A DNA stretch of 63,428 bases, the filler included, from Craspedostauros australis (Eukaryota), in NCBI GenBank assembly GCA_030167865.1. It is 14 parts of 14 records of this genome, joined end to end, with 100 filler letters (N's around TTAATTAATTAA, not from the genome) between each part and the next. Parts side by side here need not be neighbours in the genome. Positions count along the whole stretch, not along the records: positions 1 to 10,654 come from JALAGF010000937.1; 13 more parts are not named here. One strand, written 5' to 3'. Each line of letters opens with the position of its first letter. Position 1 is the first letter of the stretch. A program made the position numbers and the translations under genes. Positions 1-63,428 of this stretch are shown one piece after another. The notes under the pieces were generated by a model, which saw only the letters and a list, made by a program, of their open reading frames with translations, was not told where the DNA came from and did not search any database.

Positions 1-553
1 GGACTCAATTCGAAACGTCATGAAGTTCGATTGGCGGTCTGTCCTTCGGTTTTATCCATGACTAATCCAAGTACCGGACGGTCCTGCGGGTCCTTTGACT
101 GCGCCTGCCAAACCTATCGCGAGGACCAAGTGCGCAACTGTTGTGGATAGAATCCAAGGGAACAACAACCTCAAGCCTTCACCAATACAGCTCAGTGGCA
201 TTATACTCAAGTTGGCAGCTTTGCGCGATTCTTCTGTATCTGCGGAGTAGGTAAGGAGAACGGCAGTGAGGGTCCCCAAAACCTCCAAAAGGCACTCTCG
301 TCTTGGATAGTGATTGATCTAGGTTGGTTTCAAATACTATCTTACAGTGTGTCAACGGGCGCATGGCAGACCAGAAAATCCAAAACAAAAAATGAGGTAC
401 CGATCAACGCACTGATCTCCTTGACACATCAACCTCCGAGCCCGGAGCGATCGATCAGCACGCCGTGGGAGCAAGGACATCCACCAACACTCATACCTCT
501 TAGAATACTTGCGAAGTGAACGCTCAATGCTTACCGACCACTTTCCTGGAACG

Positions 554-1513
554 ATGTACATTCAACGGAGAATACTAGTCTTATCGACGATCTTGTTCAC
601 TCGATCTCTGGCATTCCATGCCACTCTTTCGACGTATGCAAATCCGTCATCGTCGTCGTCATCGGTGGTGTTGTCACTATCTCAACAAGGCAACGGTATC
701 AGTGATGGTGACAACAGCGGTAGCGGCGGTGGTGTGTATGATGCCGTCGTTGCGGCGTCCACCAAGGCTCATTTTCCACCTGACAAAGCCAGGACCGTCC
801 TCGATGATCACCTCGTTCCGTCCGTTCAATACGGCGACCGCATCGGTCTGGGACGTGACGCGCAAGGCCTGCAGGACACCACCGGCGAGCTCATCCGTGC
901 TGACGACGAACGGTTGGATGCCACGTACGGGGAGTTTCCCTACGACAGCTTGGATCGATTGATCGATTTGGCGATGTCGCGCATGACGACGGTTGATAGC
1001 GCAAATGGCATCACATTTGTCGATTTTGGATCGGGTTGTGGGCGGCTGCTGTTTTACCTGGCGCTCACACGGTTGAGATGGAAGTTGGGCGGGATTGAGA
1101 TTGCGTCCCTGCTGCATGACGAAGGTGTGCGCTGCATGGAGCTTGCCAAGCAAATGGATATCTTTAGTGGAAATGATAGTCATGATGCGAATGGAATCGG
1201 TAGTGCCAGCAATCCCATCTCGCTGTACTGTGGCGATGCCAAACAGTACGGCAGCGTCCTTCGGGATGCAAACCTGATCTTCGCATACAGCACAACGTTC
1301 CCGGCAAAAGAGTTCTCGCCTGAACTGACGGCGTTGGTTTTGGACGACGAGTGGACGGCACTGTTTGATGCATGTTCCGAAGGTTGCATCGTCATCACGA
1401 CAGATCGTGCGCTCAATCCCAACCGAGGATGGAGACTGATCGACCGGTTAGAAGTCGACAATTCCGAAGTCTTTGGGAGCATGGGGTACATTCAGATACG
1501 AGAATCATACTAG
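554..1513 (+). CDS. SAM-dependent methyltransferase, DOT1-like class I fold, probably plastid-targeted
   Basis: Motifs YGEF, FVDFGSGCGRL (motif I), GIEI, LYCGD, LIFAYSTTF and GCIVIT. ATG 554 gives a hydrophobic signal peptide ending RSLA|FHAT (ASAFAP-like), followed by a Ser-rich transit-like stretch. An upstream in-frame ATG exists at 527. Confidence 0.8.
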   Translation: MYIQRRILVLSTILFTRSLAFHATLSTYANPSSSSSSVVLSLSQQGNGISDGDNSGSGGGVYDAVVAASTKAHFPPDKARTVLDDHLVPSVQYGDRIGLGRDAQGLQDTTGELIRADDERLDATYGEFPYDSLDRLIDLAMSRMTTVDSANGITFVDFGSGCGRLLFYLALTRLRWKLGGIEIASLLHDEGVRCMELAKQMDIFSGNDSHDANGIGSASNPISLYCGDAKQYGSVLRDANLIFAYSTTFPAKEFSPELTALVLDDEWTALFDACSEGCIVITTDRALNPNRGWRLIDRLEVDNSEVFGSMGYIQIRESY

Positions 1514-1691
1514 TACACATGAGTACAGGATTGACGGTTTGTCACACGAGCACTTCCATCACGCCAACTCTATCACACTACGGGTAATATGCCATTGTGA
1601 GCGAGGAGAACCGTATCATTCAACTATATTCTCTTCCTCCCCAGAGGACTATTGCAAACTTGCGCTACTCTGTGCATAGCTTTCTTTGTCA

Positions 1692-2978
1692 TTACTTCTC
1701 CTGCTGCTGCTGCTTCTGTTCTTTCTCGATCGATACCACGTACCCGTTCGCACGTCGCAGGAATGCTAGCGCCGCATCCAGATCTCGATTGATCAGGCTC
1801 GTGTTCTTGCTCGCTTTCTTCTTCTCGAAGCTTTCAGGCGTGGCCGACTTCCAGAATCGTCCCAAAAAGAATCGAAAGTAATCCGCAACCGCCAGACGGT
1901 AATGCCTCATGGCGACGTCACGCGGATAATGCCTGTCCGATTTGGCCAAGCAATCGTTGAGCACCTCCAGGTAATGGTCGATCAATTGCTGCTCGCCACC
2001 ATCCGCCAAGTCCTTGGCCCGCACCGCGTGATGAATGTGCATCGCGACATCGCTCATGCCGATCCCAACACCGGTTGATGCAAAGTCCAGCAGGATCGCT
2101 TCGCCATCCTTCGTATTGCGTGGCAAGAACACATTCATGGACTTGAAATCACCGTGCGACAGCGTTGTGTGCGAATCCGTAGCGCTCGGTGACAGCTCAT
2201 CACAGATGGATTGCGCCAAATCCGCGACACGTTGTCCCAAATCCTCTCCGCACGTCGCGAAAAGTTCCGGGTCATAGTCTGCGAACTGAACTCGAAAGTT
2301 CTCCCACGCCTGCTGCATCCCCTTCAGTTCTTTCGGATTGCGAGTTTGCAAATGGTAGCTCCCACGAGATAGACGATCCTCCGCGATGGTCAACAGTTCC
2401 GTGTCCTCCCAGGCTGATGCATGCAACTTGGCCACGGCTGTCAAGCACTCCTTGCATTGCGCCAACGTCAACGGTGATTCTTGCATGTACTTGGTCGGAT
2501 CGATGGACTCCAATACGAGGAAGCCGCCTTGTCCCACATCATCCCATGCGGTGGTTACATCATCGCAGGGATCCGTACTTTGCACATCGTCTGGGATCAA
2601 TCCTTCAAGGTTGTATTCGCAACGATAGACGGTGGGTGTGGCACGGAATAAGCCTCTCGATGCCAGCACGGGCATCATTTCGTTGTAGAACCGAATCTCC
2701 GTGCGAATGTACATCAGGGTGCGTCGCAAATCGGGCCAGCTCTTGTGTGCGTAGTTGGATGCCACGCACTGTTTGACGAAGACTTCCTCCGGAATGTTCT
2801 CATCGGGAGACACCAGCGGAGACGGCGGCGATGGCGACAATGATGACGATGATCCCGCATTCTTCAGCTTGATCCGATGTCCCTCCGCATTGGCTTGGAC
2901 CACTTCCGACGCAATCTCATGCGTGGCTAGCGATGGGAAGGTCTGTCCCAAGATCGATGCCAGGTTGCCGCAGTGCAT
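1692..2978 (-). CDS. Ecdysteroid-kinase-like / APH-choline-kinase family phosphotransferase
   Basis: Motifs VFVK, E-x-RFY, FLVLESI, AVAKLHA, catalytic loop TLSHGDFKSMN and LLDF...G.G.SD. Start is uncertain: first ATG at 2978, but the frame is open to 3098. Confidence 0.8.
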   Translation of the reverse strand: MHCGNLASILGQTFPSLATHEIASEVVQANAEGHRIKLKNAGSSSSLSPSPPSPLVSPDENIPEEVFVKQCVASNYAHKSWPDLRRTLMYIRTEIRFYNEMMPVLASRGLFRATPTVYRCEYNLEGLIPDDVQSTDPCDDVTTAWDDVGQGGFLVLESIDPTKYMQESPLTLAQCKECLTAVAKLHASAWEDTELLTIAEDRLSRGSYHLQTRNPKELKGMQQAWENFRVQFADYDPELFATCGEDLGQRVADLAQSICDELSPSATDSHTTLSHGDFKSMNVFLPRNTKDGEAILLDFASTGVGIGMSDVAMHIHHAVRAKDLADGGEQQLIDHYLEVLNDCLAKSDRHYPRDVAMRHYRLAVADYFRFFLGRFWKSATPESFEKKKASKNTSLINRDLDAALAFLRRANGYVVSIEKEQKQQQQEK

Positions 2979-3588
2979 GGTGATTGGCGCTTGTACGAGT
3001 GGTAGAGATGCCTGCTCGAGTACTGGCGCCAATACGAGTACGATTGTTGTTGCTTCGGCACTTCTGCCGTTGTCGTCCTCGTAAGTGTGGGGATGCAAGA
3101 GGAATGAGGGTGTGTTGGTTGGTTGGACAACGCCAATCGGAGTTGGACAAGATACGTACTCGTGACTGGTCGATCTCCATCCATCGACTGAATCCCGTCA
3201 AACCACCAACTTGGATTTGTGATGACTGGGTCGTACGAGTAGAGAAGAGAGGAGGCAGCCGACATCTCTTATGCTCAACCATTACACCATCTATCATCGC
3301 ATACTACTTTCCCCAGTTCTTCATCCGGATGTGCAGCATGTAGTTACCACCGTAGTACAAGAAGGCACCTTGCGTGTTGCATCCAAGTAGCGTTCTATCA
3401 CGTTTGTTGGAACTATTTAGTCGAACGAATCAATCATGTGATCAACCGTTCTGCGCTGCTGCAAAGATACGATCTTGGAGTTGATCTTGTCGACGAGAAT
3501 GATGACAACACGACGCTCCTCAGGAGGAAGTCTTCACCCATCATCTCCTTTCTGCTCCATAGCACGTATCTTCACAAACTCTCTCACG

Positions 3589-4654
3589 ATGCTGCACATT
3601 GATCTACTATTACTTTGTGCGCTGCTCTTTTGCACCTGTCAAGCGGCTGTGGTGGAATTGACGGCGGACAACTTTGATGAGTTGACATCCGAAAAGACGG
3701 TGTTCATCAAGTAAGTCCATTGCATGCGTACTTTTTGTATCTTTGTGGTGGTGGTTGAGCCATGCCATGGATTCCGTTATTTTGTATGACGCCTCTCACA
3801 TCACATCCCATACCGCTCGTTCCTTCTCCCATGTTCCACTTTCTCTCACATTTCAGTTTCTGCACGTCGTGGAGTAAGCCATGCAAGCGGTTGGTGAGTG
3901 GAGTCATGTTCCGTCCGGCCTGCTGTTCTCTCAGTTGTTGAATCCGGGGCTAATCCGACCAGGACCAATATCCCAATGGATGTGCAGACGAAAGAGACTT
4001 GCATGTTGATGACACCATCGTTCTATTCAATCTTACTCAACTCTACTCAACTCTGCCGTGATCTACTGTGTGTTTCCACGCATCCGCAACATACGCACTC
4101 ACGTAAATGCGCAGGAGCCCGAGTGGGGAAAGCTTAGCGAAGCGTGGGAAAGCGACGATGTTGGCCTAATTGGATACGTGGATTGCAGCGTGAAATCGTC
4201 GCGACAACAGCTCTGTCGCAAGTACGGCGTCAATGGATTTCCGACGCTGAAGTACGGCAACCCGCAAACGAGGCTGATGGAGTATTCGGGTGGACGCACG
4301 TTCGAGGATTTGCAAGACTTTGCCAAGGAGGCCTTGGTCCCCATGTGCACACCGCAGAACTTGTCACTTTGCGATGCGTCAACGAAAGCATTGCTGGAGC
4401 AGTACCTGGCGATGTCGATGAATGAATTGAAGGATCTGGTCGAGACGGAACAAGGCAAGATCGATGCGGCGGAAGCAGAATTCCGAGCAAAGACGGAAGC
4501 GTTGCAAAACGAGTACGAGGTGGTGGAGAAGGAACGCGACGAGTCAATCATCCAGATACGGGAAGGCGCGATGGGGGCGTTGCAGATGGTGCATTCGGCA
4601 AAGATGAAGCTGGCGAAGCGGGAGGAGGCCACTGCCGCCGGAGACGAGCTGTGA
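3589..4654 (+). CDS. ER thioredoxin/PDI-family protein, 3 exons (3589-3710, 3857-3893, 4115-4654), SxxC active site, C-terminal GDEL
   Basis: Signal peptide followed by VVELTADNFDE. GTAAGT..TTTCAG and GTGAGT..CGCAG introns give the continuous sequence VFINFCTSWSKPCKRLEPEWGKL...GYVDC...LCRKYGVNGFPTLKY...YSGGRT, then a coiled-coil and GDEL*. Confidence 0.85.
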
Positions 4655-6595
4655 TGTGCTCATGTGCTGGCGTGCTCATGTGATCATGTGATATGAAACA
4701 ATACAAGTACGATGGTTGGTCCATTATTCTATTATAGATTGGTGCGAAATAGCACCAGCTTCGCTGTGCTCAATCATGGTGATCGAGGAAGGTGCAGACG
4801 GAGAACTTTTAGCAATTGCAGAGATCCCGCGTCATGCCAAATCCGTTCGACGAGACCGATGGCATCCAATCCACGATGCCTCCGTTGAGGTCTCCAGAAC
4901 GCTTGCCAGAACAGAGGAGGGTGGAGAGTTGTGGAAGTTGTACTCTGCGTTTGGGTGCGCCTGCGGTTGGTGGCACCCGGACATGGCCAGTCCACCCCAT
5001 CGTCGTATCACCCAAAGACTCACGAGTGAAAGCGAGTGGAGGTTCGGGAACGCTGATGGATGATTGGGCGAACCGCCATCAATCCACACGCCAAGGCAAC
5101 AGCCATTCATCCTGTTGGTGTCAAGTTATCGACAAAAGGACTCCTCCCGCCCACATGATGTGATGTGCGGTGAGACATCAAGTCGACTGTGTTGACATGA
5201 GCCATCAACGATTGACAAACGGACAACAAATCAGATGCCGTGACGACACCACGCCAACTGCGTGTCTTCCATTGCGTGCCAACTGCGTGGGAATGGTGAA
5301 GTCTGGAGAATTGTTTTGATTGGCTGACCAAGTTGAATGACGACATCTGCTGTCCCGATTTGTCGAAGTTTGCCATCAGCGCCACGTGTGTCGCATCTGG
5401 AACAAAAACGTCAAGTACGCTGTGATCCTGTGTGCCACGCCACCTCTTGACAGAAGCCTCCAACGGAAACGCACCGCGCACAGCTTGCGTGTGAATCGGA
5501 TCGGTCAAAATGCCAGATGTAAGATAGAGCGGTGGCCACAAAAGACCCAAATCTTTTGTGCGGTCACTGCGGACGCGTAACGAGAGTTTTCACCCAGGCA
5601 TTGCGCCACGGTTTCTCTCATACTTTTGCGACACCCTTCTCGTGTCACACACACTCTTCCCTTTTCTCAACGCATCTTGTCTCATCGCCCAGCTGTGTTC
5701 GCACGCAAGTACATTTGCACCACCGGATTGCTTGACGTGTGTCACGAAAACAACCACGACAACTGCAACGAGAATACTATTCCGTGCTTGAGGAAGAGAT
5801 GATGGAAAAAGAAGGCTGCGTTCTCTTCTTCTGTGTGATGTCACGCACTTTTTGGCGCGTCGATGCGTTGATTGATGACGTAAACATCGTGGGTGCGCGT
5901 ACGTGATCACTTGTGCGATCACTTGTGCGTGTCCATTTGTCGGAGTCGGAACATCGCATTTGTTGCGTCCCACGATTTTGCGTGTCCCAAAGTGAGCGAT
6001 GCCAGTGTGTGCGATCGATGGTACGAGGAACACGTAATGGTGGTTGACACGAAACCAATCACACAATCAAATCAAGAGAGAAGGGGCAGCGAAAAGAATG
6101 CAAAGCCCCACCACCAACAAACACCACCCACCACACGACCGCACTCAGCAGCTTCGGGATCAATAATTGCGATCCGCACAAAGAAGGTGACACAGGCACA
6201 GAGATCTGTACGAAGCAATCCAGCAGCTTGACACAACGCCGCCAACAAGGGCCAACAAATCAGCAAATCCTCAGATCCACGAGTCCACAAACAGCCCCCC
6301 TGATACCCCTTCGCACACATCGCGACGAAGCGTCTGGTTGACATCAATCGGATCCAGTTTCAGTGCGTTTCTTCTCATCTCGTCCTGTTCCTTCGTTGCA
6401 TCCACGCATAAATCCGCGCTCGCAAGTACGTACACCAACCATCGAAGCATTGCATCTCCCGCACTGCCTCATAAAACCAAGGAACGAGCACCAGCATCAG
6501 CGCCTGCGACCAATCCAAACGCATTCATTCGCAACACCACCAGCAACATCGACATCAACAGCCATACATACATACGCACCTACTCAAACATCACA

Positions 6596-7204
6596 ATGAT
6601 CGTCAACACGGCATCCAGAACAATGATCGCACGCATGTCCTCGCAGGTTGTGCGCCAGGCCGTGCAAGCGCAGAAGCGACGCCTTGCTGCGCCCCTCGTT
6701 TCCGTTCGTCCGTACTCCAGCCTGCGAGATCCACCGCTGATGAGCGACAGAGCCGCTGCATCTTCTGGATACAACGACTACGAGCAGGACTACGATGAAT
6801 ACGCCCTCTATGGATCGCCTGCGTCCGGAACGTGCACGGATCTGGTCATGTACGGCAGCGACGAAACTTCATCGTCCATGTCATCCATCGCAGACGGAGG
6901 CGGCGACATGATATCATCGCTATCTTCTTCCTCGTCCTCCTCGTCGCCATCCTCAACTTCATCCTCTCCAGACTTCATGACGCCCATCGAGGAGCGAGAC
7001 ATGACCACAGTCAGCGAACTCGATGACATCATCCACAGCTCCAACCTCATGGCGATGGACGACTGCGGCATCGTCGCCGGGGAAGACTATTACACCATCA
7101 ACCCCAACCCACACACACCAACAGAATACGACTTGATCATGAGCAGCCACGGCACTCACTACAACAATCGATTCATGGACATTGAGATTTCGGTTGGATA
7201 CTAG
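6596..7204 (+). CDS. Hypothetical protein with mitochondrial-presequence-like N-terminus
   Basis: ATG follows an A/C-rich leader. The N-terminus is Arg/Ser/Ala-rich with no acidic residues (MIVNTASRTMIARMSSQVVRQ...RPYSS); the rest is acidic and Ser-rich. No recognised domain. Confidence 0.55.
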   Translation: MIVNTASRTMIARMSSQVVRQAVQAQKRRLAAPLVSVRPYSSLRDPPLMSDRAAASSGYNDYEQDYDEYALYGSPASGTCTDLVMYGSDETSSSMSSIADGGGDMISSLSSSSSSSSPSSTSSSPDFMTPIEERDMTTVSELDDIIHSSNLMAMDDCGIVAGEDYYTINPNPHTPTEYDLIMSSHGTHYNNRFMDIEISVGY

Positions 7205-8261
7205 AGCACGTGCGTCCTGATGACGGTGCCTTGCGCTTCATTCAAATGGGGCCACCCTTACCCGATCGATCGCTCCAACGCACACACTCATCGCACCCTT
7301 CAACAACATGGTTCGAAGGCGTCCGCGTTGGCGTTGATGACGATGGACAGGAACCAAACCCCATTAAGGGATGGACGGCTGGACAGAAGCGTGCTCGTGA
7401 ATTGGCAATGCTTTTCGCTTGCCACATGACCCTACTCTTCGAGGAGTCCGTCCATCCACGGAGTACGAATGACACAATATATTGGCTTATCCAAACTAGT
7501 ACATCATCATGCATTCATTAAACCAATGATCGTGGACTGTCGATCGCACAATAACAACAATAACATCATCCATAGACTTGCAGGCTAGTTACAACTACAA
7601 CTACACACGGTACCGACAGCTGCATGTCCTCCTTCTTTCGAAGCGACTGCAGTGGTCGCACAGCATGTGGCGAAGATGAGAATTCATGCAATCGACGTCG
7701 CATGCCAAGCTCGAACGTATCTCCTTGCGTCACCCTGGTACCGAGCACGATCAATTCACCCGTGGCGTTCGATACTCGGTTGCCACACACTGCGAGAGAA
7801 GTGCGAGATCTGATGGGGCCGTACCGTTGAGGATGGCGGTACGCGAAGGTGAGCAGACGTGACAAATAATGGAACATTTTGTCACAGACGACTCCGTACC
7901 TTCGTCACGCAAGCGATCTGCTCTGTCCGATGGTCTTTCCTCGCTTTTCATCTTGGTTGTGGTTTCGTCATCTTTCGCAACCTTGGGACAGGGCCGAGAA
8001 TTGGCAGCGCATTCGCACATGAAGTATTCATACAAGAGCAAACGGAGATAACAGTTGAGTGTCGGTTTGTGTGTGAAAATGAGAGAGTTTGCCCACTCCA
8101 CCTGTGCGAATGTGGTGGAGAGTTGTCGATGTTCTTCCCCGTGCGAACACAAAAAGAGACTTCCGCATCGCGTACCCGTAGCTCGATCGTCATTCGCACG
8201 AGCTGGGGACATGAACTACAGCATAGTAGAGTAATGCATTCGAGTTTGACGTACCCTCACA

Positions 8262-8693
8262 TTATGGATGTGACCCGTCGTCGCCTCTGGCTTCCTTGAA
8301 GGTCTGACAGAAGTCTGCTATCAGCGCGAGAAATATCCATAATGGCCAGAAGGCGAACAACAAGCTCAACACAATTGACCAAAGCGTGATTTGAAGAATG
8401 GACGTGGACGTGCCCGAAACAACCCACAGAGTGTTCCGTGGGACACCAGCAGGCAAGAGGCAAGTCAGCGTAGCAACGACCAGACCCATTATTGATATAG
8501 TGGCAATGATGTTATGGCCCATGCGTGACGAGGCCATCATGATCGAAAGAATGTTCCGTTGAACATATGATGACATGGCTGAACCTGCATCGATGGATTC
8601 TTGTGGTACGAACTGGGCCAGATGTGTTGCTGCTGTCAACTCGCCAGTTGCTCTCGCAGAGACGATGGGTGATACGATGAAGAAGCCTGTCAT
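8262..8693 (-). CDS. Possible small membrane protein
   Basis: 143-aa ATG-started ORF with 2-3 hydrophobic segments. No family recognised. Confidence 0.3.
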   Translation of the reverse strand: MTGFFIVSPIVSARATGELTAATHLAQFVPQESIDAGSAMSSYVQRNILSIMMASSRMGHNIIATISIMGLVVATLTCLLPAGVPRNTLWVVSGTSTSILQITLWSIVLSLLFAFWPLWIFLALIADFCQTFKEARGDDGSHP

Positions 8694-9462
8694 GTCGTCC
8701 TTGATTGAGTGCTTTTGATGGTGATCAGGTTGGCGGTGACTCCGATTATGATTGCAATGATTGCGATGGTTGCTGCAATGATGATTTCACAGCTATTGTT
8801 GGTGATTGAGAGGGTTCCGTTGTTGTTGTTTTTGTGGCCTTTGCGACGATCGTGAGTGCGGTTGTACTGTGACATTGTGAAATAGTTGCAACGTGGATGA
8901 GAGTGTGAACGTGACGATGGAGACATCGTGGATCATCATACTCCTAGTATGACAAGGTACTCGTGGTATAAGCACAAGCGTGTTGTCCATCGTGTCGATG
9001 CGTGCACTGAGTTTGTGACAAAATGCGCGGCGCAGACACACGATTTCGAGTTTAGTTGTGTTTTTCGTTGCACAACGCTTCAGTCATGTTTACTCCACCA
9101 ATCCAACAAGCTGGATTCTGGCGAATGACTCAATGGACTACATACACGATCCGCTGCCACGTTCCGAAGCCAGTATCCAAAATACCACTCGGGATTTCTG
9201 GCGAGCGCAAAAACACAAAGATACTGATGCACAAAGAACGGAAGAGAGAAAGAGGAGACCATGCGAACAACACAACAACACACCCCATTCATTCACATAC
9301 TCGAGCACATCAACAACAGTCATCGAATTGCCTCTCATATTCATGACACAGTGCATGGTGCTCATACTCAGACAAGCTATTGGAGACACCACGATCGATA
9401 TCTCTGCCATCGACAGCCAATCCAACGTCAATCGTCTAGCAACCACCGACCATCCTATCAAA

Positions 9463-10308
9463 ATGCCGAATGTCACGATCGTACAACTCCTTGATGCCGC
9501 CTGGGCAGGTGACTTGTCGGTGTTGAAGGAATGGAAGAAGCAGAACAAGACGCAGAATGAAGGAGTTGATGTCAACTGCAAAGACGATAGCGGTTGGACT
9601 CCCCTCCATCGGGCATGTTGCAACGGCCACCTGGAGTGTGTGAAGTACCTCATCGAATCATGCAGGGCTGACTTCAACTGCCAAACCAACGATGGTTGGA
9701 CTCCCCTTCATTACGCATGTCGCAACGGTCACCTGAAGTGTGTGAAGTACCTCATTGAATCATGTGAGGCGAACATCAACTGCCAATGCAACTTTGGTTG
9801 CACTCCCCTTCATGAGGCATGCTACAACGGCCACCTGGAGTGTGTGAAGTACCTCATCGAATCATGTGAGGCGAACATCAACTGCAAAACAAAGTATGAT
9901 TGGACTCCCCTTCATCGGGCATGCCAGAATGGCCACCCGGAGTGTGTGAAGTACCTCATCGAATCATGTGAGGCGAACATCAACTGCGAAGACAACTTTG
10001 GTTACACTCCCCTTCATTGGGCATGCAGCAACGGCCAACTGGAGTGTTTGGAGTACCTCATCGAATCATGTGAGGCGAACATCAACTGCCAATGCAACTT
10101 TGGTTACACTCCCCTTCATTATGCATGCGACAACGGCCAACTGGAGTGTTTGGAGTCCCTCATCAGAGGACTTTCGCCTTCAGCTCACCCACAACTGCAG
10201 CAACTACAGCAACGCTTACAACAAAACAAGCAAGAGAATGAACACAAACACAGCAGCCACAAGAGGACCAACATCAGCATTGGAGAAGACCGACTCAAAT
10301 CCTTCTAA
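9463..10308 (+). CDS. Ankyrin-repeat protein (N-cap plus 6 repeats), 5' part of an ANK-BTB gene
   Basis: Six 34-aa repeats NCxxxxGxTPLHxACxNGHLECVKYLIESCEANI. Probable ATG 9463 (frame open from 9058). TAA at 10306-10308. Confidence 0.9.
   Translation: MPNVTIVQLLDAAWAGDLSVLKEWKKQNKTQNEGVDVNCKDDSGWTPLHRACCNGHLECVKYLIESCRADFNCQTNDGWTPLHYACRNGHLKCVKYLIESCEANINCQCNFGCTPLHEACYNGHLECVKYLIESCEANINCKTKYDWTPLHRACQNGHPECVKYLIESCEANINCEDNFGYTPLHWACSNGQLECLEYLIESCEANINCQCNFGYTPLHYACDNGQLECLESLIRGLSPSAHPQLQQLQQRLQQNKQENEHKHSSHKRTNISIGEDRLKSF
9574..10164 (+). repeat. Coding tandem repeat, 102-bp unit x ~5.8 (ankyrin units)
   Basis: AACTGC unit starts at 9574, 9676, 9778, 9880, 9982 and 10084. Framework codons are nearly identical between units. 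Confidence 0.95.
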
Positions 10309-10654
10309 ACCGAGAACAGGACAGACACCATCTTCTTGTGTGAACAGGGCGACCAACAACAACCAATCAAGACAAACGCCGAAGTCCTCATGATCACCGT
10401 CCCATCCATTCAGACACTGATTGACAAAGGAATCCAACATCAGAATGCGAATGATGGCACCCAAGACGGCACGGCCCCCATGGAAGTAACCATCCCTCTT
10501 CCCAACCTTCAACCAAAACACATCCGATACATCCTCCAATGCATCTACACAGGTGAGATATCCTTTGATGACAGCGTTCGTGACAACGCTGCTGCTCACG
10601 TCGGAGCTTACGCCGACGCTCACCACGACGCAGGTGCCTCTCACCAGTCAACTT
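10309..10654 (+). pseudogene. BTB/POZ domain, in frame with the ankyrin ORF behind a single TAA and truncated by the contig end
   Basis: Reads TENRTDTIFLCEQGDQQQPIKTNAEVLMITVPSIQTLID...EVTIPLPNLQPKHIRYILQCIYTGEI, which matches the BTB pattern (sD..f.c...i.ah..vL...sp.f...i.l....p..f..lL.yiYtg.i). Confidence 0.7.
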
Positions 10655-10754
10655 NNNNNNNNNNNNNNNNNNNNNNNNNNNNNNNNNNNNNNNNNNNNTT
10701 AATTAATTAANNNNNNNNNNNNNNNNNNNNNNNNNNNNNNNNNNNNNNNNNNNN
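10655..10754. other. Artificial contig linker (44N-TTAATTAATTAA-44N, stops in all six frames)
   Basis: Identical 100-bp spacers also at 39022-39121, 40466-40565, 43631-43730, 46390-46489, 49239-49338, 51541-51640, 53341-53440, 55299-55398, 58076-58175, 59450-59549, 60752-60851 and 61896-61995. Confidence 0.98.
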
Positions 10755-11556
10755 CGCTGCCGCCGGTGCACTCATCGTACTTTCCCCGCAGGACGTAGCA
10801 GCACGAGCAGCATGTGAGGTCATGTCTTGGAGGCCGCCTTGCTCCATCCGTCTCATCCCCGCTGCCTTCTTGAACTCCTGCATGGTGGTTGCAAGTGCAA
10901 GACTCTTGCAAGAATTGGTCAACAAGTCGCGACTTTCCCGTTCCGCTGACTCCCCAGACCAGCACTGCCGGGAGCAGCTTGTCTCTCTCGAGGTCCGTTC
11001 CCAGCGATGATGCTGTTGTCGAAGGCATCGTCGCAGTATCCATTTCCTTCGTACTCGTGCCACGACTCTGGTTGGAGCCGGAGAAGGGTGTCGTCTTGTT
11101 CTCATCATCATCGTCGTCGGACTGTTGTCTTCTGTGGAAGGTTGCTCCATGGATGATGCATTCTCGGATTTGATGCAGCTTCTTGAGCTCTGTTTGTCTG
11201 CCAAAGAAGAGATTTGGCGAAGACGACGGCGCTCCTGCCGCTGGAGACGGGCTCCCATTGTCATCATCGCCGCTGACAGTACCGTGCTGGCCATCAACGT
11301 GACCACCATCCACAACATCCTCCATGCAAACTCCAAGCTTTCTCGCGTGAGTAGAAAGGCCAGGAACCGATCCCGCAATCATGGTGGTTGGCAGCTCTGC
11401 AGCGTTCTGCTCCTCCTCCGTGTACCCATCATCGTAGAACTCGCGGCCTGACGAGAAGTTCGGTTTGTGAGGATGCTGACGATGGCGATTGCAGTGCTGT
11501 TGGTTCTCGTGTCCATCCATCTTCGATGGGTTGTTCTGTTGAAGGACGTCCGTCAT
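10755..11556 (-). CDS. STAND-type/AAA_16 P-loop ATPase, 5' part (truncated at contig end)
   Basis: Motifs LFFGRQTELKKL, Walker A VLVWGVSGTGKSRLV and YVLRGKYDE. Start is ATG 11556 or 11520. Confidence 0.85.
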
Positions 11557-11725
11557 GGTGCTGTTGGCTGGTACTCCTGGAGTATGGTCAAAGGCGCCAG
11601 CGATGCTGATGGAGCTAATTGTGTTGGTTCCGCTGTTGATACCTATGCTGCTGCCGTTTTGATTGGGAAAATGGAATGTGAGGACCCGATGTGTGGTACA
11701 AGTGGAGACTCGAGTAGATCTTCGT

Positions 11726-11797
11726 GTTGGTTGGTGTTGGTTGGTGTTGGTTGGTGTTGGTTGGTGTTGTTGGTGTTGGTGGTGTTGTTGGTGGTGT
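11726..11797. repeat. 10-bp minisatellite (TTGGTGTTGG)n decaying into GTT/GGT
   Basis: About 4 perfect units, then degenerate copies, upstream of the ATPase start. Confidence 0.85.
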
Positions 11798-13975
11798 CGA
11801 TGCGTGGTGGTTGTGGTTGGTTCTGTAGTCGTACATGTCGTGTTCAAAGTCTTCGCTTCGTTGAAGTGTTGGCGCGGTTACATTCACCCCAAATGGAAGG
11901 AAGGCCACATGGGCTGTGTGTTGCCACCCACGTCCACTACCGCAGCAGCCGCAGGTGGCTCCAGTTCGATGCCTGATCTGTGCGCTTCGCAACTTCGGTA
12001 TAGTACGTATGAAGGGAGAAATGTCGAAACCGAGAAGCCATCAACAACCATGAATGTCACGACAGTTGCTTGCTCACAATTAGTGGGGAACTCAGGTAAT
12101 ATTTCCTTTCCTGTGATAAGGCAACACTTGTTTCTTCCTTGTCCCACACTTCAAATGTCAAAACCGATACTGAAAATTTGCTTGTTTCGAGTGTTCTTCC
12201 TGTCAGTTCTTGCGCAGTTGTCTTGATTTGTGCACAACCCACATTCGAAGCTCGATTTTACTTTTTCACCCTGTCGGCGAATTTTGGGGGAATAGCAACA
12301 TGTCCAAAAAAAGAACACAAATTCAGTGCTATTCCGTCGAGAGCAAAAATAAGACATTACCAAGCATTTTGGACTGAAAAGCTATGAAATAGAGGTAATT
12401 ATTGCATTTTGAACGGCCCCCCTAGAAGACCAAGAGCTCGAAAAGCGCTGTTGTCGGGGCCGATACATTTCTTGTTCGGCTTTCAACGAAACAGCGCAAG
12501 ACTTGGTGGTTTGTTGCGTGTCTGGTTTGATTCGCTTCTCCTTTTTGCCGCTGTTGTTGTTGGGTGCTTTTTCATGAATGAAACCGCAAGGCTGGGTCAT
12601 TGTCCATCTCGTGGCAGTACCTCTATGACTGCTTTGTTTGCGCGAGTTGTTCCATTGGCACACACACCAGCCATGAAGAATGCACAAACTGCGACTCGAG
12701 CATGTGGGAGAACTACGCCCCCCAGTATTGACACAATGCCATCATCCAATCCGGAGGCACGATTACTTCGATGAAACAGCGACACCAAAAGTGGGATTGG
12801 CCACATCTGTTGTGGATACGATCTCCACGTCACAACAAATGCTCGTTTTTCATGTCGATGATGCATCGGCACCAAATGTGCTACTGGCATCATGTTCACC
12901 ATGGTGACAGTTGTTTCCTGTCCGTTGTACCATACGACTACGCGTATGATGAGTGCTAATCGCACGTGTCCGTACCTATGCAGAGTTGCTTGTGGCTTGC
13001 GTGGCGAGCACGACCACACACAGGTTTCCTGTCTGTTCCGTGCCGCGAATCTGTTTGACATCGACATCACCATACGACATCAAGGTCTCATACGCTACAC
13101 TAGTGTAGCTAGATGACAAACAGGACCTTTACCACCAACAACAATGGTAGCAGACGTTTGGTTGTGATCCTCATTTGCCCCTGTTGCCATCGTGGCGCAC
13201 GAACACCACCTCCTCGTGCGAGCATGGCGCCGTTGCTGGTGGAGCTCTCTGAAGTTCCGACCAAGAGGAAATGAAACCAGGTGGACATGTTAAGAACACG
13301 ACAACGCCACCACAACAGTCACGAAACGGCTGGAATTCGCAATGTCAACGATCTCGTGACTGACTGGTGTTTGATTTAGTCCGATGAGTCCCTGGTGCAG
13401 TTTTCATCGACGCGCGAAGACTGTGTTAGCCTTTTCTGGAAATACGATGGACGTTTCGCGCCAGTAATGGGACTTGATGTGTACCATAGACGTGCTCCCC
13501 CTATGCGTATGTAGACTAATTAGATTTTCCGCGATGGAGTACATTTCGTACGTAGTCTACTTCATTCCTTCCCCAACAATTGTCCCCTAAGTGCAAGAAG
13601 AAGGTACGCTTGGAGAAATCATGACGACTCTTGACGTGCTAGTTTCGATGATGCCCAAAGGCGAATGAAGTATGCCAGTTGCGTCGCAACTGCACCCATC
13701 CAAGTGAGATTATCTCGTGAAAGCATTTGTTGTCGCACTTGGTGATTCATTGGCAATGGCTCGTACGGAGAGAGGAGTGTGCAACAACTGCCCTCCCATT
13801 TGGAGGTGCGTTTGCGTCGATGCGAAAGTTATCGGTTGCTTCTCTGATCTGCGATGGACACAGTTGATGGAAAGAGAGCAACACCGTTTTCCCGCATTCG
13901 TAGTGCTCGTGTGAATATGCGTATGTGTAGGTAGTCCTGCTCTAGTCGTACGAGTATGGTACGATTGTTACGTAG

Positions 13976-15568
13976 TTACTTGTTGTATCGCAAGGATCCG
14001 AATCGCGGGGGGATTTCATCGGGATATTGAAACCAAGGATGATCCAGGACTTCCTTCGTGGTGAATCGCAATCGAGGATCGATCTGCAGCATGTTCTTGA
14101 GGAGATGGAGGCATTCCGGCGTGATGGTGACTCCCCAATCCGCGATGAGGCGCTCGATGCCGTTGGCCATCCAGTAGAATTGTGGGTCGCTGGAATGCGG
14201 TCGTTCGTAGGATCGGTTGCCTGTGACCATGCAGAAGAGGATGGTGCCGGCCGTCCAGACGTCAATTGCGTTGCCATCGAAGGCATCCCGGTTGCGGTAA
14301 ATCTCGGGTGACATGTAGGGCAGCTTGCCGCACGCGCCTTGCGGCAGGATCATGCGGCGGTGCGTGCCATGGCGGGCGTCCGTGACGTTGGTGGCAGTGT
14401 CTGGATTCGAGGATGACGAGGAGGAAGAGTTCGCTGCGGCCGAAGACGACGATGGTGAGGCCGAGGTGGATGGCGACGCCCCATGCATTCTGCTTGACGC
14501 GCTGCCTTTGCTACCGCCGTTGGGGTTTGGGTTGGTGTAGGGTATTCGGAGGCACATGCCCATGTCAATGATGAGACAACCGTTGCCATCGATCATGACA
14601 TTCTCCGGTGACAGATCGCGGTGGCAGATGCCGATGGAATGCAGGTACTGCACCCCGGCCATGACCTGGCGGAACCAATACCGCGCCTGGCCCTCGGGCA
14701 CCCCCGGTGGTTGGGAAGGATCCGCCGGGGCCTGCGATTCCTGCAACAGCTCGAAGAGATCGCCGTTCCCGCAGTACGGCAGCACAACATTCAAATGACG
14801 GCCATCAAACAAGACCTCGATGCAACCCAGGACGTTGGGATGGCGCTGGCCGATTACCTGCATGGCGGCGATCTCCTTCAAGGGATCCTCGGCGTGCCGT
14901 CCCCGAAGACGTTCCATGCGATCTGCGTAGTTGACCTTGACCGCGACGTACTTCTGCGTGACCTGGAAGACGATATCTTCATCCTCGTCGCCCATGCTAC
15001 TGTCACTGGACCCCCAGGCGGAGCTCTCCGAGCCATCGTCGTCGTCGTGATTACCACCCCTGCCGCCGGCACCAGCACCACCTTTGTTCTTGTTGCGAAT
15101 GCGTTCCAGCACCACGCAGATCTCCACGTGGCCCATGATGGTGTTGATCTTGGCCTTGTATGGCAGCGGCCAGTACGCCTGCTGCACGCGAGACAGGGCC
15201 GCGCCATCGTCCGTGCCGAATTCTCGTGAATAATCGCGAAAGAGGACATTGTGCGCGACATCGTGGGCCTGCGTGCGTTCATTGTAGCATAGCACGTCAT
15301 TGCGGCAGCCGCGTTCGAAGCGGGGCTTGGGAAAGTCGATGGGCAACGCTGGTGGACCGGCCGCGACGACATCGTCCATTGGTCGCCTCTGATTTGCGCT
15401 GGGAGTCACGAGTCTTCGACGTTGCTGCTGTTGCTGCTGCTGTTGGCTTCTGGCACCGCTGGTGCTGCTTCCTGTCTGTGGATTCTGTATGCCGTCCACC
15501 TGCATTGCATTCATGCCAGACGTGACATCCTGGATCATGGCATCGCTATTCCTTTGTGCCTGATTCAT
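13976..15568 (-). CDS. Ser/Thr protein kinase (CAMK-like, stramenopile type)
   Basis: Motifs VAVK, EDPLKEIAAMQ, HPNVL, CHRDLSPENVMI, IIDMG, GKLPYMSPE, DVWTAG and R..TKEVLDHPW. Confidence 0.92.
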   Translation of the reverse strand: MNQAQRNSDAMIQDVTSGMNAMQVDGIQNPQTGSSTSGARSQQQQQQQQRRRLVTPSANQRRPMDDVVAAGPPALPIDFPKPRFERGCRNDVLCYNERTQAHDVAHNVLFRDYSREFGTDDGAALSRVQQAYWPLPYKAKINTIMGHVEICVVLERIRNKNKGGAGAGGRGGNHDDDDGSESSAWGSSDSSMGDEDEDIVFQVTQKYVAVKVNYADRMERLRGRHAEDPLKEIAAMQVIGQRHPNVLGCIEVLFDGRHLNVVLPYCGNGDLFELLQESQAPADPSQPPGVPEGQARYWFRQVMAGVQYLHSIGICHRDLSPENVMIDGNGCLIIDMGMCLRIPYTNPNPNGGSKGSASSRMHGASPSTSASPSSSSAAANSSSSSSSNPDTATNVTDARHGTHRRMILPQGACGKLPYMSPEIYRNRDAFDGNAIDVWTAGTILFCMVTGNRSYERPHSSDPQFYWMANGIERLIADWGVTITPECLHLLKNMLQIDPRLRFTTKEVLDHPWFQYPDEIPPRFGSLRYNK

Positions 15569-16493
15569 GATCAAACTGTAGAATGCTTGATGCTGCTGGT
15601 GGAGCCTTGTGGAGTCCTCACTCGTTGGCAGTCTGGTGAATTGACCAGATAGCGCTGTCTACTGATCAGAAGAGACTCACCGATCGATAGATCGATCCGC
15701 TGGATTCGGCGGAGTGACAACCGCAGAGCAGCAGAGTGCAGAGCAGCAGAGTGCAGAGCAAGCGCAAATGACTTCGCGCGAAGCAACACAAAAATGAGGC
15801 GAAGGTGGAGTTGGGAAGCAGCTCCTTCTCCAACAGATGGAGAGTCTCTTGCTGCTTGTTGTTGACCCACTTTCGACACTTCCTGCCTTGGTTTCCTTTA
15901 TAATGATATTATGTAATACACCACAATAGAATAGAATGGAATGCCTACAATGAAGATGGTTGCACACGAAGCGCCTGCACGCAAGATCTTGATCTGCTGT
16001 GTTGTGTGAGTACTCGCGCAGACGGGTCAGGTTTGGCCTCTCGATAACTACTCCAACGACACTTTCGCGGGCGCGTGCTCTCCCCTCAGCGTCGGTTGCT
16101 GAAATTCTCAGCACGCCTCAATTTGCTGCCGAGGCGTGCAGGAGAAGTGCACGGCGGTTTTTCTGTCGTGTTGTTTCGCGACTTGAGTCCATGTGGTCGT
16201 ACCCCACATGCTTAAAATTAGGGAGGGAGACCTGCCGTGTCTTGTCCGGTCGATTCTCGTCAACCAAACAAGGCAACACCCGACGGTAAATCTACGACGT
16301 TTTGCATGTGCCGTATTCGTTGGCAGCAACCGATCAACGGTGATTTGACATTACGCTCTTCCTGTGAAGCAAGAGGATGTGGACGAGCGTAGTATCGTAT
16401 GAACGTTTCCATAGAGAGAGAGTAGAATGTAATAGGTTCATTCGAAACTTCCCGGAGAGATTTTGGCGTCAAAATATTCAATGTTATCAGCCG

Positions 16494-17792
16494 TCACGTC
16501 ATCTGCGCGTTCCCAACAGCGGTCTTGTGTGTCGGATCGTGTGGCTTTTCGTCAAGAAGGTTCGTTGTTTCGGTAGCGATCACAACGGCGCCATCTTGCT
16601 CTGCCGTATGGTCCGCCTCGTGCTCTTTCTCGTCAGCCCGGTCGTGGTACTGTTCAATGGCGATGGTGGACAGCGCAGTCATGATCAGCGCCACGCCGAA
16701 GCATTTCAACGCGCTCGGGATCTCGTCGAAGACCACGATGTCGCAAAGGTACGCAAACAGAATGTCCGAGCTCCGCACGATGCTTCCCAACCCCGCGGGT
16801 GCCAGCTGGCCGGCGCAGCTGATCAGGAACAGCTCGCACGTCCCAAAGGCTCCCATGCCAAGGATGTACCACCAGATGGTTGCGTCGAACGGAAAGTACC
16901 ACAAACCGTCGATCTGACGCACCCAGCCTTGCGTGCCAAAGAAGATGGACGTCATGATGCTGAAGATCACAAACGATCCCATCAGCTGGAAGGTGTGGAC
17001 GCCCAGCTTCCCCGCCACGCGGATCAGGGAGATGATGATGGCGCAGAAGAAGCTTCCCAGAATGGCGGTCAAGTACCCGATCCAGGCGTACGACGACGTG
17101 CCAAGACCCTCTTCTTCGTGGTCGGGGCCGTCATCTCGATATGTGTTCGTATCTGCGGTTCCAAAGACGAAGCTGGGGTGCGCGATGCAGATGGTCCCGA
17201 TTAAGCTCAACGCCGCCACCACCACGTGGATGAATCGGATCGGCTCGTGCAGGAAGATCGCACCAAAGATGATGGTGAAGATGGGGTGAAGGGACAGCAA
17301 GGTGATGGCGTCGCCCAACGGCAGCAATTTCATGGCCATGGAGTACAGGATGAACGCCAACGACCCGCAAACCCCGCGCGCGATGACCACCCTCTGGACA
17401 GTCCAGGGACCTCCCAGCGGCGTGAACAGCAGCGGCCTTTGTTCTTCCGCACGGATCACAGGCACGGCTACAGCGTCATCAGCACCCTGCAGGGTATCTA
17501 CGTCCATGAGCACGTCGATGGATTGCGATTGCGAGGGCGATCTGTGGAGAATCGCACCCTGAGCGACGCAGCTCGGTTTGACGTGGGTCAAGGCCATGAG
17601 GACGAAGACGCCTTTGAACACGGTGCACATCAGCACGAGCTCCGTCGCTGGCAGGCCGGATCCCGAGGCCAGCTTCAGGCATGCTCCCATGCCAGCGAAG
17701 AAGGCTGCCGAAACGAAAAGCAAGAAGAGGGCGAAGGGCTGGACGGAGATCCAGGATGGACGCGGGAGCATCGCTTCTGCGTCTGCCGACAT
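16494..17792 (-). CDS. EamA/DMT family transporter (two EamA halves)
   Basis: About 10 TM segments. Motifs ARGVCGSLAF, LPLGDAITLLSLHPIFTIIFGAIFLHEPI, APAGLGSIVRSSDILFAY and VFDEIPS...GVALI. Confidence 0.9.
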   Translation of the reverse strand: MSADAEAMLPRPSWISVQPFALFLLFVSAAFFAGMGACLKLASGSGLPATELVLMCTVFKGVFVLMALTHVKPSCVAQGAILHRSPSQSQSIDVLMDVDTLQGADDAVAVPVIRAEEQRPLLFTPLGGPWTVQRVVIARGVCGSLAFILYSMAMKLLPLGDAITLLSLHPIFTIIFGAIFLHEPIRFIHVVVAALSLIGTICIAHPSFVFGTADTNTYRDDGPDHEEEGLGTSSYAWIGYLTAILGSFFCAIIISLIRVAGKLGVHTFQLMGSFVIFSIMTSIFFGTQGWVRQIDGLWYFPFDATIWWYILGMGAFGTCELFLISCAGQLAPAGLGSIVRSSDILFAYLCDIVVFDEIPSALKCFGVALIMTALSTIAIEQYHDRADEKEHEADHTAEQDGAVVIATETTNLLDEKPHDPTHKTAVGNAQMT

Positions 17793-18964
17793 GATGGAGC
17801 AGAGCACGAGTGCAAGTACAAGTACGAGTACGTGCTGTAGCGTGTTTGGACACGATTCTCGCTACACAGGCGATGATCGGGTGCTTGGAAGGCTGTGTGT
17901 TGCTGTTCCCGTTGATGGTGGTTGGACGATTATTGTGCTGATCTCTCTGCTGGCACTCGTATTGCTCTCTGTTGTTCACCTGCTCGTTTCATGGGGACAT
18001 CGAATCTGGCATGGAATTCCACAGGTTGTCTCTCAAAGCATGGTGTCATTCTCCGCTTTGAATGACTCCTTTCGTCCGATTGAATGTTGCCACGGCATCA
18101 TGCCAACAGCAGCATCAGAATCAACCGCTTGGAGGCGGGATGAATGAGAGGGGCGCAATCCGTACCTGCGTGTTGCGAGCGCCTTCCGTCGATCGGCCCC
18201 GAACACGATTGCATCGTTAGGTGGCGCTGTTCTTGGCGAATTCGCTGATGGGTGGCAGCAGATGCACGTTTGGGTTCTCGAAATCGTGATGCGCAAAAGG
18301 GCCGGCCAGCTCACACAGTTGTTCTGTTCTTGATGTGTGACATCGATTCGAGTCTAACACAGTATGTAATGCGTGATCCAAGTCACTCCCGTTTCCAAAC
18401 TCACATTTTCGTTCCGTGGACACGAAATTCGCGGAAACACGCAGCGCGTCCATCAGCCAAAGAACGGAGCTGTCGTCGAGCGCCATCCTCTTACGTGCAC
18501 TGTACATGCCGCAGAGCACTCGCATCATATAGTAGGTATGTGCTTGTACACAGAGCGTGCTGGCGCATAAGTAGGAGTATACCTCATTCGATAGAATACT
18601 CTCTAGAGAGTCACCTACTGTATTCCGTTTTCTTCATTCTTGTGCGGTGTGAGTCACCCACGAGCGATCGTCTGCTACATGATGAAAAATCGTGGAAGCA
18701 CGAACACACTGTGTTGAGTGAGATTGGATTTGCGTCTCGTGTTTTGCTTTACTTTACTTTACTTTATCGTGGTGCTCGTACGCGGTGCCATGCTGCTGCT
18801 GGGGAGAGAGAGAGTGAGTGCGTGTGCGTGTGCCGTCCGCAACAGCCACATAAATCCTAGCCCGAATGGTTTGGAAACCGAAGCAACTTGCACTCCATTT
18901 CGTTGTGGTCCTTTATCAAACTGCTAGAACAATACGAGATCGAGTGAACCAAATACATCGCATC

Positions 18965-20596
18965 ATGGGGAAACGGAAGAACAAGAACAAGCAAAAGAAT
19001 AAGGGCAACGCCATCGGCAATGGCAGAACAGTTGGCGATAGTGGCACTAGCCAAGGCAGCGGCAGTGGAGATGACAAAAGCTTTGATAGCTTCTGGAGAA
19101 TGCTCAACGGATCGTCCTCATCCTTCCATTCGTCTTCCTACTCATCATCCTACTCGTACTCAAGCTCGTACTCAAACTCGTATTCAAACTCGTACTCAAA
19201 CTCATATTCACATTCATACCATACTCGTACACCCATCTCACCGTGGTACTCCAAGCCATTCTCATGGATGAGCAGCAATCATACTCGAAGGATCGAGCCT
19301 CCAAATCTTCGCAAACCGTCGCAGAACAAGACCGTCGTTGCTGGAAATCCCGAATTCTGGGATCGAGCCATCGAGAAAGGATTCACGTTCGGCAAACTGA
19401 AGCGCCTCGTGAAGCAGAAGAAGCATATCGCATACGGGCCCGGGCTGATGCTGGGAGGCATGAATGTGGATGGATACGACCACTTCATGAATGCCAACAA
19501 CCTCTTCTTTCATATCGAGCATGGTCTGACCGACACCACCACCGCGCTGCAACCAATGGCGATGTGTCTGCGGCTTGTGGCCAAATCCAACTACACCGGC
19601 CTCCTCTGCATCGAAGCCCCGTTCATGGAGATGAAGGAGCTTCACAGGATCCCGTTCTCGGCCTGCCAAGTCCATTTTGAGAGATGCGATCTATCCCAAG
19701 CCGACGTGCTGCTGGACAACGCGATCCAGAATGCCAGATCCATCACCTTCTCATCCTGCCAATTGAGCGCCAATATTGCAGATCTGTTCGATCCCCCGCA
19801 TCCCGTGAGCATCTCCTTCATGACGAAGTTGGTCCTGCACGAGACGTCGATTGATTTCGCCAGCTTGCTCAAGATTCTACGCAGCAAGACGACGACGATG
19901 ACGTCGGTGAAGAGCTTGAGCATCTCGGACAAGCACGGAATGTACTGCATGGAGGAATGGAAAGAGCTGATCCGAGCGCTGTCCGAGTTGACCTCGCTGG
20001 AATCCGTCTCTCTGGTGCTTCCTGGTACCCACAAAGGCTGGCTAGGTGGCTTGAAGAAACTGCTGCTCAACCGTGGTCTCCGGGCGGTATCCTACCGACT
20101 GCCTCGGTGTAGTTTCGACGACGTTGCTCCTGATGCACCCATACGCTCCTCGATAGCGAATATGATTCTGCGGGCCCTGAAGAAATCCGTCCGCCTGAAG
20201 AAGATCGCCATCGATCCACTCCCTTTTCCGCCGACACGCTTTTACGCGGCTATGGATGACATTCTGCGTCGCAACATGGACGTCGCCATAACTACCTGTA
20301 GCATCGCGCAGCGCCGCGCCCCTCGCAAGCTGCTGGCCAAGTTGATATGCCAGGAGTACGTTCATCAAAGCCCCGACCATCTATACCGCGTGTTGATGAC
20401 GACGAGCAAACAGTTCAAGATGATGGTCGACGCTGGCAAACGACGCCAATCCGGCGTCGCAGGAACATCCCGAAAGCGACGCGCGGAGGAGGTCGACTCG
20501 TGGCAATGGTTGGATCCATTCGTGGAGGATATGAAGGAATCCCTGCTGCGTACCGAAACGCCGACTCGCAAGATGAATAAGATTGCGAAGAAGTAG
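18965..20596 (+). CDS. Hypothetical protein with Lys-rich NLS-like start, SYSN low-complexity tract and RNI/LRR-like C-terminal half
   Basis: 543-aa intact ORF with LxxLxL-like periodicity (ARSITFSSC, MTKLVLHET, VKSLSISD, LESVSLVL, LRAVSY, LKKIAID). A 12-bp CTCGTACTCAAA-type repeat lies at ~19150-19220. Confidence 0.7.
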   Translation: MGKRKNKNKQKNKGNAIGNGRTVGDSGTSQGSGSGDDKSFDSFWRMLNGSSSSFHSSSYSSSYSYSSSYSNSYSNSYSNSYSHSYHTRTPISPWYSKPFSWMSSNHTRRIEPPNLRKPSQNKTVVAGNPEFWDRAIEKGFTFGKLKRLVKQKKHIAYGPGLMLGGMNVDGYDHFMNANNLFFHIEHGLTDTTTALQPMAMCLRLVAKSNYTGLLCIEAPFMEMKELHRIPFSACQVHFERCDLSQADVLLDNAIQNARSITFSSCQLSANIADLFDPPHPVSISFMTKLVLHETSIDFASLLKILRSKTTTMTSVKSLSISDKHGMYCMEEWKELIRALSELTSLESVSLVLPGTHKGWLGGLKKLLLNRGLRAVSYRLPRCSFDDVAPDAPIRSSIANMILRALKKSVRLKKIAIDPLPFPPTRFYAAMDDILRRNMDVAITTCSIAQRRAPRKLLAKLICQEYVHQSPDHLYRVLMTTSKQFKMMVDAGKRRQSGVAGTSRKRRAEEVDSWQWLDPFVEDMKESLLRTETPTRKMNKIAKK

Positions 20597-21117
20597 GAGC
20601 TCGGATGAAGTAGGAGCTCGGATGCAGGAGACGGAAGGTAGAGAGTGAGGGGATGGGGGTGGAATACAATACTACCTAGAGTACGAGTAGTCGTATGGCA
20701 CTACTATGATGCGAGTAGCTCGTGGTGCTGGAGCTCATAGCCAATGTGAGACAACACAACACATCGCGGCGTGTTCATTCCTCTCTGCCTGTGTCTGCCT
20801 GTCTGTCCTTTGTCGCTTTCGCATCGCCTGTTGGCGCCAAAAGATCTTTCTTGGGTGTTCCGAGAATGGGGACTCAGCGAAACTCCACACTACTCTGGCA
20901 CGATCGTGTCTTTCTCACAACCATCACCTCACAATCCAACACGCGCGAGCCACGAGCTTCGATCTACACTGTTAGCACCATACGACCTGCGACCACAAAC
21001 GGCACAAGAAGCAACAGAAACAAGCATCATTTACCGTGCGACTAATCATACGCGTACATTGATAGTCAGTCAGTGAGTGTACTGTATGTACCAATAGAGT
21101 AGCATGAACAGCAGAGG

Positions 21118-22446
21118 ATGGAACATGATAAAGATAATAGCACGAGCAACAAGACAATCGTTATAGTCGATCCCGTGACAGAATGGCGAGGCGTCGTGGC
21201 AGCAGCAAAGCAGCTCCAATACACGATCGTGGCGTGTTTTCTCTCTCCGGTCACAGAAAAGCTGCGCAAGTTCGTGCCGACCGCCGCAGCCTTGCAGTCG
21301 CTGGGTGTCGATCACGTGCTGCTCTCATCGGAGGAGCAGCCCAGAGATGTGTACGCCTGCGCAAGAGACTTGAAGATCCTGTCCCAACGACGATGCCTGC
21401 ATCTCGAAGTGGTGATTCCCTTGTCGGAAACGGCGGTCGAATTCACGGATATCCTGGCATCCATGTTGGGCGTACCGGCGCACAATGGATTGGACACGAT
21501 TCTATGCCGACGCGATAAGGGATTCATGAAGGAGGCGGCTTCGTCCACAGATCGGGGCTTGCGCGTCGCCAAATTTGCCCGGGTGCGTTGCATGGACGAT
21601 GTCCTGGCCGCCATTCGGTCCTTGCGACTCAATTATCCAGTCGTCATCAAGACGCCGCAAGGATTCTCTTCCACCGACGTCTTTATTTGCGAGACGCAGC
21701 CAGATGCTGCGCATGCCATGGATGTCATTATCGATTCGCGCAGTCCCGACGGCAGGGCGAACGTCGATCATGCCTTGCTGGAAGAGTACATCGAGGGCGA
21801 CGAGTTCGCGGTCAACGTCATGGCATTCGAGCATGGCGATTGCATCGTGATCACGGATCTGTGGCGGTACGCCAAGCAGAAGAACGCCAACTACTCCTCC
21901 GCTGAAATATGCGACGCGCACGATGCGCGGTACATCAGGTTGCTGGAGTATGCGAAGGAGGTGGTGCGGGCCGTTGGAATACGGTACGGGGCGGGGCATG
22001 TGGAATTGAAGGCTGTTCTGGAGATGAACGAATACGTGCGCCCCATGCTGGTGGAAGTCGGCGCTCGATTATCCGGTGGAAGCAAGGCAACCATGTCCCG
22101 GCTTGCCAACAGCGGGTGGAATCCATTTCAGGCGTTGATTCGATCCCATCTCGGAGCTTCTGTGCCGGACGGTGTTGAGAATGGAATGGTGCGTCCGAAG
22201 CGCTTCGTGAGACATCTCTTCTTGTCGTTGGAGAAGCCTGGTGTCATTCACAAGCTGGCTCTGCCCGATTTTTCCGAGTTGTCGACGTGCCACACCCATG
22301 CCATCATTGTCAAGGAAGGGGATGCTGTGGACGCTACGAGCGATATCACATCCTGCGCAGGCTTCGTTTGGTTGGTTGGAGAACGCGAGGTGGTGGACAC
22401 AGAGACTGATATTATCCAAAATGAATTTCGCGTCGAGATGGGCTAG
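21118..22446 (+). CDS. ATP-grasp ligase (L-amino-acid ligase / DdaF-NikS-like)
   Basis: Motifs IVIVDP, PLSETAVEFTD, RRDKGFMKE, YPVVIKTPQGFSS.DV, LLEEYIEGDEFAVN, YGAGHVELK and LVEVGARLSGG. Confidence 0.88.
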   Translation: MEHDKDNSTSNKTIVIVDPVTEWRGVVAAAKQLQYTIVACFLSPVTEKLRKFVPTAAALQSLGVDHVLLSSEEQPRDVYACARDLKILSQRRCLHLEVVIPLSETAVEFTDILASMLGVPAHNGLDTILCRRDKGFMKEAASSTDRGLRVAKFARVRCMDDVLAAIRSLRLNYPVVIKTPQGFSSTDVFICETQPDAAHAMDVIIDSRSPDGRANVDHALLEEYIEGDEFAVNVMAFEHGDCIVITDLWRYAKQKNANYSSAEICDAHDARYIRLLEYAKEVVRAVGIRYGAGHVELKAVLEMNEYVRPMLVEVGARLSGGSKATMSRLANSGWNPFQALIRSHLGASVPDGVENGMVRPKRFVRHLFLSLEKPGVIHKLALPDFSELSTCHTHAIIVKEGDAVDATSDITSCAGFVWLVGEREVVDTETDIIQNEFRVEMG

Positions 22447-22658
22447 TCTGGGGTGTTGGGGAGGCGCAGACAGAGACAGACCACATCGCATTGCATTTGA
22501 AGCAAAGGGAACTTTCATAACACTCGCGTTGATATTCGTTAAATCCTTGCATAACTCCGCAAGTGTACGAGAGTGGAATTGGCGAACTCCTATCATTGAG
22601 TGTTGAGCGTTGAGTTTTGAGTGCTGAGCATCGAGTGGAGCCGTCATTGACCAGCCAG

Positions 22659-25600
22659 CTACAAGTTGTAGTAGTTCCATGGCCTGGGACCCAGGACTCG
22701 CACGCGGCCTTGCTTGGTGCCATACACGAGCCCATAACCGGAATCAGGGTGGAACCGAGCGATGTTGACATCGTCGTGCTCGCTCAGCATGGTGGAGATG
22801 TGCGTCATGCCGCCGCGGATGCGATACAGGGAGGCGGCAGGGTGATAGGATCCGTGGTTGTTGGAGACGGTGTCCCGAATTCCGTACCCGATGAGGCAGA
22901 AATCTGTCGACGGTGAGAACTTAACGCACGTGACGGCCCTTGACTTCTTGCCATCCAGCGGACATGCCTCCAATAACTGTCCCAGTCGCGGCCTGTATCC
23001 CTGCGCGACAGCCTCGAGATTGCGACGCCCGGGCGCCACCAAACCGTTTGGCTTGATGATCGGTGCAATGTCCAAGCTCACGGTAGCAACATGAGGGACG
23101 TACCGCCCATTCTGGTGCGACATTTGGGCTGCTGGGCTGTTGCCGATGGTTACCATGGAAAGCGGATGCGGCATCCGATTCGCCGTTGCGCCTCCTGTCG
23201 GCGGCATTGGCAGCGGGTGGCTGGGAGGCCGTGTGCTTTGCGTGTTGGTTGGAATGCTCTGCTGCATAGTGCTAGATGTGCCATTCCTCGCACCGTTGAG
23301 TGCGCCCCCACTGCGCGCATGCCCTTGATTCGCGGGTGCATGCGGGTTACCATTCCCGTTCGTTGCTGCATTGGACCTCGCGCCGGTACTGCCGGTACTG
23401 CCGCCATTGCGACTATTGCTGTTGCTGGTATTCCCGTTGTTGGTGCGCAACGTCGCCAATCCACCTGCGAATCGTCGACCAGGCGGAGATGGAGGCGAAA
23501 GAGCAATGCGTGATCGCCCTGGTGGTGGAGTTCGCGGTGTCAATGGGGCGGCTGGACGCGATCGATCACCACCACCAGCAGCAGCAGTCCCATTCGCGTT
23601 TGCACCAGCATTTGCATTCATCCCTCTCTCTGTTGCGCTCGGCGTACTGACGCGGATAGATGATCCCCTTCGTGTGTTCTTTGGTGATGAGGCGTTTCGC
23701 GGGACACTATTCGGCCACGCCGTGCTCATCTGCTGGTCGTCAGCATCCGCCATTTCCCCCGTCCCATTGCCTCTGTTCGACGCTTCGGTTTCGGCCGTCT
23801 CGATCTCCTGCAGGAACTCTGCTTCCTTCATCTGCGCCAGCTCCATGACATTCTCGACACCGTGCGGTAGCCAATACTCTGCACAGGCGCAGAGTGTCTT
23901 GCCGTCCGGTGATACATCGAAACCACCGTCGTTGTACAACAGAACTCGAGGAATCACAGTTCGGCCCTGCGTATGTATGTAGATATGCGCATGTGTGTGG
24001 AAGCGTGTGTGTGGAAGCGTGTGCGTGTATAAGAAGAGCACAAGACAAGACAAAAGGAAACGTGAGGAAAGGGCATTTCATCACACGCCAATGATGTCAT
24101 TCCAAGCCATTCACAATGCAATTCACAATGCAGTGGAAATAAGAGAGCATGACTCACGTTGCTGATGATGCGACGTCCAGACGAAGCTCCTTGAGGCGGG
24201 TTGTGCGCGAGGTCGACATCGAAGTCCCAGAGACGCAGGTAGAAGCTCATTGCGTTGGCCGGCATACCGCCTTGCAGCTGCGGTATATCCTCCTCACGCG
24301 GGTTGACACCTCCCACGATGATGGACTTGCCGTCGGGCAGGAAGTGGACGCAGCGCAGCATGTGACGTTGATCGGATTTGGTGAGGACGCCCTGCGTGCT
24401 TCGATACTGCTGGCCGTTGTTTCTGTTTTGGGGTGTCGAAGAGGATGTGGTGGATGCAAGCGCCGATGATGAGCCCGTCCTGCCCTGGTCTTGTGCGTTT
24501 GCACGCGTCTGTGCTTGCGAGTTGGAATGCGAGTTTGAGGATGGTGATGACGAGTGCGTTGGGCGGTCGCGTGAGTTGAATGCCCAGAAGTGTATGTTGT
24601 TGCTGTTGGCAATCGCGAGGATGTTGCCCTCGGGGTGGAAGCTGAGACTGATGATGGCCGACTGGAGGAAGAGGAAGTTGATGCACTTGGATCCCTCGGC
24701 TTTCCAATTCCAGATGATGATCTGGTGGCCAAGACAGCCGCTGGCAAGGATGTTTGGATCGGTGGGATGGTACTTGACGGTCCACGGTGTTCTGGGGTGT
24801 CCAGTGAGGGTCTCGAGGAGGTTGCCGGTGACGCAGCAGGTGATTTTAACAGTGTGGTCGCCGTGCGTGGAGGCCATCGTTTTGGAGTCCGGCGAGAATG
24901 CGATGGAGATGGTGCTGACCGCGGCGGAGGAGGACGGTGCCTGATCGTGGTTGCTGCTCTGACCTCCCCTCATGTTGTCGTAGTGCCTCCGGATGTCTTC
25001 GCCACCGAGGTGATTGAAATAGGTGGAGTGGTACTTGGTGACGCAATGGTACTCGCTGAACGTGCGCAGCTCATTGGATATCCTCATGGGGTAGGAAACG
25101 CGGCGCGGGGGTACGTTGTGCATGTGATGGATGCCATTTGTGGTTCGATTGGTGGTAGTGGCGGTGGTGCCGCCGTTAGAGTTGGCACCGGCATTAAATT
25201 GCAAGTGCGCCGTATTTGGTTGTGGTCGCAGCGCTGAAGCGGATGTGTATGCAGATGTGGACGATCCTTTCCACCAACTTCCAATGACACCGCCCGCCGG
25301 TCTGATGGGCCTTCTCCCGAGCGCAGGAGACGAGGAGAGAGTTGGAGGCGTCGACAGAGACATTGGCATGGGCGTTGTCGTAGACGTGGTTGTGGCCGTT
25401 TCTGTGGCCGTTTCTGCGCCTGATGGAGTATCTGCTGAAGGAGACATTGAGTTGCACTGATGCCCTGGACTGGCATTGTTGCCACCAGTAGCAGCACTTG
25501 TAGTAGCACTTGTAGAAGCACTTGTAGTAGCACTTGTAGTAGCACTTGTAGTAGCACTTGTAATACCACTTGTAATACCACCAGTGATAACTGCCTCTAT

Positions 25601-26047
25601 CCGCCTCTGCTTTTTGTTGCGCTCCTTGAGAGCCAGATTGGAGAGACCGACGTTCATCTCGACCGCGCTCTTGGGACTTCTGGTGTACTCCGGTGGCTCC
25701 TTCGGCTCCACCATGAGCGCGCGACGCTGACGCAGCACAAGACGGCTGGCCCCCCTGCACTCGCGATCCCTGAGCACGAAGCAGACGTTGCGTCCCGTGT
25801 CCCTCATGCCTCCGTGCTTGTGGATGCGCCGCTGGTTGAGCGTCTCGATCTGAATGTTCCTGCGCAGGAAGCTGCGTCGCTTGATGGTCTCCCTTGTCGG
25901 TCTGTGGCTCACCGCGGTGTCAATGGTGTCCTTCGCGTCGCTGTCGCCGTGATCGTCGCCATTCTCGTCGCTGCGGATGCGAGCATGGTTGTGTCTTCTG
26001 TGCAGGTTCCAGAACAGCTTCTGCTGCTGTTGGTTGTTAGAAGTCAT
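22659..26047 (-). CDS. AMBRA1: AMBRA1-like split WD40 protein, 2 exons (26047-24158, 23966-22659)
   Basis: N-terminal ISIAFSPD..MASTHGDHTVKI, LTGHPRTPWTVKYHP, LASGCLG and IISLSFHP. C-terminal FDVSPDG..LCAC, TCVKFSPS and NIARFHP..G.GLVYGTKQG. The phase-0 GTGAGT..GCAG intron 23967-24157 joins RIISN to GRTVIPR. Confidence 0.85.
25488..25585. repeat. 12-bp coding tandem repeat (AGCACTTGTAGT) encoding TSAT units in the AMBRA1-like gene
   Basis: About 7-8 near-perfect copies. Confidence 0.9.
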
Positions 26048-27024
26048 CGTTCTTCTTTCTTTCTGCTATAGCTGCTATAGCTGCTGCTGTTGTTGCTGTT
26101 GGTATTGTTGGTATTGTTGCTGTTGGACTTAACTGCGACCCACTCTGCCTATGCCTATGCCTACACCTTTGGGGGGTCGATGTTGGCGTTGGTCACAACC
26201 AAAGTCACAAGCACAGAGTTTGGCGCGCTTCGAGTCTCCTTCCGTTTCCGCCCAAATTACTGCGTACTCGTAACACGACTGTCTCCTTCTCCGGTCGGCA
26301 ATGTCACTGTCTCTTGTGTCGACTATGAGTGTCGACTATGAGTGTAGAGAGAGGATGATGCAAGCACGGCACGAACTACTCTGCAGTTCCTTCACAATAA
26401 AGAGTAGTCGACGAGGATGGCACCTGCACGAGCTATTGTACCACACGCAAAGCCAAGTTGTGCGCCTATTGCCGACTACTATGCCTGATGTTGTGTGTGT
26501 GTTGCTGCCTGCGGCGATACCATGCGATGTGATGAACCGCAGTTCGGCTTGCCACCACCAAAACACACCACGCAGAAATTGCAACAAGGCGAACAACCAA
26601 CCACAACACACGAAAACACTCACACTCACACTCACACGCTGCGACTCGTTGTTGGTGGCTTTGGTGGTTCGAGTTCCCTGTTCTTCCAATCTGCTCCGGA
26701 GTGTCGATGTCCATGACTCGTGACTGGTTGATGCCGTGTTTAGAGTCTGTGCGGTCACTGAACACTCGAGAAATCAGACATACTTACAGATGGTTCTTCA
26801 CTTCGTTCTTTGCCTTCTTCTTCGCTCGAATTTGACACGCGTGATTCAATGATCATCTCAATCACGATGAGATCCTGTTCTTCGTCTTCTCCTCTTTCCT
26901 CGTTCTTCGGCACAACAAAAGCAAAACAACATGCAACACAACAAGAGGGACGCACCACTTCCACACTGCCGCACTTCCAATACCAAAAGATCTCACCCTT
27001 CCTCTCTGGACAAACGATCTGACC

Positions 27025-28191
27025 ATGAGACTGCGGTGTCTTGCGTTGTCATGGGTGCTTTCCGAGGCAGCTGCCATCAGTCCGCACCATGTTAGTGGCT
27101 TGCGGCGACCGACAGCGGCATTCGTCGGTGCGTCCGGATGGGCTGGATCTTTCTTGCGTTCGGGAGGTCGTGAGGACATGAGTACTGCCACCAGCGACAA
27201 CATCAGCAATAGCAGTAGCAATAGCAGCAGCAACAACAGTAATAGCAACGCTGCGCTGCTGCAAACGCTGAAAGCCGAAAAGGCCAAGGCCGTCGAGGTG
27301 GAGGACTATCTGCTGGCAGCGAAGTTGAAGGATCAGATTGAGGCGCTGGATGATGGAAGTACCCAGCGCGGCATCCGCCTCTTCCTTCACGACGCCGTCC
27401 CATTGCATTCGGGAGACTGGAGGTTCCCGCCGATGCAGGAAGTCCCATGCGCATTGAAGGGCGTCCCGCAGCTCACCAAGATCATCAAACCTCCGGACGC
27501 CGACACGCTGTGGCAGTGGTACGAGGAGTGCAAGAATCTGGACGCCGATCCATCGTGGGCCGAGCTGTGGCCGTCGGCCTCGTCGTTGGCCGTGGCGTTG
27601 CAGGAGCGGCGCGAAATGGTGCAGGGCCGCCGCGTCATGGAGCTGGGTGCTGGTCTGGGTCTCGTCGGCGTGGTGGCGGCCTGCGTGGGTGCCTCCAATG
27701 TCACGTTGATGGACCGGGAACCGTACGCCTTGCATTGCGCCATGAGCACAGCGCATCTGGCCGAGGTGGAAGATCGGGTGCAGGCGGCGGTTGTGGATTG
27801 GTCGACGCGGGAGTTCGAGGAGCGGTACGCCGGATCCGCGGATTGTGTGGTGGCATCGGACGTGCTGTACGATCCCAACACCGTGGAGTCCTTGGCCCGT
27901 ATGATCGCGATGTTGCTGTTGCCGACGGGAAGAGAGAATGGAGGCAGCGCTGATAGTAGCGACACCACCGACAACAGCAAGAACAGCAGCGACAACACCA
28001 GGAAGCTGTGGCTGACCGATCCAAAGGCTGAAAGAGTTGCCGGATTGCAGAAGAAGTTCGTCGCAGCGCTGGAATCAGAAGGCGCGAGTGTGACAGTGAC
28101 AGAACTGACGCCAACAACAGTGCACGCGGCCTGCTATTCAGAAGAATGCAAGGGAGAGACTGTGCTGATCGAGGCAACATGGAAATGTTAA
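27025..28191 (+). CDS. Protein-lysine methyltransferase (METTL21/Methyltransf_16) with a UVR coiled-coil motif and an N-terminal targeting sequence
   Basis: UVR-like KAKAVEVEDYLLAAKLKDQIEAL, then WAELWPSA..LA, VMELGAGLGLVG, TLMDRE, VVDW and VVASDVLYD. Confidence 0.88.
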   Translation: MRLRCLALSWVLSEAAAISPHHVSGLRRPTAAFVGASGWAGSFLRSGGREDMSTATSDNISNSSSNSSSNNSNSNAALLQTLKAEKAKAVEVEDYLLAAKLKDQIEALDDGSTQRGIRLFLHDAVPLHSGDWRFPPMQEVPCALKGVPQLTKIIKPPDADTLWQWYEECKNLDADPSWAELWPSASSLAVALQERREMVQGRRVMELGAGLGLVGVVAACVGASNVTLMDREPYALHCAMSTAHLAEVEDRVQAAVVDWSTREFEERYAGSADCVVASDVLYDPNTVESLARMIAMLLLPTGRENGGSADSSDTTDNSKNSSDNTRKLWLTDPKAERVAGLQKKFVAALESEGASVTVTELTPTTVHAACYSEECKGETVLIEATWKC

Positions 28192-28954
28192 GCTCAACAA
28201 AACCAGAATAGTACTCGAGAGTCAAGATTGTACAAATGCGATTTTTCTGAGGCACTGGGACTATTGACAGAGAACTGCGCTCGACAACTACCCAGCTGTT
28301 GTTCATTTTCTCCCTCCTCCTACTTGAACACTCTACTTTCAAAAAGTGCGATGCTCTACGATCCATTATACCATATGCCATGCTCCATGAGTTCGGTCGT
28401 CTGGGATCCATCCACTCCCTTTCCTCCAGTACGTAAGTTCAGCAAGTCCATCTCCGCCTATTTGTTCATAGCCTTCCCAAACAAAGATAGAGAGAAGCGC
28501 TTGGTTGGAGTCGTGCACACGCGGGATTGTCGAACGGAGACGTACGCCAATGAAAGTCGTGCTTGCGCGTTCCAACGTGCCAAATATCTAAGTACTCACG
28601 GCAACGATCTCGCACGCGTTAAGGTATCTGCGTTTCAACGGATCGTGCGCGATGTCGTCCGACAATATTCCTAGCGTGTATATGGGATCGGGGACGAATT
28701 TATAAACTATTTACAGACTTCATAGTTGTGTTGACGCTAGGTGTACATCATGTGCACATGCGACATGTTTTGATAGGAGTGGATAACGGGCGCTTGTGCG
28801 CACCTACAGGAGTGCGCAAGGTTGTTGTTGATGGGCAAGAAGCAAACAGCATGGATGGCGATCGAATGAGAGCAAGAACCGAGAATGGTGGTTGGAAGAA
28901 ACGGAAGCAACCAGCAACGCCTGCCACCAACCACGACCATTTGCAGGATTCATG

Positions 28955-28981
28955 GTTGTTGTTGTTGTTGTTGTTGTTGTT
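28955..28981. repeat. (GTT)9 microsatellite
   Basis: Read directly from the sequence. Confidence 0.95.
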
Positions 28982-29204
28982 GCTGTCATCATTGCCATCG
29001 CTATCACCATTGATTGGTATCAACAGCAACAGCAACAGCATCGACAGTTGTTGCATCAAAGTGGAGTCGAACCGAGGTCGGTTTGTGCAGAGTTTGTTCA
29101 GCTGGGATTCACCAAGAAGACGAACTCGACCACAATCACAATCACAATCAGAACAACAACAACAACAACAGCTCGAATACAAACACGAACTCATCCATCA
29201 GCTA

Positions 29205-29255
29205 CGACTATACTGCCGACTATACTGCCGACTGTACAATCGACTATACTGCCGG
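29205..29255. repeat. 12-bp tandem repeat CGACTATACTGC x ~4 (imperfect)
   Basis: Read directly from the sequence; lies upstream of the 2037-aa gene. Confidence 0.8.
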
Positions 29256-29673
29256 CTGCGCTATCGACGGCACCAACTACATTGGATGCCACCACAATCA
29301 GGTTGCAAGTATAATACATTATATATAATATAATAGATACCTGTGCTGGCCCATCCACAGCAGAACATAGCAGATCAGCAGAAGCAAGACACAATCAAGT
29401 TGCTGCCGCTGTCTCTGCCAACAGAGAGGAGTAGGTAGAGCACTCTCCGATCTGCTTTGTTGAGTTTCACAGGCAGAAGCTGCTCCAAAATCTCCTCATT
29501 TCAAATCAAAAGTCACCGGCCGCAGAGCAGATCGATTGCTTTTCATTGACTCTTCGCACAACTCCTCACAACTTCTCCGGGAGGCTGCTTCACACGTCAT
29601 CACGAGCACTCGCTCCATCTGACACCACCAAAGCAAGCTCAGCAGCAGACTAAGTCGCAGACGAATTCACAAC

Positions 29674-32600
29674 ATGGTTAACATTCTGAGGAGGAGACGT
29701 CGCAAGGCACAAAATGTGAAGGTCCAACCAGACACAGAAGAAGACTTCAATGGCTCCCACAACATCAACACCAACGCCAACATCAACACCAACGGCATGG
29801 AATACGAAGGAGACTCTCCTCATGCAGAACCCGCAACTGTCAGCGACGACGAAATGGATGTAGAGCCATCGGATGTCCCCGATGTGGCCGTCATCTCGGA
29901 GTCCTCCAGCTTCGAAGATGGTGACCTCCCCAGCCTCACTCCCAAGGGATCCAACCTTTCCCAGTCACACTCGCACTCTCAGCCATCGGGACCCAAAGGA
30001 GGTCGTCTCATCAACGGCCAACGCACAACGACGCGTCCTCTGTCTCCACCCAGTCTGGCTGGACTGCCTTCGCATTCCTCCGATGCCGATCATGCCAACA
30101 ATGCCACCGCAGCTCACAACTCTCCCAACACTCCAGGCACCGCTACCACCACAGCCACGGCCACCACCGCAGCCACGGCCACGAGGAACGGGATCGATCA
30201 CGCCAGCGACAACAACATCAACAACGACAACTACGACTTCAACTTCCCGCACACCGAGATCGAAGGCGATGACATGCCGGATGATGAACTCATGTCGCGC
30301 TCGCCCCGGCGTCGCTTGATGGACGATCGTTCCAAGCAGGATGATGAGACCTACGTCTCCGGAGACTCGTCGGGATACCGCGCCATGGCCGGCGGCTTGC
30401 CAGACTCCGATGGTCTCTGCGAATCCACCATCAACGCCTTCCAGAACATCTGCAACGGAAGCACGGCCCAAACCACCTCGCCCGCCCGTGCTGCGAGACC
30501 CAGTCTGGGCGATCCAGAGGAGGACGAGGACATACACAGGGAGAGCCGTTACAAACTGCCCGCATCCGCCACCATGGACGTTCCCTTGGGAGCGGAGGAG
30601 CAGACCGCCATCGAGGTCGAGTACGTCGATCCGCGTGGTTTGGCGCCGAACAACGCGGAACCAGCGATCCAGGCACCTGCGGGATTTACGCCGCAACGCA
30701 AGAACGCCTACCTCGCCGCCATGGCGCAGAAGGCGCGTGAAGACTACTCCAAGTCCAATGCTGCAACTGGCAAATCGCGTTCTGCGGCATCATCACCACC
30801 AGAAGCCACGCCGTTCGCAGCTTCGACGATCGCGGGATCCTCCGGCTTCCCGTCCGTCGATGAGGAGGAGGCCGCCATGCAGGAGAATTTGTACGGCACC
30901 TTCAGCGCGGCGGAGAAGCGAAAGTTCCTCAGGCTCATCAACAGCGGTCTCACGCCAGCAAACAGCACGCAGCAGGTCATAGATGAGCGTCAGCATGGCG
31001 TCGAGGAGGATCCGCTCTCACCGCGATCCGATTACGGCATGTCATCGCCACGATCTCTCGCCAGCAACAAGAAAGAACAGGCACCGCATGTGCAGCGACA
31101 CCTGCAGCTTCCCTCGATGGAACCCGAGTTGACCAAGTCGCCACGTTCTGCAGCAGACGACAAGCAGAAACCGTCCAGCGAATTTGCACCCAGCGGTATC
31201 ACCTACTACGATGCAGTGCGCAAGGAGCGTTCCTTTGACGTATCGGCCGAAGAGGAGGACGAGGATCAGCAGACCAAGAAGCCACGCAAGGGACTTCTGG
31301 GTATCTTTGGTCGTGGCAGGACGGAGGAGAAGAAGAACGACTTCGCACCCCTCCAGGAACAGGCCAGCGAGGATTCTTTGGACAATGTCATGGGCAAACC
31401 GGTCTCCCCGCGTCCCAACGATGAACAGACGACCACCATTTCGCATCCGGTCTCGCCTCTCACACCATCCACGCCCAGCAAGCTCGACAAGGATAATGAC
31501 AATGATAACGCCAACGCCGACGCCGACAACAAAAACGATGATGGTATGGACACGGATGACGATATCGGCGACTTTGATGGCGCTGGATTGGAGATGCCCG
31601 CGCTTCGCGAACCACCACCAAGCCCGCCTTCCGCGTCACCGCCCCTCTCGTCGGAAGAAAAGGAGGACGAATCGGATCACGCGGAGGAAGACGAATCATA
31701 CGGCGAGGTTGATGGACGCGTCGCGAATGACCCTGCGCCCGTTTCGCGTTCCACGGCACAGCAACCTGCCGTCATGGTCACGCCAGATGAAAAGGTGGCA
31801 TCACCAGCGATGCAATCTGCAGATGCATTCCTGGCACGGGTCGCTGCGGAAGAAACGCAGCCAATCGGAATGCCAAAGAGTCCGGCACAACAACAGCAAC
31901 AGCAATCGCGTCATAAGGAGGAGCTGGGAACCGCGCAGGTCGAATTGGAGAGCAAGCTCGATTTGGACATTGAAACCTACATGAACTCCACGGACATGTT
32001 CTCCACCATGGGAGGCAGCACTGTTGGTGGAGGTGGACGCACCATCAGATCCAGCGACCAGTCCGTCATGAGCTACAGAACGACGGGCACTGCGATGACC
32101 ACCAACACCGTCTCCACGCGCGTGCGTCGTCCCGGTGCGGCAAAGACGCGAATGGCGAGCACCAGGAGCGTCTCCGCGGCCACAAAGCCGACAGACGCTC
32201 CCGTAGTCAGAAAGAAGACCGGTTGGCATGAAACCATGAAGGCGGCAGCCGCCAACACCAACCGGCAATGGTACCCTCAGCTTGGATGGGTCGATTACAC
32301 GAATCCGGATGATACCTTGACCTCACAGCCCGTGGATCCACCATCCACCGAAAAGCTACACATCAATCTCGATCTCAAGTCGAAGCGCACACGTGAGGCG
32401 GAGCTCGCGCGTCAACAGCAGGAGGAGGAGGAACAGGCCGAGGCAGTCGAAGTCCCTTTCCCTGCCAACTGGGCCAAGGAACGCAGCGAGATGTTGCTGC
32501 CCACCCAGGCCCGCCTGCAGGCAGCGATCAAGGCCAATGGTGGCAGTATGGAACAAGCGCGATCCGTAAACACGAGCGTTGCCAGCAGGAGCGTTGCCAG

Positions 32601-35600
32601 CAGGAGCGTCATCATCAGCAGCAACGAAAATGATCCCTTGTCGCCGTTCACGCCAGAAGAGCTGAAGATGCTGCCAGAAGAGGAATTGCCGGTTCCGTTG
32701 CTGCAAAGGCCTCTCACACCGCAACGTTCTCACGCGCACCACGCACGCCGCGTTCCACCGCAACGGCGTACCATCGAGTCCTCGCAACGCAGTCCATCGC
32801 GCAATCGTGGATGGGTGGAGAGCATGAAGGCAGCGACGGCGAACTTGAAGTCGGAGAATGGTGCGAAGTGGGATCCGGATCTCGGATGGCTGGGCCTGCA
32901 GAAGGAGGAAAACGAGACCGTGGATTTGGGTATGGGCGCCGTGCTTGCACCACAGACTGAACCAGAGCCGGCACAGTCGCAGTCTCGAACATTGCTCCGT
33001 CCCATTCCCATGAGAGCTGATAAGGCACACACCCAACCACCGCAAGCGATGGAGCAAGCACCCATGAAACCACGCGAGCTGTATCAAGATCAAAATCGTG
33101 ATCAACGTCAACATGAACTCAAGTCGGTCAAGTCGATCGAATCTTCAGATCCAGTGCTCGCAACTCGGTCTTATGATTTTGGCATGCAGATGGATGCCGA
33201 ACCACAATCGCATACAGAACTGGTGCAACCACCTGTCGAACAGCAGCAGCAGCAGCGAATGGACCCGCCAGCTGATGTTGCACCTACCGAAACGGTTGCA
33301 GCGGAAGCAGCAGCAGCATCGGCAGCAACTGCATTGGCAGAGAAGGAAATCGTCTCGCCGAAGCAATTCCTGCTGGATAACAAGGAGGATGTGATCATGG
33401 CCGTGCCACACACAAGGCAACAGGCAGGTGCGGATGCATTCGAAGAGCTTTCTTCCTTCCAGAAAACCGAATCGGTCGTGAACTCGGAACGAAAGCTGTC
33501 GAATCCTTTGACAGGGCATTCGCATCGGTCCGGTGGCAGCGGTCTTTCGTCAGATCGTAAGAAGGACGGTGTGTCACGGTACATCCAAATCGGTGACACG
33601 GGATCCGTGAAGAGCCATTACCACGTAGAGGGCAAGGACGTGACGCATGACATCAAGCAACAGCGCAAGCAGGAAAGCGCGACCTTCGATGCTTTTGCCA
33701 ACAAAACACGGGGTGCGCCAACTCGGCTGGAACAGCTCGATGAACGTTCCGAGCTCTCCTCCGTCATGGTTGACGTTGTGAAGGAGAAGGTGGATCCGGA
33801 CGAAGCTGGTATGTTCTCAACATCTGGCGCCTCGAAGGGCAAGAAGGCCAGCCGCTCCAATGGTGCCGCAGGACAACCAGTTCCCTCCTCCAACAACAGC
33901 TTCGATAATGGTACCGACTTTTCGTGGGATAATGATTCCTTCCTGACTGCAAACGTGGAACCATCCTCGACGAAGGAACAGGCCAAGACAGCACTGTCTC
34001 CATCGCAAGGAACACCGCAGAGCCCACTCTTGAATGGTGGATCACGGTCGGAACGTCGCAAGTCTCGAAGCAAGACGACAATGAGCGTGAAGGAACCAGT
34101 GATGAACTTGGGGAACGGCAAGTCGTTCGACACCACGTCGACCACAAGCAGATCCATCCCATTGTTGAGAGGACCAAAGCGCGACACTTCGCCCATTCGC
34201 AAACAACCCAAAGAGATCAGTGCCACCAACATCCAACAACGGCAGCAGCAAAAGCCGGTCGTAGATGTGGAGGCCGCGGCAACGAGCCAGGTGTTGATGA
34301 TGGCTCGTCAGAATCCCCCACCGCCACCACCGGCAGCGCCTTTGCGACCCGAACAGCCTCAAGGGCGAGCACCGCCGCCTCAGCAGGAGCAACGCATGGG
34401 CAGAAGTGCGCCAACGCATGGGCACGCCGACGATGACGCAAAGACTCATCACAGTAACGCATCCAGCGTTGTGAAGCTCCGTGCCCAGCAATGGGAGCTG
34501 CGTGCGACAAATTCCAACGACGAGGCCGACAAACTGGAGCCAGAGATCGCCGAAATTGCTGGCACCACCGAATGGAAGTCCTTCCTTCTGAAGAAAGCGC
34601 AGAAGGACACGGCCGCACTCGGTCCTGGGCAACAGCAATCAGCCACCGGGCTGAACGCCGAGAAGTTGAAGCAGCTGCATCAATCGACTCAAGGACCACG
34701 CAAATCGAAGGACAACGATTCCATCTTCGATTTTGCGGTCGGCAAGACCCCCACCCAAACGACTCGAGGTATGCCAATGAAGGCACCGGCACACGACAAA
34801 GCCCCTGATGAAGCATTCGAGGCTGTCTCTGATATCTCGCCCATCAAGGTCCGCGAGGAGTACGAGACGGTCGCCTCCGAATCCAGCACGGGGCAGCCGG
34901 GTGTGACTAGTTCTCTGTTGCAGCGCTTGCAAGCTTGTGCAGGCCCAATCCTACCACGGAGTATCAACAACAACGAAGATCCGAACTGCAACTCGGTGCC
35001 GATGGCGCATCTTGCATTCTTGCGGACCAATCCAGCCACGTCAAACAGCTACAGCTCTGGTCAGAACCTGGCACCGCCTAATTTCTGCGGACGTCCCGAT
35101 GTGATTATTGAGGGGGACGAGGATGACGACGAGAGGTACAATGATAGCAACGATGATGAGACCGATGACGACACCGAGATGGATTCGAGGATTTCTGCGC
35201 AACTGCGGGCAAGAGAGAAGCGATCTGCGTCTCGTTCCAGATCGAGGCCGAGAGCCGGCAGCCCCAGAAAGGCCAGCAGCGACATCAGCAGCGTCATCTC
35301 CGAAGAGATGGGAGGCACAACGGCGTACATTGAACGGATCGCCATGAAGGCGGCCGTTTCTGGATCAGGATCGAAGAAGAGCAGGCGCCGCGCCGCGCCA
35401 CCATCGGATGTGGGTTCCGCAACATCATCGCAGCACTCGGAGAAGTGGCAGCAATTCCTGGACCGCAAGGCAGCATCCGGACGCAGTATCAGCGGCTCTC
35501 GATCCAGCACGCACAGTGTCTCGAAGGCCGCCAAGATCTACACTTCAGGTAAGGTGGACGAGATGATGAACCGCATGCGGTCGAAGTCCGCGCCCAGAAC

Positions 35601-35787
35601 CCGCCCCGAGGATAAGACGGGGGCTTTCCCATCTGCACCGGCACAAGGCGCGCCGCAAAGGCAGCCCGATGTGCAATCGAAGCGACTAGATACGGCCCGC
35701 AAGGCGGAGGACCTTGCTGCCATTCGACTGGACTCGATGATGTACGCCATGTCCACCACCCACGTTGACAACCAGGCAGAGATATAA
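29674..35787 (+). CDS. Large (2037 aa) intronless, mostly disordered hypothetical protein
   Basis: 6.1-kb uninterrupted ORF rich in S/P/Q/D/E, with short Trp-containing islands, two of which are internal repeats. Confidence 0.85.
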   Translation: MVNILRRRRRKAQNVKVQPDTEEDFNGSHNINTNANINTNGMEYEGDSPHAEPATVSDDEMDVEPSDVPDVAVISESSSFEDGDLPSLTPKGSNLSQSHSHSQPSGPKGGRLINGQRTTTRPLSPPSLAGLPSHSSDADHANNATAAHNSPNTPGTATTTATATTAATATRNGIDHASDNNINNDNYDFNFPHTEIEGDDMPDDELMSRSPRRRLMDDRSKQDDETYVSGDSSGYRAMAGGLPDSDGLCESTINAFQNICNGSTAQTTSPARAARPSLGDPEEDEDIHRESRYKLPASATMDVPLGAEEQTAIEVEYVDPRGLAPNNAEPAIQAPAGFTPQRKNAYLAAMAQKAREDYSKSNAATGKSRSAASSPPEATPFAASTIAGSSGFPSVDEEEAAMQENLYGTFSAAEKRKFLRLINSGLTPANSTQQVIDERQHGVEEDPLSPRSDYGMSSPRSLASNKKEQAPHVQRHLQLPSMEPELTKSPRSAADDKQKPSSEFAPSGITYYDAVRKERSFDVSAEEEDEDQQTKKPRKGLLGIFGRGRTEEKKNDFAPLQEQASEDSLDNVMGKPVSPRPNDEQTTTISHPVSPLTPSTPSKLDKDNDNDNANADADNKNDDGMDTDDDIGDFDGAGLEMPALREPPPSPPSASPPLSSEEKEDESDHAEEDESYGEVDGRVANDPAPVSRSTAQQPAVMVTPDEKVASPAMQSADAFLARVAAEETQPIGMPKSPAQQQQQQSRHKEELGTAQVELESKLDLDIETYMNSTDMFSTMGGSTVGGGGRTIRSSDQSVMSYRTTGTAMTTNTVSTRVRRPGAAKTRMASTRSVSAATKPTDAPVVRKKTGWHETMKAAAANTNRQWYPQLGWVDYTNPDDTLTSQPVDPPSTEKLHINLDLKSKRTREAELARQQQEEEEQAEAVEVPFPANWAKERSEMLLPTQARLQAAIKANGGSMEQARSVNTSVASRSVASRSVIISSNENDPLSPFTPEELKMLPEEELPVPLLQRPLTPQRSHAHHARRVPPQRRTIESSQRSPSRNRGWVESMKAATANLKSENGAKWDPDLGWLGLQKEENETVDLGMGAVLAPQTEPEPAQSQSRTLLRPIPMRADKAHTQPPQAMEQAPMKPRELYQDQNRDQRQHELKSVKSIESSDPVLATRSYDFGMQMDAEPQSHTELVQPPVEQQQQQRMDPPADVAPTETVAAEAAAASAATALAEKEIVSPKQFLLDNKEDVIMAVPHTRQQAGADAFEELSSFQKTESVVNSERKLSNPLTGHSHRSGGSGLSSDRKKDGVSRYIQIGDTGSVKSHYHVEGKDVTHDIKQQRKQESATFDAFANKTRGAPTRLEQLDERSELSSVMVDVVKEKVDPDEAGMFSTSGASKGKKASRSNGAAGQPVPSSNNSFDNGTDFSWDNDSFLTANVEPSSTKEQAKTALSPSQGTPQSPLLNGGSRSERRKSRSKTTMSVKEPVMNLGNGKSFDTTSTTSRSIPLLRGPKRDTSPIRKQPKEISATNIQQRQQQKPVVDVEAAATSQVLMMARQNPPPPPPAAPLRPEQPQGRAPPPQQEQRMGRSAPTHGHADDDAKTHHSNASSVVKLRAQQWELRATNSNDEADKLEPEIAEIAGTTEWKSFLLKKAQKDTAALGPGQQQSATGLNAEKLKQLHQSTQGPRKSKDNDSIFDFAVGKTPTQTTRGMPMKAPAHDKAPDEAFEAVSDISPIKVREEYETVASESSTGQPGVTSSLLQRLQACAGPILPRSINNNEDPNCNSVPMAHLAFLRTNPATSNSYSSGQNLAPPNFCGRPDVIIEGDEDDDERYNDSNDDETDDDTEMDSRISAQLRAREKRSASRSRSRPRAGSPRKASSDISSVISEEMGGTTAYIERIAMKAAVSGSGSKKSRRRAAPPSDVGSATSSQHSEKWQQFLDRKAASGRSISGSRSSTHSVSKAAKIYTSGKVDEMMNRMRSKSAPRTRPEDKTGAFPSAPAQGAPQRQPDVQSKRLDTARKAEDLAAIRLDSMMYAMSTTHVDNQAEI

Positions 35788-36085
35788 GTCAGCATCTGCA
35801 GACGGCGTGGCATGGCACGTCAAGCTACCGGCGTCATGATTGTGATACTCTATGTGACATACTCGTAATGTGATGACGCAGTACAGATAGATGGAGGATA
35901 ATACTAATAGATGTTTTGTGATGCGAAGCAACGGTGCCTCGAGTAAAACATGAGCATGCATTCTATGTATGGAGAGTGATCAACATGGCGAACGTATGCC
36001 ATTGGTACATTGCACAAAAGGGGCAATTCGTTTGACTCAGCATATCTCTCTGTGGTACCGTAGCATGCGTCCGACTTGAGCCTCG

Positions 36086-37627
36086 TCAGGACGTGCGAGT
36101 AGCATCCCGGACCACCGTGTGGTTGGCGAGATCCACTTCGATAACCTCGTAATCTTCAAGATCGTCATCCTGTTCGTCTGTTGCGATGCACAGGATGTCA
36201 TCGCGGACAATATCGCAGAGGGCCCTCACGCACACATCGCCATCCTTCACCAATTCGCAGTTCGGCTCCAGACTCCTTGGCAAATCCTCCGGAATCGCTT
36301 CCCCCTCTAAGACGATCTGCCCCTTCCGGAAATCTGTTTTGGCGATCGCTCTTGGGTCGATGGCTTCAGCACCGTTGCATTCTTCATCGTTGACGATACT
36401 GTCGCTGTCGCTATCGTCATCATCATCTTCATCCACTTGGGATAACAGAATTAGGGCATCATGCTTCCGGATGCACCGTGTCGCAATCAGAACGAATTCG
36501 GTCTCCTCGTCATCGTCATCGTCACCGATCTCTGCCATCACGCAGTTGGCTACCTCTTCATCCGCATCTTTTGGCAAATCGAACCCATCCGGCATGTCCT
36601 TTTCTTCCAGCACAATATCGTTCAACTCGTAGTCGTGACGTGCGGGCGTTGGCAGATAGAAATCTCGCGCCAAACTGACCGAGACGGCTGCCGCCTCGTC
36701 GCTTGATGCAGGCGCTTCCAGCTTGGTTTGATGATACCAGGATCGCGTATTGAGAATGAATAGATCGCCAGGTTGCACGGAAAGCACGAGTCTGTAATTC
36801 CCGGTTGTGCTGGATCGCTGGGCTTGCGGAAGGAGAGATAGATCTGGCAACGTCGCACCTCCGACCTCCCAATCCGCCGCCTTTGGATTGGGACGGATGA
36901 TCCAAGTCTTACACCCCGAGAGCTGAATGTGCCACGTCCCGGAGTGGGTCACGTCATCGACATGTTCGGCGCGTCCTGTGAGTTCTGCACCTGTTCTGGT
37001 ATATTTCGTCGCGTTGTCGTCATTGCTGTTGGCGGTACAAGCGTCCATCCTTTGCCTCTTGTTGGACGTATGGCCCGCTCGACCGAGGAAAAGCCAAGCT
37101 CCACCATCATGTATGGTAGTTCTGAGGATTGGAGGAACACCTGCAGGTTCATTTTCGTTTCCACCAACGCTGCTGCTCACAGTGTGATCCCACTTCGCGC
37201 AGCTGTCAAGGAGGTCTGTCAATGCCTCTTTGTTGGATTTGTGAATGATCGTTGACACGTAGAATCGCCGACCGTCTCGCTGTTGTTTGGGTATCATGGA
37301 AAAGACAGCCTCCGGATTCAAAGATTGATCAGAGCTGAAATCACCAGCATTCTCGACGGACCAGTTCTTCTGGTAAGATGCAGCATGCTTGTCGTATTGC
37401 TCTTTTAAGAGCTGCACGGCATCGTTCGATTTGGTCGGACCGCGAGCATTTCTGCTTCCTTGGTTCCGACCGATGATGCTCGGACAATGCATCCACAGAT
37501 ATCCGTGTTGTCGGTATCGATTCAGCGCATCTTCCGCGCTCAACCTCGTTTCGATTCTTTCGAAGGCAAATTGGCATGATGACGCCGACTCTTTCCCACC
37601 AACGCTCTCATCTCTTGCTTGGCTCAT
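36086..37627 (-). CDS. JmjC/cupin Fe(II)-2OG oxygenase with two C-terminal degenerate SET-like modules
   Basis: Motifs WLFLG, EHVD (HxD), WHIQLSGCKTW and VQPGDLFILNTRSWYHQT (third His). ATG at 37627. Confidence 0.82.
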   Translation of the reverse strand: MSQARDESVGGKESASSCQFAFERIETRLSAEDALNRYRQHGYLWMHCPSIIGRNQGSRNARGPTKSNDAVQLLKEQYDKHAASYQKNWSVENAGDFSSDQSLNPEAVFSMIPKQQRDGRRFYVSTIIHKSNKEALTDLLDSCAKWDHTVSSSVGGNENEPAGVPPILRTTIHDGGAWLFLGRAGHTSNKRQRMDACTANSNDDNATKYTRTGAELTGRAEHVDDVTHSGTWHIQLSGCKTWIIRPNPKAADWEVGGATLPDLSLLPQAQRSSTTGNYRLVLSVQPGDLFILNTRSWYHQTKLEAPASSDEAAAVSVSLARDFYLPTPARHDYELNDIVLEEKDMPDGFDLPKDADEEVANCVMAEIGDDDDDEETEFVLIATRCIRKHDALILLSQVDEDDDDDSDSDSIVNDEECNGAEAIDPRAIAKTDFRKGQIVLEGEAIPEDLPRSLEPNCELVKDGDVCVRALCDIVRDDILCIATDEQDDDLEDYEVIEVDLANHTVVRDATRTS

Positions 37628-38726
37628 TCTTCTGTTGCGTTGTGGGTGGACGAGCGCGAAGAGTGGTGTGACAGATGACGGATGTGGGAAAGTTGGTGAG
37701 GAACAAATGAACAAGTGAGTGCTCGAAGGTACTCTGAGCACGTATGTACCAACTGGGCCGATGTTGGTGGTGAAGATCTCATTCTTTTTGGCTGGATGAC
37801 GAAAAAAGTGACAACTGTCATGTAGGGTTGACGTACAGACATGCACGACTTGTGTGTGTGTTACAATGACTGTTTACGACACATATGACAGTTGAAAATA
37901 CATCAGAGACAACGGTCGTTGAACAAGCTGTCAATTGTGAAGAGAACATGCAACGGTCTGTACTTTCAGAGTCAATACTTTTCGTGAAGTACACACTCTT
38001 GAGAGGTTTCCACGTGTCGTTTTCACGAATTGGCGACTTGGCGCATTGGCATCTCGCGAGACCGAGCGTGCACGCTCCTTGGTTCCGACGCTCGGAGAGC
38101 GACACGTGTACAATTATACGTACTGTCCGTACTATTGCGTTGAGAGACCACGAACTGAAGAACATTCGTGAACGACTTGCTTCGCCTATCGCGCCGGCCA
38201 TTCTTGGAAAGCCGGGCACGCTGTCGCCAAAGTCAATTCCCTTCACATTTTCAGATGACACGCCGTTGTCCGCAAAAGCAACTTAACACCTGACATCAAC
38301 ATCGGTAAATCGAAGCGACAACCGACAACCAAATGTTCGTGGTTGCCAGTACCAATACGTACGCTGTGTCCCAGCAACAATGACAACAATGCTCTCCTTC
38401 AACAAGATCCATGAAAGGAATTGTGTGGTGGCAGCTCCAACTCCAACACTCGTGCACGAGTAGAAAAGTGATCCGCACAACGAAATGAGTATTGGAAGAG
38501 CTGTATCAACAGTGTCAACGGGTATCGACGGTGTCAATAACGTACAATCACAAGGCAAACGCCACACAAACAACACCCAAACACCAACAAACACCAACAA
38601 AGATCGTCAACTCAAATCGACTTCCACTCTTCACTCCTCCTTCATCTCACAATCTCAAATCTTGCAATCTCTGCAACGCTCAATCACAGCAACAACCAGA
38701 GTATCGACACAACAACAACAAACAAG

Positions 38727-39021
38727 ATGGATCCCGTTCAGCTCGTCAAGTCGGTGTACTCCACCGGACTCCTCATCTTCTCGATCACCATCGTCTGCGG
38801 ACTCATCTTCAATGAGCAGACCAAGGTNTCGTCCGAGGTCCACCCAGTGGTCGCCTTGGTCGTCATGATCACGGCCCTCGTGTGGCTCAACATGGTTGAG
38901 GGAGGACAGGGTTCCCTCGTCGGTCTCCCACCAGTCAACCGCGACCTCTACGTCGAATCCCACCCAACCGCCCACCAGTGCACCTCCCTCGCCCACAAGG
39001 GTGACAACCTCGATCGCTACC
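38727..39021 (+). CDS. SIT: Diatom silicon transporter, 5' fragment (truncated at contig end)
   Basis: YS.GLLIFS...GLIF.EQTK, HP...WLNMVEGGQGSLVGL (first GxQ motif), LY.ESHP and KGDNLDRY. Confidence 0.95.
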
Positions 39022-39820
39022 NNNNNNNNNNNNNNNNNNNNNNNNNNNNNNNNNNNNNNNNNNNNTTAATTAATTAANNNNNNNNNNNNNNNNNNNNNNN
39101 NNNNNNNNNNNNNNNNNNNNNCTGTCTGTTCTGAAAAATTATGACTGTGCGGAGCGGTCATTTGCTCAACAAGGATCCTACTCGTTGTTTGTGCGGTATC
39201 GTCTGGGAGCAGGGGAAAATGCTGACATATTGACAGCGGCTGGGAAAATGCACTCATTTAGCGCAATTTTATGCCGCTCATTTCCCAGGACTAAAAAACG
39301 AGTCCCATTGCATTTGTCACGGATCTTTGGCAGCAACAACTGGGACCATTTGCTGAGTTTTGATTAGTACCAACATGGGGAACCATCATAGTGGTTGTCA
39401 TTTCCACCGACGCACATGTCGGTGAAATACTCGGCCGATACTGCGACCGCAATTTTGACGCAACTGTCACTACTGATTTCGATGCGTTGGTACTCCCATG
39501 ACGAACATGTTACTATGGATTTAAGCACGGTGCAGTTCAGTTGAGATGATGTGTTATCTTTGGTGGCTATTTCATTGCTGGTTTACTACGTTCTTTTTTT
39601 GGTTGTTTTTGTATTTGTGGGGGTTTTGTGCTGTTTGCCTCTGTTGGCTGTTTGTGGCGATTGCTGTTTCTTTTCATAGTGGTTGTTGTCCGTTGTTCCT
39701 TTCTCTTGGCTCTGTTGCTTGTGCTCACTCTTTCTTTTCATAGTTGGTGCTGTCCGTTGTTCCTTTCTCTTGGCTCTGTTGATTGTGCTTTCTTTTCATC
39801 GTTGGTGCTGTCCGTTGTTC

Positions 39821-40465
39821 TCACTCTTTCTCTTCATAGTTGGTGCTGTTGCTTGTGCTCTCGTCGTTGCTGCTGCTTTCTTCGTCAGTGCTCTCTTCGG
39901 ATGCACCTGGCTGTGGGGGCGCGTTGCCTGCTGCTCTTGCCATGGCAGCAGCTGCTGCTGCTATGGCTGTCGCACGTGGCTGCGGGGGCACATTGGCCGC
40001 CATCGCGACTCCTGTGGTGGTTGGTGTGTTGACTGCTGCTGCCACGCCTGGCTGTGGGGGCGCGTTGGCCGCCGTCTCGACGGCGGTGGTGGTTGGTGTG
40101 TTGGCTGCTGCTCTTGCCATGGCAGCTGCAGCTGCCAAGGCTGCCATATCTGGGAGCCGGGGCGCGTTGGCCGCCGTCTCGACTCCGGTGTTGGTTGGTG
40201 NNNNNNNNNNNNNNNNNNNNNNNNNNCTGGCTGGTGCTGCGGAAGCAGCTACCATTGGGCGTGTGGACACCGCGGTGGGTGGGTCCTTGCGCTGCTTTGT
40301 TGCAGCAACGCACCCATGGTTCCAGTTGGGTGCGTTGCCGGTGGGGCGGGGACCGCCATGGTGAGAGGCGGTCCCAACGTGGTGGCGTGTGTTGTTGTTG
40401 GATGGTGTTGTGTTGGGGTGGTTTTGGTTTTTGTGGTTGTTGTTGTGGGCTGGAGAGACGGAATC
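39821..40465 (-). CDS. Low-complexity Ala/Pro/Thr repeat ORF fragment (AANAPPQPG units), 5'-truncated
   Basis: Frame open from the contig edge, with ~4 imperfect repeats and an internal N gap. Followed by decayed ~57-60-bp repeats at 39668-39850. Confidence 0.35.
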   Translation of the reverse strand, partial: DSVSPAHNNNHKNQNHPNTTPSNNNTRHHVGTASHHGGPRPTGNAPNWNHGCVAATKQRKDPPTAVSTRPMVAASAAPAXXXXXXXXXXPTNTGVETAANAPRLPDMAALAAAAAMARAAANTPTTTAVETAANAPPQPGVAAAVNTPTTTGVAMAANVPPQPRATAIAAAAAAMARAAGNAPPQPGASEESTDEESSSNDESTSNSTNYEEKE

Positions 40466-40581
40466 NNNNNNNNNNNNNNNNNNNNNNNNNNNNNNNNNNN
40501 NNNNNNNNNTTAATTAATTAANNNNNNNNNNNNNNNNNNNNNNNNNNNNNNNNNNNNNNNNNNNNTCCGATTTCGGGAAAA

Positions 40582-42243
40582 ATGTACCAGTATGCTGGGC
40601 TGCCCATGGGATCTAGCCAATCACCGGCTATCGCATGCAGGCTAGGAACCGCTTTCCTCCGACGACTACGCGAGCATTCTCCGATATACCAAGGCACTCA
40701 ACGCTCTAATATGTGGTGGACCGCATTCGANCAAGGCCTGGACTATGACCATACCAGAGGACAGGGACTTGTGGCCNTCGGATCCGACGGATTGCCCGCC
40801 GCTCTCGTGTGGGCCCACTGTGATGACTTCATCATCCATGGACCCACACGCCACAAGACCGCAGCGGCATTGTCGGCCTTCCTTGACCTATCGGTGGACT
40901 GTGGCCTACTCTGTCACCCTGGCAAGCTCACACCACCCAGCCAGGTCGTCAAGTACACTGGACTGATTTTCGACACCATGAGCACACCACGCCTACGCAT
41001 CCCTCCGCTGAAACGAGACAAGATCATCGCGGTGTTGGACTACATCGAAGCCACACCCACAAGAGTCTCCCGACTCGCCCTCGCGGTTCTGGCGGGCATG
41101 TTGGAGAGCGTAGCCGAGGCCACACCATCATACCTCGGTCGCAACTACCTGCGGGCTCTCTACGCACTCGTCCATCCCGGCGAATGGGACCAACCTGATC
41201 TACCAAACTTCAGCTACACAGCTCTCACCCATGCAGTCACACAAGACCTCCAATGGTGGCGATCAGCGCTCACCAACGACACCGCTCGAAGCGGTCGCGC
41301 AACCCGCACCGGCATCCTTGTCAGCAGCTTTGGAGACGGCAGTGGCACAGGCACTGGTGACACCATCCTCTTCCCCAGTCAACCCTCATGCATGTGGATG
41401 GGCACGTGGTCCTCCCTTGTGGCCACACGCCACTCATCCAACTGGAAGGAGCTGCGCACCTTGCTCAGCACTCTACAGCAGGTCGCCAACAACCCAGCAT
41501 CCGCCACCGACGTCTTCGGCGCCACCTTCTTCTACTTCACCGACAACATGTGCACCTACTGTGTTGTCGATGGAGGCACTTCCACATCACCGGAACTGCA
41601 CAAGATGGTNNNNNNNNNNNNNNNNNNNNNNNNNNNCCTGTCGTGCCACCTCCAAGTCATCCACATCCCCGGCACCGCCATCATCACAGAAGGGACGGAC
41701 GGACTCAGCCGTGGGATCTGGATTAATGCGGCACATCAGAGACCGACCTCATCGCAGATCCTATCCGCATGTCTGGCCCCGGCACCACTCCAACAACGGC
41801 ATGTCTCCCGGATCGCGTCCCTTGCTTTCCCCGACACCCTCACGACCGTACTCCTACGTCGATGGGACCGCCCATGGAACCCAGAGAGCTGCATGAACTG
41901 CATCACCCTGTGGGCTCCGCCGCCAGAACTAGCCTATCAGCTGATCTACTTCCTGCTGGGGTGCTGGGCGGAGCAACCATTGGATACCGGATTCGTTGTC
42001 CTCGTCCCCAGAGTGCTCCAACGCACTTTTGTCCAACTCTCACGTCATCTCATCCGGGTTGGGGTGTTCACCAACGACGACCTGTCTCTCTCTTCTTCTT
42101 CTCCTCTCAACATTCCTAACCTCCTCCTCCGCGTCTCTCCACACACTCGTTCTCTCACGCCTCCCAGATTGGACTTTGCTCCCCGCTCCCGGAATTGGCG
42201 GCATCACCAACGGATCGCCGAGCGTTTGCACGGGCTGTGCTAG
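40582..42243 (+). CDS. RT / RNase H / methyltransferase-like polyprotein (5'-truncated)
   Basis: YQY..LPMG..QSP, WAHCDDFII and KYTGLIFDT; RNase H FGDGSG..SSNWKEL..FTDN..HIPG..DGLSRG; then LWAPPP...FVVLVP. Confidence 0.9.
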   Translation: MYQYAGLPMGSSQSPAIACRLGTAFLRRLREHSPIYQGTQRSNMWWTAFXQGLDYDHTRGQGLVAXGSDGLPAALVWAHCDDFIIHGPTRHKTAAALSAFLDLSVDCGLLCHPGKLTPPSQVVKYTGLIFDTMSTPRLRIPPLKRDKIIAVLDYIEATPTRVSRLALAVLAGMLESVAEATPSYLGRNYLRALYALVHPGEWDQPDLPNFSYTALTHAVTQDLQWWRSALTNDTARSGRATRTGILVSSFGDGSGTGTGDTILFPSQPSCMWMGTWSSLVATRHSSNWKELRTLLSTLQQVANNPASATDVFGATFFYFTDNMCTYCVVDGGTSTSPELHKMXXXXXXXXXXLSCHLQVIHIPGTAIITEGTDGLSRGIWINAAHQRPTSSQILSACLAPAPLQQRHVSRIASLAFPDTLTTVLLRRWDRPWNPESCMNCITLWAPPPELAYQLIYFLLGCWAEQPLDTGFVVLVPRVLQRTFVQLSRHLIRVGVFTNDDLSLSSSSPLNIPNLLLRVSPHTRSLTPPRLDFAPRSRNWRHHQRIAERLHGLC

Positions 42244-43630
42244 GAGCATCAATCGGCACACCGCCGCGCACCAGTGTCACTTCGCAGACAGCGGATTCAC
42301 TCACGACGGCATCTCCTACCAACCATGCCACATCCGATACCACAAACTGTGCTGTCGAGCCGGACCTCCCTTCCGCACGCGCCTCCGCAATCATAAGGGC
42401 CTGGTGCTGCCACCCAACCTCAGCATACTGGGTCTCTTTGTCTGTGAGGCATGCACGGTCCGAGTGCACCTCCAGCGGGAACTGATCTCCAGTCCCACAG
42501 ACTATCACCTCCTCCGCTTGGAACGTATGCGCATCATCGACATAGCACACAACTGGGCAGCGGGCACGCTCACCACATACAGCAGCAAGATTCAAGTGTT
42601 GCGCAAGTTCGGTCTGCAATACGGCATCCCGACTATGCAACCGCCCGACATCCAGTCGCCACCCTGCTCTGACACGATCCCAATTATGTGGGCGCAGGAG
42701 CACTACGCCACACAGGCGCCCTCTCGTAAGAGCGCACTCGACGCCCAGACCATCAAGTTCAGCACCGTACGCGGACTACGCAGCGCTGCATCGGCCTTCG
42801 GCATGTGGAATATGTGCATCGCGCATCCCGAACGCGCCATGCTCGACGCCAAACAGCGACCTATCACCGTCGACACATGCCTCCCGACGGACCATCTCGG
42901 GTATTCGATGCTAACACAGGGCATGCGCACGCGACTCGGCGAAGACTCGCGACCTTCGGCCGCCTTGCTCTCTCGTCACATCCACTTCATGGACCGAAGC
43001 TTCCTCCACCAATACCAACATGCGGTCACGCCACAACAGCGACGGACGGCAGCAATGGCGGGCGTCATCAACCTCATGGGCTGGCTGGGATGGCTACGGG
43101 CTGCAGAAACCTTTGGTGTCTCGTGGTCGGATGTCACCATTCTCGACCCACGAGACGCCAGCAACAACGACCTCCCACCGAACACAGGTGCAGTACTGCT
43201 ACGCCTGGCCATGCAGACGAAGTCCGATCGCAGTCGGCAGGCCGACGTCGTCATCGCCTTCCGCACCTCGTCAGGTCTCAGCCTCGGCGACTGGATGCTT
43301 CGCGCGCGAACGGAGCGGGATCACCACGCCCCAACGGACCTCGTGGCTCACCATCCTTTGGGACAGCCATGGACGTCGCAGTTCTACCGCACGACGTTCG
43401 TGTATCCATCCCTGCTGGAGCAACAACAACGCGGCGACACCTTTCTACAATCGGCCATCGGCGCGCAACAAGTGCCCATTCCCACGCGGTTCTACTCGTT
43501 TCACATGTATCGGCGAGGGGGTCGCACCCACGTTTCCCGGAAGCGTCCGGGATGTATGCGAGCGGCCACCAAACTCGAGGTCTCCGAACACGGGCGCTGG
43601 CGACGACAGCGCGCTAACGAGGATATGCCT
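42168..43630 (+). CDS. PHD-like zinc finger plus tyrosine recombinase (3'-truncated)
   Basis: CTGC..C..CHIRYHKLC..FVCEAC; WLRAAE (R), QTKSD (K), HMYRRGG (HxxR) and HGRW. The catalytic Tyr lies beyond the contig end. Start is uncertain (frame open from at least 41996, first ATG 42527). Confidence 0.88.
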
Positions 43631-43731
43631 NNNNNNNNNNNNNNNNNNNNNNNNNNNNNNNNNNNNNNNNNNNNTTAATTAATTAANNNNNNNNNNNNNN
43701 NNNNNNNNNNNNNNNNNNNNNNNNNNNNNNC

Positions 43732-46245
43732 AAACAGCTACTGGGTATCTACAGCAACGACGGTGATGACCGCAATAGCAACAGCTACGGACTGGCAGAG
43801 ATCATGTTCAAGAAAACGGATGGAAACGTCTTCTTCGTCCAGCAGTTCATTCGGATGCTCGTCAAGGACACCCTGCTGTCATACGACATCGCATCGATGA
43901 AGTGGGTGTGGGACAACGATCAGATCAAGCGAGAGACTCCGGCAACCATCAACGTGGTGGAGCTGATGGAGCTGAAGCTGCAGCAGATCGATACGGCACA
44001 GTACCTGCTGCCGCTAGCGGCATGTTTAGGATCTACGTTTTCGTGGTTGCTGTTGCGAACGGCGCTGGAGGGCTTCGCGGAGGACGATGGAACGGGCGAG
44101 GATGGGCATCGTGCATTGTACGAGTCGTTGTTCGGTGGACCACCACCGGCAAGCGAAGATGAATGGTTGGATATTCTGAAGGTGTACGAAGAGGAGGGAC
44201 TCATTGAGGCTCATACCGGTAGCAGTACAGCCATGGCAGCCTCATCACCTGCTGTGTCCGAATACTCCTTCATCCACGACAAGGTGCAGGAAGCAGCACT
44301 TGGAATGATCCCATCGAAGCCGCACCTTCTGGAGCTGCAGCATCGCATCGGGATCATCTTGATGGATCGGCTGTGTCCTGATGACTTTGAGTCGTCGTTG
44401 TTCGTGGTGGCGAACCTCCTCAATGGCCGCTTGGACATGGTTCCGCAGTACCCAACGCCAAAACTAACGCCAACGAAGGGTGTGGATATCACACCAACAC
44501 GACGCTTCCGAGTTGCAAAGCTCAACTTCGATGCTGGAATCAAGGCCGCATCTCATGCAGCTTTCCGCGCAGCATATACCTATTTGCAAAACGCCATTGA
44601 CATGATGCCACCAGACCACTGGCAATCGCATTACGACTTGAGTCTCCAACTTTTCACATCCGCCGCAGAATGCGCTTATGTGAGCAACAGGTTTGAGATG
44701 ATGCAGAAGTATGGCAATGCGGTGGTCGAGCGCGACGACTGTCCCTTGATCGACAAGATGAGGGCATACCACGTGCTGATGGACGGAGCGTTGATCATGG
44801 TGCATCTTGGAAAAGCGAGCGATGTGATGAAGCTGGGGGCCGAAGTTATGGCCAAGCTAGGGTATCGGTACCCCAAGAACAGCACTGTGAGGATGCTGAC
44901 GGTCATCAAACGGATGATGAAATTGAAGAAATCCATCAAGAAGTGGACGATAGAGTACCTGGAGTCGATGCAACAAGCTGCAGATCCGATGGAAAATCTT
45001 ATCCTCATGACAATAACGAGACACAGCCTGGCGGCTTACCTCATGGACCCGGGCATCCAAGTATTGGTCACTACAGACATGATCAATCGGTCGATGGTGA
45101 ACGGCACGACCAATTTCACCGTCAACGCGATCGGAAACCTCGCAGTGCTTGTCGGCTCTGGCTTGGGTGACGCCAAAGCAGCGAAGACGTACGCCGAATA
45201 CGCACTCAGCCTGTGTGACGGCATGAAAGACAGCGGAGTCATTGTGAGAACTGCCATGGTCTCAACGGCACTCTTCCTACACAATGTCACATCATTCGAG
45301 GATTGCAAGCAGGCACTTCTGGACGCTTATCCGATCGGTATGGCAGGCGGCCACGTTCAGGGAGCGCTCTGGTGCATCGTCTTCTATCTTGACATGTGCT
45401 GGTTTACAGGCAAATTGCTGCACACACTCGAGGCCGATTACTCGGTGTACATGAATGTCGCTACTGACTTTAGCCAGATGAATATTGTGGAGAACGTTGC
45501 CGCAAGGCTGCAGACGATATTAAACTTGAGAGGGACGTCAGATCATCGCACTCTCCTCGTCGGCGATGCCTTTGATGAAATTGCAGCCATGCAAAGGGCC
45601 AAGCAATCGGGGCAGGTCTCTTTGATCATGAACATACATCGACAGAAGCTGTTCGTTGGCACATACTTCGGAGAGTTTGAGGATGCGGCAGAAGTTGGAC
45701 TTGAGTTCTACGATGGACAGTTGAAGAATTCACCGGGTTCCTGTGCTCGCATCCCGAGCACTTTTTGCACAGCACTCGCAGCCACGATCATATACAAGCG
45801 AAGCAAGCACCTTCCAAGATCCAAATGCAACGCGATCAAGCAGCTTGCTCGCAAAGCACACGCAGCACTTCGAACGGCCGTGGAAAAGAAGAACCCAAAT
45901 GCCGTCCACTACCTTGCCATCCTTAACGCCGAACGAGCGGCGCTCAAGGCGCATGATGTCAAGCACCACGGGAAGAGGCAAGAATCATTCGAAAACGCAG
46001 TGAAGATGTACCAGGATGCGATCCGAATATCAGCACGGACAGGCATGACGCAAGATCGGGCGTTGGCGAACGAGCGGCTGGCGGAGCACATGCTGATCGA
46101 GAATGATCGAGATCGCGCGAAGTATCACTTCGACGAGGCCATTCGGTCTTACAGCGATTGGGGTGCGGATGGGAAGGCCAAGCAGCTACACGAGCGTTGC
46201 GGATCCGTCTGGCAGCGACCGGCGGAGATTACGTTCGCTACCTGA
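43732..46245 (+). CDS. STAND/AAA_16 ATPase C-terminal part (winged helix + TPR-like solenoid), copy 1, 5'-truncated
   Basis: Motifs KKTDGNVFFVQQF, LAACLGSTF, YSFIHDKVQEAA, LNFDAG.KA...AAF..A..YL, DRALANERLA and YSDWGA.GK. Frame is open to the contig edge. Confidence 0.88.
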   Translation, partial: KQLLGIYSNDGDDRNSNSYGLAEIMFKKTDGNVFFVQQFIRMLVKDTLLSYDIASMKWVWDNDQIKRETPATINVVELMELKLQQIDTAQYLLPLAACLGSTFSWLLLRTALEGFAEDDGTGEDGHRALYESLFGGPPPASEDEWLDILKVYEEEGLIEAHTGSSTAMAASSPAVSEYSFIHDKVQEAALGMIPSKPHLLELQHRIGIILMDRLCPDDFESSLFVVANLLNGRLDMVPQYPTPKLTPTKGVDITPTRRFRVAKLNFDAGIKAASHAAFRAAYTYLQNAIDMMPPDHWQSHYDLSLQLFTSAAECAYVSNRFEMMQKYGNAVVERDDCPLIDKMRAYHVLMDGALIMVHLGKASDVMKLGAEVMAKLGYRYPKNSTVRMLTVIKRMMKLKKSIKKWTIEYLESMQQAADPMENLILMTITRHSLAAYLMDPGIQVLVTTDMINRSMVNGTTNFTVNAIGNLAVLVGSGLGDAKAAKTYAEYALSLCDGMKDSGVIVRTAMVSTALFLHNVTSFEDCKQALLDAYPIGMAGGHVQGALWCIVFYLDMCWFTGKLLHTLEADYSVYMNVATDFSQMNIVENVAARLQTILNLRGTSDHRTLLVGDAFDEIAAMQRAKQSGQVSLIMNIHRQKLFVGTYFGEFEDAAEVGLEFYDGQLKNSPGSCARIPSTFCTALAATIIYKRSKHLPRSKCNAIKQLARKAHAALRTAVEKKNPNAVHYLAILNAERAALKAHDVKHHGKRQESFENAVKMYQDAIRISARTGMTQDRALANERLAEHMLIENDRDRAKYHFDEAIRSYSDWGADGKAKQLHERCGSVWQRPAEITFAT

Positions 46246-46490
46246 AAGCGTCGATCATGGTACGAGTACGTACGGCCGTTGCATGTACCTATGGTGCCTT
46301 CGGCGTTTCTTCCCGTGGCGTGAACCGCAAGCTTTTGCCAACAAGGCGATGCCAGGTTTCCAGAGCATGCAGCACGGAGCACAATACCTNNNNNNNNNNN
46401 NNNNNNNNNNNNNNNNNNNNNNNNNNNNNNNNNTTAATTAATTAANNNNNNNNNNNNNNNNNNNNNNNNNNNNNNNNNNNNNNNNNNNNC

Positions 46491-49094
46491 AAACAGCTAC
46501 TGGGTATCTACAGCAACGACGGTGATGACCGCAATAGCAACAGCTACGGACTGGCAGAGATCATGTTCAAGAAAACGGATGGAAACGTCTTCTTCGTCCA
46601 GCAGTTCATTCGGATGCTCGTCAAGGACACCCTGCTGTCATACGACATCGCATCGATGAAGTGGGTGTGGGACAACGATCAGATCAAGCGAGAGACTCCG
46701 GCAACCATCAACGTGGTGGAGCTGATGGAGCTGAAGCTGCAGCAGATCGATACGGCACAGTACCTGCTGCCGCTAGCGGCATGTTTAGGATCTACGTTTT
46801 CGTGGTTGCTGTTGCGAACGGCGCTGGAGGGCTTCGCGGAGGACGATGGAACGGGCGAGGATGGGCATCGTGCATTGTACGAGTCGTTGTTCGGTGGACC
46901 ACCACCGGCAAGCGAAGATGAATGGTTGGATATTCTGAAGGTGTATGAAGAGGAGGGACTCATTGAGGCTCATGATGGTAGCAGTACAGCCATGGCAGCC
47001 CCATCACCTGCTGCATCCGAATACTCCTTCATCCACGACAAGGTGCAGGAAGCAGCACTTGGAATGATCCCATCGAAGACGCATCTTCTCGAGCTGCAGC
47101 ATCGCATCGGGATCATCTTGATGGATCGGCTGTGTCCTGATGACTTTGAGTCGTCACTGTTCGTGGTGGCGAATCTTCTCAATGGCCGCTTGGACATGGT
47201 TCCGCAGTACCCATCGCCAGTACCGTCGCCATTGCCATCAACACCGCCATCAGTGACATCGTCGTCAGCATCGCCACCGCCGTCATCGCCGCCAACGCCA
47301 GCAGCAACATCATCGCCGATGGCATCAAACATCGACATCACACAAACACGGCGCTTTCGAGTCGCAAACCTCAACTTCGATGCTGGAATCAAGGCCGCGT
47401 CTCATGTAGCGTTCCGGGCAGCATACACCTATCTGCAGAACGCTATCGACATGATGCCACCCGACCACTGGCAATCGCAATACGACTTGAGCCTCCAGCT
47501 TTTCACATCCGCCGCAGAATGCGCTTATGTGAGCAACAGGTTTGAGATGATGCAGAAGTATGGCCATGCGGTGATCGGGCGCGATGACTGTCCCTTAATC
47601 GACAAGATGAGGGCATATCACATTCTAATGGATGGGGAACTGGCTATGGTCCAGCATGGCAAATCCAGCGACGTCATGAAGCTGGGGGCCGAAGTGATGG
47701 CCAAGCTAGGGTATCGATATCCCAAGAACAGCATCGTGAGGATGCTAACGGTCATCAAACGGATGATGAAGCTGAAGGCGTCCGCAAAGAAGTGGACGAT
47801 AGAGTATCTGGAGTCGATGCGGCCAGCCGAAGATCCGATGGAAAATCTTATCCTCATGACAATGGCGAGACACAGCTTGGCGGCTTACTTCATGGACCCG
47901 GCCATCCAAGTCTTGGTCATAACAGACATGATCAATCGGTCGATGGTGAACGGCACGACCAATTTCACCATCAACTCGATCGCAAGTCTCTCATTGCTTG
48001 TCGGCTCTGGCTTGGGTGACACCAAAGCAGCGAAGGCGTACGCCGAATACGCACTCAGCCTGTGTGACGGCATGAAAGACAACGGAGCCATCGTGAGAAC
48101 TGTCATGGTCTCAAAGGCACTCTTCCTACACAATGTCACATCATTTGAGGATTGCAAGCAGGCACTTCTCGACGCTTATCCGATCGGTATGGCAGGCGGC
48201 CACGTTCAGGGAGCGCTTTGGTGCATCGTCCTCTATCTTGACATGTGCTGGTTTACAGGAAAATCGCTGCATACACTCGAGGCCGATTACTTGGTATACA
48301 TGAATGTCGCTGCTGACTTTAGCCAGATGAACATTGTGGAGAACGTTGCCGCGAGGCTGCAGATGATATTAAACTTGAGAGGGACGTCAGATCATCGCAC
48401 TCTCCTCGTCGGCGATGCCTTTGATGAAATCGCAGCCATGCAAAGGGCCAAGCAATCGGGGCAGGTCTCGTTGGTCATGAACATACATCGACAGAAGCTG
48501 TTCGTTGGCACATACTTCGGAGAGTTTGAGGATGCGGCAGAAGTTGGACTTGAGTTCTACGATGGACAGTTGAAGAATTCACCGGGTTCCTGTGCTCGCA
48601 TCCCGAGCACTTTTTGCACAGCACTCGCAGCCACGATCATATACAAGCGAAGCAAGCACCTTCCAAGATCCAAATGCAACGCGATCAAGCAGCTTGCTCG
48701 CAAAGCACACGCAGCACTTCGAACGGCCGTGGAAAAGAAGAACCCAAATGCCGTCCACTACCTTGCCATCCTTAACGCCGAACGAGCGGCGCTCAAGGCG
48801 CATGATGTCAAGCACCACGGGAAGAGGCAAGAATCATTCGAAAACGCAGTGAAGATGTACCAGGATGCGATCCGAATATCAGCACGGACAGGCATGACGC
48901 AAGATCGGGCGTTGGCGAACGAGCGGCTGGCGGAGCACATGCTGATCGAGAATGATCGAGATCGCGCGAAGTATCACTTCGACGAGGCCATTCGGTCTTA
49001 CAGCGATTGGGGTGCGGATGGGAAGGCCAAGCAGCTACACGAGCGTTGCGGATCCGTCTGGCAGCGACCGGCGGAGATTACGTTCGCTACCTGA
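46491..49094 (+). CDS. STAND/AAA_16 ATPase C-terminal part, copy 2 (allele or paralog, +30 aa Pro/Ser insert), 5'-truncated
   Basis: The contig starts and ends at the same bases as 43731-46389 and carries the same motifs; it is 90 bp longer. Confidence 0.88.
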   Translation, partial: KQLLGIYSNDGDDRNSNSYGLAEIMFKKTDGNVFFVQQFIRMLVKDTLLSYDIASMKWVWDNDQIKRETPATINVVELMELKLQQIDTAQYLLPLAACLGSTFSWLLLRTALEGFAEDDGTGEDGHRALYESLFGGPPPASEDEWLDILKVYEEEGLIEAHDGSSTAMAAPSPAASEYSFIHDKVQEAALGMIPSKTHLLELQHRIGIILMDRLCPDDFESSLFVVANLLNGRLDMVPQYPSPVPSPLPSTPPSVTSSSASPPPSSPPTPAATSSPMASNIDITQTRRFRVANLNFDAGIKAASHVAFRAAYTYLQNAIDMMPPDHWQSQYDLSLQLFTSAAECAYVSNRFEMMQKYGHAVIGRDDCPLIDKMRAYHILMDGELAMVQHGKSSDVMKLGAEVMAKLGYRYPKNSIVRMLTVIKRMMKLKASAKKWTIEYLESMRPAEDPMENLILMTMARHSLAAYFMDPAIQVLVITDMINRSMVNGTTNFTINSIASLSLLVGSGLGDTKAAKAYAEYALSLCDGMKDNGAIVRTVMVSKALFLHNVTSFEDCKQALLDAYPIGMAGGHVQGALWCIVLYLDMCWFTGKSLHTLEADYLVYMNVAADFSQMNIVENVAARLQMILNLRGTSDHRTLLVGDAFDEIAAMQRAKQSGQVSLVMNIHRQKLFVGTYFGEFEDAAEVGLEFYDGQLKNSPGSCARIPSTFCTALAATIIYKRSKHLPRSKCNAIKQLARKAHAALRTAVEKKNPNAVHYLAILNAERAALKAHDVKHHGKRQESFENAVKMYQDAIRISARTGMTQDRALANERLAEHMLIENDRDRAKYHFDEAIRSYSDWGADGKAKQLHERCGSVWQRPAEITFAT

Positions 49095-50569
49095 AAGCGT
49101 CGATCATGGTACGAGTACGTACGGCCGTTGCATGTACCTATGGTGCCTTCGGCGTTTCTTCCCGTGGCGTGAACCGCAAGCTTTTGCCAACAAGGCGATG
49201 CCAGGTTTCCAGAGCATGCAGCACGGAGCACAATACCTNNNNNNNNNNNNNNNNNNNNNNNNNNNNNNNNNNNNNNNNNNNNTTAATTAATTAANNNNNN
49301 NNNNNNNNNNNNNNNNNNNNNNNNNNNNNNNNNNNNNNTTGGAGTACTCGAAGCAGATGTGATACATCTGCGGGGACGACGAGGGGGGAGAGAACAGGTC
49401 CATTGTGCCAGCACACACACTGCCACACTGGAGCTGATTCAAGCTAGGTGCCATCATCTTCGCTCACCCAATATTGACCATAAAAGGACAACCATGGGAA
49501 CTTGACGCTGTCGTTCCAAATGGCTAATCCAGGAAAATATATGGGCACGTATCTGGAATCGAACTACATGTTCTTCCATGCGTTGCGAAGCTCTGCCTGC
49601 CACCAATGGCGTGAGGACTCGGTCGACTGATTGTCGGCCGGTCCACAACNNNNNNNNNNNNNNNNNNNNNNNNNNNNNNNNNTAATAAGTATACTCCTAC
49701 GTATTGATGTACCACCGTGTGACAATGTGAAGGAAGCTGCACAGGTCGCAATGAACACACAGGATGACCGTTCCTCCGCACACGCACTTTTCCACAAGCG
49801 AGTGTCGTTCCTGGGAGAACGACAACAACAACAACGACAACAACACAGCCCCATCGCACTATTCCTCTCTGTGTGTCTCACTGCACGTGCACTTGTGTTC
49901 TCATCTGCGACGATCACTTCCTTGGCAACACACCATCCACACAGCATCTGGCAACAAAATACAATCAACGAACAGATTGTACTCCGAAGCACAGCATCAC
50001 CACACAGCAATCGACAAGCGTTGCCAGGTGTTCACAAACCTCTCTCCGGCCGAAGCCAGATACAAACCAAAGGTACGTTCCGCTCATCAATCAATTGCAG
50101 ACGCAGATTTGCAACATGAATGAATGTCTGTATGGCCAAGAGTGAATGATGGGAAGATTCGTTCGCAACTCTCGTCCTACCCGACGCAGCGTGATGCCTC
50201 AAGTTGGAGCACACATCGAGAGCATCGGCATCACCGGCAGCATCTGGGGAGGATGCTCCCTCCGGATCAGCTGCCATCGTCATGGGAGGTGTGATGCGTA
50301 ATTATGCCACGCGTCCCCCACACTTGTCGTTCCGATCACATGCTTGCCTTTGCATGTTGGTTGCATACGGTGTCATCGCCGCCGACTCCGCTCTAATCTG
50401 TTCTGCCCAACTCAACTCAACCCCACACGTTTCGTACCCCACCGGTACGAGTACTTCTGTTCCCGCACTTCGCAATGCGCTGCGCTACACTACTCCATCC
50501 GTGTCAATCACGTACATGAATCGCAGTACACAATCCAAGCAACCGACAAGCAGCAACCACCAAGCAACC

Positions 50570-51540
50570 ATGATCCACACCAAGGCAGCCTTGGTCGCCT
50601 TTCTCGCTCTCGCCAACACGGCGACGGTCGACGCCGTGCTCCGCGGCAACAGGACTCCCGTGGATCCAACCGAGGAACTCCACATGATGATGGCGAAGAC
50701 CCGCATTCTCAAGCAGGCCATCGGCGACACGAAGACCAACAAGAACAACCCCACTGAGAACCCGACTGATCCAGAAACAACTGCGCCAACCGCATTGCCT
50801 ACGGGGCCGCCGACTACCTCGCCAACCCAGATGCCCTCCATGACGCCTGTCGCTCCGCCAACCGCGTCGCCAACGTCTCAACCAACTCTCCTGCCAACAT
50901 CCAAGCCATCAGCTGCCCCAATCGCAATCACCTTCGACTCCACCATCGAAGTCATTTGCAGGCCGGATAGTATGACCGCCCTCTCACAGCAAGAGGTAAG
51001 CGCCAAGACCATCATCTGCAACTCTGCCAAGGCATCCTGCCGTGTGGCAGTGGCCGCCGTCAAGGAATCCGAGCAGCTGCAGAACTTCTTCGCGTGCGCA
51101 GGAGACCTGGGAGAAGCGGCGGCACGCAAGCTCTTCAACAAATACGCATCCAGCGACATCCTTGCTGGCCAATTGGCGTTGATCGCTGCCACCAACCCGC
51201 TCCTCGTCACTGAACGTCCGGATGCAATGAAGACAGCATGCGCGGCCATGGCGGCGATGCAATCGCCTGCCGTCGCAGACCCATGCTGCCAAGGATCTTC
51301 GGGATGCACCTCAGTCACCGGTTCCGCCTCCAACTCCCCTCCATTCATGACCATCGCAATCACGGCATGCACTGGCGACAGCGCCTGCAAGGATATGGGC
51401 CCCAATCCCCTCATTCTCGATTCCTCCTGCACTGGCACGAGTGCATGCGAGTTGATGAACGAAAATGAAATCAACCCGTCCATCACGGGAGTCACCTTCG
51501 TCGGTGAGATGGCATGCACCACCCCTCAATCTTGCGAGGG
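50570..51540 (+). CDS. Secreted/cell-surface protein with PTxxPT stalk and Cys-rich (xCxGxxAC) repeats, 3'-truncated
   Basis: Signal peptide MIHTKAALVAFLALANTATVDA|VLRG, an RIL motif, PTALPTGPPTTSPTQMPS..., then ACTGDSACK, SCTGTSACE and ACTTPQSCE. Confidence 0.8.
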
Positions 51541-51770
51541 NNNNNNNNNNNNNNNNNNNNNNNNNNNNNNNNNNNNNNNNNNNNTTAATTAATTAANNNN
51601 NNNNNNNNNNNNNNNNNNNNNNNNNNNNNNNNNNNNNNNNCGTGCAATAGGCACCATCATTAGAAATAGGAGATCATCATCTCATAATCCAAACCCAATC
51701 ATCAATTGAGTACAACACTAACTTAGCAACACAACAACCAAACACAACCAACTTCACCTATAGGACTTGA

Positions 51771-53339
51771 TCACCCTGGCGGCGTCGTAAGTGCAGTGTT
51801 TGGTTCATTGACCTGTATGCAATTGCTGATTATCACCTGCGATTCTTGATCTCCATCGTGATACACCTCTGATTCGTGATGGCTGGCTTCTTCTGCGGTC
51901 ATCTTTTCGTCGAAGTATCCATCAGGGATCTCATTCAAGAACCTGCTCTCTGGTGTCTCTCCCACTTCGAGACTGGGTCTGGTGTCTTCGAGGGATGGTA
52001 TTCCGTCAACCATCTCATCCTCGTCGGTGGGGGGAATGGGTTCATCAGCGAGCGCTTTCTCCTCTCGTGCGAGGTTGACGGCGAGGGTGTCACTTTGCTT
52101 TCGGACCTCTTGTGCCTTCCTTGCGCGTGCAAGGATGACTGGGATCCGGTTCTTCCTCACTTTGAAAAAGTGGCATATGGATGGCTTCCGCATGGTTGCG
52201 CGGTACTCGTCGGGTGGTTCGCCCCATGCGCCGTCCTGAGCGGAGTAGAAACACTGGCCATCGGCTATGGCGATGCTGAGGACCTCGGTGGTTTGGAGGT
52301 CGTTATCCAGGTATTCGGAGAGGGTGAGAGGGTAGATGGATTGCTTCTCTACGTGGGAAACACGGCCAGCTGGTGTGTTATCGTTTCCCTTCGTGCAGTA
52401 GATCTGGACTCTGCGGCCACTGTACCCAACGACGATTCCTTGGAAGGTTCCCTTCTTTCCTGCAGGATATAGCACCCTGGATCCGGGGACGGGACAGTGG
52501 TGACCATTGTAGAACGGGGTGTACTTTGGGAACGTCATGGTGGGTGTTCTTGTCTGGTGTGGAGTGAGGTTGTGTCCAGGATCCTGATTGTGGCGGCTCC
52601 GTTTTTGAGGGGAAGGCATGTTCATGTTGCGGAATGCAAAAGCGGATGCGGTCGCGTTCCGTGCCAGGTCTTCCTGGAGTTCAGCAATCAGCATGTCACA
52701 CCTGTATGTTTCGTGCTCAGGTGTGACGAAAACCCGAGGTGTCAGGCCCATGTGGAAGGAAGTTTCACAGTTACCTTCTTCGATAGCTGGCATGGTGGCT
52801 CCAGGTGGCGGTTTCCGGAACTTGGTCGATGTGGCGACGTGTGATTGGTTGCTTGGCATGATGGGCCCTGTCTCCAGCATGTCTCTTGGGTAATAGAGGA
52901 CGTCACTTCCACATGATGCCGCGGAGGGATTGATACTCGAGAGTGTGCTGAATTCGTCGGTGAGGGCTGATGGTGGTGTGTCACTACTCCGGATCAAGAA
53001 TTTGTCGGTTGGCGCGCCGGCTAGCTCGTGGTTCTGATTCGTGGTACGGTTGTCGGTCATGTCGTATACGACACTGGAATTTCGCGTCTGTTGGCGGTTG
53101 GGCGAGGCCGGTGTGNNNNNNNNNNNNNNNNNNNNNNNNNNNNNNNNNNNNNNNNNNNNNNNNNNNNNNNNNNNNNNNNNNNNNNNNNNNNNNNNNNNNN
53201 NNNNNNNNNNNNNNNNNNNNNNNTTCATGGAGGTCTGTTGGTACCTTGCCATGTTCACGCTCATAGTGTGTTCTTCCTTCGGTGGTGATGGTTCTTGCGT
53301 CTCCGTGGCCATTATATCGGGATCATCGTCTGCTCTGGT
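51771..53339 (-). CDS. Hypothetical protein fragment with a KOW/SH3-like segment, possibly repeat-derived
   Basis: About 450 codons open after an internal N gap, including PGSRVLYPAGKKGTFQGIVVGYSGRRVQIY. The frame across the gap is unverified. Confidence 0.5.
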   Translation of the reverse strand, partial: TRADDDPDIMATETQEPSPPKEEHTMSVNMARYQQTSMXXXXXXXXXXXXXXXXXXXXXXXXXXXXXXXXXXXXXTPASPNRQQTRNSSVVYDMTDNRTTNQNHELAGAPTDKFLIRSSDTPPSALTDEFSTLSSINPSAASCGSDVLYYPRDMLETGPIMPSNQSHVATSTKFRKPPPGATMPAIEEGNCETSFHMGLTPRVFVTPEHETYRCDMLIAELQEDLARNATASAFAFRNMNMPSPQKRSRHNQDPGHNLTPHQTRTPTMTFPKYTPFYNGHHCPVPGSRVLYPAGKKGTFQGIVVGYSGRRVQIYCTKGNDNTPAGRVSHVEKQSIYPLTLSEYLDNDLQTTEVLSIAIADGQCFYSAQDGAWGEPPDEYRATMRKPSICHFFKVRKNRIPVILARARKAQEVRKQSDTLAVNLAREEKALADEPIPPTDEDEMVDGIPSLEDTRPSLEVGETPESRFLNEIPDGYFDEKMTAEEASHHESEVYHDGDQESQVIISNCIQVNEPNTALTTPPG

Positions 53340-53440
53340 CNNNNNNNNNNNNNNNNNNNNNNNNNNNNNNNNNNNNNNNNNNNNTTAATTAATTAANNNN
53401 NNNNNNNNNNNNNNNNNNNNNNNNNNNNNNNNNNNNNNNN

Positions 53441-55298
53441 CTCGACGTGTCGTGTGACCTGCGTATAATATATGTGCGGTATACCCAATCCGAATTGCCG
53501 CCGCGGACCAAATACCAGTGCTCGAGACACGTTTCGTTGGACTCCTGTCGCCGGGAGCGCTGATTGTAGCATGGGTCGCATGATGCTTTCGGACTCTGCT
53601 TTCGTAAATGTTGCGCTTGCCAGGGGATACTCCAGGGTTTTCATGATGGTAGCGTGCAGGGCTACCTTTGCCTGCCCTCGGAGCAGCCCGCCTCGTCGTA
53701 TTGCGTCAGCCCATTTCCGAGCTTTCTGCGTGTACATTTCCGCGTTGTCGTGTTGCACTCCGTCATGGCGCACCATTACTCCAAGAGCCTTTCTGGCTTG
53801 ATCGACTGGCAGTCTGAGCAGTGTAGATCGCTCCGCGCTGTCTGGATGTCGGATATTGATGCTGCCCGGGACCTCCTCTTCGCCTCGGTGTGTCCATTCC
53901 TTCCCGTCCCATTTGAAGGCCAGAAGATACCAGTAGCTTTTCCGCGGTTCGAGCGCCCCGCCTGTAGCTCGGAGCATACCCTCCCACGTGTCCACCACTT
54001 GTTGTATCTCTGCCACGCATGCTTCCGCGTTGGCTGCGTCCGCCTGGATTGTGTGTATGATGTCGGTGTCGTCTACGAATGAGAAGCAGACTAGTTTCGT
54101 GTCCTCGTTCGTCACCGGGTGCTTCGTGGAGAACCCATAGCCTTTGTTTGCCATTGTCTTCATCAGAGGCGAACTCATGGCTACCCATCCTGCTGGCGAT
54201 ATCCCGAGTCCCTGCAATAAGCCTTGGAGCTTGGACCCCTTTTTGGGATAGGTGTCCCGTGATATCCCGTATCCTGTAAGTACGTGGTGCTTCATTGCTT
54301 CCACTGCAGCTATCACACTCGTTCCCACCGTTGGTGGCACCCCGACCCCGCGCATGCTTAGCTGGAGGGGCACATGTGCCATACGATCGTAGCAGCTCTT
54401 CGCGTCATTGGAGCAGACGAAGCTCGTTCGCCCGGTGCTTCTGATGATGTCGCCGGTCAGCCGGTTGTTCAGGCTTACTTCGGCTGCACTCCGTTGCTTG
54501 CGACTGCCGTATTGTTCCTCTGGGAGCAGGCTGTTGGCTTCGGCGTGGCTCATCATCTCCCTTCCGATCTTTTTCAAGTTGGCGTTGAAGTCGCCTTCGA
54601 CCAAGCTGATTGTTCGGAATCGGTTGACTCTGAAATTGCCTTCCTCCTTCAGCAGGGTTATGTCGGAGCATCTGAGCCATCGCTTCAGGTTGTACCCTGT
54701 ACGCAAGGATATCTCTCGCATGGCTGCGTCCGTAGTTGCGACCTCGAGCACTTTTGCGTTTGCTTTCCACGTTCCGAAGTGCAGTCCTGAGGGCCCTGAG
54801 GCCGTACGCTCCCGTGCTCGCGCCCAGGCTTGCTGATGCTCCTTTACCGGCACTTCCAATCGATGCTCTTCCCATAACGGCGCTAGACTGGCGGACTGCA
54901 GCTGCTCGAGCAGAGCCTGAGCGTGCTGGTCCATGGACCGCCTGTGTCGCCTCGCCGCATGGTCGATCCCGCCGTGCTCCAGACTCCGCTTGAAGCTGTC
55001 TGTTTGCAGCGGCGTCACGTATGCCTGCCTGTATTTTTGTTCGTTGGCTTGCATGCATTGGCTGATGACATCTTGTTCCTTGCTGTACGTCCGTTCCTCT
55101 CCTGTGCTGTCGGTTGCGATGACCATTGTGACTTTGCTTCCGCTGGAGTCTCCCTGGATCGCTCGCTTGATGGAGCGAAATGTTTTGGCAGTCTCCTCCC
55201 TTGCGATGAGTACCGCCAGCGCGGTGCTTGCGGAGGTGTTGCCAACTTCGGCCATCTCGTCAGCTCGTTGTTCCAGGAATGTGCGTCGGTGCTCGAGG
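53441..55298 (-). mobile_element. Non-LTR retrotransposon reverse transcriptase (Ambal-like diatom clade), internal fragment with an intact frame
   Basis: Motifs TASGPSGLHFG, FRTISLVEGDFN, QYGSRK, SNDAKSCYDRMAH, QGLLQG.G.SPAGW, FSFVDDTD and LRATGGALEP.KSYWY. No stops across the contig. Confidence 0.9.
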
Positions 55299-55398
55299 NN
55301 NNNNNNNNNNNNNNNNNNNNNNNNNNNNNNNNNNNNNNNNNNTTAATTAATTAANNNNNNNNNNNNNNNNNNNNNNNNNNNNNNNNNNNNNNNNNNNN

Positions 55399-55482
<84 letters not shown>
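55399..55482. repeat. (CA)42 microsatellite at contig start
   Basis: Read directly from the sequence. Confidence 0.97.
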
Positions 55483-55484
<2 letters not shown>

Positions 55485-55863
55485 CACAGCGAACAACACA
55501 CAACGCACAACGAACAACGTACAGACCAATGACTGTACACACACACGAACACACAATCCAACAAGTGACAGACCAATTATCCACAATCCAGTCCACTACG
55601 GACGACGTACGGACGGTAATGTACACCAAGTCTCCATTTTCCGCAACTCCCAAATGTACCACCAAATGTCCATGTCCCCCACCTCCCAAAATACCATTAA
55701 AACCCCAAAATAGTGACAAACTTCAACACCCCACAGCTCGCTCAATATCCACCTGTTGACAAAATCGAGCGTCACTACAGGTGCCCAAAAGCCAACTCCA
55801 CACCACCAACAACAAAAAAGCCAAAAATATCAACCCTGACTTTCACAGGTTCCGGCTTTTATA

Positions 55864-55883
55864 AACCCTAACCCTAACCCTAA
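55864..55883. repeat. Interstitial telomere-like (AACCCT)3
   Basis: AACCCTAACCCTAACCCTAA, plus another AAACCCTAA near 55917. Confidence 0.8.
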
Positions 55884-55947
55884 TAGACCTAATAGTGTCC
55901 ACACGTGCAACCAATCAAACCCTAATGTACGAGGATTTAACACGGTG

Positions 55948-56200
55948 ACGTACGACGGCCAGACCGAAGTTTGGGTCCATTGACGGACGACGTGCAGACG
56001 TTTGTATGGGCACGCAATACACACGGTCGAAGGACGGACGTTTTTGTATGGAAAATGTTCATGTTCCGCAACCCCACGTACGACGGTCAGACCGATGTTT
56101 GGGTCTGTTGACGGACGACGTACAGACGTTTGTATGGGCACACGTCTACGTACGGTCGACGTACAGACGTAAATGTATGGAAAATGTCGATGATCCGCAA
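55948..56200. repeat. 128-bp imperfect direct repeat x2, CpG-rich
   Basis: ACGTACGACGG.CAGACCGA.GTTTGGGTC..TTGACGGACGACGT.CAGACGTTTGTATGGGCAC starts at 55948 and 56076. Confidence 0.85.
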
Positions 56201-56236
56201 CTCTCCGAAAGTGCGGACGAATGTTCATCATCCGCA

Positions 56237-58075
56237 ACTCCCAAACAACACGAGATACTGCGAGCCACGCGATACACCGTGTTAAACATGTACACCACGC
56301 TACACCATGATGAACACATGTACACGTACATCTATGTGTACACACACACGCACCACGTCCATACCTACACATCAACACCTCTACCATCTTTAACGGACCA
56401 CTACAACGTGAGATATCGATGATCAAAGTACTCAACATTAACCAGTACTTGCAATACACAGTGTCATGTACATGTAAGCACACACACATGTTGACCATGA
56501 CCATGCGCACATGTGACAACAAGATCCACACTCTGAATCAACTTGGTGATGGAGATAGTGATGCATGAGTACAACACAAACAACATGTGATAACACGTGC
56601 AACCGTGTTAATGTGAGATGAACATCGTCAATGGCAGATGAACATGGTCAACGGCAAATGAACTATCTGTCAACACCAAATGAACTATCTGTCAACACCA
56701 TTCCAACTACTGGAGGATGGCACAAGTCCCATGAAATGGCTGACTTGTGGGGGAGGAGGGGGAAGTCAACACCAAATGAACTATCTGTCAACACCATTCC
56801 AACTACTGGAGGATGGCACAAGTCCCATGAAATGGCTGACTTGTGGGGGAGGAGGGGGAAGTCAACACCATCAACTGTGATACTCACACATCCACGTGCT
56901 CACACACACGCACACGTGCACACTGCCACACCGTACAACCAGCCACAACACACAACAACACGTGAGACTGTGATGCAACAGTCAACACCAAATGAACCAT
57001 CTGTCAACATCAAATGAACTATCTGTCAACACCATTCCAACTACTGGAGGATGGCACAAGTCCCATGAAATGGCTGACTTGTGGGGGAGGAGGGGGAANN
57101 NNNNNNNNNNNNNNNNNNNNNNNNNNNNNNNNNNNNNNNNNNNNNNNNNNNNNNNNNNNNNNNNNNNNNNNGACTTGTGGGGGAGGAGGGGGAAGTCAAC
57201 ACCATCAACTGTGATACTCACACATCCACGTGCTCACACACACACTCCCAAACAACACGAGATACTACGAGCCACGCGATACACCGTGTTAAACATGTAC
57301 ACCATGCTACACCATGATGAGCACATGTTCACGTACATCTATGTGTACACACACACACACCACGTCCATACGTACACATCAACACTTCTACCATCATCAA
57401 CGGACCACTACAGCGTGAGATATCGATGATCAAAGTACTCAACATCAACCACTACGTGCAATACACAGTGTCATGTACATGTGAGTACACACACATGTTC
57501 ACCATGACCATACACACGTGTGACAACAAGAACCACACTCTGAATCAACTTGGTGATGGAGATAGTGATGCATGACTACACCACAAGCAACATGTGATAA
57601 CACGTGCAACCGTGTTAATGTGAGATGAACATGGTCAATGGCAGATGAACATGGTCAATGGCGGATGAACATCGTCAATGGCAAATGAACCATCTGTCAA
57701 CACCAAATGAACTATCTGTCAACACCATTCCAACTACTGGAGGATGGCACAAGTCCCATGAAATGGCTGACTTGTGGGGGAGGAGGGGGAANNNNNNNNN
57801 NNNNNNNNNNNNNNNNNNNNNNNNNNNNNNNNNNNNNNNNNNNNNNNNNNNNNNNNNNNNNNCTGACTTGTGGGGGAGGAGGGGGAAGTCAACACCATCA
57901 ACTGTGATACTCACACATCCACGTGCTCACACACACACACACACTGCCACACAGTACAACCAGCCACAACACAACAACAACACATGAGACTGTGATGCAA
58001 CAGTCAACACACAATGAACTATCTGTCAACACCATTCCAACTACTGGAGGATGGCACAAGTCCCATGAAATGGCT
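56237..58075. repeat. Nested satellite: ~1.0-kb tandem unit containing 96-bp hairpin/G-rich units and 21-22-bp subunits
   Basis: ACTCCCAAACAACACGAGATACT occurs at 56237 and 57244. The 96-bp units start at 56669, 56765 and 56861 (partial), with more copies near 57000-57210, 57697-57900 and 58000-58075. Confidence 0.92.
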
Positions 58076-58175
58076 NNNNNNNNNNNNNNNNNNNNNNNNN
58101 NNNNNNNNNNNNNNNNNNNTTAATTAATTAANNNNNNNNNNNNNNNNNNNNNNNNNNNNNNNNNNNNNNNNNNNN

Positions 58176-58644
58176 GCAGCATCCATTATAGTTGGATCTG
58201 CAACATCTCTATTAGTAGTAACATAGTGGAGCGTTGAGTCTCCGTACGTGCAATCATCGTGGTGTCGATGTTGCCATTTCCGAGAGGAGACATCAATTTC
58301 GTGACGGTCGGAGAGAGAGTNNNNNNNNNNNNNNNNNNNNNNNNNNNNNNNNNNNNNNNNNNNNNNNNNNNNNNNNNNNNNNNNNNNNNNNNNNNNNNNN
58401 NNNNNNNNNNNNNNNNNNNNNNNNNNNNNNNNNNNNNNNNNNNNNNNNNNNNNNNNNNNNNNNNNNNNNNNNNNNNNNNNNNNNNNNNNNNNNNNNNNNN
58501 NNNNNNNGCACGATTCGAGGGTGGGACCCCATCCCACCGACATTGAGTCACGCTTCAATCCCGCTCAAACTCTGAGCAGTCGGTCATTTGACTAACTAGA
58601 CTAAATCTTAACACGACTAATAGGAATACTAGTTTGAGCTAATA
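58176..58644 (-). mobile_element. Probable 3' LTR of the copia element (partial, gapped)
   Basis: Follows the pol stop and a short purine tract GGGGAG (58650-58645). Begins TATTAG rather than TG. Confidence 0.5.
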
Positions 58645-58677
58645 CTCCCCAAAGTGTGTCTCGATGTAGGTAGCAGA

Positions 58678-59449
58678 TCAGGTGACGCGATCCAGAGAGG
58701 GACTGTTGCCCTTCCAGAAGAGCAGAGGCTTGACGAGGGGCCAGAAGGATGCCCATGGTAGGAACTTGGTCATGATGTCGGCCACATTTTGCGAGCCGTG
58801 GATTTTGACGAAGTAGAGGACCCCGGCGGCGATGGCGGACCGGACTCGGTGGTAGGCGAGAGCATTGTGCCGCTTGGACAACATGCTCATAGGCACAGTA
58901 GATGAGGTGATGACACTTTGGTTATCACCGAACATCCAGCTGGGACCATCGATGGGAATGCCCATTTCGCGAAGAGCGAGGCGGAGAGAGATGATCTGTT
59001 CGGTGGCCTGTCGGGCAGCAACGAACTCGGATCCGTAGGTAGCAGTCTCGACGGTGGCTTGGCGCTTGCTGAACCACTCGATGGGAGTTTGGTTGACAAG
59101 GTGTAGGATGCCAGTTGCCGACCTGCCGGTGACCTTGCAGTGGAGGAGGTTTGCATCCACAAAGGTGGTGGTGCGGACGATCGCGCCTTTNGGAGTNGGC
59201 ACGTCTGGGTCAGTTTCCTCNTGTGTGTGNCCGTACACGGAATAGAGCCAGTCGTGTTTGGGAACAACAAAACTCTCTTCGTGGTTTGGGACGCCCGTGC
59301 GGAACCGGATGGCGGCATCGGGATGCTTGCGCAGGTACCCGTAGACGCGTTGTGCGCGCTCGAGATGACCTTTGCGAGGGGCGGCACGGAAGCGTGCGAG
59401 GGTCATGACGGCGACAGAGATGTCGAACCGTCCGAGGGTGATGCACCAT
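58678..59449 (-). mobile_element. Ty1/copia (CoDi-type) pol 3' end: RT C-terminus and RNase H
   Basis: Motifs LARFRAAPRKGHL..A.RVYGYL, FVDAN...TGRSATG, WFSKRQATVETATYGSEF, GDNQSV, KRHNALAYHRVR and NVADIMTK. Confidence 0.95.
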
Positions 59450-60388
59450 NNNNNNNNNNNNNNNNNNNNNNNNNNNNNNNNNNNNNNNNNNNNTTAATTA
59501 ATTAANNNNNNNNNNNNNNNNNNNNNNNNNNNNNNNNNNNNNNNNNNNNCCAATCGTGAGACGATGGTGTCATGAGATCAACAACGGAAACATATGACAG
59601 GCAAGTACTCAGGACTGCAGATTCCTACCATGCGAACGTAGACAGCTACAAAGATGCAGAGGCAAACAACAAAGATGCCAAGATAAGGATGCAAGAACAG
59701 AGCATGATGAATGCAGAGAGAAGCACCTAGGAACACAAGGACACCCCGTGTCGCCACTGCAGTAGACAACTGCCATGAAATCGAAATTGGAAGAGAAAGT
59801 GAGATTGAGCTCACAGTTCTAAAACGGTACAGTTTCTAACAGCAGATTAAATTACAGTACTAGTTATAACCCCGGATTTCCAACACATGAGAACTCTCGA
59901 TCGACTCTTTGTGAACAGAAGAACACATGTCCGGACAGCCCGCAATCAAGCCTCTGCCTTCAGCAACAACTACTACCAGGACCACAGCCATCACGTTTGG
60001 GCTCGACTACTCACCAACACAGAGATTCTGAGAGCGAACTCCACAGCAGAGAGTACCATACTCAAAGGAAAAGCTCATAGGACACACATGAAACCACGCA
60101 CGACAATGCACAACAATGCAGAGTTGCTAAAGCAAAGAGGAATGGAACTTGATTGGGAGCGTGTGTGTTGTTAGCAGTACTATGCTCGTACTACATTACA
60201 TTGTGTTTTCCTGTGCCTTGTCCATCGTCGTTTCAAAACAACTTGCTTGAATCTGCAACAATGAGGAGCTTATCATCGCGCCTGCCGCATTCAATTGCAT
60301 TTTCCAGACGGTCATCGTTCAATACACTTGTATGTCCCTGTCCTTTCCCTTGTACTTGCGTTTACCTTTGTGTTTGCCTGTTGGGTAT

Positions 60389-60751
60389 TTAGGAACGGTC
60401 CCTGCTGGCGTCTTCCACCTTGCCCTCCAACCACACCATGAACTCTTCCACCGTGCTGAAATCGATGACGTGATGCTCCAATTCGGCTGGTGTCAGTCGG
60501 AGGCACTTCTCCGTCGTGATTGTCGTCTTCGCCTTGTTCATACTCTTGGGGTTATCGTCGTGGCGGCTGCTGTTGCCATCCTCTCCATCCACCTCGTCCG
60601 CAGCATCGATGGCATCGACAGCGCGAAATTCAGCATCAAAGCACTGCTCAATGCGAACGCGTTGCTCGCGTGTCAGCTGGATCTGATTATAGTGTTCGAC
60701 CATGGCGATCGCATCCGATGCGATCATGTACCCCAGCTCCACCTGTCGATC
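60389..60751 (-). other. 3' end of an unidentified ORF on a repeat-like contig
   Basis: About 120 open codons from the contig edge with protein-like composition. No motif recognised. Confidence 0.3.
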
Positions 60752-60851
60752 NNNNNNNNNNNNNNNNNNNNNNNNNNNNNNNNNNNNNNNNNNNNTTAAT
60801 TAATTAANNNNNNNNNNNNNNNNNNNNNNNNNNNNNNNNNNNNNNNNNNNN

Positions 60852-61118
60852 GCTGTTGCTTGTGGCGCCCCTCCGGATTCGAACCGCAGAGCAGATACAA
60901 TCATGGGCGACCCAGGGCAGCATCTCAAGCGTTCTCCTCCCATGACGGGTGCCCATAATAGTCCAAAGAAGATGAAGTCTCAAGAGATTGTCGAGGACGG
61001 CAAGCCTGCAGCAATCGACTTCGCAGTCAACACGACTCTTCCCAGCAGTGACGGCAACAGTGACAGTGAGACTGAGGATTTTGATGATGAACTCGCAGAC
61101 TTCTTTTCTCATGCCTAA
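60852..61118 (+). CDS. 3' end of an ORF convergent with the transposase (possible second ORF of the element)
   Basis: Open from the contig edge, with an acidic tail DSETEDFDDELADFFSHA*. The stop lies 66 bp from the transposase stop. Confidence 0.4.
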   Translation, partial: AVACGAPPDSNRRADTIMGDPGQHLKRSPPMTGAHNSPKKMKSQEIVEDGKPAAIDFAVNTTLPSSDGNSDSETEDFDDELADFFSHA

Positions 61119-61184
61119 ACAACCAATTAGTAACATGAAGTATTTGGAACAGTTATCAACTACAGTTCTCTACCTGCATTACCA

Positions 61185-61895
61185 TTAGATATCGAATATC
61201 GGGTGCCCATTGTCGAGCTCATACTGAATCAGAACACAGCATGTCTCAAATAAGCACTGATGCTTGTGCAGTTGGTTCCGGTAGCCGCCCGCGAGTGCCC
61301 TGAAATTCTTTATCCTCCCGTTGAAGCTCTCATGCCGTGCTCTTGCTCTGTTCTTGAACTTCCTCACAGCAGCAGAATCGCACGGATTTGGGGCACTGAT
61401 TGTGGGCTCGTTGTTGTACCCCCCATCTGCAATCACCAGGGCATTTGGTGGGATCTTGGATTTGAGACCGCCTGGCTTGCGATACATCACAAGATCTGAA
61501 GTTGAAGCCGGAAATGGACCATTGATCCACACCAGCTTGCTCTCTGTGAGTGATATCCCAAGCTCATATGTCAGTCCGGCCGAGTGCGACTTGTGGGAGT
61601 ACCACTTTGCTCCTGGNTCCATCCTCGGTTCGTGGATCTTGATATGAACACCNTCAACAGTAATGATGAAGTGCTTGTCATCTCCTGTGAGCTCCGCTGT
61701 ATTTGGTGGCCAGATGACCTGATGATGAGGGATCGGAATGAATGGAAAGTAATATTGGAATGAGAGGATCAGCTCGAGCAAAGCACATGAAATATCCGCT
61801 CCAGTATGAGCTTTGTTTCACTTACCTTGTTTGGAAGCAGAGATTGAATGGCCGGCAGGTACGACCAAATGAGACCGCGGATGGTTTTCTCGTCT
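61185..61895 (-). mobile_element. PIF/Harbinger(ISL2EU)-type DDE transposase, 5'-truncated, with intron 61719-61825
   Basis: DEKTIRGLIW...PNK|GTAAGT..CATCAG|VIWP; then ITV[D]GVH..I.EP, YSHK..SAGLTYELGI, WINGPFPA, IADGGY and RARARHESFNGRIKNF. Confidence 0.9.
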
Positions 61896-61995
61896 NNNNN
61901 NNNNNNNNNNNNNNNNNNNNNNNNNNNNNNNNNNNNNNNTTAATTAATTAANNNNNNNNNNNNNNNNNNNNNNNNNNNNNNNNNNNNNNNNNNNN

Positions 61996-63428
61996 CAGCA
62001 ACGCCATCTTCTGTGGGGCCCGCAACCTGTTCCCCAACAATCGACGCATCCAGATGGCATTCGTCGGACGAGTGTCAGGCATGTTCATCATGGCAGAGCT
62101 TCTGTCAATCGAAGAGATCCTGGCAAATAGCATGATTCTCAACAGGATCCTCGAGCGTCACGGCCAACCACCACTGAGCATCATGGAGAGGCACTTCATC
62201 CTCGGAGGATGCATGGCGGCACTCCTTCACCACCGACCACAGGANNNNNNNNNNNNNNNNNNNNNNNNNNNNNNNNNNNNNNNNNNNNNNNNNNNNNNNN
62301 NNNNNNNNNNNNNNNNNNNNNNNNNNGATTCCAGCACGGGTGAGTCATCCGACGACGACGATTCCTCCTACGACGACGAGTTGGCAATCATGGTCGTGGA
62401 TCGCACGCGCTTTCGTGCATCCGACCACCACACCGACACACCTGACCAACACACATGGCTCGCCGACAGTGGAGCCTCATGCCACATTGTGAATTCGGAC
62501 AAGGGGATGTTCAACATCCGCCACATCCAGTCCTTTGTGAAGGTCGGCGACAACACACAACTCAACTCACCAAAGATGGGGTCCATCTATCTCCGAGTGA
62601 AGCAACGCGATAACACACAGCGCACCATCAGACTGAACGACGTGAAGTTCGCACCCAAGATGTGGGTGAATCTGTTCTCAACGAACAAGGCGCTGGAGAA
62701 TGGNNNNNNNNNNNNNNNNNNNNNNNNNNNNNAAGTTCGCACCCAAGATGTGGGTGAATCTGTTCTCAACGAACAAGGCGCTGGAGAATGGGTACCAGAT
62801 CGGAAACAACGGTATCATCATGGACATTGCAAACGGCAACGGGAACAAGATCGTGTTCGATCGAGTGTTCCGCACGCGAAATGGCTTCGTGACTGGCGTG
62901 CAGATGCATGCAGTCAAGCCACGCACAGACATCACGGCTGCGGCCGTTACATCGGATCCACCAAAGGGCATCAACGCGTCCACACTCCATCGCATGTTGG
63001 GACACGCCCCACTTGAGGCAATGCAACGAACTGCATCGCACCACGGATGGAACATCGTCGGCACCATGCCGCCATGCAAGCACTGTGCCATCGCCAACGC
63101 ACGAGTGAAGAACGTCCCGAAGGCGACCATCGCNNNNNNNNNNNNNNNNNNNNNNNNNNNNNNNNNNNNNNNNNNNNNNNNNNNNNNNNNNNNNNNNNNN
63201 NNNNNNNNNNNNNNNNNNNNNNNNNNNNNNNACCACACAGATTACTGCTGGAGCATCTTCCTCACCAACAAGAGTGACCAACCAGCCTTCCTGAAGCGAT
63301 TCCTTCAGAAGATCCGTGCACACACGGACGGCAAGCCAATCATTTTCCGTGGCGACAACAGCGGAGAGAACAAGGCATCCGAGGTCCATCTGCTCGAAGC
63401 CGGATTCGACGTCTCATTCGAATACACG
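61996..63428 (+). mobile_element. Ty1/copia polyprotein fragment: protease, GAG-pre-integrase/HHCC, integrase core start
   Basis: WLADSGASCH, VKVGD and LNDVKFAP..WVNLFS. After removing a 59-bp gap-flanking duplicate the frame continues LHRMLGH...CKHC; after the next gap DYCWSIFLTNKS and IFRGDNSGEN follow. Confidence 0.92.

Follow-up and report, generated by a model that had tools for sequence, protein, structure and literature searches.

Does the tandem ankyrin array at the end of the first sequence piece of this window (the whole stretch of Craspedostauros australis DNA that was analysed, 63,428 nucleotides in length) encode a binding protein with a diversified target surface, is it joined to a BTB domain that would bring cullin-3 to its targets, and would such a protein act in an immune-like system, as was proposed in a sequence-only reading of the locus? 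The locus, 9463–10654, forms the right-hand end of the first sequence piece (1–10654) in a window that contains about 30 small sequence pieces and 13 copies of a linker composed of an N run, TTAATTAATTAA, and a second N run. Position 10654 is a contig end and not the end of the gene; one of these linkers comes next, and the BTB domain is cut inside by the contig end. No further copies of the gene were found within the window by a repeat search or by tblastn, which returned only the locus itself at E <0.1.

The features of the locus are listed in Table 1. In the ankyrin ORF, six repeats stand between an N-terminal cap and a Q-rich linker, and the ATG at 9463 matches the start of P0002, a transcript-derived paralog that is listed in UniRef as a 366-aa 'BTB domain-containing protein' of C. 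australis. P0002 has the same order of parts, namely the same N-terminal cap, one ankyrin repeat that matches the terminal unit of the window gene, the linker, the BTB domain, and a C-terminal helical domain. Its single repeat aligns from residue 213 of the window protein onward and is followed by the same linker, which carries an 18-residue insertion in P0002 and includes a model helix at residues 243–262 in the window protein. The two genes thus contain one (P0002) and six (window gene) ankyrin units.

Table 1. Coordinates of the ankyrin-BTB locus and of the adjoining assembly joint, with the evidence for each feature.
Feature	Coordinates	Strand	Evidence
Ankyrin ORF, 281 aa, ATG to the codon before TAA	9463..10305	+	ORF list, translation, Pfam
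N-terminal capping repeat	9463..9573	+	68% identity to the P0002 N-terminus; model helices 6-15, 18-28
Ankyrin units 1-5, each 102 bp / 34 aa	9574..10083	+	Codon table, Tandem Repeats Finder period 102, direct repeats
Unit 6, terminal, in register for 27 codons only	10084..10164	+	Codon table, P0002 alignment
Linker from ankyrin stack to BTB: Q-rich helix, then conserved segment	10165..10305	+	P0002 alignment, model
In-frame TAA, Gln codon in P0002	10306..10308	+	Sequence, translation, alignment
N-terminal part of SPOP-like BTB, 115 open codons	10309..10653	+	Pfam BTB, P0002 alignment
Non-biological assembly joint: N run, TTAATTAATTAA, N run	10655..10754	.	Sequence

The repeats are ankyrin repeats of the Pfam clan ANK and score above the gathering thresholds. 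The Pfam ankyrin families matched them at E values from 1e-54 to 3e-69, including Ank (220.7 bits, cut-off 21.1, in six stretches), Ank_2 (225.3 bits, E 8.9e-68), and Ank_4 (E 2.7e-69), and 441 ankyrin sequences in the PDB matched at E <=1e-3. In a protein word-index search, the ankyrin region returned generic ankyrin proteins only, with identities of up to 49%. A single-sequence AF2 model of the ankyrin ORF, which is of low confidence (mean pLDDT 64.8), contains seven helix pairs and the linker helix. Units 1 to 5 start at 9574, 9676, 9778, 9880, and 9982 and appear as a direct-repeat family (D1) spaced at 102, and Tandem Repeats Finder gave 5.6 copies of this period with 85% matches at 9592–10164. 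The reading frame is intact through all six units, the last of which leaves the register after codon 27 and enters the Q-rich linker.

When the units are laid out from 9574, the codons quoted in the sequence-only reading prove to be exact throughout. Across the six units, codon 16 encodes C, R, Y, Q, S, and D; codon 13 encodes R, Y, E, R, W, and Y; codons 3–6 encode KDDS, QTND, QCNF, KTKY, EDNF, and QCNF; and codon 8 encodes W, W, C, W, Y, and Y. The synonymous changes that it had listed (ctc/ctt, tgt/tgc, ggc/ggt, atc/att, and aac/aat) are likewise found in the codon table. Its description of the framework as almost identical was too strong, as the mean identity between units is 82.5% in DNA and 70.5% in protein, unit pairs differ by 10–26% in DNA, and the best protein pair reaches 82%. 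DNA identity being higher than protein identity, the units contain an excess of replacement changes. Unit 4 is unusual in having a Pro in helix 2 (GHPE) and an Asp at the hairpin Gly position. Units 5 and 6 are separated by a single framework nucleotide but by seven variable ones, and the hairpin is identical in units 3 and 6. The units are thus mosaics, which suggests unequal crossing-over or gene conversion.

Seven codons (3, 4, 5, 6, 8, 13, and 16) show three to six residues each, whereas one or two residues are found at the other 20 of the 27 shared codons. These seven carry 27 of the 39 minimal nucleotide changes, a concentration reached in 227 of 100000 position-class shuffles, and the clustering of changes exceeds chance. 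The earlier reading had proposed to probe these codons by dN/dS, and the outcome in the six units was in its favour: dN was 0.81 at the seven variable codons, above a framework dS of 0.157 (Nei–Gojobori method, all 15 pairs of the six units), i.e. the variable codons changed about five times faster than the framework synonymous sites. The framework dN/dS in the same 15 pairs was 0.42. Because the codons had been chosen after seeing the data, the seven most variable codons were also picked post hoc in every round of a neutral simulation, which used 27 codons, the framework synonymous rate, and random trees. The observed divergence was reached in none of 5000 neutral simulations at the framework dS and in 82 of 2000 simulations at twice the neutral rate. 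The replacement excess at the variable codons is real, though it concerns few sites: the rate test compares six units, and each pair offers about 13 synonymous sites in the framework. Homogenisation of the framework combined with relaxed constraint could mimic part of the pattern. DGR-like templated mutagenesis was considered and rejected, as the changes are not limited to one base and neither a template repeat nor a reverse transcriptase was seen on the contig.

To locate these codons on the ankyrin fold, the unit was aligned to chains of DARPins and of consensus ankyrins. Its Gly7 and TPLH fall in register with the consensus, and the extra 34th residue is placed after helix 2. According to the available part of its description, the ANK-N5C library was randomised at positions 2, 3, 5, 10, 13, and 33 (PMC4308713). 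These positions correspond to unit codons 5, 6, 8, 13, 16, and 3, respectively, and all six are among the seven variable codons (hypergeometric p about 2e-5, calculated by hand), as expected from the proposal that the variable codons are the target-contact positions of the repeat. The seventh variable codon corresponds to ankyrin position 1. Five of the six positions that we take to be randomised in DARPin libraries also coincide with variable codons (Fisher p 0.0014). The same part of the ANK-N5C description states that the library positions were chosen for the highest entropy among natural ankyrin repeats (PMC4308713). Since such positions are the most variable ones in ankyrin repeats generally, the coincidence shows where the variation sits and not why, and it does not alone show a system resembling an engineered library. 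DARPin chains are among the best sequence matches of the diatom repeats, but the diatom unit has 34 residues instead of 33 and a Cys-rich framework, its variation extends to position 1 and spares position 14, and the gene lacks a C-terminal cap repeat.

The frame downstream of the linker matched the Pfam BTB family (PF00651) marginally, at 21.5 bits (cut-off 20.5) and E 2.7e-4, over profile positions 11–82 of 110; the segment, a partial domain, scores as BTB as the sequence-only reading had expected. The BTB domain of P0002 scores 20.0 bits, just under the Pfam cut-off. A profile built from 14 family members, which included MATH-BTB members and is to that extent biased toward SPOP, ranked SPOP first (4e-28 for the full length) and also matched chains consisting of the SPOP BTB-BACK part only (4j8z, 2.7e-18; 3htm, 4e-16; 4eoz, 7e-14), with BTBD6, KBTBD2, and KEAP1 ranking after SPOP. 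An AF2 model of P0002, based on 20 family sequences, reached pLDDT values of at least 90 over the BTB-BACK core, and its best fold matches in the PDB were SPOP BTB chains (E 3e-7). The claim of a BTB domain can thus be made more specific, in that the BTB appears to belong to a SPOP-like BTB-BACK module (profile E 3e-18, target TM 0.81). The helices of the BACK/3-box extension are present in the P0002 model, and this region lies beyond the contig end in the window; matches to BACK_BPM_SPOP in P0002 and its relatives were all below the cut-off (19–26 versus 27.4 bits).

SPOP is a structurally solved CUL3 adaptor, and by homology the BTB-BACK module of the diatom family would bind CUL3. The diatom family appears to share with the MATH-BTB proteins SPOP and BPM a BTB plus BACK/3-box module, by profile and fold match, and it has the same order of an N-terminal substrate-binding domain and a C-terminal BTB, but it has an ankyrin stack where those proteins have MATH and carries long insertions in two BTB loops. 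The loop that aligns to the CUL3-contact region of SPOP has a long and variable insertion, and CUL3 binding is therefore not assured.

P0002 is the only close relative of the linker and BTB region among proteins of similar length in an index of 5.8 billion clusters, and a word-index search among shorter proteins gave no match to that region. More distant relatives are numerous. A phmmer search with the BTB and C-terminal parts of P0002 against 1.84 billion representatives gave 120 matches at E <=1e-3, of which 18 reached E <=1e-10 and 7 reached E <=1e-30. Among 17 relatives that were scanned, the BTB is preceded by ankyrin repeats (three to seven or more, of an ordinary, diverged kind) in eight and by MATH in five, and 15 score for BTB above the Pfam cut-off. 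Seven relatives, including P0002, are named C. australis and one Stauroneis constricta. The MATH-headed and ankyrin-headed relatives, together with the SPOP matches, indicate that the diatom has both versions of the SPOP-like module. No relatives emerged when metagenome contigs were scanned with another protein, P0123, or with the ankyrin ORF.

The family was also examined in the contigs of a public run (X1), which are only guessed to be RNA and contain 0.20 of the words of the stretch. On a 1355-bp stretch at the locus, 1018 of the 30610 X1 contigs lie at >=80% likeness, covering 29 of 30 bins: 137 at >=99%, 229 at 95–99%, 345 at 90–95%, and 307 below 90%, counts that are inflated by fragmentation and yield no copy number. 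Among the 40 of 246 differences that were listed, as many as 48 X1 contigs share a single variant of the ankyrin part, and as many as 29 share one of the BTB part. At joints in X1, the hairpin codons past codon 1 give way to different sequence of different length, or about 1–4 units are skipped or repeated; a single loose end corresponds to the additional linker sequence found in P0002. X1 shows that one organism has many distinct relatives of the gene, some of them nearly identical to the window copy, and these contigs and the 120 phmmer representatives support the suggestion that the locus belongs to a diverse family. Three forms of a further paralog, P0126, P0245, and P0246, which are >=90% identical and fall in one cluster, differ from one another by whole 34-aa units; this reflects either gain and loss of units or collapse in a short-read transcript assembly. 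More generally, the differences in unit number seen in P0002, in the X1 joints, and among these three forms could reflect paralogs or assembly effects.

The BTB domain had been read as following the repeats in the same frame. It does lie in that frame, but behind the in-frame TAA and cut at the contig end, and the window copy as assembled is not one uninterrupted ankyrin-BTB ORF. P0002 is colinear across the site and has Gln at the corresponding codon; as it is derived from a transcript, an intron that would remove the TAA is ruled out. The TAA looks like an error, an allele, or a nonsense change of one base. A reassigned code in which TAA specifies Gln is unlikely, as the other long ORFs on the contig need no such reading, and no diatom is known to use this code. 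The frame that stays open downstream of the TAA shares 73% identity with P0002 and has retained each of the six family-conserved BTB positions located in the window part; should the copy be a pseudogene, it became one only very recently. Four possible ORF products were sought in a collection of 15 billion proteins, and none was found. Unless the TAA is erroneous, allelic, or read through, the copy as assembled would encode no more than the 281-aa ankyrin protein.

Taken as a whole, the locus is probably a young member, here interrupted, of a family of SPOP-like proteins with diversified ankyrin contacts that has expanded in a lineage-specific manner in diatoms, and whose members would be CUL3 substrate adaptors. 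In such proteins, a SPOP-like BTB-BACK module of the kind that recruits cullin-3 would bear an N-terminal ankyrin stack in place of the MATH domain of sister proteins, and this stack would presumably be the substrate-binding domain. One 34-aa unit may have been amplified in tandem in this subfamily, from one in P0002 to six here, and unequal crossing-over or gene conversion between units may have generated the mosaics. The concentration of differences at the target-contacting positions of the beta-hairpin and the inner helix fits selection toward novel or altered specificities. That the family binds CUL3, that it acts as a substrate adaptor, and that recombination produced the mosaics is what we infer.

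The interruption also bears on a less favourable interpretation, namely that the window copy is a decaying pseudogene with a real TAA and an untranslated BTB, in which relaxed constraint together with gene conversion by functional paralogs, and not selection on this gene, would account for the variable codons. One C-to-T change is enough to turn the Gln codon of P0002 into a TAA, the exact product is absent from the protein collection, and the Pro and Asp of unit 4 point in the same direction. We nevertheless consider this interpretation improbable, because 115 codons remain open past the stop with all six conserved BTB positions kept, and because neutral decay would neither spare the non-synonymous sites of the framework (dN/dS 0.42) nor produce, precisely at the contact codons, a rate five times the synonymous one; in addition, the diversification signal predates the stop and would survive pseudogene status. 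An origin of the six-unit array, and perhaps of the stop, as a chimera or collapse of reads from near-identical paralogs is very unlikely. The difference of 10–26% between units in DNA suffices to place reads of 100–150 bp, the 137 X1 contigs at >=99% and the coverage of 29 of 30 bins argue against it, as does the frame kept through six units, even though the contig that the gene terminates is small and unplaced, the family contains very many similar variants, and the transcript forms of a paralog differ by whole units, as they do in collapsed assemblies.

The biological role is a separate matter. The sequence-only reading envisaged an immune-like repertoire, in which variable-specificity receptors would deliver viral, bacterial, or oomycete proteins to CUL3 for ubiquitination. 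The diversified contact residues, the large family of variants, and the precedent of fungal NLR ankyrin, TPR, and WD repeats with hypervariable positions on the concave face (PMC4986451) speak for it, and an immune role would be compatible with the data. In Seminavis robusta, however, BTB/POZ families are reported to show reproduction-biased expression and to rank among genes whose piN/piS is high (PMC7335047). This points instead to a role in sex or self-recognition, and the window copy contains a stop codon. A reproduction-related role would be an equally live alternative, and the specific proposal of an immune repertoire seems unlikely to us. More speculative still would be a very large ankyrin-BTB repertoire in this raphid diatom, comprising hundreds of sequence variants, in which 34-aa units and hairpin cassettes undergo continual amplification and exchange between genes and intracellular non-self or mating-type recognition feeds the recognised proteins to cullin-3, an idea to which we give a rather small chance. 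If it were true, recognition would depend on the shuffling of repeats, in analogy to the repeats of fungal NLRs, with a ubiquitin-ligase adaptor as its basis.

The comparison with fungal NLRs holds in part. The highly internally conserved repeats of these proteins are defined by an amino-acid identity of 85% or more between repeats across 100 aa or more (Dyrka 2014, PMC4986451). Like them, the diatom array has ankyrin units of 33–34 aa with a conserved framework, a variable concave face (inner helix and hairpin), and apparent differences in repeat number, for which concerted evolution was inferred in the fungal case (PMC4986451). The suggested fungal-NLR signature is therefore borne out in the location of the variable sites, but the diatom units reach 70.5% mean protein identity against the 85% criterion, and the partner domain is BTB and not a NOD domain, no Pfam match to NACHT or NB-ARC being present in the ORF or its upstream extension.

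Ankyrin repeats are the target-binding part in several other cullin-RING adaptors, namely animal ABTB1, ABTB2, and BTBD11, the plant BTB-ANK protein NPR1, the ASB proteins (ANK-SOCS box), and the poxvirus ANK-F-box proteins. The accessible part of one publication supports such ankyrin and cullin-adaptor architectures (PMC3185573). There is no detectable orthology between the diatom family and these animal, plant, or poxvirus proteins, and the diatom BTB groups with SPOP-type proteins. In mode of evolution, parallels are found in the MATH-BTB proteins of nematodes and grasses and the F-box proteins of nematodes, for which the parts of the sources available describe a conserved cullin-binding domain and a diversifying substrate-binding part and hypothesise an immune role (PMC4334554, PMC8120010). 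These families are likewise expanded, but the diatom case differs in having a repeat array with unit amplification and mosaicism. As far as these excerpts go, the immune idea for cullin adaptors is already known (PMC4334554, citing Thomas 2006; PMC8120010). Full-text literature searches for ankyrin-BTB families in diatoms, for ankyrin-BTB cullin-3 adaptors, and for diatom ankyrin expansions under selection returned no description of the family.

The value of the locus rests with the family rather than with the window copy, which is interrupted and incomplete. Intracellular recognition and immunity are almost uncharted in diatoms, and the family would provide a candidate for fast-evolving recognition in a major algal group, one that would be a natural counterpart of synthetic ankyrin binders.

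The window was assembled from about 30 small contigs, which were concatenated via the linkers listed in the table below, and adjacency across these joints is biologically meaningless. The P-loop-containing ORF on the piece following the first linker has no physical linkage to the ankyrin-BTB locus. Its AAA_16 score is 24.8 bits, which is under the cut-off of 32.6 bits, and the P-loop and AAA_16 region are preceded by a long low-complexity sequence rich in His, Gln and Thr. The EcKL-type and thioredoxin-like ORFs are located on the same contig as the ankyrin-BTB locus, together with four other ORFs (154-337 aa) without Pfam match.

Linker joints, ORFs and repeats identified in the window
Feature	Position	Strand	Description
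Linker	10655-10754		N-run/TTAATTAATTAA/N-run
12 further linker sites	39066, 40510, 43675, 46434, 49283, 51585, 53385, 55343, 58120, 59494, 60796, 61940		
Ecdysteroid-kinase-like/APH-type phosphotransferase ORF	1695-3197	-	EcKL, 1.7e-13
Thioredoxin-like ORF	4013-4651	+	weak match
ORF with P-loop, cut by contig end	10756-11847	-	GxxGxGKS; weak AAA_16 match
12-bp tandem repeat	25471-25590		~8 copies, 83-100% identity
Several direct-repeat families (83-300 bp)	56237-58075		90-99% identity, spacings ~300-1000 bp

The direct-repeat region, which adjoins a long (CA)n run (55400-55490), lies on small contigs and represents a repetitive element of no assigned class. The 12-bp tandem repeat lies within a GC-rich stretch and possibly encodes a low-complexity protein.

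Three forms of a C. australis ankyrin-BTB paralog (P0126, P0245 and P0246), all belonging to one 90%-identity cluster, are distinguished by whole 34-aa units: one form contains six, and the others contain different sets of four. In unit 4 of the window copy (9880-9981), the conserved hairpin Gly at codon 7 is replaced by Asp, and a Pro is present at codon 20 in helix 2 (GHPE), both of which are unusual in a folded ankyrin repeat.

Three JGI/IMG proteins (P0123, P0243 and P0244) share 65% identity with P0002, the 366-aa C. australis paralog. In all three, the start Met corresponds to the first ATG downstream of the window's in-frame TAA, and this common start falls within the BTB fold. A break (stop, intron or frameshift) is probably present just upstream in their contigs as well, so the window copy may not be the only one that is interrupted.
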